From positions 64,001-128,000 of the forward strand of contig JBLWVX010000001.1 in assembly GCA_048268245.1 (NCBI GenBank): DNA of 64,000 nt. The letters are read 5' to 3'. The stretch comes from Arcobacteraceae bacterium (lineage in GTDB: Bacteria; Campylobacterota; Campylobacteria; Campylobacterales; Arcobacteraceae). Both the position numbers and the translations under genes were made by a program. The first letter of the stretch is position 1, and each line of letters starts with the position of its first letter. Positions 1 to 64,000 of this stretch are shown one piece after another. The notes under the pieces are model-generated. The model searched no databases. It was not told the origin of the DNA and was given only the letters and a program-made list of their open reading frames with translations.

Positions 1-303
1 GATCATGTTAGACATGAGTTTTCCCATACAGCAATTCTTACTCGACATTTAAACTCACAAAATATCAAGCCTAAATTCAACTGCTTAAAAGCACAAAATA
101 TAGTCAAGTATGCAGGAAAAGACTTAAAATTTAGGCAAAAAAATCCAAGAAAATTTAAATGTACAAAAATATCTAATCAAATGACAATTTTATGTGATGA
201 TTTAATCACAACAGGTGCTACAATTAAAGAAGCAAAAAAAGCTTTAGAAAAAAGAAATAATCAAGTACTATTCTCTTTAACCCTAGCTGATGCAAAACTT
301 TAG
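1..303 (+). CDS. comF: ComF family phosphoribosyltransferase-like competence protein, 5'-truncated by the window edge
   Basis: Frame 1 is open from base 1 to TAG at 301-303. It reads ...KYAGKDLKFRQKNPRKF...ILCDDLITTGATIKEAKKAL..., with the PRPP-binding DD-x-x-TTG-x-T motif typical of ComF. Not in the ORF track. Confidence 0.8.
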   Translation, partial: DHVRHEFSHTAILTRHLNSQNIKPKFNCLKAQNIVKYAGKDLKFRQKNPRKFKCTKISNQMTILCDDLITTGATIKEAKKALEKRNNQVLFSLTLADAKL

Positions 304-331
304 TATAATAGGCTTTTATTAAAGGGTATAT

Positions 332-940
332 ATGATAGGAATTATTGATTATAACATGGGAAATTTAGCAAGTGTTTATAATGCTTGTCATCTAATAGAT
401 GCAAAAGCTACAATTGTTAAAGATCCAAATGAATTAAAAAGTTTTGATAGAATAATCTTACCAGGAGTTGGTGCTTTTGCTGATGCAATGGAACACCTAA
501 ATGAAACAGGTATGAAAGAAGCAATTTATGAGTTTTCTAAAACTGGAAAACCAATGATTGGTATTTGTTTAGGTATGCAGCTTCTATTTGAGAGTTCTCA
601 AGAGTTTGGTCATACGGAAGGTCTTGGATTAATAGATGGAGAAGTTGTAAAGTTTGATAAATCAAAAATGCATGAGGATATAAAAATACCTCATATGGGA
701 TGGAATACAATTATAAATAAAGAGCACTCTTTGTTTGATGGCTTAGAAAATCCATATTTATATTTTGTTCACTCTTATCATGCACAAACTAAAGAAGAAA
801 ATATTATAGGTAAAACAGTTTATGGATATGAGTTTGCAAGTGCAGTAAATAAAGATAATGTTTATGGTTTTCAACCACATCCAGAAAAATCTCATGATAA
901 TGGTATTAAGATTTTAGAGAACTTTATAAAAATTAAATAG
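332..940 (+). CDS. hisH: Imidazole glycerol phosphate synthase, glutamine amidotransferase subunit
   Basis: IIDYNMGNLASV, LPGVGAF, GICLGMQLL (catalytic Cys), PHMGWN, YFVHSY and QPHPEKS motifs. Confidence 0.97.
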   Translation: MIGIIDYNMGNLASVYNACHLIDAKATIVKDPNELKSFDRIILPGVGAFADAMEHLNETGMKEAIYEFSKTGKPMIGICLGMQLLFESSQEFGHTEGLGLIDGEVVKFDKSKMHEDIKIPHMGWNTIINKEHSLFDGLENPYLYFVHSYHAQTKEENIIGKTVYGYEFASAVNKDNVYGFQPHPEKSHDNGIKILENFIKIK

Positions 941-960
941 TATTTTTAAAGGAGTCACAT

Positions 961-1809
961 ATGAAAACAATAGCAATAACAGGATCAAGTGGATTTGTAG
1001 GAACAAATCTTAAAAGATATTTTACAGACCTAGGTTATGAAGTATTGCCAATTGCAAGAGGTGACTTATCAAATCAACAAAGACTACAAGAGATTATAAA
1101 TCAAAGTGATATAGTGATAAATCTTGCAGGAGCGAATATTATCAATAGATGGAGTGAGAGTTATAAGAAGCTACTTTACTCAAGTAGAATTGATACAACA
1201 AAAGCAATAGTTGAAGCAATAAAAGCAGTTGAAAATAAACCTTCACAACTTATATCAACTTCAGCTGTTGGTATTTATGATAATAAACAAACATATGATG
1301 AGAATGGAATTCATACAAGTGACTTTTTAGGGAAATTAGCTGAAGATTGGGAAGAAGAAGCATTAAAAGCAAGAAGTGAAAGTACAAAAGTATCTATTTT
1401 TAGATTTGGTATAGTCTTAGGAAAAGATGGCGGTGCACTAGAAAAAATGATAACACCTTTTAAACTTGGACTTGGCGGTGTTATTGGAAGTGGTAAACAA
1501 GCTTTTAGCTTTATTCATATTGAAGACTTATTAAATGCATATAGATTTGTAATTGAGAACAATCATGAAAATATTTTCAATTTAACAGCTCCTACTCCCA
1601 CAACAAATAGAGGTTTAACTCTTGCTTTAGGAAAAACACTAAAAAGACCTACTATACTTCCATTACCTGAATTTGTTTTAAATATAATATTTAGTGAAGG
1701 TGCAAAAGTTCTAACTGATGGACAAAGTGCTATTCCTAAAAACCTTATGGATTTAGGCTTTGAATTTAAATACAAAACTATTGATGAAACAATAGATAAT
1801 TTATGCTAA
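961..1809 (+). CDS. TIGR01777/YfcH-family NAD-dependent epimerase/oxidoreductase
   Basis: N-terminal ITGSSGFVG Rossmann motif, VINLAGA, SRI, RFGIVLG and GGVIGSGKQ motifs; SD AAGGAG upstream. Confidence 0.88.
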
Positions 1810-1846
1810 AAGAAAAGAAGAATTAAAAACAGGAGACATTAAAAGT

Positions 1847-2560
1847 ATGGATATTTTACCAGCGATTGATTTAAAAGACGGGAAAGCTGTAAGATTAAGT
1901 AAAGGACTTATGGATAGTGCAAAAATCTATTCAGATGAGCCTTGGCAAGTTGCAAAAAGATTTGAAGAATTAGGTTCTAAATGGGTTCATGTAGTTGATT
2001 TAAATGGTGCATTTGCAGGTGAACCAGCAAACTTAGAGCAGATTAAAAAGATTAAAGAAAATTGTAATTTAAAAATCGAAGTTGGTGGAGGAATCAGAGA
2101 TGAAGAGACTATCAAAATGTATGTTGAACTTGGGATTGATAGACTTATTTTAGGTTCAATCGCTGTAAAAGATCCACAATTTGTAAAAGATATGGCAGCA
2201 AAATACCCTATAGCAGTTGGAATTGATGCTATGAATGGAATGGTTGCTGTTGAAGGTTGGGCAGAAGTTTCAACTATGAAAGCAACTGATTTAGCAAAAG
2301 AGTTCGCAAATGCAGGTGTTGAAGCGATTATTTGTACTGACATTTCTAAAGACGGTATGCTTTGTGGAGTAAATGTTGAATTTACAGAATCAATTGCATT
2401 AGCTTCAGGAGTTGATACAATTGCAAGTGGTGGAGTAAAAGACATCAATGATATCACAAACTGTCAATCAAATGGAAATATATCTGGTGTAATTGTAGGA
2501 AAAGCATTCTATGAAGGTACACTTGATTTAGAAGAGGGATTTAAAGCCCTAAAAAACTAA
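1847..2560 (+). CDS. hisA: ProFAR isomerase
   Basis: [38 protein letters not shown] and IASGGV motifs. Confidence 0.97.
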
Positions 2561-2569
2561 TATACTAAT

Positions 2570-2737
2570 ATGTGTTTAGTAATCACCCTACTTTTTTCAG
2601 CCTTAGCATATACCTTCTATCAAGATGGAAATATGCAAGGCTTTTATATTAATATAAGTATTGCTTTTTTCTTTGCTATACTACTCATTAGAAATATACT
2701 TAAAACAAAAAAAGATAAAAATGACAAAAAAAACTAA
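2570..2737 (+). CDS. Small hypothetical membrane protein (55 aa, two hydrophobic segments)
   Basis: Manual translation MCLVITLLFSALAYTFYQDGNMQGFYINISIAFFFAILLIRNILKTKKDKNDKKN*. It fills the hisA-MFS gap and overlaps the MFS ATG. Not in the ORF track; no clear SD. Confidence 0.6.
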   Translation: MCLVITLLFSALAYTFYQDGNMQGFYINISIAFFFAILLIRNILKTKKDKNDKKN

Positions 2738-4037
2738 AACTGAATCTATCTATGAAAAACTTGTAAATGAAGAAGATGCAAGAGTCTGTAAAGCAATAGA
2801 TGAAAGTGCTTGTAAAGTAGTTCCTGGAAACTTTTTTATAACCTTGATAAGCTATTTTTTTAATAAAATAGCAGATGCAATAGCTAATGCAAAAGTAGTT
2901 CTGCCTTGGTTGATGGAAAGCCTTAGTGTACCAATATATTTAATAAGCTTCTTAGTTCCAATAAAAGAGTCTGGTTCATTAATACCTCAACTATTTATTG
3001 CAGCATTTATAAGAAAACTGCCTTTTAGAAAATATATATGGTCACTTGGTACTTTTTTACAAGCAGTTTGTATGATTTCTATTGCTATTGTGGCTTGGAA
3101 TATGGAAGGTTTAAATGCTGGGTTAACCATAATTGCTTTATTAATTGCAATGAGTTTATCAAGAGGCTTATGCTCAGTTGCAGCAAAAGATGTAGTAGGA
3201 AAAACTATACCAAAAACAAGAAGAGGTGCTTTAAATGGCTATTCTGCAATGCTTTCAAGTGTTTTAGTTGTAGCTTTTGGTATATACCTTTTAGTAAATT
3301 CACAAAAACCTTTTTCTCCTCAAAACTTTGGAGTTTTATTTTCAATTGCAGGTTTTTTCTGGATATTAGCATCTCTTACATATTTAAGAATAAAAGAGTT
3401 TGAAGGAGAAACTGATGGAGGAGGAAATGCTTTTAGCGTGGCAATAAGTAAATTATCAATTTTAAAAACGGATAAACCTTTTAGACTTTTTGTAATCACT
3501 AGAGCCTTATTTTTATGTGCGGTTTTAAGTGCACCTTTCTTTGTAGTTATGGCTCAACAAAATAGTGATGCCAATGCCTTTTTATTAGGTCTTTTTATTT
3601 TATCAAATGGTTTAGCAGATATGCTTTCAGCAAACTTTTGGGGTAAATTTTCTGATCAATCAAGTAGAAAAGTTATGATACTAGGAGCTAGTATTTCTAC
3701 ATCTATGGGATTTTTAGTTGTAGCTATTGACTTTTTTTATAAAGATTTATTTTCATATATTTGGTTAATGCCTATTATATATTTTATATTAAGTATAGGC
3801 TATCAAGGTATTAGAATAGGAAGAAAAACATATATTGTTGATTTAGCTGAGGGGAATAAAAGAACAGATTATGTAGCTGTAAGTAATACACTAATTGGAC
3901 TTATTCTATTAGTTAGTGGACTTATTGGGGCATTAACTTCATTTATTGGACTTAGTGGCGTTATTTTAGTTTTATCTATTATTGGATTAATAGCAATTAT
4001 TTTAGCAAATAAACTACCTGAAGTACAAGAAGATTAA
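2721..4037 (+). CDS. MFS-type permease
   Basis: About 12 hydrophobic segments and a WGKFSDQSSRK loop motif. ATG at 2721 is preferred over the TTG at 2661 given in the track. Confidence 0.8.
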   Translation: MTKKTKTESIYEKLVNEEDARVCKAIDESACKVVPGNFFITLISYFFNKIADAIANAKVVLPWLMESLSVPIYLISFLVPIKESGSLIPQLFIAAFIRKLPFRKYIWSLGTFLQAVCMISIAIVAWNMEGLNAGLTIIALLIAMSLSRGLCSVAAKDVVGKTIPKTRRGALNGYSAMLSSVLVVAFGIYLLVNSQKPFSPQNFGVLFSIAGFFWILASLTYLRIKEFEGETDGGGNAFSVAISKLSILKTDKPFRLFVITRALFLCAVLSAPFFVVMAQQNSDANAFLLGLFILSNGLADMLSANFWGKFSDQSSRKVMILGASISTSMGFLVVAIDFFYKDLFSYIWLMPIIYFILSIGYQGIRIGRKTYIVDLAEGNKRTDYVAVSNTLIGLILLVSGLIGALTSFIGLSGVILVLSIIGLIAIILANKLPEVQED

Positions 4038-4049
4038 TACTCTATTTTC

Positions 4050-7007
4050 TTAATCTTCAAGCATAGTATAATGAAGCTCCAATCCATTTGAAGTTGCTAC
4101 GAAACCATTTACATTTATAGTACCATCATGTACCATTTTATGATGTTCTTTACAAAGAGGTATTAAATTATATTTATGATTAGCATTTATATGCTCAATA
4201 AAGCCATCTTTATTTGCTCTTGCCTGCTCTTTTATGTGGTGAACATCATCACAAGCTTTACCACATATCACACAAGTTGAAGCAAATACATTTTTATTGT
4301 ATTTAGATGTTTTTCTATGGGTAAGTCTTTCTATTTTATCATAATCATCAGTCAGTCTTTTTCTTATGTCATTTGCTACACTTAAAAATTCTTTGTCCAT
4401 GTGAAGTGATCTTGCATATTCTAAACCATACATAGATGATCCACTTCCAAAGGCTAGTTTTCTATCAAAAATAAGTTTATCTTCATCATCTTTATACATT
4501 ACAGATAAGTGCAGTGAGATTATATTTTTAAGCTTTTGAATCTCTTGAATTTCGGGAAGTTGATGTAAGTGAGTAGCAAACACAAAAATAGACTCTAATT
4601 TTGCTAATTTTAAAATTGCACTAGCAACTATACTTAATCCACTCATCGTTTCAGTAGAGTGAGAGATTTCATCACCTAAAATAAGTGACTTTTTACTTGC
4701 TCTATTGAAAATATTTTTAAGTTCTAGCATTTCAACTGCAAAAGAAGATAAACCTTTTGCAATATTATCAGCTCCACTAATTCTAGTATAAACAGCATCA
4801 AAAATTGAGAATCTCATAGACTTTGCAGGTACATAAAATCCTGCTTGGGCTAAGATAACTGCAATTCCTATTGATTTCATAAGAGAGGATTTACCTGAGG
4901 AGTTTATACCATAAAGTAAAACCCCATGCATTTTATTATCTTTAATATTAACAGGGTTTGAGTTTTTAATAATCACATTGTCTTTATACTCTTTAGAAGC
5001 ATAAGATAACTGTCCTAGAATAATATCATTTGGTACATAAATACCTTGTTCTTCATTTGCTTCAATAATAGGATGTCTTAAATCTATAAGCTCAATAAAA
5101 TTCTCTTCATCTTTTGTTTTTACTATTTTTGGACAAGTATAGTTGTATTTTTTTGCAGTTTTTATATTTGATACTGTTAAATCAACCTCAGCAATAAACT
5201 GTACTAATTCTTCCAAAAGTTTTGAAAATTTCTTTTCAAACTCTACTAGTTTTTCTTTAAATACTAATTTATTTAATTCAACAATCTTTTTTAAATTATG
5301 AACAAATTTATCACTTACACTTTCAGTTAGCTTACAAAAAATCTTAACTGAATTTGTTTGTACTTTTATCTTAAAATCTTTAAATAGTAGTAAGTCATCA
5401 TCAATAATTATATGAGAGTTCAATAACTCTTCTTTTATAAGATTGAACCTGTTTTTAGTCATTGTTAAGAAGAAACCTTCTTTATCAAGTCTATTAATAC
5501 TTACAAAGTTTGAATCATCTTTAGCATTTAAAAACTTTAAAATATGTTTTTTAAGAAGTTCTAACTTTGAATAAAGCTCAATATTTTCATTATTTAACTC
5601 ATCAATTTGAGTATTTATTCCCTCACAAACCATATTTGCTTCTACATCTTTTAACATATACTTCCCAGATACAGCTAAATCAAATGTTGAATCAATAGAT
5701 TGTATAAATAGTCCCAACTCAGCACTACTACAAGGGGGCGTTAGAAACTTATAGTTCTCCATAAAAGTAACTACTTCTTTTATACTAAGAAGTGAATCAT
5801 ATAAATAGTTTAATTCAAAAGGATGAAGTCTACTTAGTTTTATTCTTCTTGTAAGTCTTTCAATATCATAAATATTTGCAAGTTCATTCTCAATTGGTCC
5901 ATGATAATCAAATAACTCTTTTGAAAGATTGAATCTTCTAAGTATCTCTTTTGTATCTTTTACAGGATGAGTTAATCTCTCTTTTAAAAGTCTTTTCCCC
6001 ATTGCTGTAGAAGTATTATTCATAAGTTTTATCAAACTTGGATTATGAGTTGTCTCTATTATATTTAACTGTTCTAAAGCATTGTTTCCTAAATAGATAT
6101 ACTTTCCAATATCAAGTTTTTGAGGAAGAGATAGTTTTTGAACAATATTAGAATCATGTCCTATAACAAAATCAATTAAAATAGCTAAAGCTTCTGTACT
6201 TAAAGGAACTCTTTCCATATCCAAATGTTCAATTGCTGTTAATAAAGATTGAATATCAAATACATTTTTAAATAGTTCATTTTGATAATTAATTTTTGGT
6301 CTAAAAGTTCCTATATGAAAAGTTTTTAAATTTAATTCCAAATAATCAATTACTTCTTTTTGATTGATATTTTTATCTGCAAAACTTACAATTACTTCAT
6401 TTGTTTTATGCATATTCATATAGTTAAATACTTCATCTAAAGCATAAAACTTATCTTCACTAGTTCCATGAACTTCATTATAGTAACACTTACCAGTAGT
6501 TACATCTATAGCACTATATCCAACTAAATAAATACCTTTTATTTGCTCAATTACTAGTGATGTAATATTGTTTTCATCTTGGTCAATTACAAAATCAAAA
6601 TTTGTACCAGGACTTACAACAGTATCAAGATATCTTGATACTTTAGGAGGAACACCCTTTTGTCGTATTACAACAACTGTATATTTTTGCTCACTTATGA
6701 TTCTTGCTAAATGCTTATCAAAAGATATTGCAGGAACTCCTGCCATAATAGGATTTTCAGCAGAGTTTTCTAAGATAGTTTTGTTTTTTCTTGTTAATTG
6801 AATATTTAATAGTTCAGCTATTTCTTTAGCTTTTCCTATTTGCATTTCATCATTATTAACTTCGTAAACTTCAAAGAAAGTTCCAATTTCCATAAGAACT
6901 ACTGTATTTTCACCATATTTTTTTTCAAAAAGCTCTTGAAGTTTAAAATATGTGATTGTTAATAGTGTTTTTTTATCGGCTAAAAGTTCTGCTACTTCTT
7001 CTCTCAC
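4050..7007 (-). CDS. MutS-family DNA mismatch protein with C-terminal HNH endonuclease (MutS7-type)
   Basis: N-terminal GTFFEVY mismatch-recognition motif; RHPIIE; Walker A GINSSGKS; SSFAVEM; ILGDE; FATHLH; C-terminal CVIC...VHHI...NLIPLCKEHHKMVH HNH domain; GTG start. Confidence 0.9.
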   Translation of the reverse strand: MREEVAELLADKKTLLTITYFKLQELFEKKYGENTVVLMEIGTFFEVYEVNNDEMQIGKAKEIAELLNIQLTRKNKTILENSAENPIMAGVPAISFDKHLARIISEQKYTVVVIRQKGVPPKVSRYLDTVVSPGTNFDFVIDQDENNITSLVIEQIKGIYLVGYSAIDVTTGKCYYNEVHGTSEDKFYALDEVFNYMNMHKTNEVIVSFADKNINQKEVIDYLELNLKTFHIGTFRPKINYQNELFKNVFDIQSLLTAIEHLDMERVPLSTEALAILIDFVIGHDSNIVQKLSLPQKLDIGKYIYLGNNALEQLNIIETTHNPSLIKLMNNTSTAMGKRLLKERLTHPVKDTKEILRRFNLSKELFDYHGPIENELANIYDIERLTRRIKLSRLHPFELNYLYDSLLSIKEVVTFMENYKFLTPPCSSAELGLFIQSIDSTFDLAVSGKYMLKDVEANMVCEGINTQIDELNNENIELYSKLELLKKHILKFLNAKDDSNFVSINRLDKEGFFLTMTKNRFNLIKEELLNSHIIIDDDLLLFKDFKIKVQTNSVKIFCKLTESVSDKFVHNLKKIVELNKLVFKEKLVEFEKKFSKLLEELVQFIAEVDLTVSNIKTAKKYNYTCPKIVKTKDEENFIELIDLRHPIIEANEEQGIYVPNDIILGQLSYASKEYKDNVIIKNSNPVNIKDNKMHGVLLYGINSSGKSSLMKSIGIAVILAQAGFYVPAKSMRFSIFDAVYTRISGADNIAKGLSSFAVEMLELKNIFNRASKKSLILGDEISHSTETMSGLSIVASAILKLAKLESIFVFATHLHQLPEIQEIQKLKNIISLHLSVMYKDDEDKLIFDRKLAFGSGSSMYGLEYARSLHMDKEFLSVANDIRKRLTDDYDKIERLTHRKTSKYNKNVFASTCVICGKACDDVHHIKEQARANKDGFIEHINANHKYNLIPLCKEHHKMVHDGTINVNGFVATSNGLELHYTMLED

Positions 7008-7008
7008 G

Positions 7009-7428
7009 TTACTTTCTAACTCCCGTCCAATCTCTTATTTGTTTTCTTTGCTCTTTTGTAAGATCAGCTTCTTCATGTAACCAAAGATATGAATTTAAAG
7101 GCATTACGGAATAAATGGTTCTATAAATACCTTTTAATTTTTTCTTCTTTTCTTCTTCACTATACTTCTCCCATTCAGAGAAATTTAACCATTTTCTTCC
7201 ATCATCTACATGCTCAGTAATAATCCAAGAAAATGGTGCTACTTTTGAGTACCAAGGCCAGTTAGCTTCATTTGAATGACAATCATAACAAGAAGTTTTA
7301 AACATTGTCATTATTTCATCAGGGGCTTGAATCTCTAAAGATTTATCAACAGCAAAGTTTTTTTGTTCTGTTTGTATCGCTTGCATTGCAATAAATACTA
7401 AAAGAAAAATTAAAAGTGTTCTTTTCAT
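7009..7428 (-). CDS. Haem-binding domain protein (monohaem cytochrome c-like)
   Basis: Signal/anchor helix, CYDCH haem c motif, WPWYS..AP.SW and LNFSEW, MP distal Met. Confidence 0.85.
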   Translation of the reverse strand: MKRTLLIFLLVFIAMQAIQTEQKNFAVDKSLEIQAPDEIMTMFKTSCYDCHSNEANWPWYSKVAPFSWIITEHVDDGRKWLNFSEWEKYSEEEKKKKLKGIYRTIYSVMPLNSYLWLHEEADLTKEQRKQIRDWTGVRK

Positions 7429-7434
7429 ATATCC

Positions 7435-7767
7435 TTACTCGCACATTAAAGTATATGGTCTTTTAAGCTCTTCAATAAATAAAGATATAGATATGTTTCT
7501 TCCATATCTTTTGAACTCTTTTGTATCAAAATAGACCAGTATTGTAGGTATAGAAAATACCGTAAAATGGCTTGTAAGTTCTTTATACAAATCAGTCTTA
7601 ACTTCATACATCACAAATCTTGAGAATTCTTTTTTTACACTTTGTTCAATTTTTGGTTTTAAAACTTTACATACTGAACAATTCTCACCGGAAAAATATA
7701 TTAATACAGGTTCCCCTGTATTAATACTATCTTGAAGCTGAAGTAGTTTTGTGGCTTGTTTCATCAT
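7435..7767 (-). CDS. Thioredoxin-family protein
   Basis: YFSGENCSVCK CxxC motif and VFSIPTIL cis-Pro loop. Confidence 0.85.
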   Translation of the reverse strand: MMKQATKLLQLQDSINTGEPVLIYFSGENCSVCKVLKPKIEQSVKKEFSRFVMYEVKTDLYKELTSHFTVFSIPTILVYFDTKEFKRYGRNISISLFIEELKRPYTLMCE

Positions 7768-9736
7768 CTTTTTTTACTTCTTCTTTATCATTTTTATCAA
7801 TTTTAACTTCATAAGCTTTCTCTTTAAAAATATCTTTTTTTGATAAAGAGATACCTTTCATATGAGTTAAGGGGAAGGCAAAAGCAATACCTTTTCCTGT
7901 AGTTGTTATATGTAATGAATGAATAATTGATTTTATAACATCATTAACTAAATACTTAGGTAATAAGAATAAAAGCAATGCATCGTTTGCTTCAAAACTT
8001 GTTCTATAGAAATTAGCCATTTCTTCAAGACCGATACCATCCGCTCTTAATACAGTAACCCCTGAAGCCCCAGCTTTATGAGCAGCAGAAATTGCATCAA
8101 GTTTTTTATCAACAGGAACAATTATAACAACAGCACTGAACTCTAAATCTAAAGAGTGTCTAACAGAGGAACCATCAATATTAACTGTAGCTAAATTCAT
8201 ATTTTCAGCATCAACTAAAGCATCTTTTAATAGCTCTTCTTTTTCAATTTCTGTATCTGATTTTACACCTATTTTTTCAGTTATGATACCATAAAGCATT
8301 ACAGTAATCATTGGAAATAATGAAGCAAAAGCAATAAGTCCAAAACCATCAATAAGAGGACTTCTTCCCTCAATATTAGTAGCAAGTCCAATACCAAGTG
8401 CAGCAACTAATGGAACTGTTACAGTTGAAGTTGTAACCCCACCACTATCATAAGCAATAGGAATAATATACTTAGGTGCAATAAATGTAAGAATAATAAC
8501 TACCATATATCCAACAATAATATAATAGTGAATATGCCCACCATCTACAATTCTAAATGCACCTAAAGCAATACCAATAGCAACCCCAAAAGCAACAAAT
8601 ATTCTTAATACAAAGTCATTTATTTTACCATCAGAAATATCTTTTGCTTTTTTTGCAATAGCCATCAAAGCTGGTTCTGCCATAGTTGTTGAGAAACCAA
8701 TAGCAAAAGCAAAGGCATAAATCATCATTACAGAATCAGATTTTGTTAACTGGTAAGCCATTGTTTCACCAAGTGTGAATAGACCCATTTCTAGCCCAAG
8801 AATAAATGCATCAAGACCTAAAATAACAAGAAAAAATCCTAAAAATACAGTTTTAATGTTTTCTATTTTTTTCTTTAATACAGCATATTGAAAGAAAAGA
8901 ATAATTAATAAAATAGGTGCAACATCTTTTACAACATTTACTAATCCCATTAATAATGAAGAAACAGAAATAGTTGTATTTGTTGATACAGCAGCTTCTA
9001 CAGCAACAGCAGCTACATCTTTTGCATCAACTAAGTTATAAACTGCAATTCCGTAAATTTGCACAAAAATCATAGGAGTTAAAGATGCAAAAGCAATAAG
9101 TCCAAAGCCATCAACAACTGGGTTTCTTCCTTTTATAGTTGTTGCAAGACCAATACCAAGTGCAGCAACTAAAGGAACTGTTACAGTTGAAGTTGTAACT
9201 CCACCTAAGTCATATGCAAGTCCAATGATCTCTTTTGGAGCAAAGAAAGTAACACTTACAACTAGTAAGTACCCTGCAATAATATAGTAGTGTATAGGAT
9301 GTCCTTTATAAATCCTATATACACCTAAGAAAATAGCAAAACCAACAGAGCCTGCAACTACAAGTCTTAACATAGTTGCATCAATACGACCACTAGAAAT
9401 AGAAGCTGCTTTATCTGCAATTACTGCAAGTGCTGGTTCTGCAATTGTTGTACCAAAACCTATTAAAAAAGCAAAAAAGAGTACCCAAAGCATTGTTCCA
9501 TGCTTTGCAAAATCCCTTGCTAAACCTTCTCCTACTGGGAATATACCAATTTCAAGTCCCTGTAAAAAAATAGCTAATCCAACACCAACAATAGCTAATC
9601 CAATCGCAGTGCTAACCCACCCCTCGGGTACAGCTTGGATAATTGCTAGTTGAAAAAATAGAATAACTACAACTATAGGAATTAAATCCCGAAATGACTC
9701 TTTTAATAGCTTCAAAAAGAAGTTAAATTGCATCAT
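7727..9736 (-). CDS. Tandem DUF1538 membrane protein fused to a C-terminal P-II-like domain
   Basis: Two internal repeats, each with AEPAL, AYD(L/S)GGVTTSTVTVPLVAALGIGLA and DGFGLIAFASL. The C-terminus AVVIIVP...GASGVTVLRADGIG...GKGIAFAFP is P-II-like. Confidence 0.8.
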   Translation of the reverse strand: MMQFNFFLKLLKESFRDLIPIVVVILFFQLAIIQAVPEGWVSTAIGLAIVGVGLAIFLQGLEIGIFPVGEGLARDFAKHGTMLWVLFFAFLIGFGTTIAEPALAVIADKAASISSGRIDATMLRLVVAGSVGFAIFLGVYRIYKGHPIHYYIIAGYLLVVSVTFFAPKEIIGLAYDLGGVTTSTVTVPLVAALGIGLATTIKGRNPVVDGFGLIAFASLTPMIFVQIYGIAVYNLVDAKDVAAVAVEAAVSTNTTISVSSLLMGLVNVVKDVAPILLIILFFQYAVLKKKIENIKTVFLGFFLVILGLDAFILGLEMGLFTLGETMAYQLTKSDSVMMIYAFAFAIGFSTTMAEPALMAIAKKAKDISDGKINDFVLRIFVAFGVAIGIALGAFRIVDGGHIHYYIIVGYMVVIILTFIAPKYIIPIAYDSGGVTTSTVTVPLVAALGIGLATNIEGRSPLIDGFGLIAFASLFPMITVMLYGIITEKIGVKSDTEIEKEELLKDALVDAENMNLATVNIDGSSVRHSLDLEFSAVVIIVPVDKKLDAISAAHKAGASGVTVLRADGIGLEEMANFYRTSFEANDALLLFLLPKYLVNDVIKSIIHSLHITTTGKGIAFAFPLTHMKGISLSKKDIFKEKAYEVKIDKNDKEEVKKDDETSHKTTSASR

Positions 9737-9866
9737 ATATTTTATGTCTCCTACTAATCCTAAAATTATTTCAACTTTAGTTAATATCTCTATTCTACAT
9801 TGTTTTTACTGAATTATTGGATAAAGTCGAGTATATTAGTTGCGTTATTTTAAATATGTAAGGGAT

Positions 9867-9897
9867 TATTATAAAGTAGAAAATCTACTTTATAATA
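9867..9897. terminator. Inverted repeat directly after the leuA stop (probable terminator)
   Basis: TATTATAAAGTAGA-AAA-TCTACTTTATAATA, a perfect 14-bp stem. Confidence 0.65.
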
Positions 9898-11451
9898 TTA
9901 AACTTGGTGTTCGTTTTTCTTAGAAAGTCTTTCTTTTTGAGAAAGATAAGAGTTTACACTTCCTAAATAAGCTTTTGCAGTTGCTAACATAGTATCAATG
10001 CTTAATCCATGTCCTACAAATGAAGGTGAATCATCATCAAAACTTACTCTTGTAGTAACTTTAGCAAGTGCATCTTTACCTTCTGTTACAGAAATTACAT
10101 TATAGCTTTCTAAACTTCCATTAATTCCTGTTAATCTATCAATTGTTTTAAAGATTGCATCCATTGTACCTTCACCAATATTTGCATCTTGCATAACTGA
10201 ATCATTATGTTTAATTGAAACAGCAGCCATTGGCATACCATTTGAGCAATCAGAGATTTGTAAACCAACTAATTCATAAATTTTACCACTATTTAATGAC
10301 TCATCAGTAATTAACATTCTTATATCATCATCTGTTACATCTTTTTTCTTATCAGCTAAGATTTTGAATCTTTCAAATGCAGCGTTTAATTCTTCGTCAC
10401 TTACTTTATCAAAACCTAAATGCTCAATTTTATCTCTAAACGCAGCTCTTCCTGAATGTTTACCTAAAATTAAAGTAGAGTCTTTAAATACTCCAACATC
10501 TTCTGGCTTCATAATTTCATATGTTTCTTGGTGTTTTAATACACCATCTTGGTGAATACCACTTTCATGAGCAAAAGCATTTTTACCAACAATTGCTTTA
10601 TTTTGTTGTGGTTCAACACCTGTAATAGTGGCAACTAATCTTGAAGTTGGGTAGATTTCAGGTGTATTGATACTTGTATATAATTCACCAAAAGCATCTT
10701 TTCTAGTTTTAATAGCCATCACAGCTTCTTCTAAAGATGAGTTACCAGCTCTTTCACCTAAACCATTGATTGTTACTTCAATTTGTCTAGCACCATTTGT
10801 AACTGCTGCTAAAGTATTTGCTGTTGCTAAACCTAAGTCATTATGATTATGAACAGAGATTCTAGCTCTATCTCCAGCAAATTCAGATAATTCTTTTACC
10901 ATTGCACCTAATTCATTTGGTAATCTATAACCAACTGTATCAGGTAAGTTAATAGTTGAAGCACCTGCATTTATAACTGCATCCATAACTTCTTTCATAA
11001 ATGGAATCTCAGATCTTCCAGCATCTTCTAATGAAAATTCAACATCTTCAACAAATGTTCTAGCATATTCTACTGCATGAACTGCTCTTTTTATAACTTC
11101 ATCAGGACTCATTTTTAACTTATATTGCATATGAATTGGAGAAGTAGCAATAAAAGTATGTATTCTATGTAATGGAGCTTTTGAAACTGCTAAACCAGAT
11201 TGTTTAATATCATTCTCAATTGCTCTACTTAAAGAACAAATTGAAGAATTTTTAACTTGTTCTGCAATTCTAGAAACTGCATCAAAATCACCAGGACTTG
11301 CAGCAGCAAAACCAGCTTCAATAACATCAACACCTAACTTTTCTAACTGTAATGCAACTTTTATTTTCTCTTCTGTATTCATAGAACAACCAGGAGATTG
11401 CTCACCATCTCTTAATGTAGTATCAAAAACTATAATTTTATTTTTATCCAT
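9898..11451 (-). CDS. leuA: 2-isopropylmalate synthase
   Basis: [50 protein letters not shown]-terminal regulatory domain. Confidence 0.97.
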
Positions 11452-11564
11452 TGTGTGTACCCTTTAAAATATACAATATTATATCTTTTTTTATTTTATA
11501 AAAAAGAAAACTATAACGATTTATTTTATATTTGATTTAAATATGTAAAGTCTAATTTTAGTAA

Positions 11565-11642
11565 TTAGAGAGAGATTTTAAGTAGAAGAAGAGAGTTAAC
11601 ACTTTTTATAAATTGATTGTTGTAAAAATCAAAAATTTTCAT
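11565..11642 (-). CDS. Putative leu leader peptide MKIFDFYNNQFIKSVNSLLLLKISL
   Basis: SD AGGAG just upstream of ATG; CTT CTT CTA CTT Leu run; lies between a near-consensus promoter and leuA. Confidence 0.8.
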   Translation of the reverse strand: MKIFDFYNNQFIKSVNSLLLLKISL

Positions 11643-11671
11643 TTTCTCTCCTGAATAAATTAATTAGCTTA

Positions 11672-11700
11672 AGTATAATTAATAAAATTAAATTTGTCAA
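11672..11700 (-). promoter_or_regulatory. Sigma70-type promoter of the leader/leuA transcript
   Basis: Minus strand TTGACA (11700-11695), 17-nt spacer, TATACT (11677-11672). Confidence 0.75.
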
Positions 11701-11702
11701 GA

Positions 11703-12983
11703 CTATTTTGATTTATTTGATAAATATACTTGATTCCTTCCATTTACTTTTGCTTTATATAGTGCTTTATCAGAAGATTTATATAATTCTTCTTCATTAT
11801 CTATATATTTTGAGTTTTGAACTATAAGACCTGCTGATATTGTTACATATTCACTAGCAGAATTAGCTGAGTGTTTAATTTTAAGGTTTTCAATATTTTT
11901 TATAATTCGTTTTGCATAACTCATTGAATCTTCTATATCTAAAGCTGAAAATATTATACAAAACTCTTCTCCACCAACTCTAAATACATAATCAGTTGCT
12001 CTTGATGTTGATTCTTTTAAAGCCTTTGCAACTTGTTTTAATATTTCATCACCTTTTGGATGTCCATAAGTATCATTATACTTTTTAAAGTAATCAATAT
12101 CTAAAGACAGAAGGCTTAAACTAATACCTTCTCTTTTTACTCTTCTTATTTCTTTTCCAAGAATTTCATTAAAATGTCTTCTATTATAAAGCTTTGTTAA
12201 ATCATCTTCAATTGATAAAAGTTCTAATTTCTTAGCATTTGTGATATCTTCTCTAATAGCTATAAAATTTACTATTTCACCATCATTAAAAACAGGAGTG
12301 ATAGTCAAATTTGCCCAGTAAATCTCTCCATCTTTTTTTCTATTTTTAATTTCTGAAGTGAAAACTTTTCCTGAAGATATTTGACTCCACATATTTTTAT
12401 AAAATTCATCTGGAGTGTCTTCATGTATTAATAATGAATGCTTATTTCCTATAAGTTCTGTTTTATTATAACCTATGAAATTTGTAAATGCTGTACTAGC
12501 ATCAATAATCACTCCATCTTTATCTGTAATAGATAATAAAACATTTTCATCAACTATTTCTAGTAAATTATCTTTTTCAAAAAGTTGATCTCTTAAATGA
12601 GTAGTTAAAAAACAATCTTGTATATCATATATCAACTGCATCAAATCAATAGGTTTTATTACAAATTTATTTACTTGAAGTTCTATTGCTTTTAGAAAAT
12701 AGTCTAAATCAGAATATGCTGTAGTTACAATAACAGGTACACTCTTTTTGTTAATCTTTTTTAGCATATCAATACCATTCATTTTTGGCATTTGAATATC
12801 AGTGATTATTAAATCAGGGTTTATTTCATGAAAAAGTTCATACCCCTCTTCTCCATTTTTAGCAGTATGAAAGTTAGGTATATTTCTACTTAAAAAATAT
12901 GTTACTTCTTCTCTAATCATATCTTCATCTTCAACATAAAGTACAATAAGGTTTAAAAGTAATTCTTTATTTATTTTTTTCAT
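11703..12983 (-). CDS. REC-PAS-GGDEF diguanylate cyclase
   Basis: Receiver (VEDE, TDIQMP, KP), PAS/PAC, DDLTKLYNRR, DIDYFKKYND, RATD I-site, GGEEF. Confidence 0.93.
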   Translation of the reverse strand: MKKINKELLLNLIVLYVEDEDMIREEVTYFLSRNIPNFHTAKNGEEGYELFHEINPDLIITDIQMPKMNGIDMLKKINKKSVPVIVTTAYSDLDYFLKAIELQVNKFVIKPIDLMQLIYDIQDCFLTTHLRDQLFEKDNLLEIVDENVLLSITDKDGVIIDASTAFTNFIGYNKTELIGNKHSLLIHEDTPDEFYKNMWSQISSGKVFTSEIKNRKKDGEIYWANLTITPVFNDGEIVNFIAIREDITNAKKLELLSIEDDLTKLYNRRHFNEILGKEIRRVKREGISLSLLSLDIDYFKKYNDTYGHPKGDEILKQVAKALKESTSRATDYVFRVGGEEFCIIFSALDIEDSMSYAKRIIKNIENLKIKHSANSASEYVTISAGLIVQNSKYIDNEEELYKSSDKALYKAKVNGRNQVYLSNKSK

Positions 12984-13065
12984 CTTGTAATTGTTATACC
13001 TAGTTATTTTTTTAATTCTAACATTAATAATATTAAAGTTATATATATTTATACTATTTCAAAGC

Positions 13066-15630
13066 TTAAATGTAAAATATAATATTTACACATAATCCCT
13101 TCTTATAATTAAAGGCTTCAATTTTACCCTTCATATTCTTCTCAATGATTGTTTTTACCATATAAAGACCTATTCCTGTGCCTTTACCTTCTTCTTTGGT
13201 TGTAAAATAAGGCTCAAATATTTTTGGTAATATTTTATCCTTTACTCCAGTTGCATTATCAATAAAACTAATTACACATTCATTATTTTTTATTTCTGTT
13301 TTTATTATTATTTTTTTATCTTCAATTTTTTTCTCTATTAATGCATCTTTTGAATTGTTTAAAATATTTAATACTGATTGCTCAAATTCATTTTTAAATC
13401 CATTAATTTTGAAACTGTTGGCATCAAATTTTCTTTCTATTTCTATTTCATTATGCGAAAAAGTTGCCTCAACTAAAGAAATAGCTTCTTCAATTGATTT
13501 TTGTAAATTAAAATCTGCTTTTAATTTATTTGGTTTTACAAAATCTCTAAAATCATCTATAGTTTTTGACATATTAGATGTTAAAAGATTAGCTTTACTT
13601 ACAGACTTATCTAAATAGTCTTTATCTAAATCATCCATTTCATATGCAAACTTTATATTTTGAATTACTAAACTTAATGCATTTAAAGGTTGTCTCCATT
13701 GATGTGCTATGTTTGAAATCATTTCACCCATTGAAGCTAGCTTAGATTGATGAATTAATAGCTGTTCTTGTTTTCTTTGTTTTTTTATTTCTTCATCAAC
13801 TCTACTTTCCAAAGATTTATTTAATTTTTTGTATTTATTTAAAATTTTTTCAAGCTTTGAAGCCATATCATTAAATGAGTGTTCAAGTTTACCTATCTCA
13901 TCATTTGAAGTAACTTCAATTCGATAAGAAAAATCATTGTTTGAAAACATTTTTGTTCCAAGTAATAAGTTTTCAATTTTTCTACTTATATATGAAGATA
14001 AATATAAAGCAACAATTATTACTAATAAAACCATAACGATAGTAACAAATGTCAATTCATTTATTAAAGAATCAATAAATTTAATAATTTCAAATTCATT
14101 CTGCTTTACTACTTTTTCCATATTATTAGTTTGCTTAACTAATATCTCTTCAATATTCTTTTTTGCTTGATTAGCTGCTTCATGGAATTCATTTACATTT
14201 GCACCAATAGTTACAAAACCAAAACCTCTTTTATTGTCTTTATATTGTCCAGTATAGTATGGAATAGCTGCTGCTGTAGTTAATTTCCAAACTTTACTCC
14301 AATAAATTAAAAAAGATCCATAACCACCATTTTGAGTTAATTGCATCCATCCTGTACACTGTGGTGCAAAATTTAAATATCTACAATCTAATCCTACATT
14401 TCCATCGTGTAATAATTGTTCGATATTTGGTTTATTTTTTAAAGACTGATTATTAAAAGTTGAATATTGGGCTAAAAACTGCGTAAAGTTCTTACCAGAC
14501 TTTTGAAGTTCTTCTTCTAAAGCCTTACTTAACCAAGGTTTTTCATACTTACCTGTATCTTTATTAAAACCAACTATAAAGTAATCTCTTGGATGAGAAA
14601 TACTTCTTCCTTTATTATCCCACATAAAAGCATAATTTCCTACACTCGCATCAGCTATATCTTGAGTAGCTTGATTTGAAGTAGGATTAAGTGTATCAGT
14701 AAATTGCATAATGTGTTCATGATCCAATGCTAAAGATAAATAACCTACTTTTTTAGTACCCTTATAAATAGGTGTTATAAATCTAATAATCCCTTCAAAC
14801 TTTTTACCTAAAGGATTTTCTTTTCCTGCATAAGCATGTTTAGTTGGATCAAAATCTAAATTTTGTTTATTAGCTTTTTGTTTTGTAAATGTTCCAATTA
14901 CATTACTACTTACATACTCTCCAATAACATTAGAAACATAAATTTCACCTTTTTTTAATGAGTCAAGATCTTTAAAATAATTTTCCGAATTTACATATGT
15001 ATTTTTCTTTTTTGAAATATTAAGTAGAGTTTTGTTTATTGAAGAAACTTTATATTTTTCTATTCCATTTAAGTCAAAAAAAGAAACCTCTTTATAAATA
15101 GGAATTAATTCTTTGTTAAATTCTTTTAAATATGTATAGTTAAACTCTCTTTTATTATCTTCTAATATATTTTCTATTTTAGGTGTTTTTTGTTTACTTA
15201 CTTCTTTTTGAATCCAAGTATTTGATTTGTCATCATATATATATTCACCATGACTAATGATATATCTATTCTTACTTTCATAAAACTTTTCTAATATATT
15301 TTGATTTATATCTAATTTGGATAAGAAAAGTAAATCTTCATCCCTTTCATATAAAAATTGTGCAACTTTTTGTGATATTTCAAGAGATAGTCTCTCTAAA
15401 GATAATTGTGATTTCTTATCTAGATTCTTTATACTATCATCAATAGACTGATCTGCTGTTTGCATAATAATCTCTTTACTTTGAGAGAAAACATAATCCG
15501 TACTATTTTTAAGATATACATCTAACTTTAAAGCACCATTATAAGCTATATACGATATTAACAATAAAGGTATTATCTTAATTAAAATAAAGATTACAAT
15601 AAGTTTAATTTTTATACTCAAACTATTCAT
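13066..15630 (-). CDS. Membrane sensor histidine kinase with large extracytoplasmic (Cache-like) domain and HAMP
   Basis: Two TM segments, HAMP (DEIGKLEHSFNDM), H-box IAHQWRQPL, FEPYFTTK and GTGIGL. Confidence 0.92.
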   Translation of the reverse strand: MNSLSIKIKLIVIFILIKIIPLLLISYIAYNGALKLDVYLKNSTDYVFSQSKEIIMQTADQSIDDSIKNLDKKSQLSLERLSLEISQKVAQFLYERDEDLLFLSKLDINQNILEKFYESKNRYIISHGEYIYDDKSNTWIQKEVSKQKTPKIENILEDNKREFNYTYLKEFNKELIPIYKEVSFFDLNGIEKYKVSSINKTLLNISKKKNTYVNSENYFKDLDSLKKGEIYVSNVIGEYVSSNVIGTFTKQKANKQNLDFDPTKHAYAGKENPLGKKFEGIIRFITPIYKGTKKVGYLSLALDHEHIMQFTDTLNPTSNQATQDIADASVGNYAFMWDNKGRSISHPRDYFIVGFNKDTGKYEKPWLSKALEEELQKSGKNFTQFLAQYSTFNNQSLKNKPNIEQLLHDGNVGLDCRYLNFAPQCTGWMQLTQNGGYGSFLIYWSKVWKLTTAAAIPYYTGQYKDNKRGFGFVTIGANVNEFHEAANQAKKNIEEILVKQTNNMEKVVKQNEFEIIKFIDSLINELTFVTIVMVLLVIIVALYLSSYISRKIENLLLGTKMFSNNDFSYRIEVTSNDEIGKLEHSFNDMASKLEKILNKYKKLNKSLESRVDEEIKKQRKQEQLLIHQSKLASMGEMISNIAHQWRQPLNALSLVIQNIKFAYEMDDLDKDYLDKSVSKANLLTSNMSKTIDDFRDFVKPNKLKADFNLQKSIEEAISLVEATFSHNEIEIERKFDANSFKINGFKNEFEQSVLNILNNSKDALIEKKIEDKKIIIKTEIKNNECVISFIDNATGVKDKILPKIFEPYFTTKEEGKGTGIGLYMVKTIIEKNMKGKIEAFNYKKGLCVNIIFYI

Positions 15631-16525
15631 TAATTTTTAATTCCTTGCTTGAAGTATTAACTATTTCTTCTAGATATGATAAACTTTCATTATCTAATAT
15701 ATTCTTTTTTAAAATCTCTTTTGCAAGGTAGTTAATTTTATTTAATTTTATTTCATTTAGATCATTAAAAATAAAAACACTTTTATTTATTATTTCAAAA
15801 TGTTTATAATTTACAACAAATTGTTTATTAAAATAGTCTTTAAAAGTAGGATTTTTAAAAGATATAACATGTTGTTCTTTAGAGCTATTTTTTATATACT
15901 CAATCCAATTAACATTTTCATCTTCTATTTCTTCAATCTCAAAAAGGTCTTCACAACTTTTAATTTGACTTTGAAATGATTGTATATCATTACAACCTAA
16001 TAAATCTAAAAAGTAATCATTTGCATGTTCAATTTTTTCACTATGCATAATAAACATAAATGTTGGATTTGAATTTAGAATAAATTCAACATACTCATCG
16101 TAATATTCTAAATGTTTTTTCGTTTTTAAATTCAAGGATTTTTGAATAACAGCAAACATTTCTTTTATATTTATTGGCTTTAATATATATTTATCAATAC
16201 CTAATTCTATAGCTTTTAATATATAGTTCCCTTCACTAAAAGCAGTTGTTAGAGCAATTGGTGTCGATGGACTAATTTTAAGTATCTCTTCACTCATAGT
16301 AAGACCATTCATAATAGGCATTTGAACATCAGTTATAACCATATCAGGTCTATATTTTTTAAACAACTCTAATCCCTCTTGTCCATTTTTTGCTACATAG
16401 AATTTATTTATATATTTACGAAAGAAAAAAGAAACTTCATCTGATGTTATTGAGTCATCTTCTACATATAATATACTTATATTATTAAACAATTTTTTAT
16501 CAATTTTTTCCATTTTAATCTTCAT
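15623..16525 (-). CDS. Response regulator (REC plus PAS-like C-terminal domain)
   Basis: LYVEDD, TDVQMP, KP; no recognisable DNA-binding output; start may be 16513. Confidence 0.85.
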   Translation of the reverse strand: MKIKMEKIDKKLFNNISILYVEDDSITSDEVSFFFRKYINKFYVAKNGQEGLELFKKYRPDMVITDVQMPIMNGLTMSEEILKISPSTPIALTTAFSEGNYILKAIELGIDKYILKPINIKEMFAVIQKSLNLKTKKHLEYYDEYVEFILNSNPTFMFIMHSEKIEHANDYFLDLLGCNDIQSFQSQIKSCEDLFEIEEIEDENVNWIEYIKNSSKEQHVISFKNPTFKDYFNKQFVVNYKHFEIINKSVFIFNDLNEIKLNKINYLAKEILKKNILDNESLSYLEEIVNTSSKELKINE

Positions 16526-18335
16526 ACCTCTCTTTTATTTCAAGGAATTCGTCCAAATTACTCATAAATAATTCAATAAATTCTGGATCAAAATGTTTTC
16601 CTTTTTGTTCTTCAAAAAGATTTAAAATATCTTTTAAAGGCCAAGCTTGTTTATATACTCTTTTACTTCCTAAAGCATCAAAAACATCTGCTATTGCTGT
16701 AATCCTACCAAATATATGAATATCATCACCCTTCAGACCATTTGGGTAACCTGTACCATCCCACTTTTCATGATGAGTTAAAGAAATAATTGCTGCTGCT
16801 TGTAAAATTGGTCTAGAAGAACTTTCTAAGATATTATGACCAAGAGAAGCATGAGTTCTCATAATATCCAACTCTTTTTCATCTAATTTATCTGGTTTAT
16901 TTAAAATACTATCTGGAATTCCAATTTTTCCAATATCATGCATAGGTGAAGCTGTGTAAATTCTATTTACTTCGTCCTCATTTAAACCTAATTTTTTAGC
17001 TAAAAGTTTAGAGTATAATGCAACTCTTTTTACGTGGTTACCTGTTTCTTTACTTCTTGTTTCTCCAACTTCTCCAAGTCTATATATAAGTTCTCTTTGA
17101 GTATCTTCTAGTTCTTTATGAAGATTCTCAATTTTTGTAATATCATGTCTTATTCCCATATATTCATAAATTTCACCATCCGCATTTTTAAGGGGCACTA
17201 CATATGTATTACAATGAAAGTTTTTACCATCTTTGCCAATATTAGATACTTTTCCTTTCCATATTTTACCTTTTTGTAAAGTATCAAACATTTCATTAAG
17301 GAAACTCTCATACTCTTTTTCACTAGTGTCTGGGCTTTTTAATATAGTATAATCTTTTCCTTCCAAATCACTTTTCTCATATTTACTTACTCTACAAAAA
17401 GCTTCATTTACTGATTTTATCTTTCTATCTTTATCAATTTTTATAATCATGTTTGAATTATCAATTGCTTCTTGATAAGTTTTTGCAATACTTATTGATT
17501 CTTTTAAACTTTTTGTTGTTTTATAGTTCTCATTTTGAAAGTACTCTTTAGAACGTTCAAGCTCAGTTATATCACTTCTTAAAGCAATAAACTCTTGAAT
17601 ATTCCCATCTAAATCTAAAATAGGTTTTATAATAGTATCAACTATATAATAATCCCCATTTTTCTTTTTATTTTTAATTTTTCCAGTCCAAACTTTTTTA
17701 TTTAAAATAGTTGCCCATAACTCTTCAAAAAGTTCATCACTAGTATCCGTATGTCTTATAATATTATGAGATTTTCCTAAAACTTCATCTCGAGTAAAGC
17801 CTGAAATTTCTTCAAAAGGTTTGTTTACATAAGTGATATTTCCATTGATATCAGCTTTTGAAACTATAGTCTTTTCATCAACTACACTTTTATATTGTTC
17901 AAAAGTATTAATCAATTCTTGATTTTTATTCTTTAGATATAAATCATTTGCACTTTCAACCATAATATTTAATAATTTCATTAAATCAAGAGGTTTTGTA
18001 AGATAACTTTTTAAATTTAGATTTATTGCTTCAAGTAAATAATCACTATCATTAAATGCTGTAATTACAATAATTCTAGCGTCTTTGTTCATCGCTTTGA
18101 TTTGCTCACTCATTTTAATACCATCAAGTCTTGGCATTTGTATATCTGTTATGATTAAATCAACTTTATTTTCTTTATAGAGTTCTAATCCCTCTTGACC
18201 ATCTCGTCCTACGATTAGTTTTTTAACTCGTCGCTCTAGAAAAAAAACTATTTCTTCCCTTATTTTTTCATCATCTTCAACATATAGAACTACAAGCTCT
18301 TTTAAATATTCTAATTGCTTTTTAATTTCACTCAT
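16515..18335 (-). CDS. REC-PAS-PAS-HD-GYP c-di-GMP phosphodiesterase
   Basis: Receiver, two PAS/PAC domains, ETGNHVKRV, MHDIGK, HHEKWDGTGYP. Confidence 0.93.
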   Translation of the reverse strand: MSEIKKQLEYLKELVVLYVEDDEKIREEIVFFLERRVKKLIVGRDGQEGLELYKENKVDLIITDIQMPRLDGIKMSEQIKAMNKDARIIVITAFNDSDYLLEAINLNLKSYLTKPLDLMKLLNIMVESANDLYLKNKNQELINTFEQYKSVVDEKTIVSKADINGNITYVNKPFEEISGFTRDEVLGKSHNIIRHTDTSDELFEELWATILNKKVWTGKIKNKKKNGDYYIVDTIIKPILDLDGNIQEFIALRSDITELERSKEYFQNENYKTTKSLKESISIAKTYQEAIDNSNMIIKIDKDRKIKSVNEAFCRVSKYEKSDLEGKDYTILKSPDTSEKEYESFLNEMFDTLQKGKIWKGKVSNIGKDGKNFHCNTYVVPLKNADGEIYEYMGIRHDITKIENLHKELEDTQRELIYRLGEVGETRSKETGNHVKRVALYSKLLAKKLGLNEDEVNRIYTASPMHDIGKIGIPDSILNKPDKLDEKELDIMRTHASLGHNILESSSRPILQAAAIISLTHHEKWDGTGYPNGLKGDDIHIFGRITAIADVFDALGSKRVYKQAWPLKDILNLFEEQKGKHFDPEFIELFMSNLDEFLEIKERYED

Positions 18336-19879
18336 TTATCTGCCTTAAATAAAGGTATGCTTATTGTAAAAGTAGCTCCATCATCTTCATTTTTAACTTC
18401 TAATTTTCCATCCATATTTTGCTCAACTATAATTTTAGACATATAAAGACCAATACCTGTTCCTTTTCCCTCTTCTTTAGTGGTAAAATATGGATTAAAT
18501 ATTTTTTCAATAATGTCAGTAGAAACACCACCTGCATTATCATGAATAATCACTTTTCCAAACCTATCATCTTTTGATAAAGATATCCTTACTATTCCTT
18601 TACTTATATTATTTTCAACAATTGCATCTTTTGCATTATTTAATACATTAAGTATAGTTTGTGAAAATTCATTATCAAAACCATATACATCAATATCAAC
18701 AAAATCTTCATGTATTATATTAATTTCATGATAACTAAATGCAGACTCAACTAATAAGCTTGATTTTAAAACTAAGTCTTTTAGATTAAATTGTAACTTC
18801 TCTTTTGTTGGCTTAAAGAAGTTTCTAAAATCATCAATAGTTTTTGACATACTTTTTGTTAAAGTATTTACCTTATCAATTGATCTTTGCATAAATTCAT
18901 CATCTAACTCATCTATTTGATAAGAGAATTGTATATTTTGCATTACTAAACCTAAAGCATTTAAAGGCTGTCTCCATTGATGTGCAATATTTCCAATCAT
19001 TTCACCCATAGCAGCAAGTTTTGATTGTTGTATTAGAATTTGTTCTTGTTCTTTTTGTTTAGAAATTTCTTCTTTAACTCTATCTTCTAAGGTATCATTT
19101 AAAGCTCTTAACTCTTTTGTTCTTTCATAAACTCTCAATTCAAGTTCATCATGTGACTTTTTTAATTTATATTGAGATAACTCAAGATTATCAACCATAT
19201 TATTAAAACTTTTTGCTAATCTTCCTATTTCATCAGATGAATTAACTTCTGCTCTTTTTGTCAAATCTCCATTTGAAATTTCTTCAGATACTGCTTCAAG
19301 ATTTACTATAGGTCTACTTACCATCTTTGCAATGAAATAAGAAACAAAAAAGGCTACAATAACCATTGTAATAGCTAAGTAAAAAAACTGTGTGTACATA
19401 GTATCAAGTTTATTATAATACTCATCAAGTGATAATTCTAAATCAATCCAACCCCATTTTATTCCTGATAATATTACAGGATATCTATAAAAGTATGTCG
19501 CTTTTTGAGCATATTTTGAGTAAGTAATTTTTGAGTCACTCTTAAAGTTAAAATCTTTATTTTCTGTTGGTTGCACACTCCATTTAGACTTAGTAATAAT
19601 TAAACTATTTCCATTTTTTCTACTAATAATAAAAGAATGAAGATTATTTGACGTTTGAATGTAATTGTATGAGAATTCCAAAAGTTTAATTTCATCATCA
19701 ATTATCATAAAATCAGTATTTACATATGTAATAGAAGAGGCAATACTTTTAGCTTGAGTGTCAAGACTATCTAAAATAGATTTCTTTTGTAGTTCAATAG
19801 CTTTATAAGAGAATACTGCTAAAACTGCAAAAATAGAAGTAAATATAAGAATAAATACTTTAGTTATAATACTTTTCAT
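18332..19879 (-). CDS. HAMP sensor histidine kinase
   Basis: Two TM segments, DEIGRLAKSFNNM, IAHQWRQPL, DNAGG, GTGIGL. Confidence 0.93.
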   Translation of the reverse strand: MKSIITKVFILIFTSIFAVLAVFSYKAIELQKKSILDSLDTQAKSIASSITYVNTDFMIIDDEIKLLEFSYNYIQTSNNLHSFIISRKNGNSLIITKSKWSVQPTENKDFNFKSDSKITYSKYAQKATYFYRYPVILSGIKWGWIDLELSLDEYYNKLDTMYTQFFYLAITMVIVAFFVSYFIAKMVSRPIVNLEAVSEEISNGDLTKRAEVNSSDEIGRLAKSFNNMVDNLELSQYKLKKSHDELELRVYERTKELRALNDTLEDRVKEEISKQKEQEQILIQQSKLAAMGEMIGNIAHQWRQPLNALGLVMQNIQFSYQIDELDDEFMQRSIDKVNTLTKSMSKTIDDFRNFFKPTKEKLQFNLKDLVLKSSLLVESAFSYHEINIIHEDFVDIDVYGFDNEFSQTILNVLNNAKDAIVENNISKGIVRISLSKDDRFGKVIIHDNAGGVSTDIIEKIFNPYFTTKEEGKGTGIGLYMSKIIVEQNMDGKLEVKNEDDGATFTISIPLFKADK

Positions 19880-20787
19880 TCATATCTCTTTTTTAATTTT
19901 AAGTATTCATTATAATAGTTTTCTAAATCAACTAATGACTCTTCATTTATCTTGATAACCTTTTTAAACTTTAAAAGATCTATAACTTGACTACTTCCTC
20001 TTAAATCTTCTAAGTTAGCACTTAACTCAAAAAAAGCATCTATAGATCTTTTGTCTGTATACTTTGAAAAAAAGCCAATAAAAGGAAGATGTTTTTCTTT
20101 TGTTTCATCAATTATTTTAATTTTATTCTTAATTGATGGATTTAATTCATTCATTGTATCCCAAGTTCTTTTTGAGATAAGTGCTAAATCTCTTTTTTTA
20201 AAAAAAACATTAAGAAGTGCTGTTGACTCTTTCAACACTGGATGTATTTCTTTAAAAACATTTGTATAAGTGGTTTTAAATAGCTTTAAAGCATTTTTAT
20301 CTAGCCATACATTTCCTACTGTATCATTTGTAGCAAGACTAATTGTTTTACCTTTAACATCTCTAAAGCTATTTATATTGCTATTTTTTGAAGTAATTAA
20401 GTAATATTTTACATATCTATCTTCACTCATTGCTATTGACCATAACTCAACAGACTCGTTATCAATCTTTACTTTATTTTCAAAATAGTAAGGTAAATTT
20501 AAAACAATCATATCAACTTTTTGATTTTTAAAATCCTCATACAAAGTATCACTATTATCATAGAATTTTAAAGTTAAATCACCTCCATATGATAAGGCAA
20601 TATCTTCAAGCCATACTTTCACTGCTACTCTAGCATCCTTAAATCTATTTAAAATAGTTCCTGTTTGAAGAAAACCAAAGGTTGAAGAAAATTCATATGT
20701 TTTACTATTTGTTTCAGAGCTATTATTTGCTAACAAATTACTATTTAACAATAAAATGACAATAAAAAAGTTTAAGAGTAGTTTCAT
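19876..20787 (-). CDS. Periplasmic substrate-binding-fold protein (PhnD/phosphonate-binding-like)
   Basis: Signal peptide, SFRDVKGKTI and ALLNVFF..DLALI patterns; ATGA overlap with the downstream kinase. Confidence 0.65.
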   Translation of the reverse strand: MKLLLNFFIVILLLNSNLLANNSSETNSKTYEFSSTFGFLQTGTILNRFKDARVAVKVWLEDIALSYGGDLTLKFYDNSDTLYEDFKNQKVDMIVLNLPYYFENKVKIDNESVELWSIAMSEDRYVKYYLITSKNSNINSFRDVKGKTISLATNDTVGNVWLDKNALKLFKTTYTNVFKEIHPVLKESTALLNVFFKKRDLALISKRTWDTMNELNPSIKNKIKIIDETKEKHLPFIGFFSKYTDKRSIDAFFELSANLEDLRGSSQVIDLLKFKKVIKINEESLVDLENYYNEYLKLKKRYE

Positions 20788-20840
20788 AAGTTATCCATAA
20801 TGATATATTATTTGTTATATTATAGTATATATTATAGTAT

Positions 20841-20870
20841 ATAAAAAGTAAGCATTCGCTTACTTTTTAT
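20841..20870. terminator. Intrinsic terminator downstream of ftsH
   Basis: ATAAAAAGTAAGC-ATTC-GCTTACTTTTTAT perfect inverted repeat with T tracts on both strands. Confidence 0.8.
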
Positions 20871-20893
20871 TAAAAAAAATTTAGTTATTTATT

Positions 20894-22942
20894 TTAATCT
20901 TTATTCTCAGATGAGTTAGTTTCAGTATCTTCTGTAGTTTTGTTTTCATTTGAGTCTTCATCATTTTTTATTTCAGACTCTTCTGACTCTTTATTATCTT
21001 TAATTGGTGCAGAATGTAAGTCTTCTTCTTCAAAAACTTCTCCACCATTTTCTTTGATAATTTCTCTTACTCTTTCTCCTGAAATAACTTCAATTTCAAG
21101 TAATTCAGCAGTCATTTGTTCAATTGCTTCTTTATGATCTCTTAATGATTCAAGAACCGCTTTATATCTTTCATTTAATAAAGTTTTTACATGTTCATCA
21201 AGGCTTTTTGCCATATCATCAGAGAAATCTTTTTGAGTCTGACCACCTAAGAATTGGTTTTGTCTTTTTTCTAAAACCATAAGTCCTGCAACATCACTCA
21301 TACCATAAACAGATGCCATTGATTTAATAATATCAGTAGCTCTCTCTAAGTCATTTCCTGCACCAGTAGAAATCTCACCAATAAATACTTCCTCAGCAGC
21401 TCGTCCACCTAATAGTGTATCTACTTCTGCAATTAACTCATGTTTTTGCATTAAGTATTTATTCTCTTCAGGAGTATTTAACGTATATCCTAATGCTGCT
21501 AAACCTCTTGGTACAATAGATACTTTGTTTACCTTTTTAGCACCTTTTGTAATCTCAGCAATTAAGGCATGACCTGATTCATGGTAAGCTACAATTTCTC
21601 TTTCTTTTGGAGAAATTCTTCTTGATTTTTTCTCTAAACCAGCAATTTGTCTTTCAACTGCTTCTTTAAAGTCACTTGGATCTACTTGCTCTTTTTTAGC
21701 TCTACCTGCAAGAAGTGCAGCTTCATTAATAATATTTGCTAAGTCTGCACCTGCAAGTCCTGCTGTCATTTTTGCAACTTCTTTTAAATCAACGTTCTCA
21801 CCTAATTTAACATCTTTAATATGTACTTTAAGAATTTCAATTCTTCCTTCATAATCAGGTTTATCAACAAGTACTTGTCTATCAAATCTTCCTGGTCTTA
21901 ATAATGCTGGGTCTAAAACTTCAGGTCTATTTGTAGCAGCTAAAACAATAACAGGGGCAGCCTCTGTTGAGAAACCATCCATTTCAGCAAGTAATTGATT
22001 TAATGTTTGCTCTCTCTCATCATTTCCACCCATAGGTCCACCAGAAGCTCTACTTTTACCAATTGCGTCAATTTCATCAATAAAGATAATTGCAGGTGCA
22101 GCTTTTTTAGCTTGCTCAAATAAGTCTCTAACTCTTGAAGCACCAACACCAACAAACATTTCAATAAATGCAGAACCAGAAACAGATAAAAATTCAACAT
22201 CTGCTTCACCAGCAACTGCTTTAGCTAGTAATGTTTTACCAGTACCTGGAGGTCCAACTAATAAAACACCTTTAGGAATTTGAGCTCCAAGTTTTACATA
22301 TCTTTCAGGGTCTGATAAGAAATCAACTACTTCTTGTACTTCTTCTTTAGCTTCTTTATTACCAGCCATATCTTCAAATTTTACATTAGGTTTTTCAGAG
22401 TTAATCATTTTTTTAGATGAACCAATTCCAAGAAGGCCACCGCCTCCTCCTCCACCCATTGATTTTTGCATTCTTTTTGCAATAAACATCCAAATAGCAA
22501 AGAAAATAAAAATAGGTAATACCCATCCAAATAGAATATCAGCTAAAACATTTTCTTCATTTACTCCACCATAAGCAATTCCATTTTTTTCTAAAGTGGG
22601 GATTAATGTATCATCAGGAATTACTCTTCTTGCAGTGTAAGTAATAATTTGATTACCATTTTTTGATACTGCTTTTATTTGAGTATTTCCAATTCCAACA
22701 TACTCGATTTTTCCAGTTGTTATTAACTGTTTTAAATCAGAGTAAGGAACAGTTTTATTTTGAGACTGTCCAAATGCTGCAACTTGTGAATTGGAAGAAC
22801 CACCCATTTGATCTTCAGGGAATATTGCCTTAAAAGCGAAAATTGTAACTATTGAAAAAATTACAAATACTAATAATGGATTATTATTAAAAAAATTGTT
22901 ATTATCTCCACCATTATTGTTATTTTGAGGTTTATTGTTCAT
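20894..22942 (-). CDS. ftsH: ATP-dependent zinc metalloprotease FtsH
   Basis: Two TM segments, GPPGTGKT, IDEID, SRH, HESGH. Confidence 0.98.
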   Translation of the reverse strand: MNNKPQNNNNGGDNNNFFNNNPLLVFVIFSIVTIFAFKAIFPEDQMGGSSNSQVAAFGQSQNKTVPYSDLKQLITTGKIEYVGIGNTQIKAVSKNGNQIITYTARRVIPDDTLIPTLEKNGIAYGGVNEENVLADILFGWVLPIFIFFAIWMFIAKRMQKSMGGGGGGGLLGIGSSKKMINSEKPNVKFEDMAGNKEAKEEVQEVVDFLSDPERYVKLGAQIPKGVLLVGPPGTGKTLLAKAVAGEADVEFLSVSGSAFIEMFVGVGASRVRDLFEQAKKAAPAIIFIDEIDAIGKSRASGGPMGGNDEREQTLNQLLAEMDGFSTEAAPVIVLAATNRPEVLDPALLRPGRFDRQVLVDKPDYEGRIEILKVHIKDVKLGENVDLKEVAKMTAGLAGADLANIINEAALLAGRAKKEQVDPSDFKEAVERQIAGLEKKSRRISPKEREIVAYHESGHALIAEITKGAKKVNKVSIVPRGLAALGYTLNTPEENKYLMQKHELIAEVDTLLGGRAAEEVFIGEISTGAGNDLERATDIIKSMASVYGMSDVAGLMVLEKRQNQFLGGQTQKDFSDDMAKSLDEHVKTLLNERYKAVLESLRDHKEAIEQMTAELLEIEVISGERVREIIKENGGEVFEEEDLHSAPIKDNKESEESEIKNDEDSNENKTTEDTETNSSENKD

Positions 22943-22945
22943 AAA

Positions 22946-23761
22946 CTATGACTCCTTATTTTTGTATACTATTGTAACCCATTCATTTTTATGGATTAAT
23001 TCAATTTGTTCTAAATCTTTAAATCTATTCTGAACTCTAGCAAGGTGCTTATCTAAAATACCTGAAATAATTAAAATACCTTTTTCATTTAAACATTTTT
23101 TCAAGTCACCTGCAATCATACTTAAAACATCTGCTACAATATTTGCAATCACTACATCATATTTTGACTGTGCATTGTTAGCAGAACCAATCCATGAAGA
23201 GTTAAAACTAACATTGTTTAATTCAAAATTTGATGTTGTATCTTTAATACATACTTCATCTGTATCACAAATATCTACTATACAATCTTTCTTAGCAGCA
23301 GCAACAGCTAAAATTCCACTTCCTGTTCCAACATCTAATATAGTTTGTTTACTTTGTACATACTTATCAATAGCTTCAATACAAGAAGATGTTGTTTCGT
23401 GATGACCTGAACCAAATGATAAAGCAGGATCAATTATAATATCTATTTTGTCATCTCTTTTTTCTTCCCAAGAAGGTCTTACAAAATAGTTACCAATCTC
23501 TACTGATTTTACAGATTCTTGATACTGTTTAATCCAATCAATATTTTCTTTTTCTAAACATGTAGTTTCACACTTGATTTCTAAAGCTTGAGCAAACTTT
23601 AAAATACCATTTTCTACATCACTTAAGTCTTCTTCACTTCTTGCTATTAAAGTGCCATCAAGCTCTTCAATAGCTTCATTAGTTAAAGAACTAAGTAAGT
23701 CTAAAAAAAGTTCATAATTTTTTTCTGGTTTTATTGTTAATTCATAATAATTATCAGACAA
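22946..23761 (-). CDS. prmA: Ribosomal protein L11 methyltransferase
   Basis: IDPALSFGSGHHETT, LDVGTGSGILA, VIANI, SGIL. Confidence 0.95.
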   Translation of the reverse strand: MSDNYYELTIKPEKNYELFLDLLSSLTNEAIEELDGTLIARSEEDLSDVENGILKFAQALEIKCETTCLEKENIDWIKQYQESVKSVEIGNYFVRPSWEEKRDDKIDIIIDPALSFGSGHHETTSSCIEAIDKYVQSKQTILDVGTGSGILAVAAAKKDCIVDICDTDEVCIKDTTSNFELNNVSFNSSWIGSANNAQSKYDVVIANIVADVLSMIAGDLKKCLNEKGILIISGILDKHLARVQNRFKDLEQIELIHKNEWVTIVYKNKES

Positions 23762-23851
23762 ATATATCCTTTATACTTTATACGATTTAGATTATCTTGC
23801 GTATAAATAGGATATTTTATCTAAATAATTTTTTGAATATAATTAAGAGTA

Positions 23852-24781
23852 CTAAAAGAAGTTCTCTATCATATCTCTCATTACATTTTTATCTGAAACT
23901 CGATTAATGATATCTCTGAATTCATGGGCACCTTTATAGCCTTTTGAATAAGAGTGTAAAAGTTTTCTAAACATTAAAGCTCCATGTTCTCCATGGAATT
24001 CTAACACTGAATCAAAGTGTTCAAGTATAATTTCTTTTTTCTTTTCTTCTGATATATCTTCAATACCATGTTTTAATTGATAGAAAATCCAAGGTTTTCC
24101 AATAGCACCTCTTCCTATCATTACTCCATTGGCTTTAGTATATTCTAAAACCTCTTTTGCTTTATCATAGTCTTTTATATCACCATTTGCAATAACTGGA
24201 ATAGAAACAGCTTCTACCATAGCTTTAATTGCATCATAATCAACAGGTGCTTTATATTTACCTGCTCTTGTTCTTCCATGAACAGCTAAATAATCAACTC
24301 CACAAGCTTCAACTGCTTTTGCAATTTCAACTGGTATTTTTTCATTTACACCAATTCTTACTTTTGCAGTTGTGTACTGTTTTTTTGAGTATTTCTTAAC
24401 TGTACCAAGTATCTCTTCTAGTTTTTTTAAATCTCCTAAAAGATTTGAACCTGAACCATGATTAAATACTTTTGGAGCGGGACATCCACAGTTTAAATCA
24501 ATACCATCAATACCTTCAATATCATTAAGTATTTCAACTGCATCTCTTACTAGTTCAGGTTTATTACCTGCTATTTGAACAATATAAGGATCTTCACTTG
24601 GTGATTTTTCAATCATTCTTAGTGTTTTTTCAGATTTGTAAACTAATGCATTTGAAGAAATCATTTCAGAAATTGTAATATCAGCACCAAATTTCTTAAC
24701 TACTGATCTAAAAGGTAAATCTGTATACCCTGCTAGTGGTGCCAATACCACTAGAGGTTTGCTAAAATCAATTTTTTTCAT
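23852..24781 (-). CDS. dusB: tRNA-dihydrouridine synthase
   Basis: LAPLAGYTD, DLNCGCP, VHGRT, IANGDI, MIGRG. Confidence 0.93.
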   Translation of the reverse strand: MKKIDFSKPLVVLAPLAGYTDLPFRSVVKKFGADITISEMISSNALVYKSEKTLRMIEKSPSEDPYIVQIAGNKPELVRDAVEILNDIEGIDGIDLNCGCPAPKVFNHGSGSNLLGDLKKLEEILGTVKKYSKKQYTTAKVRIGVNEKIPVEIAKAVEACGVDYLAVHGRTRAGKYKAPVDYDAIKAMVEAVSIPVIANGDIKDYDKAKEVLEYTKANGVMIGRGAIGKPWIFYQLKHGIEDISEEKKKEIILEHFDSVLEFHGEHGALMFRKLLHSYSKGYKGAHEFRDIINRVSDKNVMRDMIENFF

Positions 24782-25794
24782 TATTTGTAAGATATAGACT
24801 CTAAATCGTAGTGCTTACCAGCGTCTTTTAACTCTAATAAGGCTTTAAATGCAGTATATTCATCATCATCAGTTGGTGCTATTACATCTCTAATTTTATC
24901 AATCATTTCATATTCAAATAAAACATGTAAATAAGCAGGTGTTGCTTCATCTAATTCTGATGAAAGTTTTTCAAATAATGCAATAATTTGATCTGGTTGT
25001 AAAATAGATTCATAGTTTTTAGCTAAAGACATATAATCTTCTTTAGTATAATCTAAATCTTTTACAATTTTTAGTATCTCTTCACTAGTAAATCCAAACT
25101 CATTATTAGCTGCATCTTTTTCAAAAAGTCTTTTTGCTAAATGCTTATCTAACTTAATATTTTTGTAGATTTTCTTAACAGTTGTCATACTTTTATCTTC
25201 AAGTACTTTTTCAAATGCTGCTTTAACTACATTATCAGAATAGTTTTCACTTTTCTTAATAACATCTACTGCAAAATCAGGTTGTTCATTTACTTTATTT
25301 ATTAAGTTTCTATTTGTAATAGATGAAACTTCACTAAATTTAAGATTTTTGTTAACAACATGCTTACCTGCATTAATATCTCGAATTGCTGCTACTACAT
25401 TATTTAACTCTTCATCACTAGATGAAAACGTTTTATCTTTTACACTTAATTGGAATTGATTAAGAATATTAGATAAGTTTTTGAAACCTTTTGTTTTAAA
25501 TCTTTTATTAAAATTAGTTTCTAATAAATTGGACTTAATCATATTTATCATTGTTTCATGATCTTTATCTATAGCTCTTTGTTTGAACACATTTAATAAA
25601 CCATAAAATACGATATGTCCAATAGTTGCAATAAATAATAGCACTAATGGCACTATTATCCAAACAGCAACTGGTAAAGTAAGAGAAATATCAAGCAGTG
25701 TTACTTTATAATTTCCTAACTCTAAACTAAATACATAACCGTATATTGCTATGATAAATATTACAGAAAAAACAACATATTTCTTAAAACCCAT
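24781..25794 (-). CDS. Hypothetical membrane-anchored protein (two N-terminal TM segments, helical cytoplasmic domain)
   Basis: 337-aa ORF in an operon between dksA and dusB. Confidence 0.7.
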   Translation of the reverse strand: MGFKKYVVFSVIFIIAIYGYVFSLELGNYKVTLLDISLTLPVAVWIIVPLVLLFIATIGHIVFYGLLNVFKQRAIDKDHETMINMIKSNLLETNFNKRFKTKGFKNLSNILNQFQLSVKDKTFSSSDEELNNVVAAIRDINAGKHVVNKNLKFSEVSSITNRNLINKVNEQPDFAVDVIKKSENYSDNVVKAAFEKVLEDKSMTTVKKIYKNIKLDKHLAKRLFEKDAANNEFGFTSEEILKIVKDLDYTKEDYMSLAKNYESILQPDQIIALFEKLSSELDEATPAYLHVLFEYEMIDKIRDVIAPTDDDEYTAFKALLELKDAGKHYDLESISYK

Positions 25795-25809
25795 CTTTAA
25801 TCCTTTTTA

Positions 25810-26163
25810 CTATTTTTCTACTTCGTAAATCTCTCTACAAGGTGTACAAAACTTTGCGAATGGTTTTGCCCTTAATCTTCCAATGGCAATTGATTCATCA
25901 CACATTTCACAAATACCATAAGTTCCTTTTTGAATTCTCTTTAGTGCATCTTCAATTTCTTCAAGCTCTTTAATTTGCTGGTTTGCAATAATACCTTCTT
26001 TAAAACTATCACTAGAAACCTCTGCATAATCAAAATCATCATTACACTCAGAATTTTTTAAAGAGTTGATACTTTCTCTACTATCGTTAATACTATTTGT
26101 AATTAACTCTTTTCTTTCAAGTAAAGTTTGTTTTAATTCTTCAATCTGTTTTGTGTTTGCCAC
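25810..26163 (-). CDS. dksA: RNA polymerase-binding protein DksA
   Basis: Coiled coil, GTYGICEMC...IAIGRLRAKP...CTPC 4-Cys zinc finger. Confidence 0.92.
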   Translation of the reverse strand: MANTKQIEELKQTLLERKELITNSINDSRESINSLKNSECNDDFDYAEVSSDSFKEGIIANQQIKELEEIEDALKRIQKGTYGICEMCDESIAIGRLRAKPFAKFCTPCREIYEVEK

Positions 26164-26221
26164 TTCATATACCCTTATTTTTAAATTTTGAAATTATACA
26201 AAAATTCATATAACATATAAA

Positions 26222-26680
26222 TTATTTGTGGTATGGATGATTATGATTTATACTCAATGCCCTAAAAATTTGTTCCCCTAAAACAACATTTGCTACTTTA
26301 TGTGCCATTGTCAAATCACTTAAGGATATTATACTATCACATTTCTTTAGAAACTCTCTTTGAAAACCATAAGCTCCACCAATGAAGAAATTTATTTCAT
26401 TTTTACCCTCTAAAAGGTTTGCAAATTTGAAAGAATCAACTTTTTTTCCCAAAACATCTAAAGCAATATTGTAACCTTTTAATAATGGTTCATAAACATC
26501 ACTATAAGCTTGTTGAGCTTCTTTTTCTCCAATATTTTGAGATTTAGCAATAGTTTTATTAAAAATATAATGTAATTCTACTTTTGCATACTTTGAAGAC
26601 ATTTTATTAAACTCACTTACTAACTTATCAAATTCATCTTTTGAAGGTTTAGCAATAGTATATATATTTATTTTTTGCAA
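26222..26680 (-). CDS. rlmH: 23S rRNA pseudouridine-1915 N3-methyltransferase
   Basis: FFIGGAYG, SLSDLTMAH, EQIFR, HPYHK. Confidence 0.95.
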   Translation of the reverse strand: MQKINIYTIAKPSKDEFDKLVSEFNKMSSKYAKVELHYIFNKTIAKSQNIGEKEAQQAYSDVYEPLLKGYNIALDVLGKKVDSFKFANLLEGKNEINFFIGGAYGFQREFLKKCDSIISLSDLTMAHKVANVVLGEQIFRALSINHNHPYHK

Positions 26681-26689
26681 ATCATACCT

Positions 26690-27298
26690 TTATATTGAAT
26701 AAATAGCAGAACCAACTACATTAAATCTTATATTTTCTATTTTATCTTCTATTTTAACACCACCAATAGCACAAACTGGGTGTTTTGAGATTTTTGCTAA
26801 ATAGGAAATTTTATCTCCTAAAAGAGTTGATACATCTTTTGTACTAGTGTTTCTATATGCACCTAAACCAATCATATCAAGGTCTAAGTCATTTGCTTCA
26901 AGTATTTCTATTTCATTATGTGTAGATAAACCTAAAAGCTTTTTTCCTATTTTTTTTCTAATTAATTTCGTTGCAATTTTTTTGTTATTGTGGATTTTTT
27001 CAAAATCCTCTTGACCTAAATGTAAACCATCTGCAAACTCTATTAAATCAATTTTATCATTAATGATAATAGGAATATTAAGATTTTGTTTTAAATACAA
27101 AAGATTTTGTTTTTGTATAAAGTTAGAAGATATTTTATCTCTGTATTGAACTACTTTAACATCTAGTTTTTTGCAAATTTGTACAAAATTTTCAAGATTT
27201 AAAGATTTTTTTTGAAGTGTTTCGAAATCACACAAAATATAGAGAAGGTTCGAGGCTTTAAGTTCAAAACCTAAAGCCTCTTCAAAGTTACTCATCAT
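26690..27298 (-). CDS. thiE: Thiamine-phosphate synthase family protein
   Basis: VQYRDK, IIND, GLHLGQED, GLSTHN, TSTK, AIGGV. Confidence 0.85.
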   Translation of the reverse strand: MMSNFEEALGFELKASNLLYILCDFETLQKKSLNLENFVQICKKLDVKVVQYRDKISSNFIQKQNLLYLKQNLNIPIIINDKIDLIEFADGLHLGQEDFEKIHNNKKIATKLIRKKIGKKLLGLSTHNEIEILEANDLDLDMIGLGAYRNTSTKDVSTLLGDKISYLAKISKHPVCAIGGVKIEDKIENIRFNVVGSAIYSI

Positions 27299-28167
27299 TA
27301 GTTAGCAATTTTCTCTTTTTTAAACATACTTAATAAATCAGTTAGCGTTTTTTTCATTTCACTTCTATTTACAACCATATCTATTGAACCTTTTTCTAAT
27401 AAAAATTCAGCTCTTTGGAAGCCTTCTGGTAAATCAGCTCCAATTGTTTGCTTAATTACTCTTTGTCCTGCAAAACCAATTAATGCTCCTGGCTCTGCCA
27501 TAATAATATCACCTAAAAAGGCAAAAGATGCAGAAACACCACCCATTGTAGGGTCTGTTAAGATTGATATATAAGGAAGCTTAGCATGATCTAATCTTTT
27601 TAATGCTGCTGATGTTTTAGCCATTTGCATTAAAGCAAAAGTTGATTCTTGCATTCTAGCACCACCTGATGCTGAAACAATAATTAAACCTTGATGTTTT
27701 TCAATTGCTCTATCAACTGCTCTTACAATTTTTTCACCTTCAACTGAACCTAATGAACCACCCATAAATGAGAAGTCAAATACAACCACTTGTACTGGAA
27801 TCTCATTTATAGTAGCTTCACCGCTTACAACAGAAGAAGTTCTTCCAGTTTTCTTTTCAGCTTGTTCTACTCTTTTTTTATAAGAAGTTTTATCTACAAA
27901 TTTTAAAGGATCATTTGGTTTTAAATCTGCATCATACTCAACAAAACTATCTTTATCAGTTAGTATTTCAATTCTTCTTTTTGCTCCAACTCTCATATGA
28001 AAGTTACATTTTGGACAAATATTATCTTGATTTTCTACCTCTTTAAAAAACATTAAAGAATTACACTCTGGACACTTAACCCAGTGACTTGGTGCATCTT
28101 TTTTAGTAGGTTGTTCCTTTGAACTACTATCAAAAGAAATTTTGCTAAATAAATTCTTTAAATCCAT
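27298..28167 (-). CDS. accD: Acetyl-CoA carboxylase carboxyltransferase beta subunit
   Basis: WVKCPEC..CPKC zinc finger, [32 protein letters not shown]. Confidence 0.97.
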
Positions 28168-28187
28168 ATTAACCCTTTGTTTGTAAA

Positions 28188-29396
28188 TTATAAGTTTTTA
28201 AATTTGTCTAATTCGTCTAGTTTTTCCCAAGGATAATCACTTTGACCAACTTGACCTCTTGATGCTACATCTGCATAAAGGAAAGTTTGTGCACTTGGTT
28301 TATCTAGATTAAATTTTTCAGTTATCCATCTTGGTGTTAAAGCGAAATTCTCCATTACGAAAGAAGATAACTTATCATCATCATATTTTGTATATGTTCC
28401 ATATGTATCAACAGACACAGAAGTTGGTTTAGCAACTCCAATTGCATATGAAATTTGAACTAAAGCTTTAGTAGCTAATCCTGCTGCTACGATATGTTTT
28501 GATAACCATCTAGCTGCATATAATCCACTTCTATCAACTTTAGTATAATCTTTAGAACTTTGAGCCCCTCCACCAATTGGTGCATATCCACCAAATGAAT
28601 CAACAATAAGTTTTCTTCCTGTTAATCCACTATCATGTAATGATGAATGACTTACATATCTACCTGTTGGGTTGATATGAATAATTGTTTTTTCTTTGTC
28701 ATACATAGATGTTGGAAGTCCTGTATCATCAATTAAACCTTGAATCAACTCTCTTACTTCTTCTATTGGCATATCTTCAACTGAAGGTGCACTTACAACT
28801 ATAGTATGAATTTTTTGAGGTTTACAATTCTCAAAATTCTCTTTTGTTCCATAATCAACAGTAACTTGAGTTTTAATATCAACTCCAAGCTTGTGATTAT
28901 GTTTTAAAGCATAATTATACACTTTATCACATAACATTCTTGCATATGTGATAGCTGCTGGCATATAATCAGCTGTTTCAGTAGATGCAAAACCAAACAT
29001 AATTCCTTGGTCACCTGCACCGATTTCACCTGTTTCTTGATCAACTCCTTGACCAATATCTGCTGATTGTTGGTTTAATAAAACCTGAACTTTAACATCA
29101 TCAGGGTGTAAACACTGTTCATTTGTAAATGATGATTTTCCATCATAACCAATTTTAGCTAGTGCTTCTAGTACAATCTTTTCATAATCTTCATTAGTTA
29201 ATTGACAATTAGATTTTACCTCTCCACCAATAACGATATTTTTCCCTGCTACAAATACTTCCGATGCAACTCTACTGTTTGAATCTTCAATAATTAATTT
29301 ATCAACGATTGAATCGGCAATAATATCTGCACATTTATCTGGGTGTCCAGGGCTTACAACTTCACTTGTAAATAAATACTGTGTCTTGTTTTCCAT
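28188..29396 (-). CDS. metK: S-adenosylmethionine synthetase
   Basis: [38 protein letters not shown]. Confidence 0.97.
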
Positions 29397-29476
29397 TTTT
29401 GTTTTCCATCCTTTTGTTTTCCAAAGACCAAAGTCTCATTGTTTTCCATTCTTTTGTTTTCCATTTTTGTTTTCCA
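29386..29476 (-). repeat. Six copies of TGGAAAACAA in two triplets flanking a short hairpin, covering the metK leader and start
   Basis: + strand TTGTTTTCCA at 29386, 29399, 29414, 29439, 29454 and 29467. Confidence 0.95.
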
Positions 29477-29603
29477 ACTGCGTTTAAAGTTAAAAAATTT
29501 ATAAAAATAAAAATAAAAGTTTGAATTTTCTTAATTACAAAATTTGTAAAAAAGTGATAAATTTTATCTAAAATATTCTTTTATATGTGTAAAGTAGAAT
29601 TTT

Positions 29604-31406
29604 TTATTCTACTGTTACACTTTTTGCAAGGTTTCTTGGCATATCTACATCATTTCCTAATCTTATAGATATTTCCATAGAAAGAAGTTGTAAAGCAACT
29701 AGCATTTCAAAAAACTCTAACATATAATGATCAGTTATTTCAGTCTTTATAAAATCATCTGCTAGTTCAAAATCAAGTGGAGATACAGAACAAATAGTAC
29801 TATCTCTGGCGCTTAACTCTTCAACATTTGACTTAATCTTGTCATATAGTAAGTTTTGTGGCATTAATGCAATTGTAAATAATTCAGGGTCAGCTAAAGC
29901 AATAGGTCCATGTTTCATCTCACCTGCTGGATAACCTTCTGCATGTAAATATGAAATCTCTTTAAGTTTTAATGCACCTTCAAGTGCTAAAGGGAAGAAT
30001 ACATCTCTTCCAATAAAGAAGAACCCATGTCCATGTAAATATCTCTTTGATAATCTTTTTGTCTTTTCATGAATTTTATCATTTACTATAAGTGCCTTCG
30101 GAACTTCTCTTAAAGCATGTAATTCACTTTGTAATACATCGTTATCTATTACATTTTTTTCTTTTGCAAAATATAAAGCCAACATCCATAAAACAACTGT
30201 TTGTGTTGAAAATGCTTTTGTTGAGGCAACACCTTTTTCAATTCCTGCTCTTGTAAGTATTTTATAATCAGCAACTCTTGTCATAGATGAGTTATCAACA
30301 TTACATACTACAAGTGATTTTAAACCTGCATTTTTTGCCATTTTTAAAGCTTCTAAAGTATCAGCTGTTTCACCACTTTGCGAGATAACAATAAATAAAG
30401 TATCATCAGTTAATAAAGGCTCTTTATATCTAAATTCACTTGCAATTTCTACATTACACTTAACTTTTGAAAGTCTTTCAAATAAATAAGCTGCTGTTAA
30501 TCCTGCATGATATGATGTACCACAAGCACAAATTTTAATCTCTTTAATTCCTTCAATAATTGAAGCATCTATCTCATCAAAAAAAGTTTCATTATCTTTT
30601 ACACGTCCAAGCATACAATCACTTACAACATCACTTTGCTCGTAAATTTCTTTTTCCATGAAAAATCTAAAACCATCTTTTTGAGCATACTGTTTAGAAC
30701 TAGGTAAAGTTCCCCATGAGTAATCATCACAGAAAAATTCAATACCATCTTGTGCACTTGCTACTCCACCTACTCCGTCTTCAAGATATACTACATCATT
30801 TGCTAAGCCAATTAAAGGTGCATCAGAAGAAGCAAATAAAACTTCATTTTCTTCATTTCCTTTTGCTACGATTAAAGGACTTCCATGTTTAAAGAAATAT
30901 ACTTTTTTTGGTGCAGCTTTTGAGATTAGAAGAATTGAAAAGGCACCTTCTAATCTTCCAATAGTATTATGAAAGGCTTTTGTTGTATCATTTAATTCAT
31001 TTTGATAGTTTTCAAAAAGATGTACTATAACTTCTGTATCTGTTTGAGATACAAACTTATGTCCTTTTGCAATTAATTCTTCTTTTAATTCTTTATAGTT
31101 TTCAATAATCCCATTATGAACTACATAAGAGTATTCACCTAAATGTGGGTGTGCATTTAATTCTGTTGGTTTACCGTGAGTTGCCCATCTTGTATGACCT
31201 ATTCCAATTTCATAAGCATTAGTATTGGAATCTACTTTTTCTCTTAAGTTATTCAATTTTCCTAAAGCTTTATAAACATCAATTTTTTCTTGATTTAATA
31301 GTGCAATTCCAGCTGAATCATAACCTCTGTATTCTAACTCTTTTAAACCATCTAATAAAATTTCTTTTGTATTTTGTTTACCAATATAACCAACAATTCC
31401 GCACAT
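29604..31406 (-). CDS. glmS: Glutamine--fructose-6-phosphate aminotransferase
   Basis: True N-terminus MCGIVG at 31406 (Ntn catalytic Cys), LEYRGYDSAG, GHTRWATHG, PRNLAKSVTVE. Confidence 0.98.
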   Translation of the reverse strand: MCGIVGYIGKQNTKEILLDGLKELEYRGYDSAGIALLNQEKIDVYKALGKLNNLREKVDSNTNAYEIGIGHTRWATHGKPTELNAHPHLGEYSYVVHNGIIENYKELKEELIAKGHKFVSQTDTEVIVHLFENYQNELNDTTKAFHNTIGRLEGAFSILLISKAAPKKVYFFKHGSPLIVAKGNEENEVLFASSDAPLIGLANDVVYLEDGVGGVASAQDGIEFFCDDYSWGTLPSSKQYAQKDGFRFFMEKEIYEQSDVVSDCMLGRVKDNETFFDEIDASIIEGIKEIKICACGTSYHAGLTAAYLFERLSKVKCNVEIASEFRYKEPLLTDDTLFIVISQSGETADTLEALKMAKNAGLKSLVVCNVDNSSMTRVADYKILTRAGIEKGVASTKAFSTQTVVLWMLALYFAKEKNVIDNDVLQSELHALREVPKALIVNDKIHEKTKRLSKRYLHGHGFFFIGRDVFFPLALEGALKLKEISYLHAEGYPAGEMKHGPIALADPELFTIALMPQNLLYDKIKSNVEELSARDSTICSVSPLDFELADDFIKTEITDHYMLEFFEMLVALQLLSMEISIRLGNDVDMPRNLAKSVTVE

Positions 31407-31534
31407 GTAATACCTTTTTAAGTGTAAATATATCCCGTGATTATATTTAAGTCTTACTAAAAAAATGCTTTGGTAACTGAATAACTTATTAAACAATTTA
31501 GATATTCATAATTTTTTTTTGATACAATTTGTTC

Positions 31535-32146
31535 ATGAAACAATTTATAGATACAAGCAATAACTATTTTACTTTCTCTTCATGTGAAACTTGTGAAGCA
31601 AACTGTTGTGATGGACGAAAAGGAACAGTGTTTTCTCAAATCATATTATCTGATTTTGAAGAGATTTATAAAAACTACCCTATACTTTTTATTTTTGGGG
31701 AATTAGGTTATTTAAAACCTGTAATTATTCTTACAAATGGAAAAGATTTTTGTCCACATTTAAAAGATTTCAAATGTGGTATATATGAAAAAAGATCTTC
31801 TATTTGTAGAACATACCCATTAAGTGCAAACATAGACAACAAAATTTATATTGATTCACTTTGTCCTGCCGTTGGAAAAAATCAAAATGATTCACTAATA
31901 GTAGAGAATTCAAATGTAAATAAAAAGTTTTTTGTTCCTATTTTAGATAATTATCAAGATAAATATATTGATACGTTCCATGAATTTGATAAATTTAATA
32001 AAAAAGAAGATTTAGAGCTTTGTATTATCATAAAAGGTATAAAGTTTTATAAATACAATAAAAAGAATACAAATAACTATATGAAGATGCATCAAAACTC
32101 TCTGATACATCTTGAAAAACCTTATTTTAAAGATTTAAATTCTTAA
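31535..32146 (+). CDS. YkgJ/CxxCxxCC-family Cys-cluster protein
   Basis: CETCEANCC, CPHL...CGIYEKRSSICRTYP. Confidence 0.8.
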   Translation: MKQFIDTSNNYFTFSSCETCEANCCDGRKGTVFSQIILSDFEEIYKNYPILFIFGELGYLKPVIILTNGKDFCPHLKDFKCGIYEKRSSICRTYPLSANIDNKIYIDSLCPAVGKNQNDSLIVENSNVNKKFFVPILDNYQDKYIDTFHEFDKFNKKEDLELCIIIKGIKFYKYNKKNTNNYMKMHQNSLIHLEKPYFKDLNS

Positions 32147-32900
32147 TTAAATCTTCATGTATATAACTATTTGAAGCTACTATATATTTATCTTCAAATA
32201 ATGTATACTCATCTCCATCTATATTACTTACTTTTCCACCTGCTTCTTGTAATATTATAAGACCAGCACTTACATCCCAAGCTTTTAAATTCATTTCATA
32301 GTAACCTTCATAAGTTCCCTTTGCCACATAACATAAATCAATAGCAGCAGAACCTAGTCTTCTGATATCTTGACATTTAGGTAATATATCTTTTATTTTT
32401 TTTATAACATCATTTAAATCATCTTCACATGTGCCACTTGTATATGGGAAACCTGTTGATAAAAGAGCTTTTTGAAAGTCATTCTCTTTTGAAACTTTTA
32501 ATTTTTCACCATTTAAATATGCCCCATGTCCAACTTGTGCTGTGTAAAGTTCGTCTAAAATTGGATTATAAACAACACCAATAAATGGTTTTTTATCTTT
32601 ATAAACACCTAAAGATATACAAGTATGAGGTACTTGATTTACAAAATTTGTTGTTCCATCAATAGGGTCAATTATAATTGAATTGTTAAATTCAATATTG
32701 CTATTATCTGATTCTTCTGCAATTATATTAAACTGCTTAAACTCCAAAGAAAGCTTTTCTTTCAAAAAGTTCTCAACTGCTACATCATATTTAGTAACTA
32801 AATCTTTTTTACCTTTAAAATTTACATCTTTATTTTTAAAATATCCTTCTTTTAAAATTACTGATGCCTCTTTTACTATTTCTACTATTTTATCAATCAT
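32127..32900 (-). CDS. suhB: Inositol monophosphatase family protein
   Basis: IAEES, IDPIDGTTNF, RRLGSAA, WDVSAG. Confidence 0.92.
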   Translation of the reverse strand: MIDKIVEIVKEASVILKEGYFKNKDVNFKGKKDLVTKYDVAVENFLKEKLSLEFKQFNIIAEESDNSNIEFNNSIIIDPIDGTTNFVNQVPHTCISLGVYKDKKPFIGVVYNPILDELYTAQVGHGAYLNGEKLKVSKENDFQKALLSTGFPYTSGTCEDDLNDVIKKIKDILPKCQDIRRLGSAAIDLCYVAKGTYEGYYEMNLKAWDVSAGLIILQEAGGKVSNIDGDEYTLFEDKYIVASNSYIHEDLIKNLNL

Positions 32901-33152
32901 TATTACTCTTTTTTAATTTTTTTTATTCTATCTAATCTTCATTAAGTTTCAATTATAGACTTTAACCTAAAAATAATACAATTAAAATTGGCTTCTTTTA
33001 ATTTGATACTATTTTTTCATAATTTTTTTGTATAATAAAAACTATCAAATAAAAAATAAATTATTGTTAACTTACTTTTTTTAGGAGCTAGTAATAGTAA
33101 AGACTTTAAAAGTAACAATAAATAAATTATAATAAAATAATAAGATTAGAAG

Positions 33153-33767
33153 ATGACTAGCATAAGTTTAAATGAAGATGAAAAAGATTGTTTACAAGAA
33201 TTAATGAATATTGCTTATGGCTCTGCAAGTAGTGCTATTGCTGATATTATTGATGCATTTGCTACTTTAGCAATACCAAATATAAATATTATAAATGTAA
33301 ATGAGTTAAAACCTTACTTAAATAAACAACTGAAAAATCAAGAACATTTTGTATCATCACAGCTGATAAATGGAGATTTTCAAGGTGAAAACCTTTTTAT
33401 TATAGATAGACCCTCTGCACTTAATCTTTCAGAAGAGTTTGATTTAATAAATGATGAAAACCTAAGTGATGAGGAGATTTGTGATATTATTTTAGAAATC
33501 ACAAATATATTATCTTCTACAACTATTAGTTCTCTTATAAAAGAGATGGATTCTTATGCTTCGTTTTCACCTCCAAGTATTACATTAATAAATAGTGCTT
33601 CACAACTTGAAGACAATTTAATAAAACAATATCAACAAGTAATCATTATATCCACAGAATTAAACTTCTCTGACCAAAATATCTATGGTAATTTACTAAT
33701 GCTTGCAACAGATGAGTCTATTTTACATATAAAAAGAACAATCAATAAAATATTAGATGAGTACTAG
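33153..33767 (+). CDS. CheC/CheX-family phosphatase-like protein
   Basis: Two E-x-x-N motifs (DCLQELMNI, DIILEITNI) and FSPP. Confidence 0.8.
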   Translation: MTSISLNEDEKDCLQELMNIAYGSASSAIADIIDAFATLAIPNINIINVNELKPYLNKQLKNQEHFVSSQLINGDFQGENLFIIDRPSALNLSEEFDLINDENLSDEEICDIILEITNILSSTTISSLIKEMDSYASFSPPSITLINSASQLEDNLIKQYQQVIIISTELNFSDQNIYGNLLMLATDESILHIKRTINKILDEY

Positions 33768-33769
33768 TC

Positions 33770-35278
33770 ATGTTTGAAAACCAATTTAACCTAATCTGTG
33801 AAACTATCAATAGTGGCATTTTGATTTTAGATAAAAACTTAAATGTTAAATTTTGGAATAGATGGATGGAAGTTCAAACTAAAATCAAAGAAGAAGATAT
33901 AAAAGACAAAAACCTTTTAGATTTTTATGAAAATATAAACTCTAAAATTCTTTCAAGAAAAATAAAAACAACTCTTAGATTAAATTCATCTACATTTTAC
34001 AATAGTGAACAAATCAGTTACTTATTTGATATAAAACTAAATAAAATTGCAGACTCTGTTTTTTATAATATGCAACAAAGTATTACTATATCACCTTTTG
34101 ATTTAGAAAAAGAGTTAGTAGTAGTTTATGTATACGATACGACTCTGCTTAGAGAAACAAACTACAAACTAAAAAAATCAAAAAAAGAGCTTGAAGAAAA
34201 AAATGATGAATTCAAAAGAATGATAAATGCTTTAACAGAAGGATTAATCATATCAGATGAAGATGGAAACTGTGAAATCATAAATAAATACGGAAAAGAT
34301 CTTTTAAAACTAGATAAAAATACAAATATTAAAGATAAAAAACTTTTAGATTTTGTATGCCATAAAAGTAAAGGTTTAGTTCAAAGAAACTTAGAATCAG
34401 ATGATATTAGAACATATGAAGTTTATATAAAAAGAGATGATGACACTTACTTCCCAGCTATTGTAAGTGGTCAAGTAATTCAGCTTGATAATAAAAAGAA
34501 AAGAATATCCACAATAATAGATATCAGCAACTTAAAAGAAAAAGATAGACTTATCACAAGACAGGCAAAACTAGCTGATATGGGACAAATGATAGCAAAT
34601 ATTGCTCATCAATGGAGACAACCATTAAGTCTGATTTCTACAACGGCAAGTGGTCTTAAACTATATGAAGAACTTGGAAAACTTGATAAAAATACTTTAA
34701 ATGAATCACTTGATCAAATCATTTTGACTACAGCTCATTTATCTCAAACAATTGATGATTTTAAAAACTTTATAAAAGATGACAAGAAAAGAACTGTTTT
34801 TGATTTAAATGATATTATAAAAAAAGACTTAACACTTCTTGAGGGTATTATAAAAACTTCTCATATCAAAATTGTAATAAATAGAAAAAATGAAGATATT
34901 GTTATGAAAGGCTATCCAAATGAACTTACACAAGCTATTGTAAATATTATTACAAATGCAAAAGATGTATTAGAAGAAAGAAATATAGAAAATAGATATA
35001 TCTTTATAGAATTAGAAAAGATAAATAAATATGGATATCTTAAGATTTATGATAATGCAAATGGTGTTGATGATGATATTATAGATAAGATTTTTGAACC
35101 ATACTTTACAACTAAACACAAGTCTCAAGGTACAGGATTAGGCCTTTTTATGACGCATAGAATAATCAAAGATAGTATGGATGGAGAAATAGTAGTAAAC
35201 AATATAAATTATACTCATAAAGGAAAAGAGTTTAAAGGAGCTTGTTTTACAATAGAACTTCCATTACATATACTATAA
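33770..35278 (+). CDS. Cytoplasmic PAS-PAS histidine kinase
   Basis: No TM segment; two PAS domains; IAHQWRQPL, DNANG, FEPYFTTK, GTGLGL. Confidence 0.92.
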   Translation: MFENQFNLICETINSGILILDKNLNVKFWNRWMEVQTKIKEEDIKDKNLLDFYENINSKILSRKIKTTLRLNSSTFYNSEQISYLFDIKLNKIADSVFYNMQQSITISPFDLEKELVVVYVYDTTLLRETNYKLKKSKKELEEKNDEFKRMINALTEGLIISDEDGNCEIINKYGKDLLKLDKNTNIKDKKLLDFVCHKSKGLVQRNLESDDIRTYEVYIKRDDDTYFPAIVSGQVIQLDNKKKRISTIIDISNLKEKDRLITRQAKLADMGQMIANIAHQWRQPLSLISTTASGLKLYEELGKLDKNTLNESLDQIILTTAHLSQTIDDFKNFIKDDKKRTVFDLNDIIKKDLTLLEGIIKTSHIKIVINRKNEDIVMKGYPNELTQAIVNIITNAKDVLEERNIENRYIFIELEKINKYGYLKIYDNANGVDDDIIDKIFEPYFTTKHKSQGTGLGLFMTHRIIKDSMDGEIVVNNINYTHKGKEFKGACFTIELPLHIL

Positions 35279-35283
35279 TCATG

Positions 35284-35320
35284 AAAAAAGGGAACAGATC
35301 CCAAAATCTATTCCCTTTTT
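35284..35320. terminator. Bidirectional intrinsic terminator
   Basis: AAAAAGGGAACAGAT-CCCAAA-ATCTATTCCCTTTTT; the stem has a G-U pair on the minus strand. Confidence 0.85.
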
Positions 35321-35445
35321 AATTTATAAATAAATACACTTATTCATATAATCTACTTGATAGCAAATTTAATATTCGATTAGTGTTTAACAATACTAAA
35401 AATGTAAAACCTTTGTCATTCACACCTCCGTAATACTGTTCGTAT
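35284..35445 (-). ncRNA. Candidate ~160-nt small RNA or mini-ORF transcript
   Basis: TG-T-TATAAT at 35459-35451, GGAGG at 35429-35425, ORF MTKVLHF* at 35419-35396, terminator at 35320-35284. Confidence 0.5.
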
Positions 35446-35509
35446 AAATTATTATAACATCATTTTAGATTAAATTAAACTTAAATTACTTTAATATTAA
35501 TAAATCTAA

Positions 35510-36445
35510 TTAAACAAAAGATAAACCAACAAGAGCAATAACGACTAAAAATATACCTATTATACCTATAGTAGAAGGAAGTAAAACCGTCAGAAATAGT
35601 ATCTCAAATAACAACGTGAACAATACTTCACCTGATTGTGTAGAATCAATAAGAGCAATTTTTGAAGAACTATTTGCTTTTGCTCTTGCATATAAAAACA
35701 ATGAAGTTGCCATAATACCAGAAAAAACAGCTACTAGAAATATGGATATATATTGATTATTAGATGGTATACCCACATCAAAAAACATAGATAAAATAAA
35801 CCAAAAAGGTAAACTACCAAAAGATAATAGAAAGACTTTAGAAAAAGTATTTTTTAATATCATTTCTCTTTTCTTAGATAAAGAGTCATTGTTATTTTGA
35901 AGTTCCCAAACTAATTGATTACCAATGGGATATGCAAAACTTGCTATAAGAATCAAGAAAATACTAAAAACTTGTGTTGAAATATTTTCAATATTAATAT
36001 ACGTAAGATTGATTAAGCAAATACCTATAAAAACAAGTCCTACAAAAATCCACGTTGACTTTGATATTTTTTTACCAAAAAAGAATAAGATAAAAAGAGT
36101 AGCGACAATTGTAAATTGCCAAGTAGTAGCCACAACCCAAGCAGGAGAACTGTCAGCAACATAACAAATCAAAGCATAAAATACTCCAAATCCTATTGAA
36201 CCTGCAATACTCCAAAATATATAATGATTAAAAAACTCTTCAAATAAAGACTTTAAATACTCATAGCCTTTAAAAATATAAAATCCAATACATAAAAGCA
36301 ATAACATATAAATATATCTAAGAGTTGCAGACCAAAACCAATGCCCTCCATCTTGGGCTATAAACTTATTAAAGATAAATGTTGAACTAAAAAATAATGA
36401 TGCTAATAAGCCATAAACGATAATCTTAAATGTCATATTATTCAT
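35510..36445 (-). CDS. DMT-superfamily permease (YjlA/EmrE-like putative efflux transporter)
   Basis: About 10 TM segments; FFSSTF, GGHW.WSA.LRY, W.VA.TWQ.TI, AYPIGN, TQSGEV motifs. Confidence 0.82.
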   Translation of the reverse strand: MNNMTFKIIVYGLLASLFFSSTFIFNKFIAQDGGHWFWSATLRYIYMLLLLCIGFYIFKGYEYLKSLFEEFFNHYIFWSIAGSIGFGVFYALICYVADSSPAWVVATTWQFTIVATLFILFFFGKKISKSTWIFVGLVFIGICLINLTYINIENISTQVFSIFLILIASFAYPIGNQLVWELQNNNDSLSKKREMILKNTFSKVFLLSFGSLPFWFILSMFFDVGIPSNNQYISIFLVAVFSGIMATSLFLYARAKANSSSKIALIDSTQSGEVLFTLLFEILFLTVLLPSTIGIIGIFLVVIALVGLSFV

Positions 36446-36579
36446 TTAAATCCCTTTTTTCTAAAATATATCTTTATATAAATTTTTTCTATAGTAAAAT
36501 ATTGATATCTATTTAATTATTAATATTTTACTATGCCAAGAATTGTTTATATAGTATAATTACAAAAGAAAGCATTAAT

Positions 36580-37221
36580 ATGAAAAATATAGAACAGCAA
36601 TTATCATTTATAAATAATAAATTTAAAAATATTACCTTAGCTAAACACTTTCATGAGGAGTACTCTTTTAGTTTGATATATAAAGGAGAGCACTTATATG
36701 AAAATGAAAAGAATAAATTTAATTTAGGTTTAGGAACACTACAAGTTGTAAACCCTTATGAACTACATGCCACTAAAAATAGTAGCTGGTCATACTTGAA
36801 TGTTATGATTAATAGTGAAATAATAAATAGTATAGCTAAAAACCTAACTCAAGATGATTCTATAGAAAACATTTTATTTAATCCTATAATAAAAGATATA
36901 AATGCAGTAAAAATGTTTAATCTTTTATTCAATTTAATAAGCAGTAAAAACTGTAGTAATATAGATATTGAAACTTATATAATTGAATTTATTGAATACA
37001 TCTTGAAGTATCATACAAATGATAAGCTCCCTTGTATTACAAATATAAGTTGCTCAAAAGAAACAATAAATAAAGCAATAGAATTCATAAATGAATATGA
37101 TAAGAGAATAGAAATCTCATTGTCAGATATAGCTTTAGAAGTAGGTATCACAAAATATCATTTAATTAAAGAATTTAAACGATATTATGGATATACGCCT
37201 TCAAAATTGAATAGTTTATAA
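36580..37221 (+). pseudogene. AraC-family regulator with a single HTH (internally deleted or truncated)
   Basis: Cupin ligand domain (HFHEEY, PYELH) and the first HTH (LSDIALEVGITKYHLIKEFK). The ORF ends ~15 aa later and the second HTH (GF.DQSH) is absent in all frames. Confidence 0.6.
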
Positions 37222-37254
37222 ATTGTGATTATTTTAAATTAAATATTAGAGGGT

Positions 37255-37334
37255 GAGTTTCTCGAAAAAGTCGAGATACTCGAGGGTTGTCTTTCGGACT
37301 TCGTGGCTTCGCTACGCTTCGACCACTTCGTCTG
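37255..37334. repeat. GC-rich double-hairpin (REP/MITE-like) element
   Basis: GAGTTTCTCGA-AAAAG-TCGAGATACTC and CGGAC-TTC-GTGG...CCAC-TTC-GTCTG in an AT-rich background. Confidence 0.55.
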
Positions 37335-37342
37335 CGTAAACT

Positions 37343-37370
37343 AAAAGAGTGAAAATATTCACTCTTTTTT
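37343..37370 (-). terminator. groEL terminator
   Basis: AAAAGAGTGAA-AATA-TTCACTCTTTT inverted repeat just after the groEL stop. Confidence 0.85.
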
Positions 37371-37379
37371 AACGTTTAC

Positions 37380-39279
<1,900 letters not shown>

Positions 39280-39324
39280 AGTATTTCCTTTTATTAAGTT
39301 TTATTATAATTATTATTTGTACTT

Positions 39325-39351
39325 TTAGCACTCTAATTTTTTAAGTGCTAA
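39325..39351. promoter_or_regulatory. CIRCE element (HrcA operator)
   Basis: TTAGCACTC-N9-AAGTGCTAA, one mismatch to the consensus TTAGCACTC-N9-GAGTGCTAA, upstream of groES. Confidence 0.9.
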
Positions 39352-39352
39352 A

Positions 39353-39381
39353 ATTTTATAAAATTTTTGATTAATTGTCAA
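39353..39381 (-). promoter_or_regulatory. groESL sigma70-type promoter
   Basis: TTGACA (39381-39376), 17-nt spacer, TAAAAT (39358-39353). Confidence 0.75.
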
Positions 39382-39385
39382 GTAC

Positions 39386-39406
39386 TTTGAGTTAAAATGA
39401 CTAAGA
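39386..39406. promoter_or_regulatory. HAIR-like (HspR) site
   Basis: TTTGAGT-N7-ACTAAGA versus consensus CTTGAGT-N7-ACTCAAG, immediately upstream of the -35. Confidence 0.5.
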
Positions 39407-39420
39407 GTTTGAAAAAACTC

Positions 39421-40281
39421 TTATTTATGTCTATTTATATACTTTAATAGTAGCTCTTCAAGTGAGTTTTTTAGGTTATTGTCTAAAGTTTGAAGTGTGT
39501 TCTCACATTTTAATGCCAACTCATCTGCTGCTTTAATAGCACCATCAAGTCCAAGCAAATTTACAAATGAATTCTTAGATTCATCATTTTGTGTAGTTTT
39601 TCCTGCTTCTTCTGAAGATTGAGTCTCATCAATAATATCATCTTGAATTTGGAAAAGTAAACCTAAATCAATTCCAAAGTCATAAAGTTTTTCTTGAGTT
39701 TCTAAATCATATTCACTTATAATAGCACCCATTTTTAAACTAGCTGCTATTAGTTTAGCGGTTTTATGAATATGCAAAAACTCTAATTGTTTAAGTTCTA
39801 ATTTTTGGTTTTCAAATTGGCAATCAATTGCTTGTCCAATAATCATACCATTTATACCACCATCACAACTAAGTGTTTTAATTAACTCTATTTTTATATC
39901 ATTATGAAGTGGTGCATTTGATATTTGTTTAAAAGCTTCTGTATTTAAAGCATCTCCAACTAAAATAGCTGTAACTTCATTATATTTTTTGTGAAGTGTT
40001 TGAAAACCTCTTCTTAAATCAGCATCATCCATAGATGGTAAATCATCATGAACTAATGAATAAGTATGTAGCATTTCAAGTCCAAGAGCTACTGGCATAC
40101 TATTGTCTATTAAAAGTGCTTTGTTTGATTTTACGACAGAAAGTAAAAGCATAGGTCTAAACCTTTTACCACCTGCTTGAAGCATATCCCCTAAAGCTTT
40201 TTCAAAATGGGGATGAAATGTATTTGATGAAGGAAGATTACTTAGTAAGTAATCTTCAAATTTTTCTAAAAGTTCTTTCAT
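39421..40281 (-). CDS. ispA: Polyprenyl (farnesyl) diphosphate synthase
   Basis: GGKRFRP, SLVHDDLPSMDDADLRRG, FQIQDD. Confidence 0.93.
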   Translation of the reverse strand: MKELLEKFEDYLLSNLPSSNTFHPHFEKALGDMLQAGGKRFRPMLLLSVVKSNKALLIDNSMPVALGLEMLHTYSLVHDDLPSMDDADLRRGFQTLHKKYNEVTAILVGDALNTEAFKQISNAPLHNDIKIELIKTLSCDGGINGMIIGQAIDCQFENQKLELKQLEFLHIHKTAKLIAASLKMGAIISEYDLETQEKLYDFGIDLGLLFQIQDDIIDETQSSEEAGKTTQNDESKNSFVNLLGLDGAIKAADELALKCENTLQTLDNNLKNSLEELLLKYINRHK

Positions 40282-40283
40282 AT

Positions 40284-40604
40284 CTACTTTTGGCCAAATG
40301 GATTCATACCACCCATCATGTTCATAGCCATCATTTTTTTATTTTCATCTGACTGTTTAATTACATCATTCATTGCTGAAATCAGTAAAATTTGAAGTGA
40401 ATCTTTATCTTCAAGTAGTGAGTCATCAATTTGTAAATCAATTACTTCTGAATTACCATTGATTGAAATCTCAACCATACCACCACCTGCTTTTGCAGTA
40501 AAGATTTTATTTGCATTCTCTTCTTTTGCATTATCAGCCATATCCTGAACTTGTTTCATCATAGAGTTTAAATCTAGATTTTTTAAATCAATTCCATCAA
40601 ACAT
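40284..40604 (-). CDS. ybaB: YbaB/EbfC nucleoid-associated protein
   Basis: [18 protein letters not shown]...LQ.LL..A.ND. Confidence 0.9.
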
Positions 40605-40980
40605 GGTCAGATCCTACAAGTTCATTTGTAATCATATCAATATTATTTTTTTCATCCACGATTACAACTGTTGGCTTATAAGTTTCTAGCTCTGATTCAT
40701 CATATGAAGCATATGCAATAACTATAATTTTATCACCAATCTCTACTTTTCTAGCAGCAGCACCATTTAAACACATATCTTTGCTTCCGGCCTTACCTTT
40801 AATTACGTAAGTTTGAAATCTTTCTCCATTGTTGATATTTACTATATCAACTTTTTGACCAACTCTTAAATGAGAAGCTTGCATAAGCTCTTCATCAATT
40901 GTGATTGATCCAACATAGTTTAAATTAGCATCTGTAACAGTTGCTCTATGAATTTTACTATATAGCATATCAAATGTCAT
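40597..40980 (-). CDS. panD: Aspartate 1-decarboxylase
   Basis: [17 protein letters not shown] self-cleavage site, [15 protein letters not shown]. Confidence 0.97.
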
Positions 40981-40998
40981 ATATTTAATTCCTCTTTT

Positions 40999-41361
40999 TT
41001 AACTTCCTAAATTAACTGGTTTACCCCAGTACTGTTCTGGCATTAAGTACTCTTCAACAGGGCTTCCACCTAGTATATGTTCTTCAACTATTCTATCTAT
41101 TTTTTCCTTAGATAACTGACAGTACATATGATGTCCTGGTTCTACTAACATAACAGGTCCCATTTGACATCTTCCTAAACATGATGTTCTTACAACCTGT
41201 ACAGGTCCCATCAATCCTTTTTGCATCATACTTTGAGCAGTATGATTAAATAAATCTCTTGTATTTTCATTTACACATGATGGCTTTGGCATCCCTGGAG
41301 GTGATGCTTGCTCACATTTAAATATATAAAATGTCGGTTGTGGAATTGATGGCATTGACAT
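40999..41361 (-). CDS. Thioredoxin-like [2Fe-2S] ferredoxin
   Basis: C...C plus TSCLGRCQMGP motif; SD AAAGGA favours the ATG at 41361. Confidence 0.85.
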   Translation of the reverse strand: MSMPSIPQPTFYIFKCEQASPPGMPKPSCVNENTRDLFNHTAQSMMQKGLMGPVQVVRTSCLGRCQMGPVMLVEPGHHMYCQLSKEKIDRIVEEHILGGSPVEEYLMPEQYWGKPVNLGS

Positions 41362-41510
41362 TATTTTTCCTTTTTTGTTTCGCATTCTACAATAAATCAG
41401 CGAATTTTAACACTTTTTTTTTAAATTTTACTAAAAATTTAATTTTAATTTTTTTTTAAACCAAACATAATATACTAATTTCCTACAAAATAAAATTATA
41501 AGGGTTAAAT

Positions 41511-42032
41511 ATGAAAAGAATTTTATTTATTCTTTGCTCAATGGTGTTACTTTTAGAAGCAGCTAATCCAATTGCCGTTTTTAAAACAACAAGTGGTTCT
41601 TTTGAAGTTGAATTAAGACCAGACCTAGCTCCAAAAGCTGTTGAAAACTTTGTAACTCATGCAAAAAATGGTTACTACAATGGCTTAATTTTTCATAGAG
41701 TTATAAAAAACTTTATGATTCAAGGTGGAGATCCAACAGGAACAGGAAGAGGTGGAGAATCTATTTGGGGAAAACCTTTTAAAGATGAGTTTTCACCAAA
41801 AGCTTTATTTGATAAACCTGGTATTTTAGCTATGGCAAATGCAGGTAGAAACACAAACGGTAGTCAGTTTTTTGTTACAACTGTTCCGACTTATTGGTTA
41901 AATGGAAGACACACAATCTTTGGTTATGTTACAAAAGGTTTTGACATTGTTAAAAAAATTGAAAATGTTCCAACTCAAAGAGGAAATAAACCTCTAGTTG
42001 ACCAAAAAATAGAATCAATTACTATAAAATAG
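41511..42032 (+). CDS. Cyclophilin-type peptidyl-prolyl isomerase with signal peptide
   Basis: FHRVIKNFMIQGGDPTGTG, LAMANAG, NGSQFF, HTIFG. Confidence 0.95.
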   Translation: MKRILFILCSMVLLLEAANPIAVFKTTSGSFEVELRPDLAPKAVENFVTHAKNGYYNGLIFHRVIKNFMIQGGDPTGTGRGGESIWGKPFKDEFSPKALFDKPGILAMANAGRNTNGSQFFVTTVPTYWLNGRHTIFGYVTKGFDIVKKIENVPTQRGNKPLVDQKIESITIK

Positions 42033-42051
42033 AAGCTTTAAGCTTCTATTT
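42027..42051. terminator. Palindrome overlapping two convergent stop codons
   Basis: AAATAGAAGCTT-T-AAGCTTCTATTT. Confidence 0.6.
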
Positions 42052-43395
42052 AAAAACTCTACTCATAAACTCTTTATCGCCATATGCAACTATTTGTTTT
42101 TCTAAACTCTCAATTCTTGAAATCTCACTTTTCGCTTTTTCTTTCCAGTATTCTAGTTTTTGAACTAAAACATCATCTATTTCAATAGCTTCATATTTTT
42201 GGGTGATATCGTTTAAACTATCTTCTAAATCATCTATTTCTAATTGATGATTTAATTTCATTTGATGTATTTGTTTTTCATATTTTGAAGTTAATTCATC
42301 TACTTTTTCATTTAATTTTTTTACTCTATATTCTAGTTGAGCATTTTCATTTGAAAGTTTTATTATATTTGAGTGTTCACTTGCTTTCTTTTTATAGCTA
42401 GCTAGTTCTGTTTTAAGGTGTTTATTTTGAAGACTATATTTTTCTAAAGAGTAAATATATTTTTCTATATCTCTTTGAGCTTTTTCAAAATCATTTTTTA
42501 TAACTACAAGCTCTTTTTTTAGATTGTTTATAATCATATTTTGTTCAATAGAACCTTCTTTACTTCTAATAAATATTTCACTTTTATCTTTCATTAAAGA
42601 TAGTTGTATATTTCTTTTTTTATTTATTTCATCAGTAATATCTCTTTGAATAGAAATAGCCCCTGTAATTTTGCCTATATCATTTAACACAGGAATAATA
42701 TAACAATCAGTAGTAAAAGTTTTATGTTCTTTTGTAAGATTCTTTAATACACCATGCCATGAGTTATTATTTAAAACTTGACTATACATCTTTGTGTAAA
42801 CTTCAGCACTCATATCAGGATGCTTTATGATCTTAAAATCTTGCCCCAATAATTCAGTCTCACTAAATCCTGTAATCTGACAAAAAAGTTCATTAACATA
42901 AGAAATTTTCATATATTCATCACATTTAACTACGATACTACTTGCATCAATTACTCTTTTGTATTCTTCAAGCTCTTTATTTTGCTTTCTTAATAAACTA
43001 TCTTGATATAACACATTTGCTAATTCATTCATTTCATTTAACAAATATCTTACATCTACAGGTTTTATTATATATTCATATACTTTTAATTTAATAGCTT
43101 TTGCTAGTAAGTCATTGTCAGAGTGTGCTGTAGTGATAAAAACAGGTATTTTTTTAGAATCTTTTCTAATTTTTTTTAACATATCTATACCATTTAGATG
43201 AGGCATATTTATGTCTGTTAGAATTACATCAATTTCATCTTTATTTTCATTGTAGGTATCAAGACCTTCTTGTCCATCTTTAGCTACAAATACTTTATCA
43301 AAGAAATCAGACAATAACTCTTGTAATTCATTTCTTACAACAGCATCATCTTCTACATAAAGTAATCTTAATTTCTTTAAAAGTTTCTTGTTCAT
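42046..43395 (-). CDS. REC-PAS protein with long C-terminal coiled coil
   Basis: VEDD, TDINMP, KP; PAS/PAC; ~180-aa heptad-rich tail with no catalytic motif. Confidence 0.82.
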   Translation of the reverse strand: MNKKLLKKLRLLYVEDDAVVRNELQELLSDFFDKVFVAKDGQEGLDTYNENKDEIDVILTDINMPHLNGIDMLKKIRKDSKKIPVFITTAHSDNDLLAKAIKLKVYEYIIKPVDVRYLLNEMNELANVLYQDSLLRKQNKELEEYKRVIDASSIVVKCDEYMKISYVNELFCQITGFSETELLGQDFKIIKHPDMSAEVYTKMYSQVLNNNSWHGVLKNLTKEHKTFTTDCYIIPVLNDIGKITGAISIQRDITDEINKKRNIQLSLMKDKSEIFIRSKEGSIEQNMIINNLKKELVVIKNDFEKAQRDIEKYIYSLEKYSLQNKHLKTELASYKKKASEHSNIIKLSNENAQLEYRVKKLNEKVDELTSKYEKQIHQMKLNHQLEIDDLEDSLNDITQKYEAIEIDDVLVQKLEYWKEKAKSEISRIESLEKQIVAYGDKEFMSRVFK

Positions 43396-43404
43396 TTATG
43401 TATT

Positions 43405-43797
43405 TTATTTAATATCCATATTTGAAATTAACTTTATGAAGTTTATAAAATCAAATGGTTTACATAAGTAATCTTTTACACCTAAATTTTTAGCTTCAGT
43501 GATATACTCAGATTCAGTATGAGCAGACATAACAACTATAGGAGTATCAAAATTTTCTTCTTTTTTTAATGTTTTTATTAATTCAATCCCGTCCATTTGA
43601 GGCATATTTATATCTGTTGCTATGATATTTATATCAGGATTCTTATTGAAAACATCTAGTGCTTCTACACCATTTGTAGCAGTATAATACTCAACTTCTA
43701 GACTATCTAATGCATTTGTTATTATTTCTAATAAATCAGCCTCATCTTCAACAAAAAGAACTTTCAGTTCTCTTAATCTATCGATCATATCTGTCAT
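43405..43797 (-). CDS. Single-domain response regulator
   Basis: VEDE, TDINMP, MSA, KP. Confidence 0.9.
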   Translation of the reverse strand: MTDMIDRLRELKVLFVEDEADLLEIITNALDSLEVEYYTATNGVEALDVFNKNPDINIIATDINMPQMDGIELIKTLKKEENFDTPIVVMSAHTESEYITEAKNLGVKDYLCKPFDFINFIKLISNMDIK

Positions 43798-43798
43798 A

Positions 43799-44290
43799 TT
43801 AGTCTTTTAACTCTTCTTTCGCAACTACTTTTTCAATATCCATGATTACAAGCATTTCATTGTTATCTAATCTTACATAACCTTTTAAGTATTTAGCAGG
43901 AATTGCAGAACCCATTTCAGAAACAGGTGCTAAGGTACTTGTATCTAATCTTTGTACATCATCAACTAAGTCAACAACAATACCAATCATTCTACTATCT
44001 TCAGTTATTACTGCAATTACAGAAGTGTTTTCATCATAAACTGGGTTTTCATTTGTATTAAACTTGATTCTTACATCCAAAATAGGTACAACTTCACCTC
44101 TTAAGTTAATAAGACCTTTTACCCAACTAGAAGTATTTGGTAAAACTGTGATATTTTCTGGGTAAGTTAAAATTTCTCTAATTTTAGGTAATTCAATTGC
44201 ATATTTCATTGCACCAAGTTCAAAAGTCATAAACTCACTTGTATTAGCATAATCAACAACTTCTACATTCTCTTTTTCATTAGTTTCCAT
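43799..44290 (-). CDS. cheW: Chemotaxis coupling protein CheW
   Basis: GLINLRGEVVPILD, GIVVD.V. Confidence 0.93.
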   Translation of the reverse strand: METNEKENVEVVDYANTSEFMTFELGAMKYAIELPKIREILTYPENITVLPNTSSWVKGLINLRGEVVPILDVRIKFNTNENPVYDENTSVIAVITEDSRMIGIVVDLVDDVQRLDTSTLAPVSEMGSAIPAKYLKGYVRLDNNEMLVIMDIEKVVAKEELKD

Positions 44291-44411
44291 AAAGTTTCCT
44301 TTTAAAGGCTATATTACTAGTTAATTATAAATTATATGTATTGCAATAAATACAAAGATTACATGTTATACTAGAAGTTATGCTTATTTTATCTTTTCTA
44401 AACTTAAAAAA

Positions 44412-45665
44412 TTATTGTTTTTGTATCTCATCAATTGTACAACTTGCAATATACGCGGGTGTTTGAAGAGATATTTTATCAGATTTTTTCAAATCCTCCA
44501 ATGAAATCACTTTATTATTTTTAGTAATTTGAACAAATCCTTTCTTATCTTTTTTATTAGGATGGTTTTGTTCATAACTATTTTTAAGCATAGTAACTTG
44601 ACTTTGCATTTGTGAATGTCTTTGCTCAATTCTATTTGAAAAACTAGTTTTTAAGAAATTCAAGTCATTGTTTGCAACAACAATTTTTTGAGAAATTTCT
44701 GCTTGAAAAGATGATTTTAAAAGTTTTATTTGAGATTCAATAAAATTAAACTTTGAATCAAGAGAATTTTGCTCAAACAATCTTCTTAAATTTGTAAGGT
44801 TTTGCTGCTTTATTTCTACAACTCTTTTTATTTTTGATATATATTCATTTGCTAAACTATCTAAATATATTCTATGTTCATTAACATCAGGAAGTGCAAT
44901 TTCTATTGCATTTGAAGGAGTTGCAGCTCTTACATCAGCTACGAAATCAGAAATCAAATAATCAACTTCATGACCAACTGCTGAAATAATAGGAGTTTTA
45001 GCTTCATAAATAGCATTGGCAACAATCTCTTCATTAAAAGACCATAAATCTTCAATACTTCCACCACCACGACCTACAATCATAATATCACAGTTTAAGC
45101 TATCTGCATATTTTATACTTTGAGATATATCATAAGCAGAACCTTCACCTTGAACTAATGCAGGTATTAAAATAAACTCAACTAAAGGCCATCTATGATG
45201 AGCTACTTTTTTCATATCTTCAATTGCAGCACCAGTAGGTGAAGTAACTAAAGCTATTTTTTTAGGGTATTTTGGTAATTGCTTTTTTACTTCAGGAGTA
45301 AAATAACCTTTTTGTTCTAGCTTATTTTTTAATTGCTCAAAGGCAAGAGCAAGTGCCCCTTGTCCTGATGGCTCAATTTTACTACATAAAAGTTGATAGT
45401 TCCCTCTTGGTGCATATACAGTAATATTTCCTGTGATTACTACTTTCTGCCCTACTTCAAGTTGGAACTTTAGATATTTTGCATTTCCTCTGAACATTAC
45501 ACATGAAATAGTAGAACTACTATCTTTTACAGAAAAATAGACATGTCCAGAGTTATGATAAGTTAAGTTTGAGATTTCACCTTCAACATAAACTTTTATA
45601 AAAGTTGTTTCAAGTAGTGATTTTATTTGAGCGTTTAAAGAGCTTACACTAATAGGGTTATTCAA
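44412..45665 (-). CDS. xseA: Exodeoxyribonuclease VII large subunit
   Basis: VEGEISN, SGHVYF, VTSPTGAA, RGGGSIEDLW.FN, VGHEVD, ATPS. Confidence 0.96.
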   Translation of the reverse strand: MNNPISVSSLNAQIKSLLETTFIKVYVEGEISNLTYHNSGHVYFSVKDSSSTISCVMFRGNAKYLKFQLEVGQKVVITGNITVYAPRGNYQLLCSKIEPSGQGALALAFEQLKNKLEQKGYFTPEVKKQLPKYPKKIALVTSPTGAAIEDMKKVAHHRWPLVEFILIPALVQGEGSAYDISQSIKYADSLNCDIMIVGRGGGSIEDLWSFNEEIVANAIYEAKTPIISAVGHEVDYLISDFVADVRAATPSNAIEIALPDVNEHRIYLDSLANEYISKIKRVVEIKQQNLTNLRRLFEQNSLDSKFNFIESQIKLLKSSFQAEISQKIVVANNDLNFLKTSFSNRIEQRHSQMQSQVTMLKNSYEQNHPNKKDKKGFVQITKNNKVISLEDLKKSDKISLQTPAYIASCTIDEIQKQ

Positions 45666-45688
45666 TTATAATCCTTACAACAAGAAAA

Positions 45689-46399
45689 CTAAAGTTTTCT
45701 TGCGATGATTAAAGTAGAAATATTCATAGAAAAAGATTTTACATGAACAGGCTCTAATCCAGCTTGTTTTAACTCTTTGCATAAATTATCTTTTGTTAAA
45801 AACTCATCAATTGAGTTTGGTAAATAAGTATATGCTTCTTTATTTCTTGAAATTAATCCACCTAAAGTAGGTAAAATCTTATTCATATAAAAATCAGTTA
45901 AATAATCTAAAGGGTTTGTTTTTTCATTTTTTGTAAACTCAGAAATTACAACAAGACCACCTTTTTTTAGTGCTCTTGCAAATTCGTCAAAAGCTTCTTG
46001 TCTTTCAACTACATTTCTAATCCCATAAGAAATTGAAATAATATCAGTGCTCTCATCCTCAAGTGGCATATCCGTAGCAAAAGCTTCAATAAACTGTACA
46101 TCAGGAAGTTTTTTCTTTCCTACTTCCATCATACCAACACTAGGATCAATACCTATAATATTTTTTAAAGTAATATTATTCTCTTTTGCAATTTGCTTCC
46201 AAAACATTATCATATCACCAGTACCACAAGCAACATCAACTATCTTTTCAATCTCTTTTTTGTCGTAAAGTTCAAATGTTTTATTACAAGCTTTATTTCT
46301 CCAAGATTTATCAATGCCCATTGATAAAACTCTATTAGCCACATCATAAGTTCCTGCAATGTCGTTAAACATTGATACGATTTTTTCTTGTTTACCCAT
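45689..46399 (-). CDS. ubiE: Demethylmenaquinone/ubiquinone methyltransferase
   Basis: MFNDIAGTYD..NRVLSMG, DVACGTGD, YGIRNV, YTYLPNSI. Confidence 0.93.
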   Translation of the reverse strand: MGKQEKIVSMFNDIAGTYDVANRVLSMGIDKSWRNKACNKTFELYDKKEIEKIVDVACGTGDMIMFWKQIAKENNITLKNIIGIDPSVGMMEVGKKKLPDVQFIEAFATDMPLEDESTDIISISYGIRNVVERQEAFDEFARALKKGGLVVISEFTKNEKTNPLDYLTDFYMNKILPTLGGLISRNKEAYTYLPNSIDEFLTKDNLCKELKQAGLEPVHVKSFSMNISTLIIARKL

Positions 46400-46425
46400 A
46401 ATTTATAAAATCCTATTCATATTTT

Positions 46426-46695
46426 TTAAAAAATAAATTTGCCAACTAAAAGACCTAAAATAAATCCAATATTTACAGCTAAAGCAAGATATAAAATTGA
46501 GATTTTTTTATCTGCTTTTGGTACCATAGTTAATATATCTTCTTGCTTTTTTAATGTTTCATTAAAATATAAGTTTGATTCTTCAAAAGCTTTAGATGAT
46601 TTTTCTAAATTCTTAGTTGCCTTCCTTAAAGAAAGTTCTGAAAATTCCATTCGTTCAACAAGCTCTTTTGCTTGTTTAAAACTCATATCACTCAT
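46426..46695 (-). CDS. Small hypothetical coiled-coil protein with C-terminal TM helix
   Basis: 89 aa; ATGA overlap with the upstream ATPase gene. Confidence 0.65.
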   Translation of the reverse strand: MSDMSFKQAKELVERMEFSELSLRKATKNLEKSSKAFEESNLYFNETLKKQEDILTMVPKADKKISILYLALAVNIGFILGLLVGKFIF

Positions 46696-47486
46696 TTCTT
46701 AATATCAATCCACTGATCTAAATCACAAAAAATTCTATTTAATACATTGATTACATAATCTTTTGCTTCTGTTTGGATTCTTCTAAAGAAAAGATACTTT
46801 CTAGCACTTTCAATATCACCCATCTCTTTTGCTTGTATAGCCTTTGCTCCAAAGTCTGTATTGTTATAAGCCATTTCCCAAACTGTTGAACCTAAGTATC
46901 TACTCATTGTAATTACTTTATCATTTTGTACAGGGAAATACTTTGGATCTTTTACAAAATCACAAATAACAGAATTTGAGTCTAAATATTTGTGACCAAA
47001 AAAGTTAATAAACTGTTCTTGATAATAATCTTCTTCCATAGAAATAGCTCTATTTAAACCAAAGATAATATTCTCTTCTGGATTTCTTTCAATCTTTCTG
47101 ATTTTTTTCATAGTAGCTATAGCATTTTTACCATCTAGTTCCCCATCACCTAAAGGAATTATCCATTTTACATTTCCAAATGAACCTACTTTTTTAATCT
47201 CATCAAGAACTAATGTTGAAGTTTTATTTCCACCAACATCTACAATAACCTCATGGTTATCATCCATTAAAATTAACTCATCTAAATCAGTTATTCTATT
47301 TGTTCCAAGCATTCTTTTATTTACGATTTCTGTTCTCGTAAAAGACTTACTATCATTATTCTCATCATCAACTTCAATGTATGTTATTTTTTTTCCATGT
47401 TTTTTATATAAATATGGAGCAATAACTTGCATAGCAACTGTAGACTTACCTACACCACCTTTTGTTTGTGGAATTATAATCATCAA
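46692..47486 (-). CDS. ParA/MinD-like P-loop NTPase, function unknown
   Basis: KGGVGKST deviant Walker A; IVDVGG Walker B. Confidence 0.75.
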   Translation of the reverse strand: MMIIIPQTKGGVGKSTVAMQVIAPYLYKKHGKKITYIEVDDENNDSKSFTRTEIVNKRMLGTNRITDLDELILMDDNHEVIVDVGGNKTSTLVLDEIKKVGSFGNVKWIIPLGDGELDGKNAIATMKKIRKIERNPEENIIFGLNRAISMEEDYYQEQFINFFGHKYLDSNSVICDFVKDPKYFPVQNDKVITMSRYLGSTVWEMAYNNTDFGAKAIQAKEMGDIESARKYLFFRRIQTEAKDYVINVLNRIFCDLDQWIDIKK

Positions 47487-48128
47487 TTAACCCTTTGGAT
47501 TGCGTTTCATAAACTCGACAATTTTGCCATGAAACCGTGCGTAAAGTTTGTTTAAACTAATCTCATAGCCATAAAGTTTGGCTATTTTATCGTAATTTTC
47601 ATTAATTCCGTATACTATCCATGTCTGTATATCGCAATATGAGTCAAACTCATATCCAAATCTTTTTAGCAATCTATTTGTATATGAATCTACTACCATA
47701 TATTCTTGATGACATGAATAACACAAAATTGCATCCGCTGTTTCTTGTCCTATACCCTTTTGAGATAGAAGCCAATCTCTAGTAACTCTATTTTTAAAGT
47801 TTTCAAAAGAACCAAACTCTTCTAAAATATTTTTACTTAATTGTATTAATCTTTTTGATTTTTGATTTTTGAAACCACTTGGAGTTATAGCATGAACTAA
47901 AACAGGAAGCTGTACTTCACTTAAGTTCTCTAAATTTAGTAAGTCAAGTTCTCTTAAATTCTCTAGTGATTTTTCTACGTTCTGCCATTTTGTATTTTGT
48001 GTAAGTATTGATCCTAGCAAGATTTCAAAATCATTACTATTAGGCCACCAATACTCTAAATGCGAAGGAATTAAGTCTTGATTTTTTAAATAAACTAATA
48101 AATCATAAGAGCTATTAATCTCAGTCAA
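47487..48128 (-). CDS. HhH-GPD DNA glycosylase (3-methyladenine glycosylase III-like)
   Basis: ILTQNTKW, LLSQKGIGQETADAIL, VVDSY; no Fe-S Cys cluster. Confidence 0.88.
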   Translation of the reverse strand: MTEINSSYDLLVYLKNQDLIPSHLEYWWPNSNDFEILLGSILTQNTKWQNVEKSLENLRELDLLNLENLSEVQLPVLVHAITPSGFKNQKSKRLIQLSKNILEEFGSFENFKNRVTRDWLLSQKGIGQETADAILCYSCHQEYMVVDSYTNRLLKRFGYEFDSYCDIQTWIVYGINENYDKIAKLYGYEISLNKLYARFHGKIVEFMKRNPKG

Positions 48129-48984
48129 TCATAGCCCTTGTAATTATGTGCTCATCTTTATCACATAATTTTTTAATCTTAAAAGAATCAACTGCTTTTC
48201 CATCTTTTATATCAACTACCATGATTTGTAATATAGTTTTACAAGAATTAGGTATTTGAAAATGCCCTCCAAGTCCAGTAGTAGCTTTTTGAATAGGTAC
48301 ATGAGCATCCATTCCTATTACATTGTCTCTACATCCAGTAAGTCCAATATCTGTTAAATATGCAGTATTTTCAAAAATTTGTAAATCGTCTGTTCCTACA
48401 TGTGTATGAGTTCCACAAATAGCACTTACTTGATTTTTGAACATCATAAGCATAACTCTTTTTTCACTTGTAGCTTCACCATGAAAATCTATAAATATAT
48501 TTTTTACACCTTGCTCATGCAGGTTTGACACTATTTTTTTTGCCCAGTTAAAAGGGTTTTCAACTGTTGGCATTGAAAATTGCCCCATTAAATTTACAAC
48601 TGCAATTTTCTCTAAACCTTCACTAGTTTCAATCTCACAGATTCTCACTCCACTTCCAGGAATACCCTCCGGATAGTTATCAGGTCTTAATACAGGTTTT
48701 GTCTCAAGAAGAGTAAACATCTCTTTTTTCTTATCAAAAGAGTGATTGCCTCCTGTGATTACATCAATACCAGTTTTTAATAACTCATCACAGTTTTTAA
48801 TAGTCAACCCAAAACCATGACTTGCATTTTCTGCATTTGCAATCACAAAATCTATATTATACTCTTCTTTTATCTTTGCTAAATTCTCTTTTATTATCTT
48901 TCTTCCAGGTCTACCTACTATATCACCTATAAATGCTAATCTCAAATTTTTCCTTGTAGATTTTAAATTGGCAAATTGTATCAA
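48121..48984 (-). CDS. YmdB/TIGR00282 metallophosphoesterase
   Basis: GDIVGRPG, NAEN, GNH, DFHGEATSEK, GTHTHV. Confidence 0.93.
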   Translation of the reverse strand: MIQFANLKSTRKNLRLAFIGDIVGRPGRKIIKENLAKIKEEYNIDFVIANAENASHGFGLTIKNCDELLKTGIDVITGGNHSFDKKKEMFTLLETKPVLRPDNYPEGIPGSGVRICEIETSEGLEKIAVVNLMGQFSMPTVENPFNWAKKIVSNLHEQGVKNIFIDFHGEATSEKRVMLMMFKNQVSAICGTHTHVGTDDLQIFENTAYLTDIGLTGCRDNVIGMDAHVPIQKATTGLGGHFQIPNSCKTILQIMVVDIKDGKAVDSFKIKKLCDKDEHIITRAMID

Positions 48985-48993
48985 GTAAAAGTT

Positions 48994-50433
48994 TTAGTTT
49001 AGCTTTTTATCGTTTACGGTAATTACACCCTTATTTATTTTTAGATCAAACAAAATATCGTTTTTTTGCTCTTTTGCATATACACTTAAAAGCATTCCAA
49101 TAGTAGGATCAACTAATCTTAAAAAATTTATAAAATCATCTTTTGGTAAAACTAAAACTATATTTCCATCAACATTTGATAAAAGTTCCTTTTTATCTAA
49201 AGTCTGAAAAGAAAGAGTATTTTTATTTAAAACTAAATCAATATCTAAATCAATATTTTTAAATGATACATTTGTTTGTTGTAAATCTTTTAGATCAAGT
49301 TTTGTTTTTAGTGTAGCCCCATTATTTAGAACCTCATCAATAGATAGTATTAGATTATCAATTGCCGAAGTTAATTTTAATGATTTTTCATTTTTAGTTA
49401 AAGTATTGTCAAGAGTAATTAGTTCCATATTGATATAAGCACTATTTAAATTTTTTAAATCATTATATAAAATATCATTAAGTTTTAAATCAAAAATTAC
49501 TGAATTAATTGATAATTTATCTTTTCTTGATGAAAATTCAACATTATTAGTTTTTAAATCTAAATATGTTTGATATAAACCACTTTTTACTTCACCTTTT
49601 GACTTTAAATCAATTCCATTTATAGCTAAATCAATATCATTAACAGCAAATATAAAGTTTTCTAATTTTAGTTTTGAACTATTTATATACTCATCTAAAT
49701 AAGTAAAGTCATATACTAAAGAGTTTAAATCTATGATTGACTCTTTATTTGACGTAACTGTTTTTATCAAAAACCTATCAAGATTGATTTTAGCTTTCAA
49801 TAAATCTTTTTCAGAATAGTTATTAACAAAATAAGATAAAACTTTTAAATCAGTAGTTGATGTTTGCCCTATACTATTTGTAGAAACTATATTTTCATCA
49901 ATATCTTTTAAAGTAAGTTTTTTAAGAACTGCATTTTTACTTAATACGATATCAAAAGCTAAAGCTTTTTTTTCCAGTAAAGATAACATCTCTTGATTTT
50001 TATCTTTATTTTCATTTAGCTTTTTCATGATTTTATCTGAAAACTTATGAAGATATATATTTACATTTATATCACTATTATAATTGATATTTGAATTGTT
50101 AATATTACCTCTAAAAACAATACCTCTTAAAAACTCATCAAGTTCTTTACTATCTTCTTTTAATAAAGAATCAATTAACTCTTCATAAGTTGGGTATTTT
50201 TTAACAAAAGAAGCTTTTATAAACTCCTTAAATTCCTTTTCATCTTTTATTGTTAATTCAAACTCTCTTTTTGTTTTAAGATAACCACTAGAATTTAGGA
50301 CATCAACTTTTACACCCTTTTGTTCTAATAAAACTGTCTGTATTTGTACTTGCTCATCAATTATATTCTTAACCCCAAGTGGTGCTAACGCTAATAGTAT
50401 AAATACAACTATTAATAATGCGATTTTTTTCAT
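48994..50433 (-). CDS. Exported hypothetical protein (possibly YdgA/DUF945-like)
   Basis: N-terminal signal/anchor, beta-rich body, C-terminal ...ITVNDKKL pattern. Confidence 0.55.
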   Translation of the reverse strand: MKKIALLIVVFILLALAPLGVKNIIDEQVQIQTVLLEQKGVKVDVLNSSGYLKTKREFELTIKDEKEFKEFIKASFVKKYPTYEELIDSLLKEDSKELDEFLRGIVFRGNINNSNINYNSDINVNIYLHKFSDKIMKKLNENKDKNQEMLSLLEKKALAFDIVLSKNAVLKKLTLKDIDENIVSTNSIGQTSTTDLKVLSYFVNNYSEKDLLKAKINLDRFLIKTVTSNKESIIDLNSLVYDFTYLDEYINSSKLKLENFIFAVNDIDLAINGIDLKSKGEVKSGLYQTYLDLKTNNVEFSSRKDKLSINSVIFDLKLNDILYNDLKNLNSAYINMELITLDNTLTKNEKSLKLTSAIDNLILSIDEVLNNGATLKTKLDLKDLQQTNVSFKNIDLDIDLVLNKNTLSFQTLDKKELLSNVDGNIVLVLPKDDFINFLRLVDPTIGMLLSVYAKEQKNDILFDLKINKGVITVNDKKLN

Positions 50434-50437
50434 TTTT

Positions 50438-52999
50438 TTATCCTAATTCTTTTTTTAATTTTATTTCAAAAACTGCACCATTATCTTCATTAAATGCTAC
50501 AATTTCCCCTTCTTGTTGTTCAATAATTTTTTTTGCAATATTTAAACCAACACCCATTCCACTATGTTCCTTTGAAGAGATAAAAGGTTGAAAAATATTA
50601 TCAATGATATCTTTGTTGATACCACCTGCATTATCAATAAACCTAACTGTGATATTATTTTCATCTTCAAAAAGATTTATCTTTAACAACCTATTTTCAT
50701 AAGATTCAATCTTTACCAATTCATCAAAGGCATTATTTAAAATAATAATCCAAACTTGCTCTAATCTTTGTTTTTGTGCAAGGCTTTTATAAACATATCT
50801 ATTTTTGTCTATTTTATCTAAATTAAACTCTTCTTCGTTTATAAAGATAGGACATATTTGTTTTGATCTATTATATGCCATTGTCAATGCTGTTATTAAA
50901 GTAGAGTAAATATTAACACTCTCTTTTTTTTCATTTGAACTTTGTGAAATTTCTCTCATTGATTCTACAATATTTGCAATTCTATTAATACCATCATTTA
51001 TTTTAACACTATCTTCAAGCATTCTTTCTTTTAACTCACTAGGAGGTAAATCTTCAATATCATACCCCATCATTTCAAAATTACCTTTTATGTAAGTTAA
51101 TGGAGTGTTTATTTCATGGGTAATTCCAGCTGCTAATGCTCCAATTGAACTTAATTTGGCATTTTTTATTTGTTCTTGTTGATGTATTTTATCTTTTTGT
51201 CTACTTTTCTCAACCTCATCATTAATCTTTTGTTCAAGGTTTTGATTTAACTCTTGAAGTTTTCTTTTATCTTCTAGTGAATTTACAACTAAAACTAAAT
51301 GCTTCCTATCAGACAATAAGCTTAATGAAAGTTCAAGATGAATATCTTCACCATTTTTATTTATAAAAACCTTTTCAATACTTTTTATAGCACCAACTTG
51401 TAAAGTTTCTTCAAATATTTTCTTTAAAAACTCTTTTGATTCTTTTTCAATAAATTCAAAAAAACTCATTGATAATAGTTCATGATGATTATATAAAAGT
51501 AATTCACTTAACATCTTATTTACTTTTTTGAATTTCCCATTTAAGTCTATTAAAGCTATTCCACTATTTACATTCTCAAAAATTGTATTATATTGATTTA
51601 CTTGTGTATTTAAATCATCATAAAGTTTTTGTATTGTTTTTTTATCTGTTATATCATTTCTAATTACAGTAAAACCTACAAGAGTATTTTTAATATCATA
51701 GTTTGGTTCTATAAAAGATTCTGACCAAAAGTAACTACCATCTTTTTTAAGACACTTTAATTCTATTTTATAAAAGTTTCCTTTTTTTATATAATCCCAA
51801 ACTTTTTCATAAGTCTCTTTATCCATTTGTGGATGAATAAGTATTTTATGAGGATGTCCTATTAATTCACCTTTTGAAAAACCAGACACTTCACAAAAAG
51901 CATTACTTACATCTAAAATTATTCCATTTTTATCAAGTCTTATTGACATAATATGATTGTCAATTGTTTTTAAACTATCACTTAACTCTAAATAACTTTT
52001 TTTAACACTTAAGTTTAAATCTTTATTCTTTTCTACAATATTTTTATTTAATCTTGCAATTGGTTTAGTTAAAATAATAGTTAAAATGATACACAGTAAA
52101 AAAGCAACTATTATTACAGATTCAAAATAATCTTTAAATATATCTAAGCTATTTTTTATAAATGATTCATCTATTTTTACAATTACTATAATATATTTAT
52201 CACTTGCTATATATATTTTTTTTGAGATAAACTCACTAGATATCAACTCTTCTTTATTTAAAATTTGTTCTGAATAATTTGAATAGATGTTTTTTAAAGT
52301 ATAAGTAGGTATGAAATATTTAGACCAATCATATTTACTATTTTCATGTAATAAAAAGTTTCCTTCTTCATCTAAAATATAAGAATAAGAAATTGACCTT
52401 TTTTGTATTTTTTCAAATACTTTTCTTATATCAATATCTAAAATTATAAACAAGTCATTTACTCGTAATATATAGCTTTGTAAAGATACCAAAGGAAAGT
52501 TTATTTCATTGTTTTTTCTTAAAAGATATAAATTTGAATAATAAACATCTTTTTTATTAGAAGCTAATATCTCTTTAAATAAATGAGTTCTTTTTATATT
52601 GTTCAACTCAAAATCTTCTTTTAAATTATTGTATTTATCAAAATATATTTTTATTTTTTCATTTGCATTAAAGTCAACAATTCTAAAGCTAAAAAGTTCT
52701 GATTTAGTAGTTTTTATACTTTGAATAAACTCTTTTAAGAATTTACTATTGCCTTTTTCTAAATATGTTTTTAAAGCACTACTGTTTTTGATATCAACTA
52801 AAATTCTATTACTTGTATTTTTATATTCATCAACTATTTTTTGTGTTTCTTGTAGATTCGAAAAAATAGTATTTATATTTTTATCTTGAATATCATTTGT
52901 ATAAAATTTTTCAAAAGTAAATAATGAAAATATAAGCAGGAAAGCTGCAAATAAAATAAAAGTAAAGAAGAGTTTTGTATAAAAGTTTATTTTCATCAT
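50438..52999 (-). CDS. Membrane PAS-PAS sensor histidine kinase
   Basis: Two TM segments, two PAS domains, GITHEINTPL, DNAGG, GMGVGL. Confidence 0.92.
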   Translation of the reverse strand: MMKINFYTKLFFTFILFAAFLLIFSLFTFEKFYTNDIQDKNINTIFSNLQETQKIVDEYKNTSNRILVDIKNSSALKTYLEKGNSKFLKEFIQSIKTTKSELFSFRIVDFNANEKIKIYFDKYNNLKEDFELNNIKRTHLFKEILASNKKDVYYSNLYLLRKNNEINFPLVSLQSYILRVNDLFIILDIDIRKVFEKIQKRSISYSYILDEEGNFLLHENSKYDWSKYFIPTYTLKNIYSNYSEQILNKEELISSEFISKKIYIASDKYIIVIVKIDESFIKNSLDIFKDYFESVIIVAFLLCIILTIILTKPIARLNKNIVEKNKDLNLSVKKSYLELSDSLKTIDNHIMSIRLDKNGIILDVSNAFCEVSGFSKGELIGHPHKILIHPQMDKETYEKVWDYIKKGNFYKIELKCLKKDGSYFWSESFIEPNYDIKNTLVGFTVIRNDITDKKTIQKLYDDLNTQVNQYNTIFENVNSGIALIDLNGKFKKVNKMLSELLLYNHHELLSMSFFEFIEKESKEFLKKIFEETLQVGAIKSIEKVFINKNGEDIHLELSLSLLSDRKHLVLVVNSLEDKRKLQELNQNLEQKINDEVEKSRQKDKIHQQEQIKNAKLSSIGALAAGITHEINTPLTYIKGNFEMMGYDIEDLPPSELKERMLEDSVKINDGINRIANIVESMREISQSSNEKKESVNIYSTLITALTMAYNRSKQICPIFINEEEFNLDKIDKNRYVYKSLAQKQRLEQVWIIILNNAFDELVKIESYENRLLKINLFEDENNITVRFIDNAGGINKDIIDNIFQPFISSKEHSGMGVGLNIAKKIIEQQEGEIVAFNEDNGAVFEIKLKKELG

Positions 53000-55105
53000 T
53001 TACCTTTTTATTTTTCTTCTATCTTTTGATACAAGTTTTATGTATAAATTTAAACTATTATTAGTTTGTTCAAACCAAACTTTTGCACCTGCTTTTTCAA
53101 TTAAAAGTTTAGTAATATAAATACTAATATCTTCTTCTTTAATATTTTGATTATTCTCTTCTTCAAAAATATATTTTATAGCTCTATTTTGATTTTCTAA
53201 GTTATCACAATATTTTACTACTATCTCGTCCTTATCATTAATAATTGAAATATCAATAGTTGGATTTTTGAGTTTTTCATTTGAGATTTCATTCAAAGAG
53301 TTTTTTATTAAATTCTCAATAATATGTTTGAATTCATTATGAACTCCATAACATAAAATATTCTCTTTAGAGTTTAAAGAAACTGTAATATTCAATTTAG
53401 AAATATCATCCTTTAAAGAAGAAACTGCTTCTTTTATAACTTCATTTATATTATATTTATCATTACTACTTGTTTTTATAAAATATGATTTAAACTCATT
53501 TAAACTTAAAGATAAAGACTTTAGCTCTTTCTCAATATTTTCACTTAAATTAAAGATTTCTTCTTTTTGTATTTTTGAACTATTTATCTTTGCTTTTAGA
53601 TTTGCCAAATTTATTGAGATATTAGAAATTGGCATCTTCCATTGATGAGCTACTGCATCTAAGACCTTACTCATTAATGCAACTTTTGTATTATCTAAAA
53701 GATTCTTATCTTTCATTTTTATTTCATTTAATCTATTTGACAAGTCTTCTTTTAATAAGCTATTTATTTTCTTTAGCTGCTTTGAGTCTGTAGTATTTAC
53801 CCTAATTGACATATAGCCTATTACTTCATTATTACTATTATATTTTGCAGTAATAGTCCCTTTTACCCAGTATGAATTTGCAAACTTATTTAAGTTTTTT
53901 ATTTCACCTTCCCATTTATGATTTTCTTTTAACTGCTTCCACAAAGCTTCAAAGAATATAGGGGAAACATCTGGATGTCTTAATACATTTATATTCTTAG
54001 AAATAAGCTCTTCTTTTGAATAACCACATATATCACAGAATGCTTGAGTTACATAAGTTATAATACCTTTAGTATCAGTTTCAACCATCACAACATATTT
54101 ATCAATAGCATTTAGAAAGTCTTTATGTTTTTTCTCTAAACTACTTTTAATACTACTTACATTTAAAAATTTATAAACTAAAAATAAAAGCAATATATAT
54201 AAAAACATTACAAACAGTAAAAATAAATTATAGTTTATCTCTATTTGATTATATAAAGACTCTTTTTTATCCAAATAAGCAAAAAGATAAATATCATTAT
54301 CTGATTCTTCTTTTATTGGTATAAAAAAAGCTGGATTTAAAATACTACTATTCTTAAATAACAAACTAAAAGCCGTATTGTTTTTCATTTTTATATTTAT
54401 GTCATTTTTAGAATATTTTTTTATATTTAGAAGAACATCTTTTTGAAGTCTTTTACTTGTATGATTATCATTTTGAATTAAATAATTCTCACTTAATATA
54501 AAAGTTTTATAAGATTTAGAATCTATGTTTTTATTCTTTAAAAGAAAAAAACTATTAAACTCTATATTTTGCATAATTGTTTTGATTAAACTATTAAGAG
54601 AAAACTCTAATTGCATAGTTCCTATAAACTCTAAATCATTGTTAAAAATTGGCTTAGTAAAACTTAGAACACTCTCTTCTTTTAATACTTTAAATCTAAC
54701 TTGCTCTTTTTTAACTTCTTCTTTAGTTAATAAAAGATTGCTTGAAATAAATTTATTCATTCTCAATAAATTATGATTGTTTTTATCATAAAAACTAAGT
54801 TGTTTTAATCCCTTAGATTTTAAGTAGAAGAAATCATCTTTTAAATATTCATAAAGTTTTTCTTTTTGAGTATTTATGAAAAAAGTTTTAATTTGCTCAT
54901 CGTATAAATTATTATAAAAGATTAAATCTGCTTTTTCATAAAATACATTTAAAGCGTTTGTATAAGAGTTTTTAAGTTTTTCTTTTTCTAAAAGAAGAGT
55001 ATTATTTAAACTCTCTTCTTTTTTATTTTGAACTATTAATATAGTGAGTGCTGAAACTGTAATAAAACCTATAAGTAACCTAAACAATAGGTTTTTATTA
55101 ATCAT
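53000..55105 (-). CDS. Membrane PAS histidine-kinase-like protein with degenerate ATP-binding domain
   Basis: Two TM segments, PAS/PAC, AVAHQWKMP H-box; G1/G2 glycine boxes absent. Confidence 0.8.
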   Translation of the reverse strand: MINKNLLFRLLIGFITVSALTILIVQNKKEESLNNTLLLEKEKLKNSYTNALNVFYEKADLIFYNNLYDEQIKTFFINTQKEKLYEYLKDDFFYLKSKGLKQLSFYDKNNHNLLRMNKFISSNLLLTKEEVKKEQVRFKVLKEESVLSFTKPIFNNDLEFIGTMQLEFSLNSLIKTIMQNIEFNSFFLLKNKNIDSKSYKTFILSENYLIQNDNHTSKRLQKDVLLNIKKYSKNDINIKMKNNTAFSLLFKNSSILNPAFFIPIKEESDNDIYLFAYLDKKESLYNQIEINYNLFLLFVMFLYILLLFLVYKFLNVSSIKSSLEKKHKDFLNAIDKYVVMVETDTKGIITYVTQAFCDICGYSKEELISKNINVLRHPDVSPIFFEALWKQLKENHKWEGEIKNLNKFANSYWVKGTITAKYNSNNEVIGYMSIRVNTTDSKQLKKINSLLKEDLSNRLNEIKMKDKNLLDNTKVALMSKVLDAVAHQWKMPISNISINLANLKAKINSSKIQKEEIFNLSENIEKELKSLSLSLNEFKSYFIKTSSNDKYNINEVIKEAVSSLKDDISKLNITVSLNSKENILCYGVHNEFKHIIENLIKNSLNEISNEKLKNPTIDISIINDKDEIVVKYCDNLENQNRAIKYIFEEENNQNIKEEDISIYITKLLIEKAGAKVWFEQTNNSLNLYIKLVSKDRRKIKR

Positions 55106-55108
55106 CTT

Positions 55109-55483
55109 TTATGACTTTAAAACTTCTAAAACTTTTTTCTCTAATGCACCTAAAGAATCAAAAGGTTTCATAACATAATGAGTTGCACCATGTTTATGAG
55201 ATTTTAAAACTTTATCTAATGTTGAGTATGCAGTCATCATAATAACTTTTTGATTACTATTTATGTTCATTATTTTTTCTAATGTATCTAAACCATTCAT
55301 TTGAGGCATCATAATATCAAGTAATATAATATCATACGAAACATTATTTAATTTATCTATTGCTAAAACTGGGTTTGATTGAGTTGTAACATCAAATTTT
55401 CCACTTCTATTTAAATATCTACTTAACATAGAAAGAATTTCTCTTTCATCATCTACTATTAGAACTCTATATTTTTCATCCAT
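55109..55483 (-). CDS. Single-domain response regulator
   Basis: IVDDE, LDIMMP, MTA, KP. Confidence 0.92.
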   Translation of the reverse strand: MDEKYRVLIVDDEREILSMLSRYLNRSGKFDVTTQSNPVLAIDKLNNVSYDIILLDIMMPQMNGLDTLEKIMNINSNQKVIMMTAYSTLDKVLKSHKHGATHYVMKPFDSLGALEKKVLEVLKS

Positions 55484-55495
55484 TATAAATCCTTG

Positions 55496-56893
55496 TTAAT
55501 TAAAAAGCTTCTTAGCTGCTTCTTTCATTATTGCATCACTTTTCTCTTCTAAAATTTTATCTAAGTAAATAAATACATTTTCACTTGCATTTTCAACTAA
55601 TTCAATTTTATCTTCAATTAATTGTTTAGAACAAGATACAGAATGTCCTGAACACTCTTTTGCAAGTAAATTTGCTTCATCATGAACAACAGCGTGATAT
55701 TTTTCTAAGTGTCTATATGATGGAACAAAACTAAACTCTTCTTTACCAAGTCCTGAATCATACCACTTACCAAGTCTACAATTATGATGATCAACTGCTT
55801 TAAAGCTATGTTCACCACCAAAGATTAATTGATATAAATTATTTTTATAAATCACATGGTCTAATTTTGCAAGATTGATAAAGATTTTATTTGAAATATT
55901 CTCTACTTCATAAACTGATCTATTTGAATTTTTTTGGAATGAAACCATAAGTTCACTTAGTGTATCAACTCTCTCTTTTGTTTCAACCACACCTTTACCT
56001 ACAACTTCTGAACTATTTTTGATTTTTGCTGTATCTGCTTGAATTGAATCTACTACATTTTTAATTTGTGTTGCTGCATCTGCACTTCTACTTGCAAGAT
56101 TTCTCACTTCTTGAGCAACAACTGCAAACCCTTTTCCAGCTTCACCAGCTGTTGCTGCTTCAACTGCTGCGTTTAATGATAATATATTTGTTTGGAATGC
56201 GATTTCTTGAATTAAAGTAATTACTTCTGAAATATCTTTACTTTTTGAAACTAGTGAATTTACAATATCATTTTCTTTTTGGATTTCTTCCCTTAAATAT
56301 TGTGTATCTTCAACTATTTCTTTAGTTAGATTTAATCCCTTAGTTGAACCAGTTGCAGTATCTCTTGACTCTTTAATCATACCTTGTAAATCTTCAAGAA
56401 GTGACATATAAGTATTTTGAGTAGAAGATAAAGAGTTAGTCATATTTTTATTATGTCTTTCTAATAAACCACCCTCTTTATTATCATGAATTGAAGTTCT
56501 TCTTAGTGAAGCAATTTTATAACCATTAAATTCTTTTACAAGAACACTTGCTTCACAATCATCCATAATTAATCTATTACTATTTCTTTTAACTGCATCT
56601 AAAACAACAGAAAAATCAGTAATATTTGCTTTTGCAATATTATTTACAAAATAAACTTCATCATTAGGAGAAAAAACAACTAAACCCTCTTCTTGAGAAA
56701 GCATTGCTGTTTCTTTAAAAAGCTCTAGTTGATTTTTACATTTATTATAATCCTCTTCGTAAGGATTATTATTTAATTGTGTATTCAACTGCTCAATATT
56801 TTTTTCTTTTTGAGCAAGTTGTGCCTTTAGTTCTTCTATTTCTGATTTAAGAGAAACAACTTCATTTTCTAATTTTCTATTTCCAAAAAGCAT
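55496..56893 (-). CDS. Soluble chemoreceptor with C-terminal CZB zinc-binding domain (TlpD-like)
   Basis: No TM segment; [51 protein letters not shown]. Confidence 0.9.
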
Positions 56894-56982
56894 TAATTAA
56901 CCTTAATAAGTACTTATAAGCAAGAATAATATCTGATTTTTGATAAATGATATATAAAAAATAATAAAAAAACTTGGTTATT

Positions 56983-58125
56983 TTATATATTTCTAGCACA
57001 CCTTATTGCTTCACTAAATGATATTTGAAAGTTGAAACCACCTAATTCTCCAGTAATATCAAGACACTCACCTATAAAATATAGATTTTTTTGCTTTTTG
57101 CTTTCAAAATTATTATGTTGAATTTCATCTGTATTTATTCCACCTTTTGTTACTTCTGCTTTTGTATATCCAAAATTACCAGCAGGTGAAAATTCATAAT
57201 ATTTTAAAAGCTCTAATTTTTCTTTTTCTTCTTTATTTAATTCACTTACAGGTTTATCTTTTAAACCAATAGAGTTTAAAAATTCACTTGTAAATCTTTT
57301 TGCAAAAGGAAGAACTGAAGAGATTTTTTTATTACCTTTTAATAATTTAGATAACTCTGTTTTAGGAAGAAAATCTATAGCTAATTTCCCTTTTTTCCAA
57401 TATAAAGAACTAGTTAAAATTACAGGTCCAGAACAGCCTTTATGTGCGAATAAAAAAGAGCCTTCAAATTTTTTACCATCAACATAGCTATTTACATAAG
57501 TTGAAACACCTGATAAGTTTTTAAACCAAAATTGATCTTTTTGAACAGTAAACCCTACAAGTGCAGGTTCTAACTTTTCAATCGTATGACCAAATTTCTT
57601 AGCAATATCAAAAGCAATAGAACTAGCTCCTAAACTAGCATATGATAAACCACCACTAGCAACTACAACTTTTTTTGCTTCAATTATTTTATGATTTGTT
57701 TTTATTTTAAAAATATCATTTTCATATGAAATATCTAAAACCTTAGTATTTAGATACTTTTTTATGTGCGAAGTTAATTTTGTAAACATGTCTATAACAT
57801 CTTGTGAAGATTTACAAAAGTAAGTTCCTTTTACAATTTTTGGATTAAGATTAGGTTTAACACCATTTTTATTTAAAAACTCTAAAGTCTCATCTTTTGA
57901 GAAATCATTTAATAAACTTTTTACAAGTTCTCTATCACCTAAATAATTCTTCTGAGTTACTAACTCATTTGTGATATTACATTTAGCTCCACCTGAGACT
58001 TTAATCTTTGCACCAATTTTTGCATTTGATTCAATCATACAAACATTTTTAAATACTTTTTTATTTAAATTAGAAGCAAACATCAAACCACTTGCTCCTG
58101 CACCAATAACTGCTATATCGTAGAT
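56983..58125 (-). CDS. HI0933/YhiN/BaiN-family flavoprotein; start codon uncertain
   Basis: The frame continues upstream of the track start through IYDIAVIGAGASGLM; SGGAKCNITN, ASGGLSY, AEVTKGG, GECLDITGELGGFN. Confidence 0.88.
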   Translation of the reverse strand: MYDIAVIGAGASGLMFASNLNKKVFKNVCMIESNAKIGAKIKVSGGAKCNITNELVTQKNYLGDRELVKSLLNDFSKDETLEFLNKNGVKPNLNPKIVKGTYFCKSSQDVIDMFTKLTSHIKKYLNTKVLDISYENDIFKIKTNHKIIEAKKVVVASGGLSYASLGASSIAFDIAKKFGHTIEKLEPALVGFTVQKDQFWFKNLSGVSTYVNSYVDGKKFEGSFLFAHKGCSGPVILTSSLYWKKGKLAIDFLPKTELSKLLKGNKKISSVLPFAKRFTSEFLNSIGLKDKPVSELNKEEKEKLELLKYYEFSPAGNFGYTKAEVTKGGINTDEIQHNNFESKKQKNLYFIGECLDITGELGGFNFQISFSEAIRCARNI

Positions 58126-59366
58126 ACTTCATCCTTTTTACAAATAAATCTATTTGTTTTATTTTCATATTTATACTCTAAAGTATAATTGTTTGCTTTT
58201 AAAATATTGAAAATTATATAAAGACCTAATCCAAAAGAGTTTTTATTATTTACTTCTGAACTAAAAAATGGTTCAAAATATTTTTCTAAATCAAATTTTA
58301 AAGGTTCACCCTCATTCTCAAAAATTAAGTCTTCACCCTCACTTTTGATAATAACTTTTTGATTTGGTGAATATTTTAAAGCATTATCAATTAGGTTTTT
58401 AACTGCTATAGAAAATAACTTGAAATTTACTTCTATTTTTTTATTTTCATACTTTTTAATAACATCATCATCCTCAACCATCAAAATATCTTTTGCATTA
58501 TCAACAATATCATCAATAAAATATACTTTTTTCTCTACATTTTTAGTAGAGGAAATCAACTCTTCAATTGAGGCAAATTCATTTATTAAAGATTCAAGTC
58601 TGTTAAAAACTTCTTTTAACTTTTCATCATTTTTATCATTTCTTTCAAGCTCTGCTAAAAACTTTCCTTTTGTAATTGGTGTTTTTAGTTCATGCATTAT
58701 ATTTCTAATAAATACATTTCTTGATTCTTTTACATCTTTTAGTTTTTTAGCTGCATTTTTAAACTCCACTGCTAAAAGTGAAACTTCATCTTTTCCATCA
58801 AGATTACAACACTCAAAATCAAAGTTTTCATCCCCTAAAGTTTTTACTTTATCTTTTAAAATTTTCAGTGGCATTAGTTTTCTAAGTGTGATTAGATACA
58901 TCAAAATAATAGTTATAATGACTATAGCAAATACTAAAATTATGTAAATATTTGAATTATGAGAACTTAAAGTATTATCTTTTACAAGAATAGTCTCACC
59001 TCTTTTTTTCATGTAAATATAATTAAAATCATTTAGTTTTAAAACTCTGAAAATCGTATCTCTTTTTGTTGATTCTCTTTGAATTAGAACTTGTGTTTCA
59101 GGATTGTATGTAATAGCATTTATTTTGCCTTTATTTGTAAAAAGCTCATAGTTATACTCTTTTAAACCTTTAGCAAACTTCATATCTAAACCACCTTTAT
59201 GGTGCTTTGTCATTACTCTTTTTACGATTGGAATATACCTATCTATTAACTCTTTTTCTTGAGTTTTATAATTGTGTGTCATTAATAAAAAGAAACTTAC
59301 AATTACTAAAATAATTGAAATAATGAAACTAACTGTTATTGTGAAAAATATTGATGATCTATTCAT
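58113..59366 (-). CDS. OmpR-partner sensor histidine kinase (ArsS/RacS-like)
   Basis: Two TM segments, HAMP, IMHELKTPITKG, NLIDNALKY, FGLGLYI. Confidence 0.92.
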   Translation of the reverse strand: MNRSSIFFTITVSFIISIILVIVSFFLLMTHNYKTQEKELIDRYIPIVKRVMTKHHKGGLDMKFAKGLKEYNYELFTNKGKINAITYNPETQVLIQRESTKRDTIFRVLKLNDFNYIYMKKRGETILVKDNTLSSHNSNIYIILVFAIVIITIILMYLITLRKLMPLKILKDKVKTLGDENFDFECCNLDGKDEVSLLAVEFKNAAKKLKDVKESRNVFIRNIMHELKTPITKGKFLAELERNDKNDEKLKEVFNRLESLINEFASIEELISSTKNVEKKVYFIDDIVDNAKDILMVEDDDVIKKYENKKIEVNFKLFSIAVKNLIDNALKYSPNQKVIIKSEGEDLIFENEGEPLKFDLEKYFEPFFSSEVNNKNSFGLGLYIIFNILKANNYTLEYKYENKTNRFICKKDEVSTI

Positions 59367-60040
59367 TGCGTAAATTTATACCCCATTCCTCTTATTGTTT
59401 GAAGATATTTTGGCTCTTTTGGATTATCTTCAATTTTTTGTCTAATTCTGTTAATTATTACAGCCAATGATCCTGAACTTTCATAATCTTGATTTAACAA
59501 ATCAGAATTTTCAAATATCTCTTCCCTTGAAATTACAAAATTTTCTCTTTTAATCATAAGAGATAAAACTTCATATTCTGCTGCTGTAAGTTTAACATAA
59601 TTTTCATTTTTACTTATTTGTTTTTTTTCTTCATCTAGTATAAATTTTTTTACAACTTTAGATTCATTCTCTTTTGTGTGGTTAAATCTTCTTAAAATAG
59701 TTTTTATTCGAACTTCAAGTTCTCTTGGGTCATAAGGTTTTGGTAAGTAGTCATCTGCACCAAGTTGTAAAGCAGTTACTTTATCAGTAATATCACTTCT
59801 TGCACTTGAAATGATAATAGGAATATCAAAGTTTTTTACAATCTCTTTACAAACATCTAAGCCATCCATTCCTGGAAGTGTTAAATCTAAAATTACTAAA
59901 TCAAATTTATTTAACTTCAAAGATGAAAGAGCCATAAATGGCTCTTCATAGTTTGTAACTTCTATATTAAACTTTTTTAGGTATTGAGTTAAAACATCAG
60001 CAAGTTCTAAATCATCCTCTACCATTGCAATTTTTATCAA
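59363..60040 (-). CDS. OmpR-family response regulator
   Basis: LDLTLPGMDG, GADDYLPKPY, winged helix TIRGMGYK. Confidence 0.95.
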   Translation of the reverse strand: MIKIAMVEDDLELADVLTQYLKKFNIEVTNYEEPFMALSSLKLNKFDLVILDLTLPGMDGLDVCKEIVKNFDIPIIISSARSDITDKVTALQLGADDYLPKPYDPRELEVRIKTILRRFNHTKENESKVVKKFILDEEKKQISKNENYVKLTAAEYEVLSLMIKRENFVISREEIFENSDLLNQDYESSGSLAVIINRIRQKIEDNPKEPKYLQTIRGMGYKFTQ

Positions 60041-60485
60041 AATTCATACCTTTTTTATGTCTCTTTTCATTTTTTAAATCAAGTAATGCTTTAAATTGTT
60101 CTTTTTGTTTAGCATCTAAAATAGCATATATTTTCTCTATTTTTAAAGCTTTTGATTTTATCATATTCTCTCTTTTTTCACTCATAATCTTGATATATTT
60201 TTCTTTATCAAATGAAGTTTTTGTAAAAGCTTCATTTACAGATGTAGTTTTTTTAGACTCCATCATTATCTTTTTTACTTCTTGCTTTTGAGTATCATTT
60301 AAGTTTAGTTTTTTAAGTGTTGAAAAAATTGAACTATGAGCTTTTTTATGTCCCATATGTTTATTCATCATTTTATGACTTTTATTCATATCACATTCAC
60401 TTTTGTTTCCATAAGAAGCAAAAACTCCTGTAGCTAATGTTGTACTTAAAACTAGTGCTGTTAAGATTTTTGTTTTCTTTGTCAT
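60012..60485 (-). CDS. Spy/CpxP-family periplasmic protein
   Basis: Signal peptide, Met/His-rich segment, LNLNDTQK and ILDAKQK (LTxxQ-like) motifs. Confidence 0.75.
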   Translation of the reverse strand: MTKKTKILTALVLSTTLATGVFASYGNKSECDMNKSHKMMNKHMGHKKAHSSIFSTLKKLNLNDTQKQEVKKIMMESKKTTSVNEAFTKTSFDKEKYIKIMSEKRENMIKSKALKIEKIYAILDAKQKEQFKALLDLKNEKRHKKGMNFDKNCNGRG

Positions 60486-60581
60486 TTTCTATCCTTTTAT
60501 TTTTTATACTAGAATTATGACATTAGCTTTTAAATGCTATTTAAATAGTAGTTTAATGTAAGTTTAACGAATAAAGAAGAA

Positions 60582-61151
60582 TTAAAGTATAGACTTTAAA
60601 ACTTCTTTTAATTGTTCAGGGTTTGAGAAATGGTCAACTTTTTTTATAAAGTTACCATTTTTATCAAAAAAGTAAATATATGAAGTATGAGCAACTGAGT
60701 AACCCATAGATGAGTTTTCTAATTCTACTTTTTTATAGTAAGTGCCATATCTTTTTACAATATCATCAATGTTTTCTTTATTTGAAGTTGCACCTTTAAA
60801 AGTTGGGTGAAAATATTTAGCATATGAAGCTAAATCTTCTAGTTTATCTCTGTTGGGGTCTACTGATATAAAAAGACCTTCAAAGTTTTGTTCAACTTTT
60901 TGTTTATCAAAACTATTTAAAGCATGAGCCAGTGAACTTAAAGAAGTAGGACAAACATCAGGACAAAAAGTGTATCCAAAATAAATAGCTAAAACTTTAC
61001 CCTTATAGCTATCTAAACTTATTTTTCCATCTTTTGATTCTACCTCAAATGAGTATTTATTTTTTTCTTTTGTTTCATTTACATATGGTTCAATTAAAAC
61101 AATAATACCTACTGCGATAATAGCTGAAATTAAATATGATAGTTTTTTCAT
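60582..61151 (-). CDS. SCO/SenC copper chaperone
   Basis: FGYTFCPDVCP CxxxC, ISVDPNRD, YSVAHT. Confidence 0.93.
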   Translation of the reverse strand: MKKLSYLISAIIAVGIIVLIEPYVNETKEKNKYSFEVESKDGKISLDSYKGKVLAIYFGYTFCPDVCPTSLSSLAHALNSFDKQKVEQNFEGLFISVDPNRDKLEDLASYAKYFHPTFKGATSNKENIDDIVKRYGTYYKKVELENSSMGYSVAHTSYIYFFDKNGNFIKKVDHFSNPEQLKEVLKSIL

Positions 61152-61154
61152 TTG

Positions 61155-61622
61155 TTACCTTGTTGTTTGAAACTGAAATCTAGCTCCAGTTCTTTCATTC
61201 ATTTTTTCTAAACTTATATCTGCATTCCACTTCATATTACCTACAGGACAAGTAGGAAGAGTACCTGATGCTTCATAAATTCCGTTTCCTAAGTTTTGAA
61301 GTTTTAAATCAAAATATCCCATAAACATATTTGTTGCATAAATATTTAAAGAGATGTTTTCTAAATTTTTTTCATTACTGATTAGTTTGAATTTCAAATT
61401 TTTCATTAGAGGAATATCTTTAGGAAAAACCTCTAAAGTAAACTCTTTTCCATCTTCTAGTACTACTTTACAAGCACTTTTGTGTAAATCACAGTTAGTG
61501 TCTTGAACTGTGTATTTTACTTCCCCTTGAAAGTATTTATAAACTTTATTAAAATCAATAAGAAAATATGCTGCTACAATTGAAACAATTACAGCAAGTT
61601 GAATAAATAGAGTTTTATTCAT
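61155..61622 (-). CDS. Membrane-anchored hypothetical protein of the copper-chaperone cluster
   Basis: CDL...C, NMFMG, LPTC...M.W motifs; lies between PCuAC and SCO. Confidence 0.65.
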   Translation of the reverse strand: MNKTLFIQLAVIVSIVAAYFLIDFNKVYKYFQGEVKYTVQDTNCDLHKSACKVVLEDGKEFTLEVFPKDIPLMKNLKFKLISNEKNLENISLNIYATNMFMGYFDLKLQNLGNGIYEASGTLPTCPVGNMKWNADISLEKMNERTGARFQFQTTR

Positions 61623-61625
61623 TAT

Positions 61626-62123
61626 CTATTGACCACATTTTCCTGCACCACAAGACATTTTTTGTTTATTATTCATTCCGTGGTTTTTCATCATCATTCC
61701 AGCCATTACTTTTTTAACAGGTGCAAAAACTTTTATATTTTGTCCATTTGAGAAGCTTAAATCAACTTCAACTTGCATCTCTTCTTTTAAAGGCTTAGTT
61801 TTTAAATCAATTAACATAATATGAAAACCACCTGGTTTTAAAACAGTACTTGAGTTAGCTTTTATTTCAATTTTTGGAACTTGATACATTTTCATAACAC
61901 CATCTTTCATATCGTGAGTATGTAACTCTACAATATTTGATGCACTTGAAGTTGCACTTACTAAAGATATGTCTTCATTTGAACTATTTGTAATTTCCAA
62001 AAAAGCTGCACTATTTGGAAGACTTGGTGGAGTTGCTCTTACATAAGCATTTTTTACACTTAAAGATGAAGCAAAAAGTGTACTTGCACTTAAAAATAGT
62101 AATGAGAATAATTTTCTTTTCAT
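61626..62123 (-). CDS. PCu(A)C copper chaperone
   Basis: Signal peptide, VELHTH...GVMKM, LKPGGFHIML; Met-rich CGAGKCG tail. Confidence 0.92.
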   Translation of the reverse strand: MKRKLFSLLFLSASTLFASSLSVKNAYVRATPPSLPNSAAFLEITNSSNEDISLVSATSSASNIVELHTHDMKDGVMKMYQVPKIEIKANSSTVLKPGGFHIMLIDLKTKPLKEEMQVEVDLSFSNGQNIKVFAPVKKVMAGMMMKNHGMNNKQKMSCGAGKCGQ

Positions 62124-62265
62124 TGGAATTTCCTTTTTCCATAATATATCATTTATGTGTTAATTATATATTAATTATAAACTCTTAACACACTCTTTAC
62201 ATAGAAATAGTATAAATTTAATAGTATCACACTATACTAGGCATAAAAAACTATATGGAAAAAAA

Positions 62266-64000
62266 ATGCAGTTAACAAACATTACAACTAGAACAAATCT
62301 TTTAATAGCATTTATCTCTATATCTTTTACTTTTATTATTTCTGTTTATTTTCAATATAAAAACTTTGAAGAAGAAATAAAACATGTAAAAGAAGATTTT
62401 ATTGAACTAAAAAAAATTGAAATAAAAACTGAAGTTTTAAGAGTTTATAAAAGTATAGAAAAAAAAGAAAAAGAAATTAATAATAAAATAAAAGAAAACC
62501 TAAAAAAAAGAGTAGCTCTTGCTCATACCATAGCTACTTCGATATATGAAGATAATAAAAACATTAAAAGTGATGAAGAAATTAAATATTTAATTGTTAC
62601 AGCCTTAAAAAATATTTCTTTTACAAATAAAAGATCTTACTTTTTTATAAATAAAAATGATGGTAAAGCAATACTTTTTAATACAAAATCAATGCTAAAT
62701 AAAAATATAAATAATTGGAACTTAAAAGATAAAAAAGGTAAAGCCTTTATTCAAGAACAATCAAAAATAGCATTAACTAAAAAAGAAGGTTTTTTAAAAA
62801 CTCACTTTGTTAAACCTGATTTAAAAGATAATATTCAATATCCAAAACTAAGTTATGTAAAATTATTTTCCCCTTACAATTGGCATATTGGAACAGGTGA
62901 ATATATAGATGATGTAGTCAAAGATACACAAGATACTATTTTAACTGATATTGCTAATATTAGATATGGAAAAGAAGGATATATTTTTGTAAATAGAATT
63001 GATAAAAAATCTTTAATTTTTAATGGAGTAAAACTTGACAAACCCAAAGATTATACAAATACAAAACTATTTAATATTCAATTAGAAAGTATGCAAAAAG
63101 GTGATTTTTTTCAATATAATTTTAGAAAACTAAATACAAAAAAAGAATTTCCTAAAATATCTTTTGTAAAACAATATCATAAATGGGGTTGGATTATTGG
63201 AACTGGCTTATATATAGATGAAGTTAATAGCCATATTGAGCTAAGACAAAAAGAAGTAAAAAATAGTATTGTATTACAAATTATTAGTTTAATATTAGTT
63301 TCTATTAGTCTATTTTTATTAGTTTATTTTATCTCAAAAAATATATCTGAAAAAATAAAAAAGAATATTGAAAACCTTGTAAGTTCCTTTAAAGTAGCAT
63401 CAAAAAATAGTAAAAAAATAAATACATCTTTACTAACTTATGATGAGTTTGAAGACTTAGCAAATAGTTTAAATCTGACTCTAAAATCAAGAAATAAAGC
63501 TATTCTTAAACAAAAAAACTATTTAGATATCATAGATGAAAATGTTATAACCTCTTCTACAGATAAAGAAGGGATAATAACAAATGCTAGTAATGCTTTT
63601 TGTAATATTTCTAAATATTCAAAAAAAGAACTTATAGGTTCTTCACATAATATAATCCGTCATCCAGATGTTCCCAAAAAGTTTTATGAACAGATGTGGG
63701 AAACTTTAAATAGTGGTAAAGTATGGAAAGGTGAAATAAAAAATCTAAGAAAAGATGGAAAAGAGTATTGGGTAGATGCAATAATCCAACCTATATATAA
63801 AAATAAAGAAATAGTTGGATATACAGCTATAAGACATGATATTACAGATAAAAAGAAAGTTGAATACTTATCAATAACAGATGAATTGACAGGATTAAGA
63901 AATAGAAGATTCTTTAATGAAGTAATTAAAAAGGAATTATCAATAGCTAAAAGAAATAAATCTTTTCTTACATTTATGATGTTAGATATTGATTACTTTA
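62266..64000 (+). CDS. Cache-Cache-PAS-GGDEF diguanylate cyclase, 3'-truncated by the window edge
   Basis: Manual translation from ATG 62266: TM, WHIGTGEYIDD and WIIGTGLYIDE Cache ends, TM, PAS (HNIIRHPD..WKGEIKN), TDELTGLRNRR, LDIDYF. Not in the track because there is no stop in the window. Confidence 0.85.
   Translation, partial: MQLTNITTRTNLLIAFISISFTFIISVYFQYKNFEEEIKHVKEDFIELKKIEIKTEVLRVYKSIEKKEKEINNKIKENLKKRVALAHTIATSIYEDNKNIKSDEEIKYLIVTALKNISFTNKRSYFFINKNDGKAILFNTKSMLNKNINNWNLKDKKGKAFIQEQSKIALTKKEGFLKTHFVKPDLKDNIQYPKLSYVKLFSPYNWHIGTGEYIDDVVKDTQDTILTDIANIRYGKEGYIFVNRIDKKSLIFNGVKLDKPKDYTNTKLFNIQLESMQKGDFFQYNFRKLNTKKEFPKISFVKQYHKWGWIIGTGLYIDEVNSHIELRQKEVKNSIVLQIISLILVSISLFLLVYFISKNISEKIKKNIENLVSSFKVASKNSKKINTSLLTYDEFEDLANSLNLTLKSRNKAILKQKNYLDIIDENVITSSTDKEGIITNASNAFCNISKYSKKELIGSSHNIIRHPDVPKKFYEQMWETLNSGKVWKGEIKNLRKDGKEYWVDAIIQPIYKNKEIVGYTAIRHDITDKKKVEYLSITDELTGLRNRRFFNEVIKKELSIAKRNKSFLTFMMLDIDYF

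Follow-up and report, generated by a model that had tools for sequence, protein, structure and literature searches.

How might a bacterium gauge leucine with a leader peptide when the RNA behind that peptide holds no recognisable hairpin switch? The question is raised by the minus strand of the window, the 64,000-nt stretch of Arcobacteraceae DNA that we analysed, where a short leucine-rich ORF stands between a promoter and leuA. A preliminary description had placed a promoter, a Shine-Dalgarno sequence, a 25-codon ORF, a 113-nt spacer and leuA on this strand, with five CUN leucine codons clustered near the leader stop. We find these positions right to the base, and the five codons are codons 18-21 and 25:

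11672..11700, minus strand: P1 promoter of leuL (TTGACA at 11700-11695, a 17-nt spacer, TATACT at 11677-11672)
11646..11652, minus strand: leuL ribosome-binding site (RBS) AGGAGAG, ending 3 nt 5′ of the leuL ATG
11565..11642, minus strand: leuL leader ORF, 25 codons from ATG at 11642 to TAA at 11565, product MKIFDFYNNQFIKSVNSLLLLKISL
11580..11591, minus strand: regulatory leucine run, codons 18-21, CTT CTT CTA CTT
11568..11570, minus strand: terminal leucine codon CTC, codon 25, abutting TAA
9898..11451, minus strand: leuA, 2-isopropylmalate synthase, 517 aa with the LeuA allosteric domain, ATG at 11451

The downstream gene is a leuA by two NCBIfam equivalogs, both above their cut-offs (NF002086, 748.6 bits against 532; TIGR00973, 663.2 bits against 598.7), and it carries the HMGL-like, HCS_D2 and LeuA_dimer domains. 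P1 agrees with the consensus at 11 of 12 positions and was the sole promoter-like site reported by a scan of 11200-12000. Its consensus -35 is unusual in this genome, because a -35 within one mismatch of TTGACA accompanies just 7 of 168 well-placed TATAAT boxes genome-wide. An exact P1-type promoter, TTGACA-17-TAnnnT, nevertheless precedes the leader in 63 of the 67 loci with a 25-codon leader. About 25 nt are predicted to separate the leader from the 5′ end of the P1 transcript, and the core of its RBS, GGAGAG, is nearly invariant among relatives. Five short ORFs in the genome stand behind a TTGACA-type promoter, and an amino-acid run is found in leuL only. No copy of the leuL ORF was found at the other leu genes of the genome, and no leader was seen 5′ of the leuC-like gene or of leuD-leuB.

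The preliminary description knew of no such attenuator in Campylobacterota. On this point it was mistaken, as leaders like the leuL of the window are already in print. Porcelli et al. (2013, BMC Genomics 14:616, PMC3847290) named LeuL, predicted it for Arcobacter and relatives, and reported that most Epsilonproteobacteria carrying leu genes have an orthologue. The Arcobacter peptides given in their Fig. S7 and Table S12, MKIFDFYKSHFIKSVNSLLLLSFSL from A. butzleri, MKIFDFYKNHFIKSVNSLLLLSFSL from Arcobacter sp. L and MKNINFFKNNFTKSSNSQLLLKNFL from A. nitrofigilis, are L053, L038 and L042, respectively, among our loci. The window peptide is identical to the A. butzleri LeuL of that Fig. S7 at 20 of 25 residues. 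With its size, its RBS and its place directly 5′ of leuA, the ORF fits LeuL as an ORF of 20-35 aa with an RBS; the C-terminal leucine run in non-UUA codons is also shared. Nothing essential differs, and the window holds another species' copy. In C. jejuni, LeuL has five rare leucine codons, cj1719c has a single primary transcription start site, at LeuL (Table S1), and by dRNA-seq the leuL RNAs "terminate shortly behind the stopcodon" (PMC3847290). Translation of LeuL in C. jejuni is evident from Ribo-seq start-site peaks (Froschauer et al. 2025, Nat Commun 16:3078, PMC11955535). The 2013 paper proposes termination/antitermination in general terms and, in the parts used here, shows no terminator and makes no mention of a second promoter, a dyad, or peptide conservation outside the leucine run. 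What we add is a probable second promoter (P2) with a dyad, a C-rich, G-poor stretch after the leucine codons, the presence of Rho and RNase J, and a peptide motif, LPKIEIKN.

Comparing leuA upstream regions, the conservation check that the preliminary description had called for, we find that 92 of the 111 family loci that could be assessed have a leucine-rich leader ORF. Homologues with 25 codons are present in 67 loci of the family. Among the 64 unique sequences of this ORF, the entropies at the three codon positions are 0.505, 0.421 and 0.952, i.e., third positions vary about twice as much as first and second ones. The ORF is thus, from its pattern of variation, under peptide-level selection. 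This three-base periodicity, the conservation and the bias towards CUN codons agree that the leader is genuine, as had been claimed. The selection extends well outside the leucine run: the motif FIKSVN is kept across Arcobacteraceae, and the leaders of six other families share a second conserved motif, LPKIEIKN (entropies 0.53, 0.48 and 1.18). A full-text literature search found no paper on LPKIEIKN; the peptides as such appear, uncommented in the parts used here, in a supplement of the 2013 paper. The ORF lies directly 5′ of leuA in every leader-bearing locus examined. The leader is absent from 19 of the 111 family loci, taking L046 as one without a leader, and other families lack it at 24 of 59 loci by our own count on the rows; judged from these loci, it is dispensable in evolution. 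In three leaders (L037, L070 and L071) the leucine run was lost while the ORF was kept, and L070 and L071 retain three CUC codons.

All the leucines of the window leader, LLLL at 18-21 and the terminal one, are encoded by CUN. In the genome, CUN makes up 37.8% of leucine codons and UUA 57.5% (1967 crude ORFs), and five CUN out of five would arise by chance with p about 0.008 by our own arithmetic from the 37.8%. CTC is rare in the genome (0.5%); CTT, at 23.8%, is not. Among the 64 unique leaders, 231 of 249 non-terminal leucine codons are CUN. The terminal codon is CTC in all 63 unique 25-codon leaders that end in leucine, with an entropy of about 0.1 at each of its three positions, which indicates a constraint at the level of the nucleotide or the codon. 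In the LPKIEIKN leaders of other families the non-regulatory leucines are mostly TTA or TTG, and the run uses CTN. A tRNA-Leu(UAG) was not found among the 41 tRNAs of the draft assembly, and we draw no inference from that.

We then asked what the RNA between leader and leuA offers. Here, too, the preliminary description, which had denied a classical G+C terminator/antiterminator, was borne out. There are no G+C-rich terminator-like sites in 11200-12000. Performing a cmscan search of 11000-12200 against Rfam with E up to 10, we obtained five weak unrelated matches, none of them within the leader and none to a leader model such as Leu_leader (RF00512). Folding 18 loci gave no helix pair of the required kind, as no conserved alternative helix over the regulatory codons appeared that could serve as a mutually exclusive antiterminator. 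The predicted helices are A/U-rich, reach -1 to -5 kcal/mol and have no U run after them. The spacer itself, 113 nt from the leuL stop to the leuA ATG, measures 47-83 nt in other families and has little or no predicted structure there. The sole recurrent long-range pairing in the 18 minimum-free-energy folds joins the leuL RBS to (A/U)CUCUUCU of codons 17-19. It has one variable pair, in which A faced T in 6 of 6 cases and T faced A in 28 and T in 21; the pairing lies beyond covariation testing, because both sides hardly vary. Two further features fall around the leader stop:

11551..11569, minus strand: weak hairpin at the stop codon, UCUAAUU / AAUUAGA, with the stop codon in the 5′ arm, -3.7 kcal/mol
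11520..11597, minus strand: C-rich, G-poor stretch, a candidate Rho loading region, 78 nt from codon 16 into the spacer, with 14 C and 1 G

The stop codon lies within the 5′ arm of a hairpin in 49 of 88 distinct leaders. A contiguous stem of at least 6 bp with the leader's own downstream sequence formed in 33 of 64, compared with a mean of 15.4 and a maximum of 24 for permuted partners, in a test of 300 permutations that did not control for relatedness. In the genus of the window organism and in g6 a short CUUU(U) tract comes after the hairpin. The 78-nt stretch averages 15.7 C and 2.6 G over 65 unique loci, with means of 5.2 C and 1.6 G in the 40 nt after the leuL stop. The excess of C over G in the 78-nt stretch is attained by about 2% of the segments of this length in the genome, although much of this skew follows from the use of CUN codons and the stretch is short.

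Closer to leuA we find signs of a second start of transcription:

11484..11507, minus strand: U-run/A-run dyad, UCUUUUUU ... AAAAAAGA, predicted -3.7 kcal/mol
11478..11483, minus strand: TATAAT, probable -10 of the leuA-proximal promoter P2, first T 32 nt 5′ of the leuA ATG
11460..11465, minus strand: leuA ribosome-binding site AAAGGG

An exact TATAAT stands 30-46 nt 5′ of the leuA ATG in 65 of 67 loci (31-33 nt in 58 of them). Genome-wide, TATAAT peaks 30-39 nt 5′ of start codons, with 85 in that bin and about 10 in distal bins (474 genes). Since a conserved TATAAT sits at the genome's usual -10 distance, leuA probably has its own promoter as well, and part of its expression would therefore bypass the leader. 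The box is also kept in two leader-less relatives, L046 and L073. The dyad is the weak A/U stem of the preliminary description, which recorded the stem correctly and missed that it abuts this conserved TATAAT. It is kept in most loci with arms that change in step, TCTTTTTTT/AAAAAAAGA, TATTTTTT/AAAAAATA and TCAATTTT/AAAATTGA, matched changes that were read by eye and not counted with a tool. RNAalifold found no consensus helix among 50 ungapped dyad sequences anchored at TATAAT, where the register of the 5′ arm varies. The spacing between the arms ranges from 11 to 20 nt between loci by our own count on the rows, which argues against a fixed operator. A site for an Lrp/AsnC-type regulator was considered and rejected, as no AsnC_trans_reg domain was found in the 99.3% complete genome. 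The motif of a dyad next to TATAAT is specific to leuA, with four distinct sites in the 2.68-Mb genome and one in the window, where 0.04 would be expected. After the dyad comes UAUAAUAUU and no U run.

These parts suggest how the leader may work. We consider it very probable that leuL senses Leu-tRNA and acts in cis on leuA. The strong consensus P1 and the strong RBS would give a short mRNA whose ORF presents four consecutive CUN codons and then the very rare terminal CUC. When charged Leu-tRNA is scarce, the ribosome would stall at the pyrimidine-rich leucine codons near the stop and cover the start of the C-rich, G-poor, unstructured stretch, and P1 transcription would continue into leuA. 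When leucine is plentiful, the ribosome would finish and depart, the stretch would be exposed, and P1 transcripts would end 5′ of leuA. The leuA-proximal P2 would supply leucine-independent basal expression. The terminating agent would most likely be Rho, because no intrinsic terminator exists. Rho is encoded (PF07497, 96.2 bits, in a 447-aa open frame), and our best guess is compatible with this and with the base composition of the leucine-codon region and spacer. Taken as a step by itself, Rho-dependent ending is a tentative assignment that we hold at somewhat less than even odds. To the whole reading, a leucine leader peptide of Campylobacterota with a Rho-type stall and read-through, we give a probability of about 0.5.

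Fifteen sequencing runs are listed at the locus, all as Logan contigs and not raw reads. Assembled contigs connect the 5′ end of leuA with leuL, covering P2 and the dyad, in X1 (11363-11630), X2 (11404-11645) and X9 (11405-11588). X9 is an RNA library, X1 and X2 are RNA by guess, and such contigs are no proof of a single transcript; they give a weak hint of read-through. Our literature search found no transcription start site map for Arcobacter, A. butzleri RNA-seq included, and no mechanistic study of LeuL, be it on leucine attenuation in Arcobacter or Campylobacter or on Rho-dependent leader termination in C. jejuni.

Some observations sit badly with the reading proposed above. A spacer of 113 nt, or of 47-83 nt in other families, would leave Rho little room to load and reach the polymerase before leuA ribosomes protect the RNA. 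Three conserved features are left unexplained, namely the peptide (FIKSVN, LPKIEIKN), the dyad beside P2 and the stop-codon hairpin. The loss of the leader in evolution, and of the leucine run in the three leaders named above, also speaks against it, as do the very probable P2 and the share of the C-over-G skew that CUN codons account for.

Four other explanations have to be weighed against Rho-type read-through. Stalling could stabilise the mRNA: a ribosome held on the leucine codons near the 5′ end would block 5′-to-3′ decay by RNase J, and the P1-leuL-leuA mRNA would live longer under leucine shortage with no RNA switch at all, much as the ermC mRNA of Bacillus is stabilised by a stalled ribosome. 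RNase J is encoded (TIGR00649, 642.8 bits, cut-off 400), RNase E/G was not found in the 99.3% complete genome, and the leader lies so near the predicted 5′ end, behind so strong an RBS, that the arrangement would suit this route; it needs no structure between leader and leuA, which also fits the unstructured short spacers of other families. A strong RBS near the 5′ end, however, tends to protect RNA constitutively. The C-rich, G-poor bias would be left without a reason, and the short leuL RNAs of C. jejuni, ending just past the stop, speak for termination or processing and not for decay of the whole transcript (PMC3847290). We regard stabilisation as unlikely. Somewhat more doubtful still is that an A/U hairpin causes weak intrinsic termination or a pause, be it the stop-codon hairpin, whose 5′ arm a ribosome stalled at leucine codon 21 or 25 would block, or the dyad. 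The same short C. jejuni RNAs (PMC3847290) count in its favour. The stop-codon hairpin recurs with different sequences and beyond its permuted partners, the CUUU(U) tract follows it in the window genus and g6, the terminal CTC is invariant, and the dyad is rare in the genome and has arms that change in step. Yet all these helices have very little stability (-1 to -5 kcal/mol), the stop-codon hairpin is lacking from about half of the leaders, UAUAAUAUU instead of a U run follows the dyad, and RNAalifold gave the dyad alignment no consensus helix. Moreover, the stop hairpin could still form behind a stall at codons 18-20 and would be melted by a ribosome at the stop codon as well, so the sign of regulation would come out right only for stalls at codons 21-25.

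The remaining two move the control away from transcript ends. In translational attenuation, the pyrimidine-rich leucine-codon region would pair with the leuA RBS, and a stalled ribosome would free it. CU-rich codons can pair with AAAGGG, such pairing shows in about 11 of 18 loci by our own reading of the minimum-free-energy folds, and masking codons 14-25 raises the mean predicted accessibility of the leuA RBS from 0.38 to 0.50. But masking by a ribosome at the stop codon gives a nearly equal rise (0.45), the pairing partner of the RBS varies among loci, and leaders with a shuffled ORF hide it at least as well as the native one (0.35 unpaired, native 0.38; native value lower in just 26 of 65 loci). 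Sequestration of the leuA RBS by the leader was rejected on this comparison with shuffled controls, and translational attenuation as a whole is the least probable of the four. Alternatively, leuL might not be, or not only be, a cis regulator: P2 would drive leuA and the conserved peptide would have a function of its own, in trans or as a small protein. For peTrpL, a leader peptide of rhizobia, action in trans is reported (bioRxiv 10.1101/864512). Selection on the peptide far beyond the leucine run, family-wide for FIKSVN and in six other families for LPKIEIKN, points the same way, as do the retention of a conserved P2 where the leader is lost and the three ORFs kept without a leucine run. The ORF, however, stays directly 5′ of leuA wherever a leader was examined, no other leu gene of the genome carries it, and a free-standing small protein gives no reason for the extreme CUN/CUC bias. 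A peptide function would in any case be compatible with cis control, and we find this explanation improbable.

There is also room for a role of the nascent peptide itself. Just 5′ of the leucine run, the amino acids of FIKSVN[ST] or LPKIEIKN are conserved, with free variation at synonymous sites. In a stalled ribosome these residues would occupy the upper exit tunnel, where they could adjust or prolong stalling at hungry CUN codons or shield the stalled ribosome from rescue, with Rho or RNase J instead of an RNA switch as the read-out. That the nascent peptide takes part in this way in a terminator-less leucine gauge of Campylobacterota is a speculative idea, rather doubtful at present.

A whole bacterial class appears to sense leucine by a leader peptide without the hairpin switch of the textbook attenuator, and the peptide is conserved far past its regulatory codons. 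The mapped parts (P1, the CUN run, the terminal CUC, the stop hairpin, the C-rich spacer, the dyad and P2) are concrete targets for mutation in C. jejuni or A. butzleri. For annotation, leuL merits adding 5′ of leuA in Arcobacteraceae genomes.

Leucine-rich leaders before leucine or branched-chain genes are found outside enterobacteria in the actinobacterial LEU element and the staphylococcal ilv-leu attenuator peptide (PMC1262725, PMC5794164); these belong to different lineages with no sign of homology, a distinction that we take from their descriptions, as far as these go, and not from structures. The enterobacterial leuL-leuABCD attenuator (RF00512) shares with our locus a short ORF with consecutive leucine codons 5′ of leuA and, presumably, the supply of charged tRNA-Leu as the signal read by the ribosome. 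Unlike it, our locus has no Rfam match, no G+C-rich terminator with a U run and no terminator/antiterminator pair, and its structural gene leuA also appears to have its own promoter. The leucine codons of the enterobacterial leuL include rare ones. In the ermC leader of Gram-positive bacteria, a ribosome stalled in a short 5′ leader ORF acts with no transcription terminator, as would be the case here, giving translational attenuation and mRNA stabilisation; the window organism also has an RNase J-type decay system. There the stall comes from an antibiotic and the nascent peptide and the RBS is held in a defined hairpin, whereas here we detected no sequestration of the leuA RBS. For the C-rich, G-poor stretch from the leucine codons onwards, the putative role of Rho follows the logic of E. 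coli tnaC-tnaA, in which a ribosome held at the leader end masks a Rho loading site by the stop codon and transcription continues. The tnaC leader responds to free tryptophan, which its nascent peptide senses at the stop codon, and not to hungry codons, and the tnaC-tnaA spacer is about 220 nt, compared with 113 nt here.

We located the leader upstream of leuA on the minus strand of the window, with its promoter, ribosome-binding site, 25-codon ORF (leuL) and 113-nt gap before leuA arranged as the preliminary description had stated.

Features of the leader locus (window positions)
11700-11695, minus strand: -35 box TTGACA of the leader promoter P1 (consensus scan)
11677-11672, minus strand: -10 box TATACT of P1, 17 nt after the -35 box
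11652-11646, minus strand: leuL ribosome-binding site AGGAGAG
11642 (ATG) to 11565 (TAA), minus strand: leuL ORF, product MKIFDFYNNQFIKSVNSLLLLKISL
113-nt spacer, minus strand: from leuL to leuA, whose ATG is at 11451

The five Leu codons (CTT CTT CTA CTT and CTC) are all CUN and none is TTA, as had been claimed. No G+C-rich terminator came up in the consensus scan (11200-12000), and an Rfam scan with E up to 10 gave no match within the leader, bearing out the reported lack of a GC terminator. The leuA product is a genuine 2-isopropylmalate synthase and carries the allosteric LeuA_dimer domain (NCBIfam and domain matches). The earlier observation on the locus is confirmed, and its interpretation is supported in part.

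Upstream of P1, a gene at 11703-12983 (minus strand) encodes a response-regulator receiver, PAS and GGDEF protein of the diguanylate cyclase type; its stop codon is just 2 nt ahead of the P1 -35 box. Downstream of leuA, at 7727-9736 (minus strand), lies a gene in which two DUF1538 halves are fused and a P-II-like domain forms the C-terminus. Against the NCBIfam Na,Li,K/H+ antiporter subunits, the halves pass for UmpA (505 bits, cut-off 490) and approach UmpB (422 bits, cut-off 500). Since this fusion gene comes next, leuA stands alone and not in a leuABCD operon. Examining the other leu loci of the window's genome, C4:19707-20999 (-) and C38:6896-7924 (+), we find a leuC-like gene that has a simple TATAAT promoter and lacks a leader, and leuD followed by leuB with overlapping stop and start codons. 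No other leu gene of this genome has a Leu leader; leuA alone has one.

We searched 121 family genomes and found leuA in 116. Upstream DNA was examined for 113 leuA loci, including the window's own; two had too little upstream sequence, leaving 111 assessable. At 75 loci there is a short ORF that has a ribosome-binding site, at least three Leu in a row and the motif K/Q-S-x-N; 11 loci have a different Leu-run ORF, and six have the homologous ORF in a form whose Leu run is weakened. A leader therefore precedes leuA at 92 of the 111 loci. The 19 leaderless loci comprise 18 from the scripted classification and L046, a locus of the window's genus, whose scripted hit was rejected as the tail of a neighbouring gene; at most of the 19, leuA lies directly behind another gene. 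L046 (genome G060) is a natural loss of the entire leader: the stretch from the P1 -10 box to the loop of a U-run/A-run dyad has dropped out between two TTATTAAATA copies, leaving TTGACA, 27 nt and TATAAT before leuA. At L070 and L071 (genus g15) and at L037, the 25- (or 21-) codon frame and a motif like FIKSVN, the conserved family motif, are kept and the Leu run is lost (TLNLS..., TLLFV); L070 and L071 retain three CTC codons.

The ungapped 25-codon form is common to 67 loci (64 unique sequences). Among the 64 unique leaders, mean entropy at codon positions 1/2/3 is 0.505/0.421/0.952, and variation in the F-I-K-S-V-N codons is nearly confined to the third position. Judged by this evolutionary signature, leuL is translated. 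The spacer 3′ of the ORF is unalignable across genera, so the conservation of the ORF reflects selection and not lack of time. The genome has 27.9% G+C and uses TTA for 57.5% of Leu, CTT for 23.8%, CTA for 12.6%, TTG for 4.7%, CTG for 0.9% and CTC for 0.5% (1967 crude ORFs of at least 150 aa). Non-terminal Leu codons of the 64 leaders are CUN in 231 of 249 cases; the terminal one is CTC in 63/63, and this CTC with the TAA is near-invariant at all three positions. The draft assembly holds merely 41 tRNA genes, with those for Ala, Ile, His and Trp missing. Its Leu anticodons are UAA (three) and GAG (one) only, and a tRNA reading CUA/CUG is not among them.

Similar leaders were seen beyond the family. 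Of 59 loci whose DNA ahead of leuA was read, in 19 other families of the order, 35 carry a Leu-rich short ORF (counted by hand). In 20 of the 59, from six families, a second and deeply conserved leader motif, [AS]-x-K-x-LPKIEIKN, stands directly ahead of the Leu run (L115-L118, L128-L131, L135, L145-L148, L155-L159, L172 and L173); a full-text literature search for LPKIEIKN turned up no paper. The motif varies mostly synonymously (entropy 0.53/0.48/1.18); Leu within LPK is mostly TTA/TTG and the Leu run is CTN. The stop-to-ATG spacers of these leaders span 47-83 nt and are nearly G-free ahead of the ribosome-binding site; most are predicted to fold at about 0 to -6 kcal/mol. Such short, nearly unfolded spacers leave no room for a terminator/antiterminator switch in these families either.

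Two promoters appear to serve leuA. P1 is unusually near consensus, with an exact TTGACA-17-TAnnnT at 63 of the 67 loci. At 65 of the 67, the leuA ATG is preceded at a distance of 30-46 nt by an exact TATAAT (at 31-33 nt in 58), located in the window at 11478-11483 (minus strand) and marking a probable second promoter, P2. Among 474 genes of the genome that have a ribosome-binding site and unoccupied DNA upstream, TATAAT is most frequent 30-39 nt ahead of start codons (85 in this bin versus about 10 in distal bins); a -35 within one mismatch of TTGACA accompanies only 7 of 168 such boxes. From this placement and the rarity of TTGACA-like -35 boxes, the leuA-proximal TATAAT looks like an ordinary promoter of the bacterium. 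The leaderless relatives L046 and L073 keep it, L073 together with the dyad. Contigs from three coded runs (X1, X2 and X9) span leuA to leuL across P2, only a weak hint of read-through.

Folding 18 representative leaders, with targeted tests, gave four recurring features. The leuL ribosome-binding site AGGAGAG(U) is predicted to pair with (A/U)CUCUUCU in codons 17-19, and the two arms are nearly invariant. A weak predicted hairpin with the stop codon in its 5′ arm occurs in 49 of 88 distinct leaders; stems of at least 6 bp form with the leader's own downstream sequence in 33 of 64, versus a mean of 15.4 (maximum 24) with permuted partners. A C-rich, G-poor stretch starts with the Leu codons; over 78 nt counted from codon 16 it averages 15.7 C and 2.6 G (14 C and 1 G in the window), a skew matched by about 2% of genome windows. 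Lastly, the weak A/U stem noted earlier at 11484-11507 is present; it is a U-run/A-run dyad adjoining the exact TATAAT and kept among relatives, where changes in one arm are matched in the other and the arms are spaced 11-20 nt apart. This arrangement is rare (four distinct genome sites; one in the window versus 0.04 expected). At L101, L104 and L107 (genus g7), a short hairpin containing G+C and then a U run come after the Leu-run leader (e.g. GACU...AGUC, then UUUUCCGUUUUUUU); this resembles an ordinary intrinsic terminator more closely than any feature of the window's group does.

Direct observations cover the ORF with its conservation and codon bias, and the absence of a classical terminator. 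When charged tRNA-Leu is short, ribosomes would stall at the CUN codons, and stalling would raise leuA expression from P1 transcripts. We favour a read-out via Rho, at a probability of roughly 35-40%, because Rho is encoded in the genome, the RNA that would be exposed is C-rich, G-poor and unstructured, and short leuL RNAs occur in C. jejuni. A stalled ribosome might instead shield the mRNA from RNase J, which the genome has; RNase E/G was not found there. Termination or pausing could also depend on a weak hairpin, or the conserved peptide could have a separate function of its own. Translational unmasking of leuA was another candidate, but its test came out negative.

The supposition that no such leader had been described in Campylobacterota was wrong. 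In C. jejuni, a 28-aa LeuL with five rare Leu codons precedes leuABCD, and its RNAs "terminate shortly behind the stopcodon" (Porcelli et al. 2013, PMC3847290). The authors proposed that termination occurs when there is no stalling, and antitermination upon stalling. Their Table S1 gives one primary TSS for cj1719c, located at LeuL, and their Fig. S7 and Table S12 include LeuL peptides of A. butzleri, Arcobacter sp. L and A. nitrofigilis, which are identical to the peptides at our loci L053, L038 and L042, respectively. Strong translation-initiation peaks are reported at C. jejuni LeuL (Froschauer et al. 2025, PMC11955535). Searching the literature, we came across no study of how LeuL control works. 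The window element belongs to this published LeuL family and falls outside the classical attenuators that work through a terminator.

Follow-up and report, generated by a model that had tools for sequence, protein, structure and literature searches.

The leader of metK, the gene for SAM synthetase, is the obvious candidate for the control of SAM synthesis in Arcobacter, Sulfurospirillum and their relatives. Campylobacterota are described as nearly riboswitch-free (PMC3847290), and a study comparing methionine regulation across Proteobacteria contains no mention of Campylobacter, epsilon or Arcobacter (PMC4239095). In the window analysed here, a stretch of 64,000 nucleotides from an Arcobacteraceae genome, metK is preceded by an array of six short repeats, the last of which runs into the start codon. 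We found no earlier description of a metK repeat leader in the openly available literature. What does this array do, and does it act as DNA, as RNA or through a bound protein?

The repeat array and its distribution

A sequence-only reading of the window had reported six exact decamers within 91 nt at a start-to-start spacing of 13-15-25-15-13. Reading of the minus strand and exact search agree with this, giving six copies of TGGAAAACAA at 29386-29476 with that spacing. As also reported, four of the six copies read ATGGAAAAC, and copy 6 is the metK start itself, overlapping the ATG at 29396-29394. The gene and the array comprise:

28188..29396, minus strand: metK (SAM synthetase), 402 aa, start ATG 29396-29394 (ORF list and Pfam)
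29467-29476, 29454-29463, 29439-29448, 29414-29423, 29399-29408, 29386-29395, minus strand: repeat copies 1-6 (exact search)
29439..29476, minus strand: upstream triplet, copies 1-3 (starts 29476, 29463, 29448), predicted to pair with the U-tract as helix H2 (sequence, exact search, RNAfold)
29386..29423, minus strand: downstream triplet, copies 4-6 (starts 29423, 29408, 29395), unpaired in the MFE structure (sequence, exact search)

The metK product matches the Pfam S-AdoMet_synt N, M and C domains with E-values from 7e-27 to 1.5e-50. Its neighbours glmS, accD, a thiE-like gene and rlmH are metabolic, and no conserved regulator gene adjoins it.

The repeat is clustered at this site only. There are no exact copies elsewhere in the 64-kb window, and allowing up to one mismatch yields 19 matches against 14.4 +/- 3.5 in shuffled sequence, the 13 outside the array being scattered singles. 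Across both strands of the 2.68-Mb genome the exact unit has 29 matches, six of them in the metK array. This array is the only cluster of at least three within 120 nt, both at up to one mismatch (646 matches) and for the core GGAAAAC (327 matches), which answers the genome-wide count that the sequence-only reading had proposed.

The mirror-like spacing would arise because two equivalent 15-nt-spaced modules flank the central hairpin, H3. Copies 2-3 form one instance of the 19-nt module UGGAAAACAAAAG-RA-UGGA and copies 4-5 the other. The two modules of one genome differ by 1-4 purine changes, and their inner spacings covary, being 15/15 in 18 and 14/14 in 10 of the 35 distinct arrays. A purine-motif triplex or mirror repeat was rejected because the likeness is limited to the spacing and does not extend to the bases.

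The array before metK is conserved in two families, the Arcobacteraceae and a Sulfurospirillum-like family. A three-copy pattern is present in 33 of 401 genomes, comprising 21 of 23 Arcobacteraceae, 11 of 19 Sulfurospirillum-like genomes and the window's own genome, and in 0 of 358 genomes from 12 other families. Among named genera, the array is carried by Arcobacter, Aliarcobacter, Halarcobacter, Malaciobacter, Poseidonibacter, Ca. Marinarcus and Sulfurospirillum. At least four exact GGAAAAC copies stand at the metK start in 88 of 110 fetched metK loci, which come from two overlapping fetch sets and are not independent counts. Each genome has one repeat cluster; the other tandem matches inspected were coding or chance. 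Across the two families the heptamer GGAAAAC is invariant in four to six copies, including its C, which has no pairing partner. The array is a conserved, metK-specific leader element.

Arcobacter and Aliarcobacter are examples of the type A architecture described so far. A second architecture, type B, exemplified by Halarcobacter and Poseidonibacter, has four copies at a spacing of 13-13-13 (37 loci), without the central hairpin or the decoy triplet, and is predicted to be unstructured. The type B U-rich anti-repeat pairs weakly, at -4.1 to -8.6 kcal/mol among the rows with the hairpin loop or T-tract correctly picked, four B1 rows being left out; in one type B subtype its position may be 5' of the promoter.

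In agreement with the earlier argument, the symmetry is more than slippage noise. Nor is the array an assembly artefact, which the same reading had named as a risk: further assemblies from the genus contain it too, and a 742-nt contig obtained independently in another run covers 29119-29860 with no indels.

Predicted promoter and ribosome-binding site, and upstream AUGs

Three further features lie around the start of metK:

29561..29566, minus strand: predicted -10 box TAAAAT (sequence)
29362..29409, minus strand: out-of-frame uORF from the copy-5 AUG, 13 nt 5' of the metK AUG, crossing the metK start (translation)
29354..29464, minus strand: 36-codon uORF from the copy-2 AUG, MENKRMENN... (translation)

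The TAAAAT at 29566-29561 had been picked out before and is present as described; with it, the transcript is predicted to start near A 29555 and to have a leader of about 159 nt. Related leaders carry a TAnnnT hexamer a few nucleotides 5' of a conserved ACUUUU (35 of 45 by regular expression, some picks being spurious). The group is said to use -10-only promoters, and a sigma-70 scan requiring a -35 box did not call the predicted metK promoter. Contigs from public RNA libraries contain the 3' triplet and the hairpin at low depth and extend to 29446; these runs were used as contigs, from which transcript ends are not readable. A scan of the metK leader found no terminator-like site, and control would therefore be translational or act via RNA stability. 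A Rho rut site was rejected as well on general grounds: each unit has a single C, which is preceded by A, and G is no rarer than C.

The GGA of copy 5 (29407-29405), 8 nt before the metK ATG, is the likely Shine-Dalgarno (SD), and the anti-SD is matched best by AAAGGA at 29414-29409. Against the 16S 3' tail, taken from a same-genus genome as the rRNA genes are unassembled in the window's genome, the duplex energy is -7.4 kcal/mol for AAAAGGAUGG and -3.3 kcal/mol for the repeat unit.

GGA motifs at the SD, and the resemblance of AAAAGGAUGG to the CsrA consensus, fit the earlier proposal of CsrA-type regulation through (A)UGGA motifs overlapping the SD. CsrA/RsmA target leaders likewise carry GGA motifs at and 5' of the SD (PMC4894983). 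The conserved metK motif, however, far exceeds A(N)GGA in length and lies outside hairpin loops. A search for the CsrA family PF02599, with positive controls, gave matches in 10 of 16 families elsewhere in the order, and none in the window's genome (99.3% complete) or in 24 other Arcobacteraceae genomes. We reject the CsrA model because the gene was not found in these 25 genomes, which only a very divergent CsrA would change, and we give it almost no chance of being correct.

The copy-5 uORF shares its frame and stop with the uORF from 29439, and an AUG at -13 whose ORF overlaps the metK start is found in most type A leaders. The peptides quoted in the sequence-only reading for the uORFs from 29464 and 29439 translate exactly as given. 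As to its suggestion that the repeats provide decoy start sites, 71 of 76 distinct leaders have an out-of-frame upstream AUG with an ORF overlapping the metK start. The peptide and frame are not conserved, however, the copy-2 uORF varying in frame and length among genera, and the upstream AUG may therefore be a by-product of the repeat. Leader-peptide attenuation was rejected on this same lack of conservation. The idea that the upstream AUGs extend MetK at its N terminus fails for type A leaders; in type B leaders the first AUG is in frame with metK in 28 of 32 distinct leaders, and these organisms may make an extended MetK isoform.

These features raise the possibility of a constitutive translation device, in which tandem weak SD-spacer-AUG units act as a ribosome standby site or enhancer without metabolite sensing, the leader helices P1, H2 and H3 merely stabilise the mRNA and out-of-frame upstream AUGs tune output. 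Each unit is a plausible initiation region, its GGA standing 8 nt 5' of the following AUG; AAAGGA is paired by the 16S tail; no pairing is predicted for the downstream triplet or for any type B copy; and the overlapping upstream AUG is widespread. Such a device leaves three observations unexplained: the occurrence at metK only; the invariant heptamer, C included, where SD-like A-rich drift would be expected; and the retention of the U-tract and of two equivalent modules with joint spacing changes. We therefore regard it as quite unlikely.

Structure of the leader RNA

The predicted leader contains three elements upstream of or between the triplets:

29530..29554, minus strand: P1, 5'-terminal hairpin of the predicted leader (RNAfold)
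29488..29525, minus strand: U-rich anti-repeat tract, UUCAAACUUUUAUUUUUAUUUUUAUAAAUUUUUUAACU (RNAfold and constrained folds)
29424..29437, minus strand: central hairpin H3, GAGAC-UUUG-GUCUU (sequence, folding, covariation)

Relatives keep a hairpin at the position of P1 with different stem sequences. The U-tract is conserved from Arcobacter to Sulfurospirillum. Its lower part (29525-29500) is predicted to be able to pair with copies 2-3 or with copies 4-5, and its upper part (29497-29488) with copy 1. This tract, absent from the sequence-only reading, offers a simpler account of the symmetry.

The mini-hairpin between the triplets, which that reading had noted, lies at 29424-29437, and its pairing is kept across genera that differ in its sequence and length. 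Among distinct central spacers, 36 of 39 fold with z <= -1.9. The hairpins span 18 to 124 nt and contain 363 Watson-Crick and 35 G-U pairs; their loops are not conserved, whereas in 29 of the 36 folding spacers the flanking segments keep a constant length, 3-4 nt to the left and 1 nt to the right. In an alignment of 35 leaders all five H3 pairs have changed on both sides, with 96.4% of cells paired.

In the same 35 leaders, 8 of 10 pairs of apical H2, formed by the U-tract and the upstream triplet, are compensatory. For the whole model 89.4% of cells pair, compared with 79.5% in shuffles (0 of 500 reach the observed value) and at most 68.3% when the strands are slid, in an alignment fitted to the model's own structure. 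This fitting was needed because a plain MAFFT alignment gave no usable structure: with 27 leaders, RNAalifold returned no structure and a column-pair search no meaningful pairs. The pairing kept through changes in H3 and apical H2 indicates that the element acts as a folded RNA.

The lower helix is different in this respect. Its columns barely vary, and neither register of the U-tract is therefore supported by covariation (helix 2 has 0 pairs changed on both sides). For the alternative lower helix, with copies 4-5, 85.1% of cells pair compared with 52.9-77.1% when slid, a value that equals its own shuffles. Copies 4-6 in type A leaders, like the four copies in type B, cover the SD and the AUG and are predicted to stay single-stranded.

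The folding of the central insert also bears on the earlier model of a direct-repeat DNA operator, with MetJ-like tandem boxes between promoter and start codon. The repeats do have a 10-bp core, lie in one orientation and are 3' of the predicted promoter, and MetJ-type repressors use tandem boxes. MetJ metboxes, however, are contiguous 8-bp boxes, whereas the units here are 13-15 bp apart, which would place successive sites on different helix faces, and are split by a variable RNA hairpin. Depending on the genus, the two triplets stand 25 to 131 bp apart, and the insert keeps folding as RNA through compensatory changes and G-U pairs. MetJ (PF01340) had no match in the genome with a valid control, and there is one site per genome. 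We consider an operator of this kind very improbable.

The single-stranded copies suggest another possibility, a multivalent site for an oligomeric RNA-binding protein that binds the GGAAAAC units in the manner of TRAP or HutP and represses translation by covering the SD and AUG, its activity being set by a metabolite such as SAM. MetK itself could be the binder, in an autoregulatory loop. The Bacillus proteins TRAP and HutP recognise short GAG or UAG repeats in single-stranded RNA, some of which overlap the SD and start codon, and HutP uses two sets of three. The metK array is similar in its predicted single-stranded repeats over the SD and start codon and in its 3+3 arrangement. In contrast to triplets at 5-6 nt, its units are 7-10 nt long at a spacing of 13-15 nt, half of the copies are predicted to be paired, and there is a single target. 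A protein site would account for the invariance of the heptamer with its unpaired C, for the strict 13-nt spacing of the four unstructured type B copies and for the cover of the SD and start codon by the last two copies; the fixed-flank hairpin would hold copy 3 and copy 4 about as far apart as neighbouring repeats. Against it stand the one target per genome, the lack of a conserved regulator gene nearby, and the predicted burial of three of the six copies in H2, the apical part of which covaries. No candidate protein emerged: besides CsrA and MetJ, Hfq (PF17209), which an A-rich (ARN) site would require, was not found in the genome, with a valid control. C. jejuni is also stated to be without Hfq (PMC3847290). 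Overall, we judge the protein model unlikely.

A related proposal, by analogy with METTL16 and MAT2A, treats the repeats as a SAM gauge, that is, as a target or mimic of a SAM-dependent RNA or DNA methyltransferase. The vertebrate MAT2A 3'UTR has six conserved nonamers in hairpin loops that are methylated by METTL16, and here, too, six copies of a conserved nonamer are found on a SAM synthetase mRNA. GGAAAAC also loosely resembles GGAA-type rRNA methylation loops. The metK copies, however, are linear units in a 5' leader that flank a hairpin or pair with the U-tract, and they are not in hairpin loops. We found no link between a methyltransferase and the metK repeats, and no candidate enzyme. 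The 16S rRNA of a same-genus genome has neither a G-UUUU-YY site nor GGAAAAC, and the one GGAAAAC in its 23S operon stretch is not known to be a methylation site. We consider a methylation gauge very improbable.

A candidate two-register switch

The two 15-nt-spaced repeat pairs are near-identical, so that one U-tract is predicted to accept either of them as its partner. In constrained folds that make copies 2-3 unavailable, it turns to copies 4-5 instead. This alternative register costs 0.5, 0.9, 1.5, 3.2, 4.8 and 7.6 kcal/mol in six Arcobacter-type leaders, 3.2-5.2 kcal/mol in five Aliarcobacter-type leaders and 5.5-10.6 kcal/mol in Sulfurospirillum-type leaders, these being rough values, since A/U-rich strands pair promiscuously and nearest-neighbour energies of such helices are approximate. 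The ensemble probability that the SD is unpaired is 0.31-0.38 in five of the six Arcobacter-type leaders. In the predicted alternative fold UUCA pairs with the UGGA of copy 5, in a helix that is conserved but invariant.

We infer a regulatory role for the metK leader, in which folding predicts two near-isoenergetic registers. Each repeat copies the metK initiation unit: GGA as a weak SD, followed by an A-rich spacer and then an AUG. The U-rich tract is their complement by A-U and G-U pairing, with the invariant C opposite A or bulged out. In the predicted ground state the U-tract and the upstream triplet would form the long helix H2, followed by H3, leaving the downstream triplet with the real SD and AUG single-stranded and translation on. 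In the alternative state the lower U-tract would pair with copies 4-5 and stack on H3, burying the SD (UUCA with UGGA) and turning translation off. The upstream triplet would thus serve as a decoy or anti-sequestor. Of the two outer copies, copy 1 would pair with the upper U-tract and copy 6 provides the start codon. An effector would shift the balance between the registers and so set MetK synthesis. We tentatively favour this reading of the leader as a bistable translational switch, resembling the SMK box in mode without being a member of that class, and rate its chance at somewhat below even.

Other metK leaders suggest that the effector would most likely be SAM, acting directly or by way of a protein; we infer the role of SAM solely from the identity of the downstream gene, metK. 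If sensing were direct, the element would be a metabolite-sensing riboswitch of a new class, with SAM as the most plausible ligand, which would stabilise a three-way junction of the off state and shut MetK translation. The junction would form at the helix between the U-tract and copies 4-5, beside H3 and the apical hairpin, and the expression platform would be the two-register switch built from repeated ribosome-binding units. We consider this possible but doubtful; if true, it would give Campylobacterota their first SAM-responsive RNA.

The leader is unlike catalogued SAM elements, as the sequence-only reading had held. Rfam scans of seven metK leaders (positions 28900-29900 of the window and six related loci) gave no match at E <= 10. 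SAM-I (RF00162) had no match in the leaders or in the whole genome, the latter with a valid control. SAM-II (RF00521), SAM-V (RF01826) and the SMK box (SAM-III, RF01767) had no match in the leaders; the genome searches for these three were empty, with controls that were also silent. SAM-II and SAM-V place U-rich and A-rich strands around the SD of methionine or SAM genes and control translation. The type A leader differs from them in that no Rfam match and no H-type pseudoknot is evident and its repeats have no counterpart there.

The closest parallel to the proposed switch is the SMK box of Lactobacillales metK, likewise a translational metK leader element without a terminator. There, an upstream anti-SD pairs with the SD in one of two thermodynamically balanced folds (PMC6152003, PMC4239095). 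A similar scheme of an upstream anti-SD strand and two alternative folds is predicted here, but sequence and structure do not match, and the metK leader described here has repeated initiation units and a U-rich tract instead. Its design would be unusual in that duplicated initiation regions serve as both decoy and target for one sequestering strand, which, if true, would provide a compact, evolvable route to a bistable RNA.

The repeat array at metK and its distribution

The six-repeat observation stands and lies far beyond chance. An exact search of the window bore out the sequence-only reading, which had placed the last of six exact copies on the metK ATG, and translation returned both of its uORF peptides exactly. 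In mRNA order the minus strand reads cagt-TGGAAAACAA-aaa-TGGAAAACAA-aagaa-TGGAAAACAA-t-GAGACtttgGTCTT-TGGAAAACAA-aagga-TGGAAAACAA-aaa-TGGAAAACAA-gac, and the sixth copy overlaps the start codon.

Starts 29476, 29463, 29448, 29423, 29408 and 29395, minus strand: six exact TGGAAAACAA copies (copies 1-6)
28188-29396, minus strand: metK, a 402-aa ORF with all three SAM synthetase domains

The metK frame ends upstream at an in-frame TGA (29438), so that 29396 is the first possible metK start. The 64-kb window holds no further exact copy outside the array. Genome-wide (2.68 Mb, 28% G+C) there are 29 exact copies, six of them within the array, which is the sole site with at least three copies in 120 nt, even at one mismatch. 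The 7-nt core GGAAAAC alone likewise has no second site of that density, so that the cluster count proposed in the sequence-only reading gives one cluster only, at metK. The array is not an assembly artefact: the identical array is present in other assemblies of the genus, and an unrelated run yielded a 742-nt contig that crosses it without indels. A 47-codon antisense ORF (29381-29524, plus strand) crosses the entire array; its frame cannot be conserved because repeat spacing varies between genera, and it is probably a mechanical ORF.

We fetched metK with its flanks from 30 relatives and from 80 named records (110 loci, which are not independent as the two sets overlap). The window MetK and its counterpart in a named Arcobacter isolate share 98% identity. 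At least four exact GGAAAAC copies occur at the metK start in 88/110 loci, two copies in 2/110, and one or none in 20/110. The unit recurs in most of these upstream regions, a check that the earlier reading had proposed, with spacing in several types. Its conserved core is GGAAAAC(A)A; AUG is not part of it and is missing from copies 1 and 4 and, in type B, from the third copy.

Spacing types of the array at metK
Type A: three copies-hairpin-three copies, 13-15-[25 to 69]-15-13; Arcobacter-type genomes, some Sulfurospirillum
Aliarcobacter form: 14-[25/26]-14, outer copies degenerate (AGAAAAC and GGAAAAA)
Sulfurospirillum forms: 15-[27 to 131]-15(-13)
Type B: four copies, 13-13-13, no hairpin, 37 loci; Halarcobacter, Poseidonibacter, Malaciobacter, Ca. 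Marinarcus

The metK loci of Campylobacter, Sulfurimonas and Nitratifractor are without the array, though their MetK is of the same type (73-80% identity). Pattern searches covered 401 genomes within the order. A pattern of two copies was found in 38/39 and 36/38 genomes of the two array-bearing families and sporadically in the remaining families, at about the rate of a reversed-pattern control; a three-copy pattern occurred in 21/23 and 11/19 genomes of the two families and in 0/358 across twelve others. There is one cluster per genome. Extra tandem matches, where fetched, were coding sequence or chance, except for a further metK leader, which sits on a short contig.

Several further loci stand out. 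In L027 (genome G006) metK lacks a leader array and begins with two in-frame ATGGAAAACAA copies 15 nt apart (MENKSMENN...); this could be a vestige of the element or a minimal version of it. L115 (G123:C23, another family) has an ORF unrelated to metK, apparently encoding a membrane protein, that opens with three in-frame units set 12 nt apart (MGNKMENKMENK). In L013 (G008:C52, ~17348-17560) the metK 5' end and four repeats are duplicated around a run of N, probably an assembly or scaffolding problem due to the repeats. Loci labelled Paceibacteria, Sulfurovum and Proteobacteria (L035, L064, L107) carry metK and leader of Arcobacter or Sulfurospirillum type, and are probably mislabelled or mis-binned metagenome bins. 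A second metK paralogue, only 44-45% identical to the window metK, occurs in several genomes of the family (G006, G007, G016, G017 and others); many other families of the order have this type alone.

Architecture of the leader RNA

The spacer between the two triplets varies from 18 to 124 nt between genera and differs entirely in sequence, yet for 36/39 distinct spacers a hairpin is predicted, with z <= -1.9 relative to shuffled sequence. These stems comprise 363 Watson-Crick and 35 G-U pairs, and in 29/36 the hairpin base follows the left-copy C by 3-4 nt and precedes the right-copy G by 1 nt. This pattern indicates that the element acts as RNA. The repeats and hairpin of the earlier reading hold, but it had overlooked a complementary U-tract upstream.

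29566-29561, minus strand: -10-like hexamer TAAAAT, conserved in relatives, predicted promoter
Minus strand: P1, 5' hairpin of the predicted leader, stem sequence variable among relatives
29525-29488, minus strand: U-rich tract UUCAAACUUUUA...UUUUUUAACU, strongly conserved from Sulfurospirillum to Arcobacter

A conserved ACUUUU follows TAAAAT by a few bases, and relatives retain both. Upstream, a hairpin over the glmS stop codon (29594-29612, minus strand; GUAGAAU-aaaaa-AUUCUAC, then UUU) is likely a weak glmS terminator directly ahead of the predicted metK promoter.

For all type A lineages tried, RNAfold predicts that the U-tract and the upstream triplet pair: UUUUUUAACU with AGUUGGAAAA of copy 1, CUUUUAUUUUU(U)A with (A)UGGAAAACAAAAG of copy 2, and UUCA with UGGA of copy 3, the invariant C of the unit lying opposite A or bulged. 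A covariance model derived from 11 Arcobacter-type leaders served to align 35 type A leaders; in this alignment, whose pair counts are model-dependent as it is fitted to the structure, 89.4% of cells are paired, against 79.5% when shuffled (0/500 reach the observed value) and at most 68.3% with the partner slid. Within the same model-fitted alignment, both-side changes occur in 5/5 pairs of the central hairpin and 8/10 pairs of the apical helix formed by the U-tract and copy 1, where for instance UU or CC stands opposite GG and, in Aliarcobacter, CU opposite AG. The basal helices are conserved and almost invariant.

Candidate regulators and known elements

The earlier view that no known SAM element resembles the array agrees with an Rfam scan (E <= 10), in which no family matched the window leader or six leaders of other types. 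SAM-I riboswitches and the genes for MetJ and Hfq were not found in the genome, with valid controls; searches for SAM-II, SAM-V and SAM-III were empty, and the controls for each were silent. The metK leader contains no terminator-like site, and no regulator gene is found among the metK neighbours (glmS, accD, a thiE-like gene and rlmH). Complementarity to rRNA, or its mimicry, by the unit is unsupported apart from the ordinary SD. An out-of-frame upstream AUG opens an ORF overlapping the metK start in 71/76 distinct leaders; a leader-peptide mechanism is unlikely because neither the upstream frames nor the peptides are conserved. CsrA, suggested by the sequence-only reading, is ruled out: a search did not find its gene in the window genome or in any of 24/24 other genomes of the family. 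It is present in 10/16 other families of the order (G001-G040 survey), and the window's family as a whole appears to have lost a global post-transcriptional regulator.

In the accessible papers of the full-text literature searched (metK, Arcobacter/Epsilonproteobacteria, SAM riboswitches, GGAAAAC), the array element is not described. For C. jejuni, PMC3847290 gives TPP as the only metabolite riboswitch in 5' UTRs and Hfq as absent.

Two predicted pairing registers and a possible switch

The module UGGAAAACAAAAG-RA-UGGA is present twice, in copies 2-3 and 4-5, and the two modules of one genome are 1-4 purine changes apart. Their inner spacings change in step (15/15 in 18/35 and 14/14 in 10/35 distinct arrays); four more arrays have GGACAAC as left inner copy, with spacing 15 by eye. 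That two equivalent modules flank a hairpin offers a concrete explanation of the mirror-like spacing seen in the earlier reading. When copies 2-3 were barred from pairing in constrained folding, the lower U-tract paired with copies 4-5, the apical hairpin being retained. In this alternative register UUCA is predicted to lie over the UGGA containing the metK SD GGA, and the new helix adjoins the central hairpin without a linker.

Predicted cost of the alternative register at 37 °C
Arcobacter-type, six leaders: 0.5, 0.9, 1.5, 3.2, 4.8, 7.6 kcal/mol
Aliarcobacter-type, five leaders: 3.2-5.2 kcal/mol
Sulfurospirillum-type, four leaders: 5.5-10.6 kcal/mol

The predicted ensemble gives an SD unpaired probability of 0.31-0.38 in 5/6 Arcobacter-type leaders. 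Across the 35 leaders the alternative helix has 85.1% of cells paired versus 52.9-77.1% when slid, and shows no covariation because its columns scarcely vary.

The best-supported account, which we favour tentatively, is that the metK leader is a structured cis-regulatory RNA that may act as a bistable translational switch. One U-rich sequestor would have two competing targets, the true initiation region and a decoy copy of it; of the outer copies, one would partner the upper U-tract and the other is the start codon. From the identity of metK we infer SAM as the effector, sensed directly or via a protein. The proposed mechanism would resemble that of the SMK box of Lactobacillales metK, in which one of two balanced folds sequesters the SD and no terminator is involved (PMC6152003; class list, PMC4239095), but the window leader belongs to neither the SMK nor any other catalogued family.

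Type B is the weakest point of the two-register model, because all four copies are predicted single-stranded and the candidate tracts, if transcribed, would pair weakly, with either half alike. One subtype has an upstream hairpin with a covarying stem and a conserved loop, UAUAUUUGUUAUUUUUUA, complementary to the repeat unit; the other has a T-rich tract with the same pattern. Their predicted pairing is about equal for the upstream and downstream halves of the array, at -4.1 to -8.6 kcal/mol where the loop or T-tract was picked correctly; the first subtype also has four rows with a wrongly chosen loop. Single-stranded units are what an oligomeric RNA-binding protein, possibly MetK itself, would read, an explanation that we consider less likely than the switch. 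A constitutive standby or enhancer role of the array seems slightly less probable again.

Beside the switch model, three Sulfurospirillum-type leaders (L104, L070, L065) have a predicted long-range helix between a conserved 5' GCGGUGG and CUACCUC in metK codons 8-10, which would enclose the entire leader and start codon.
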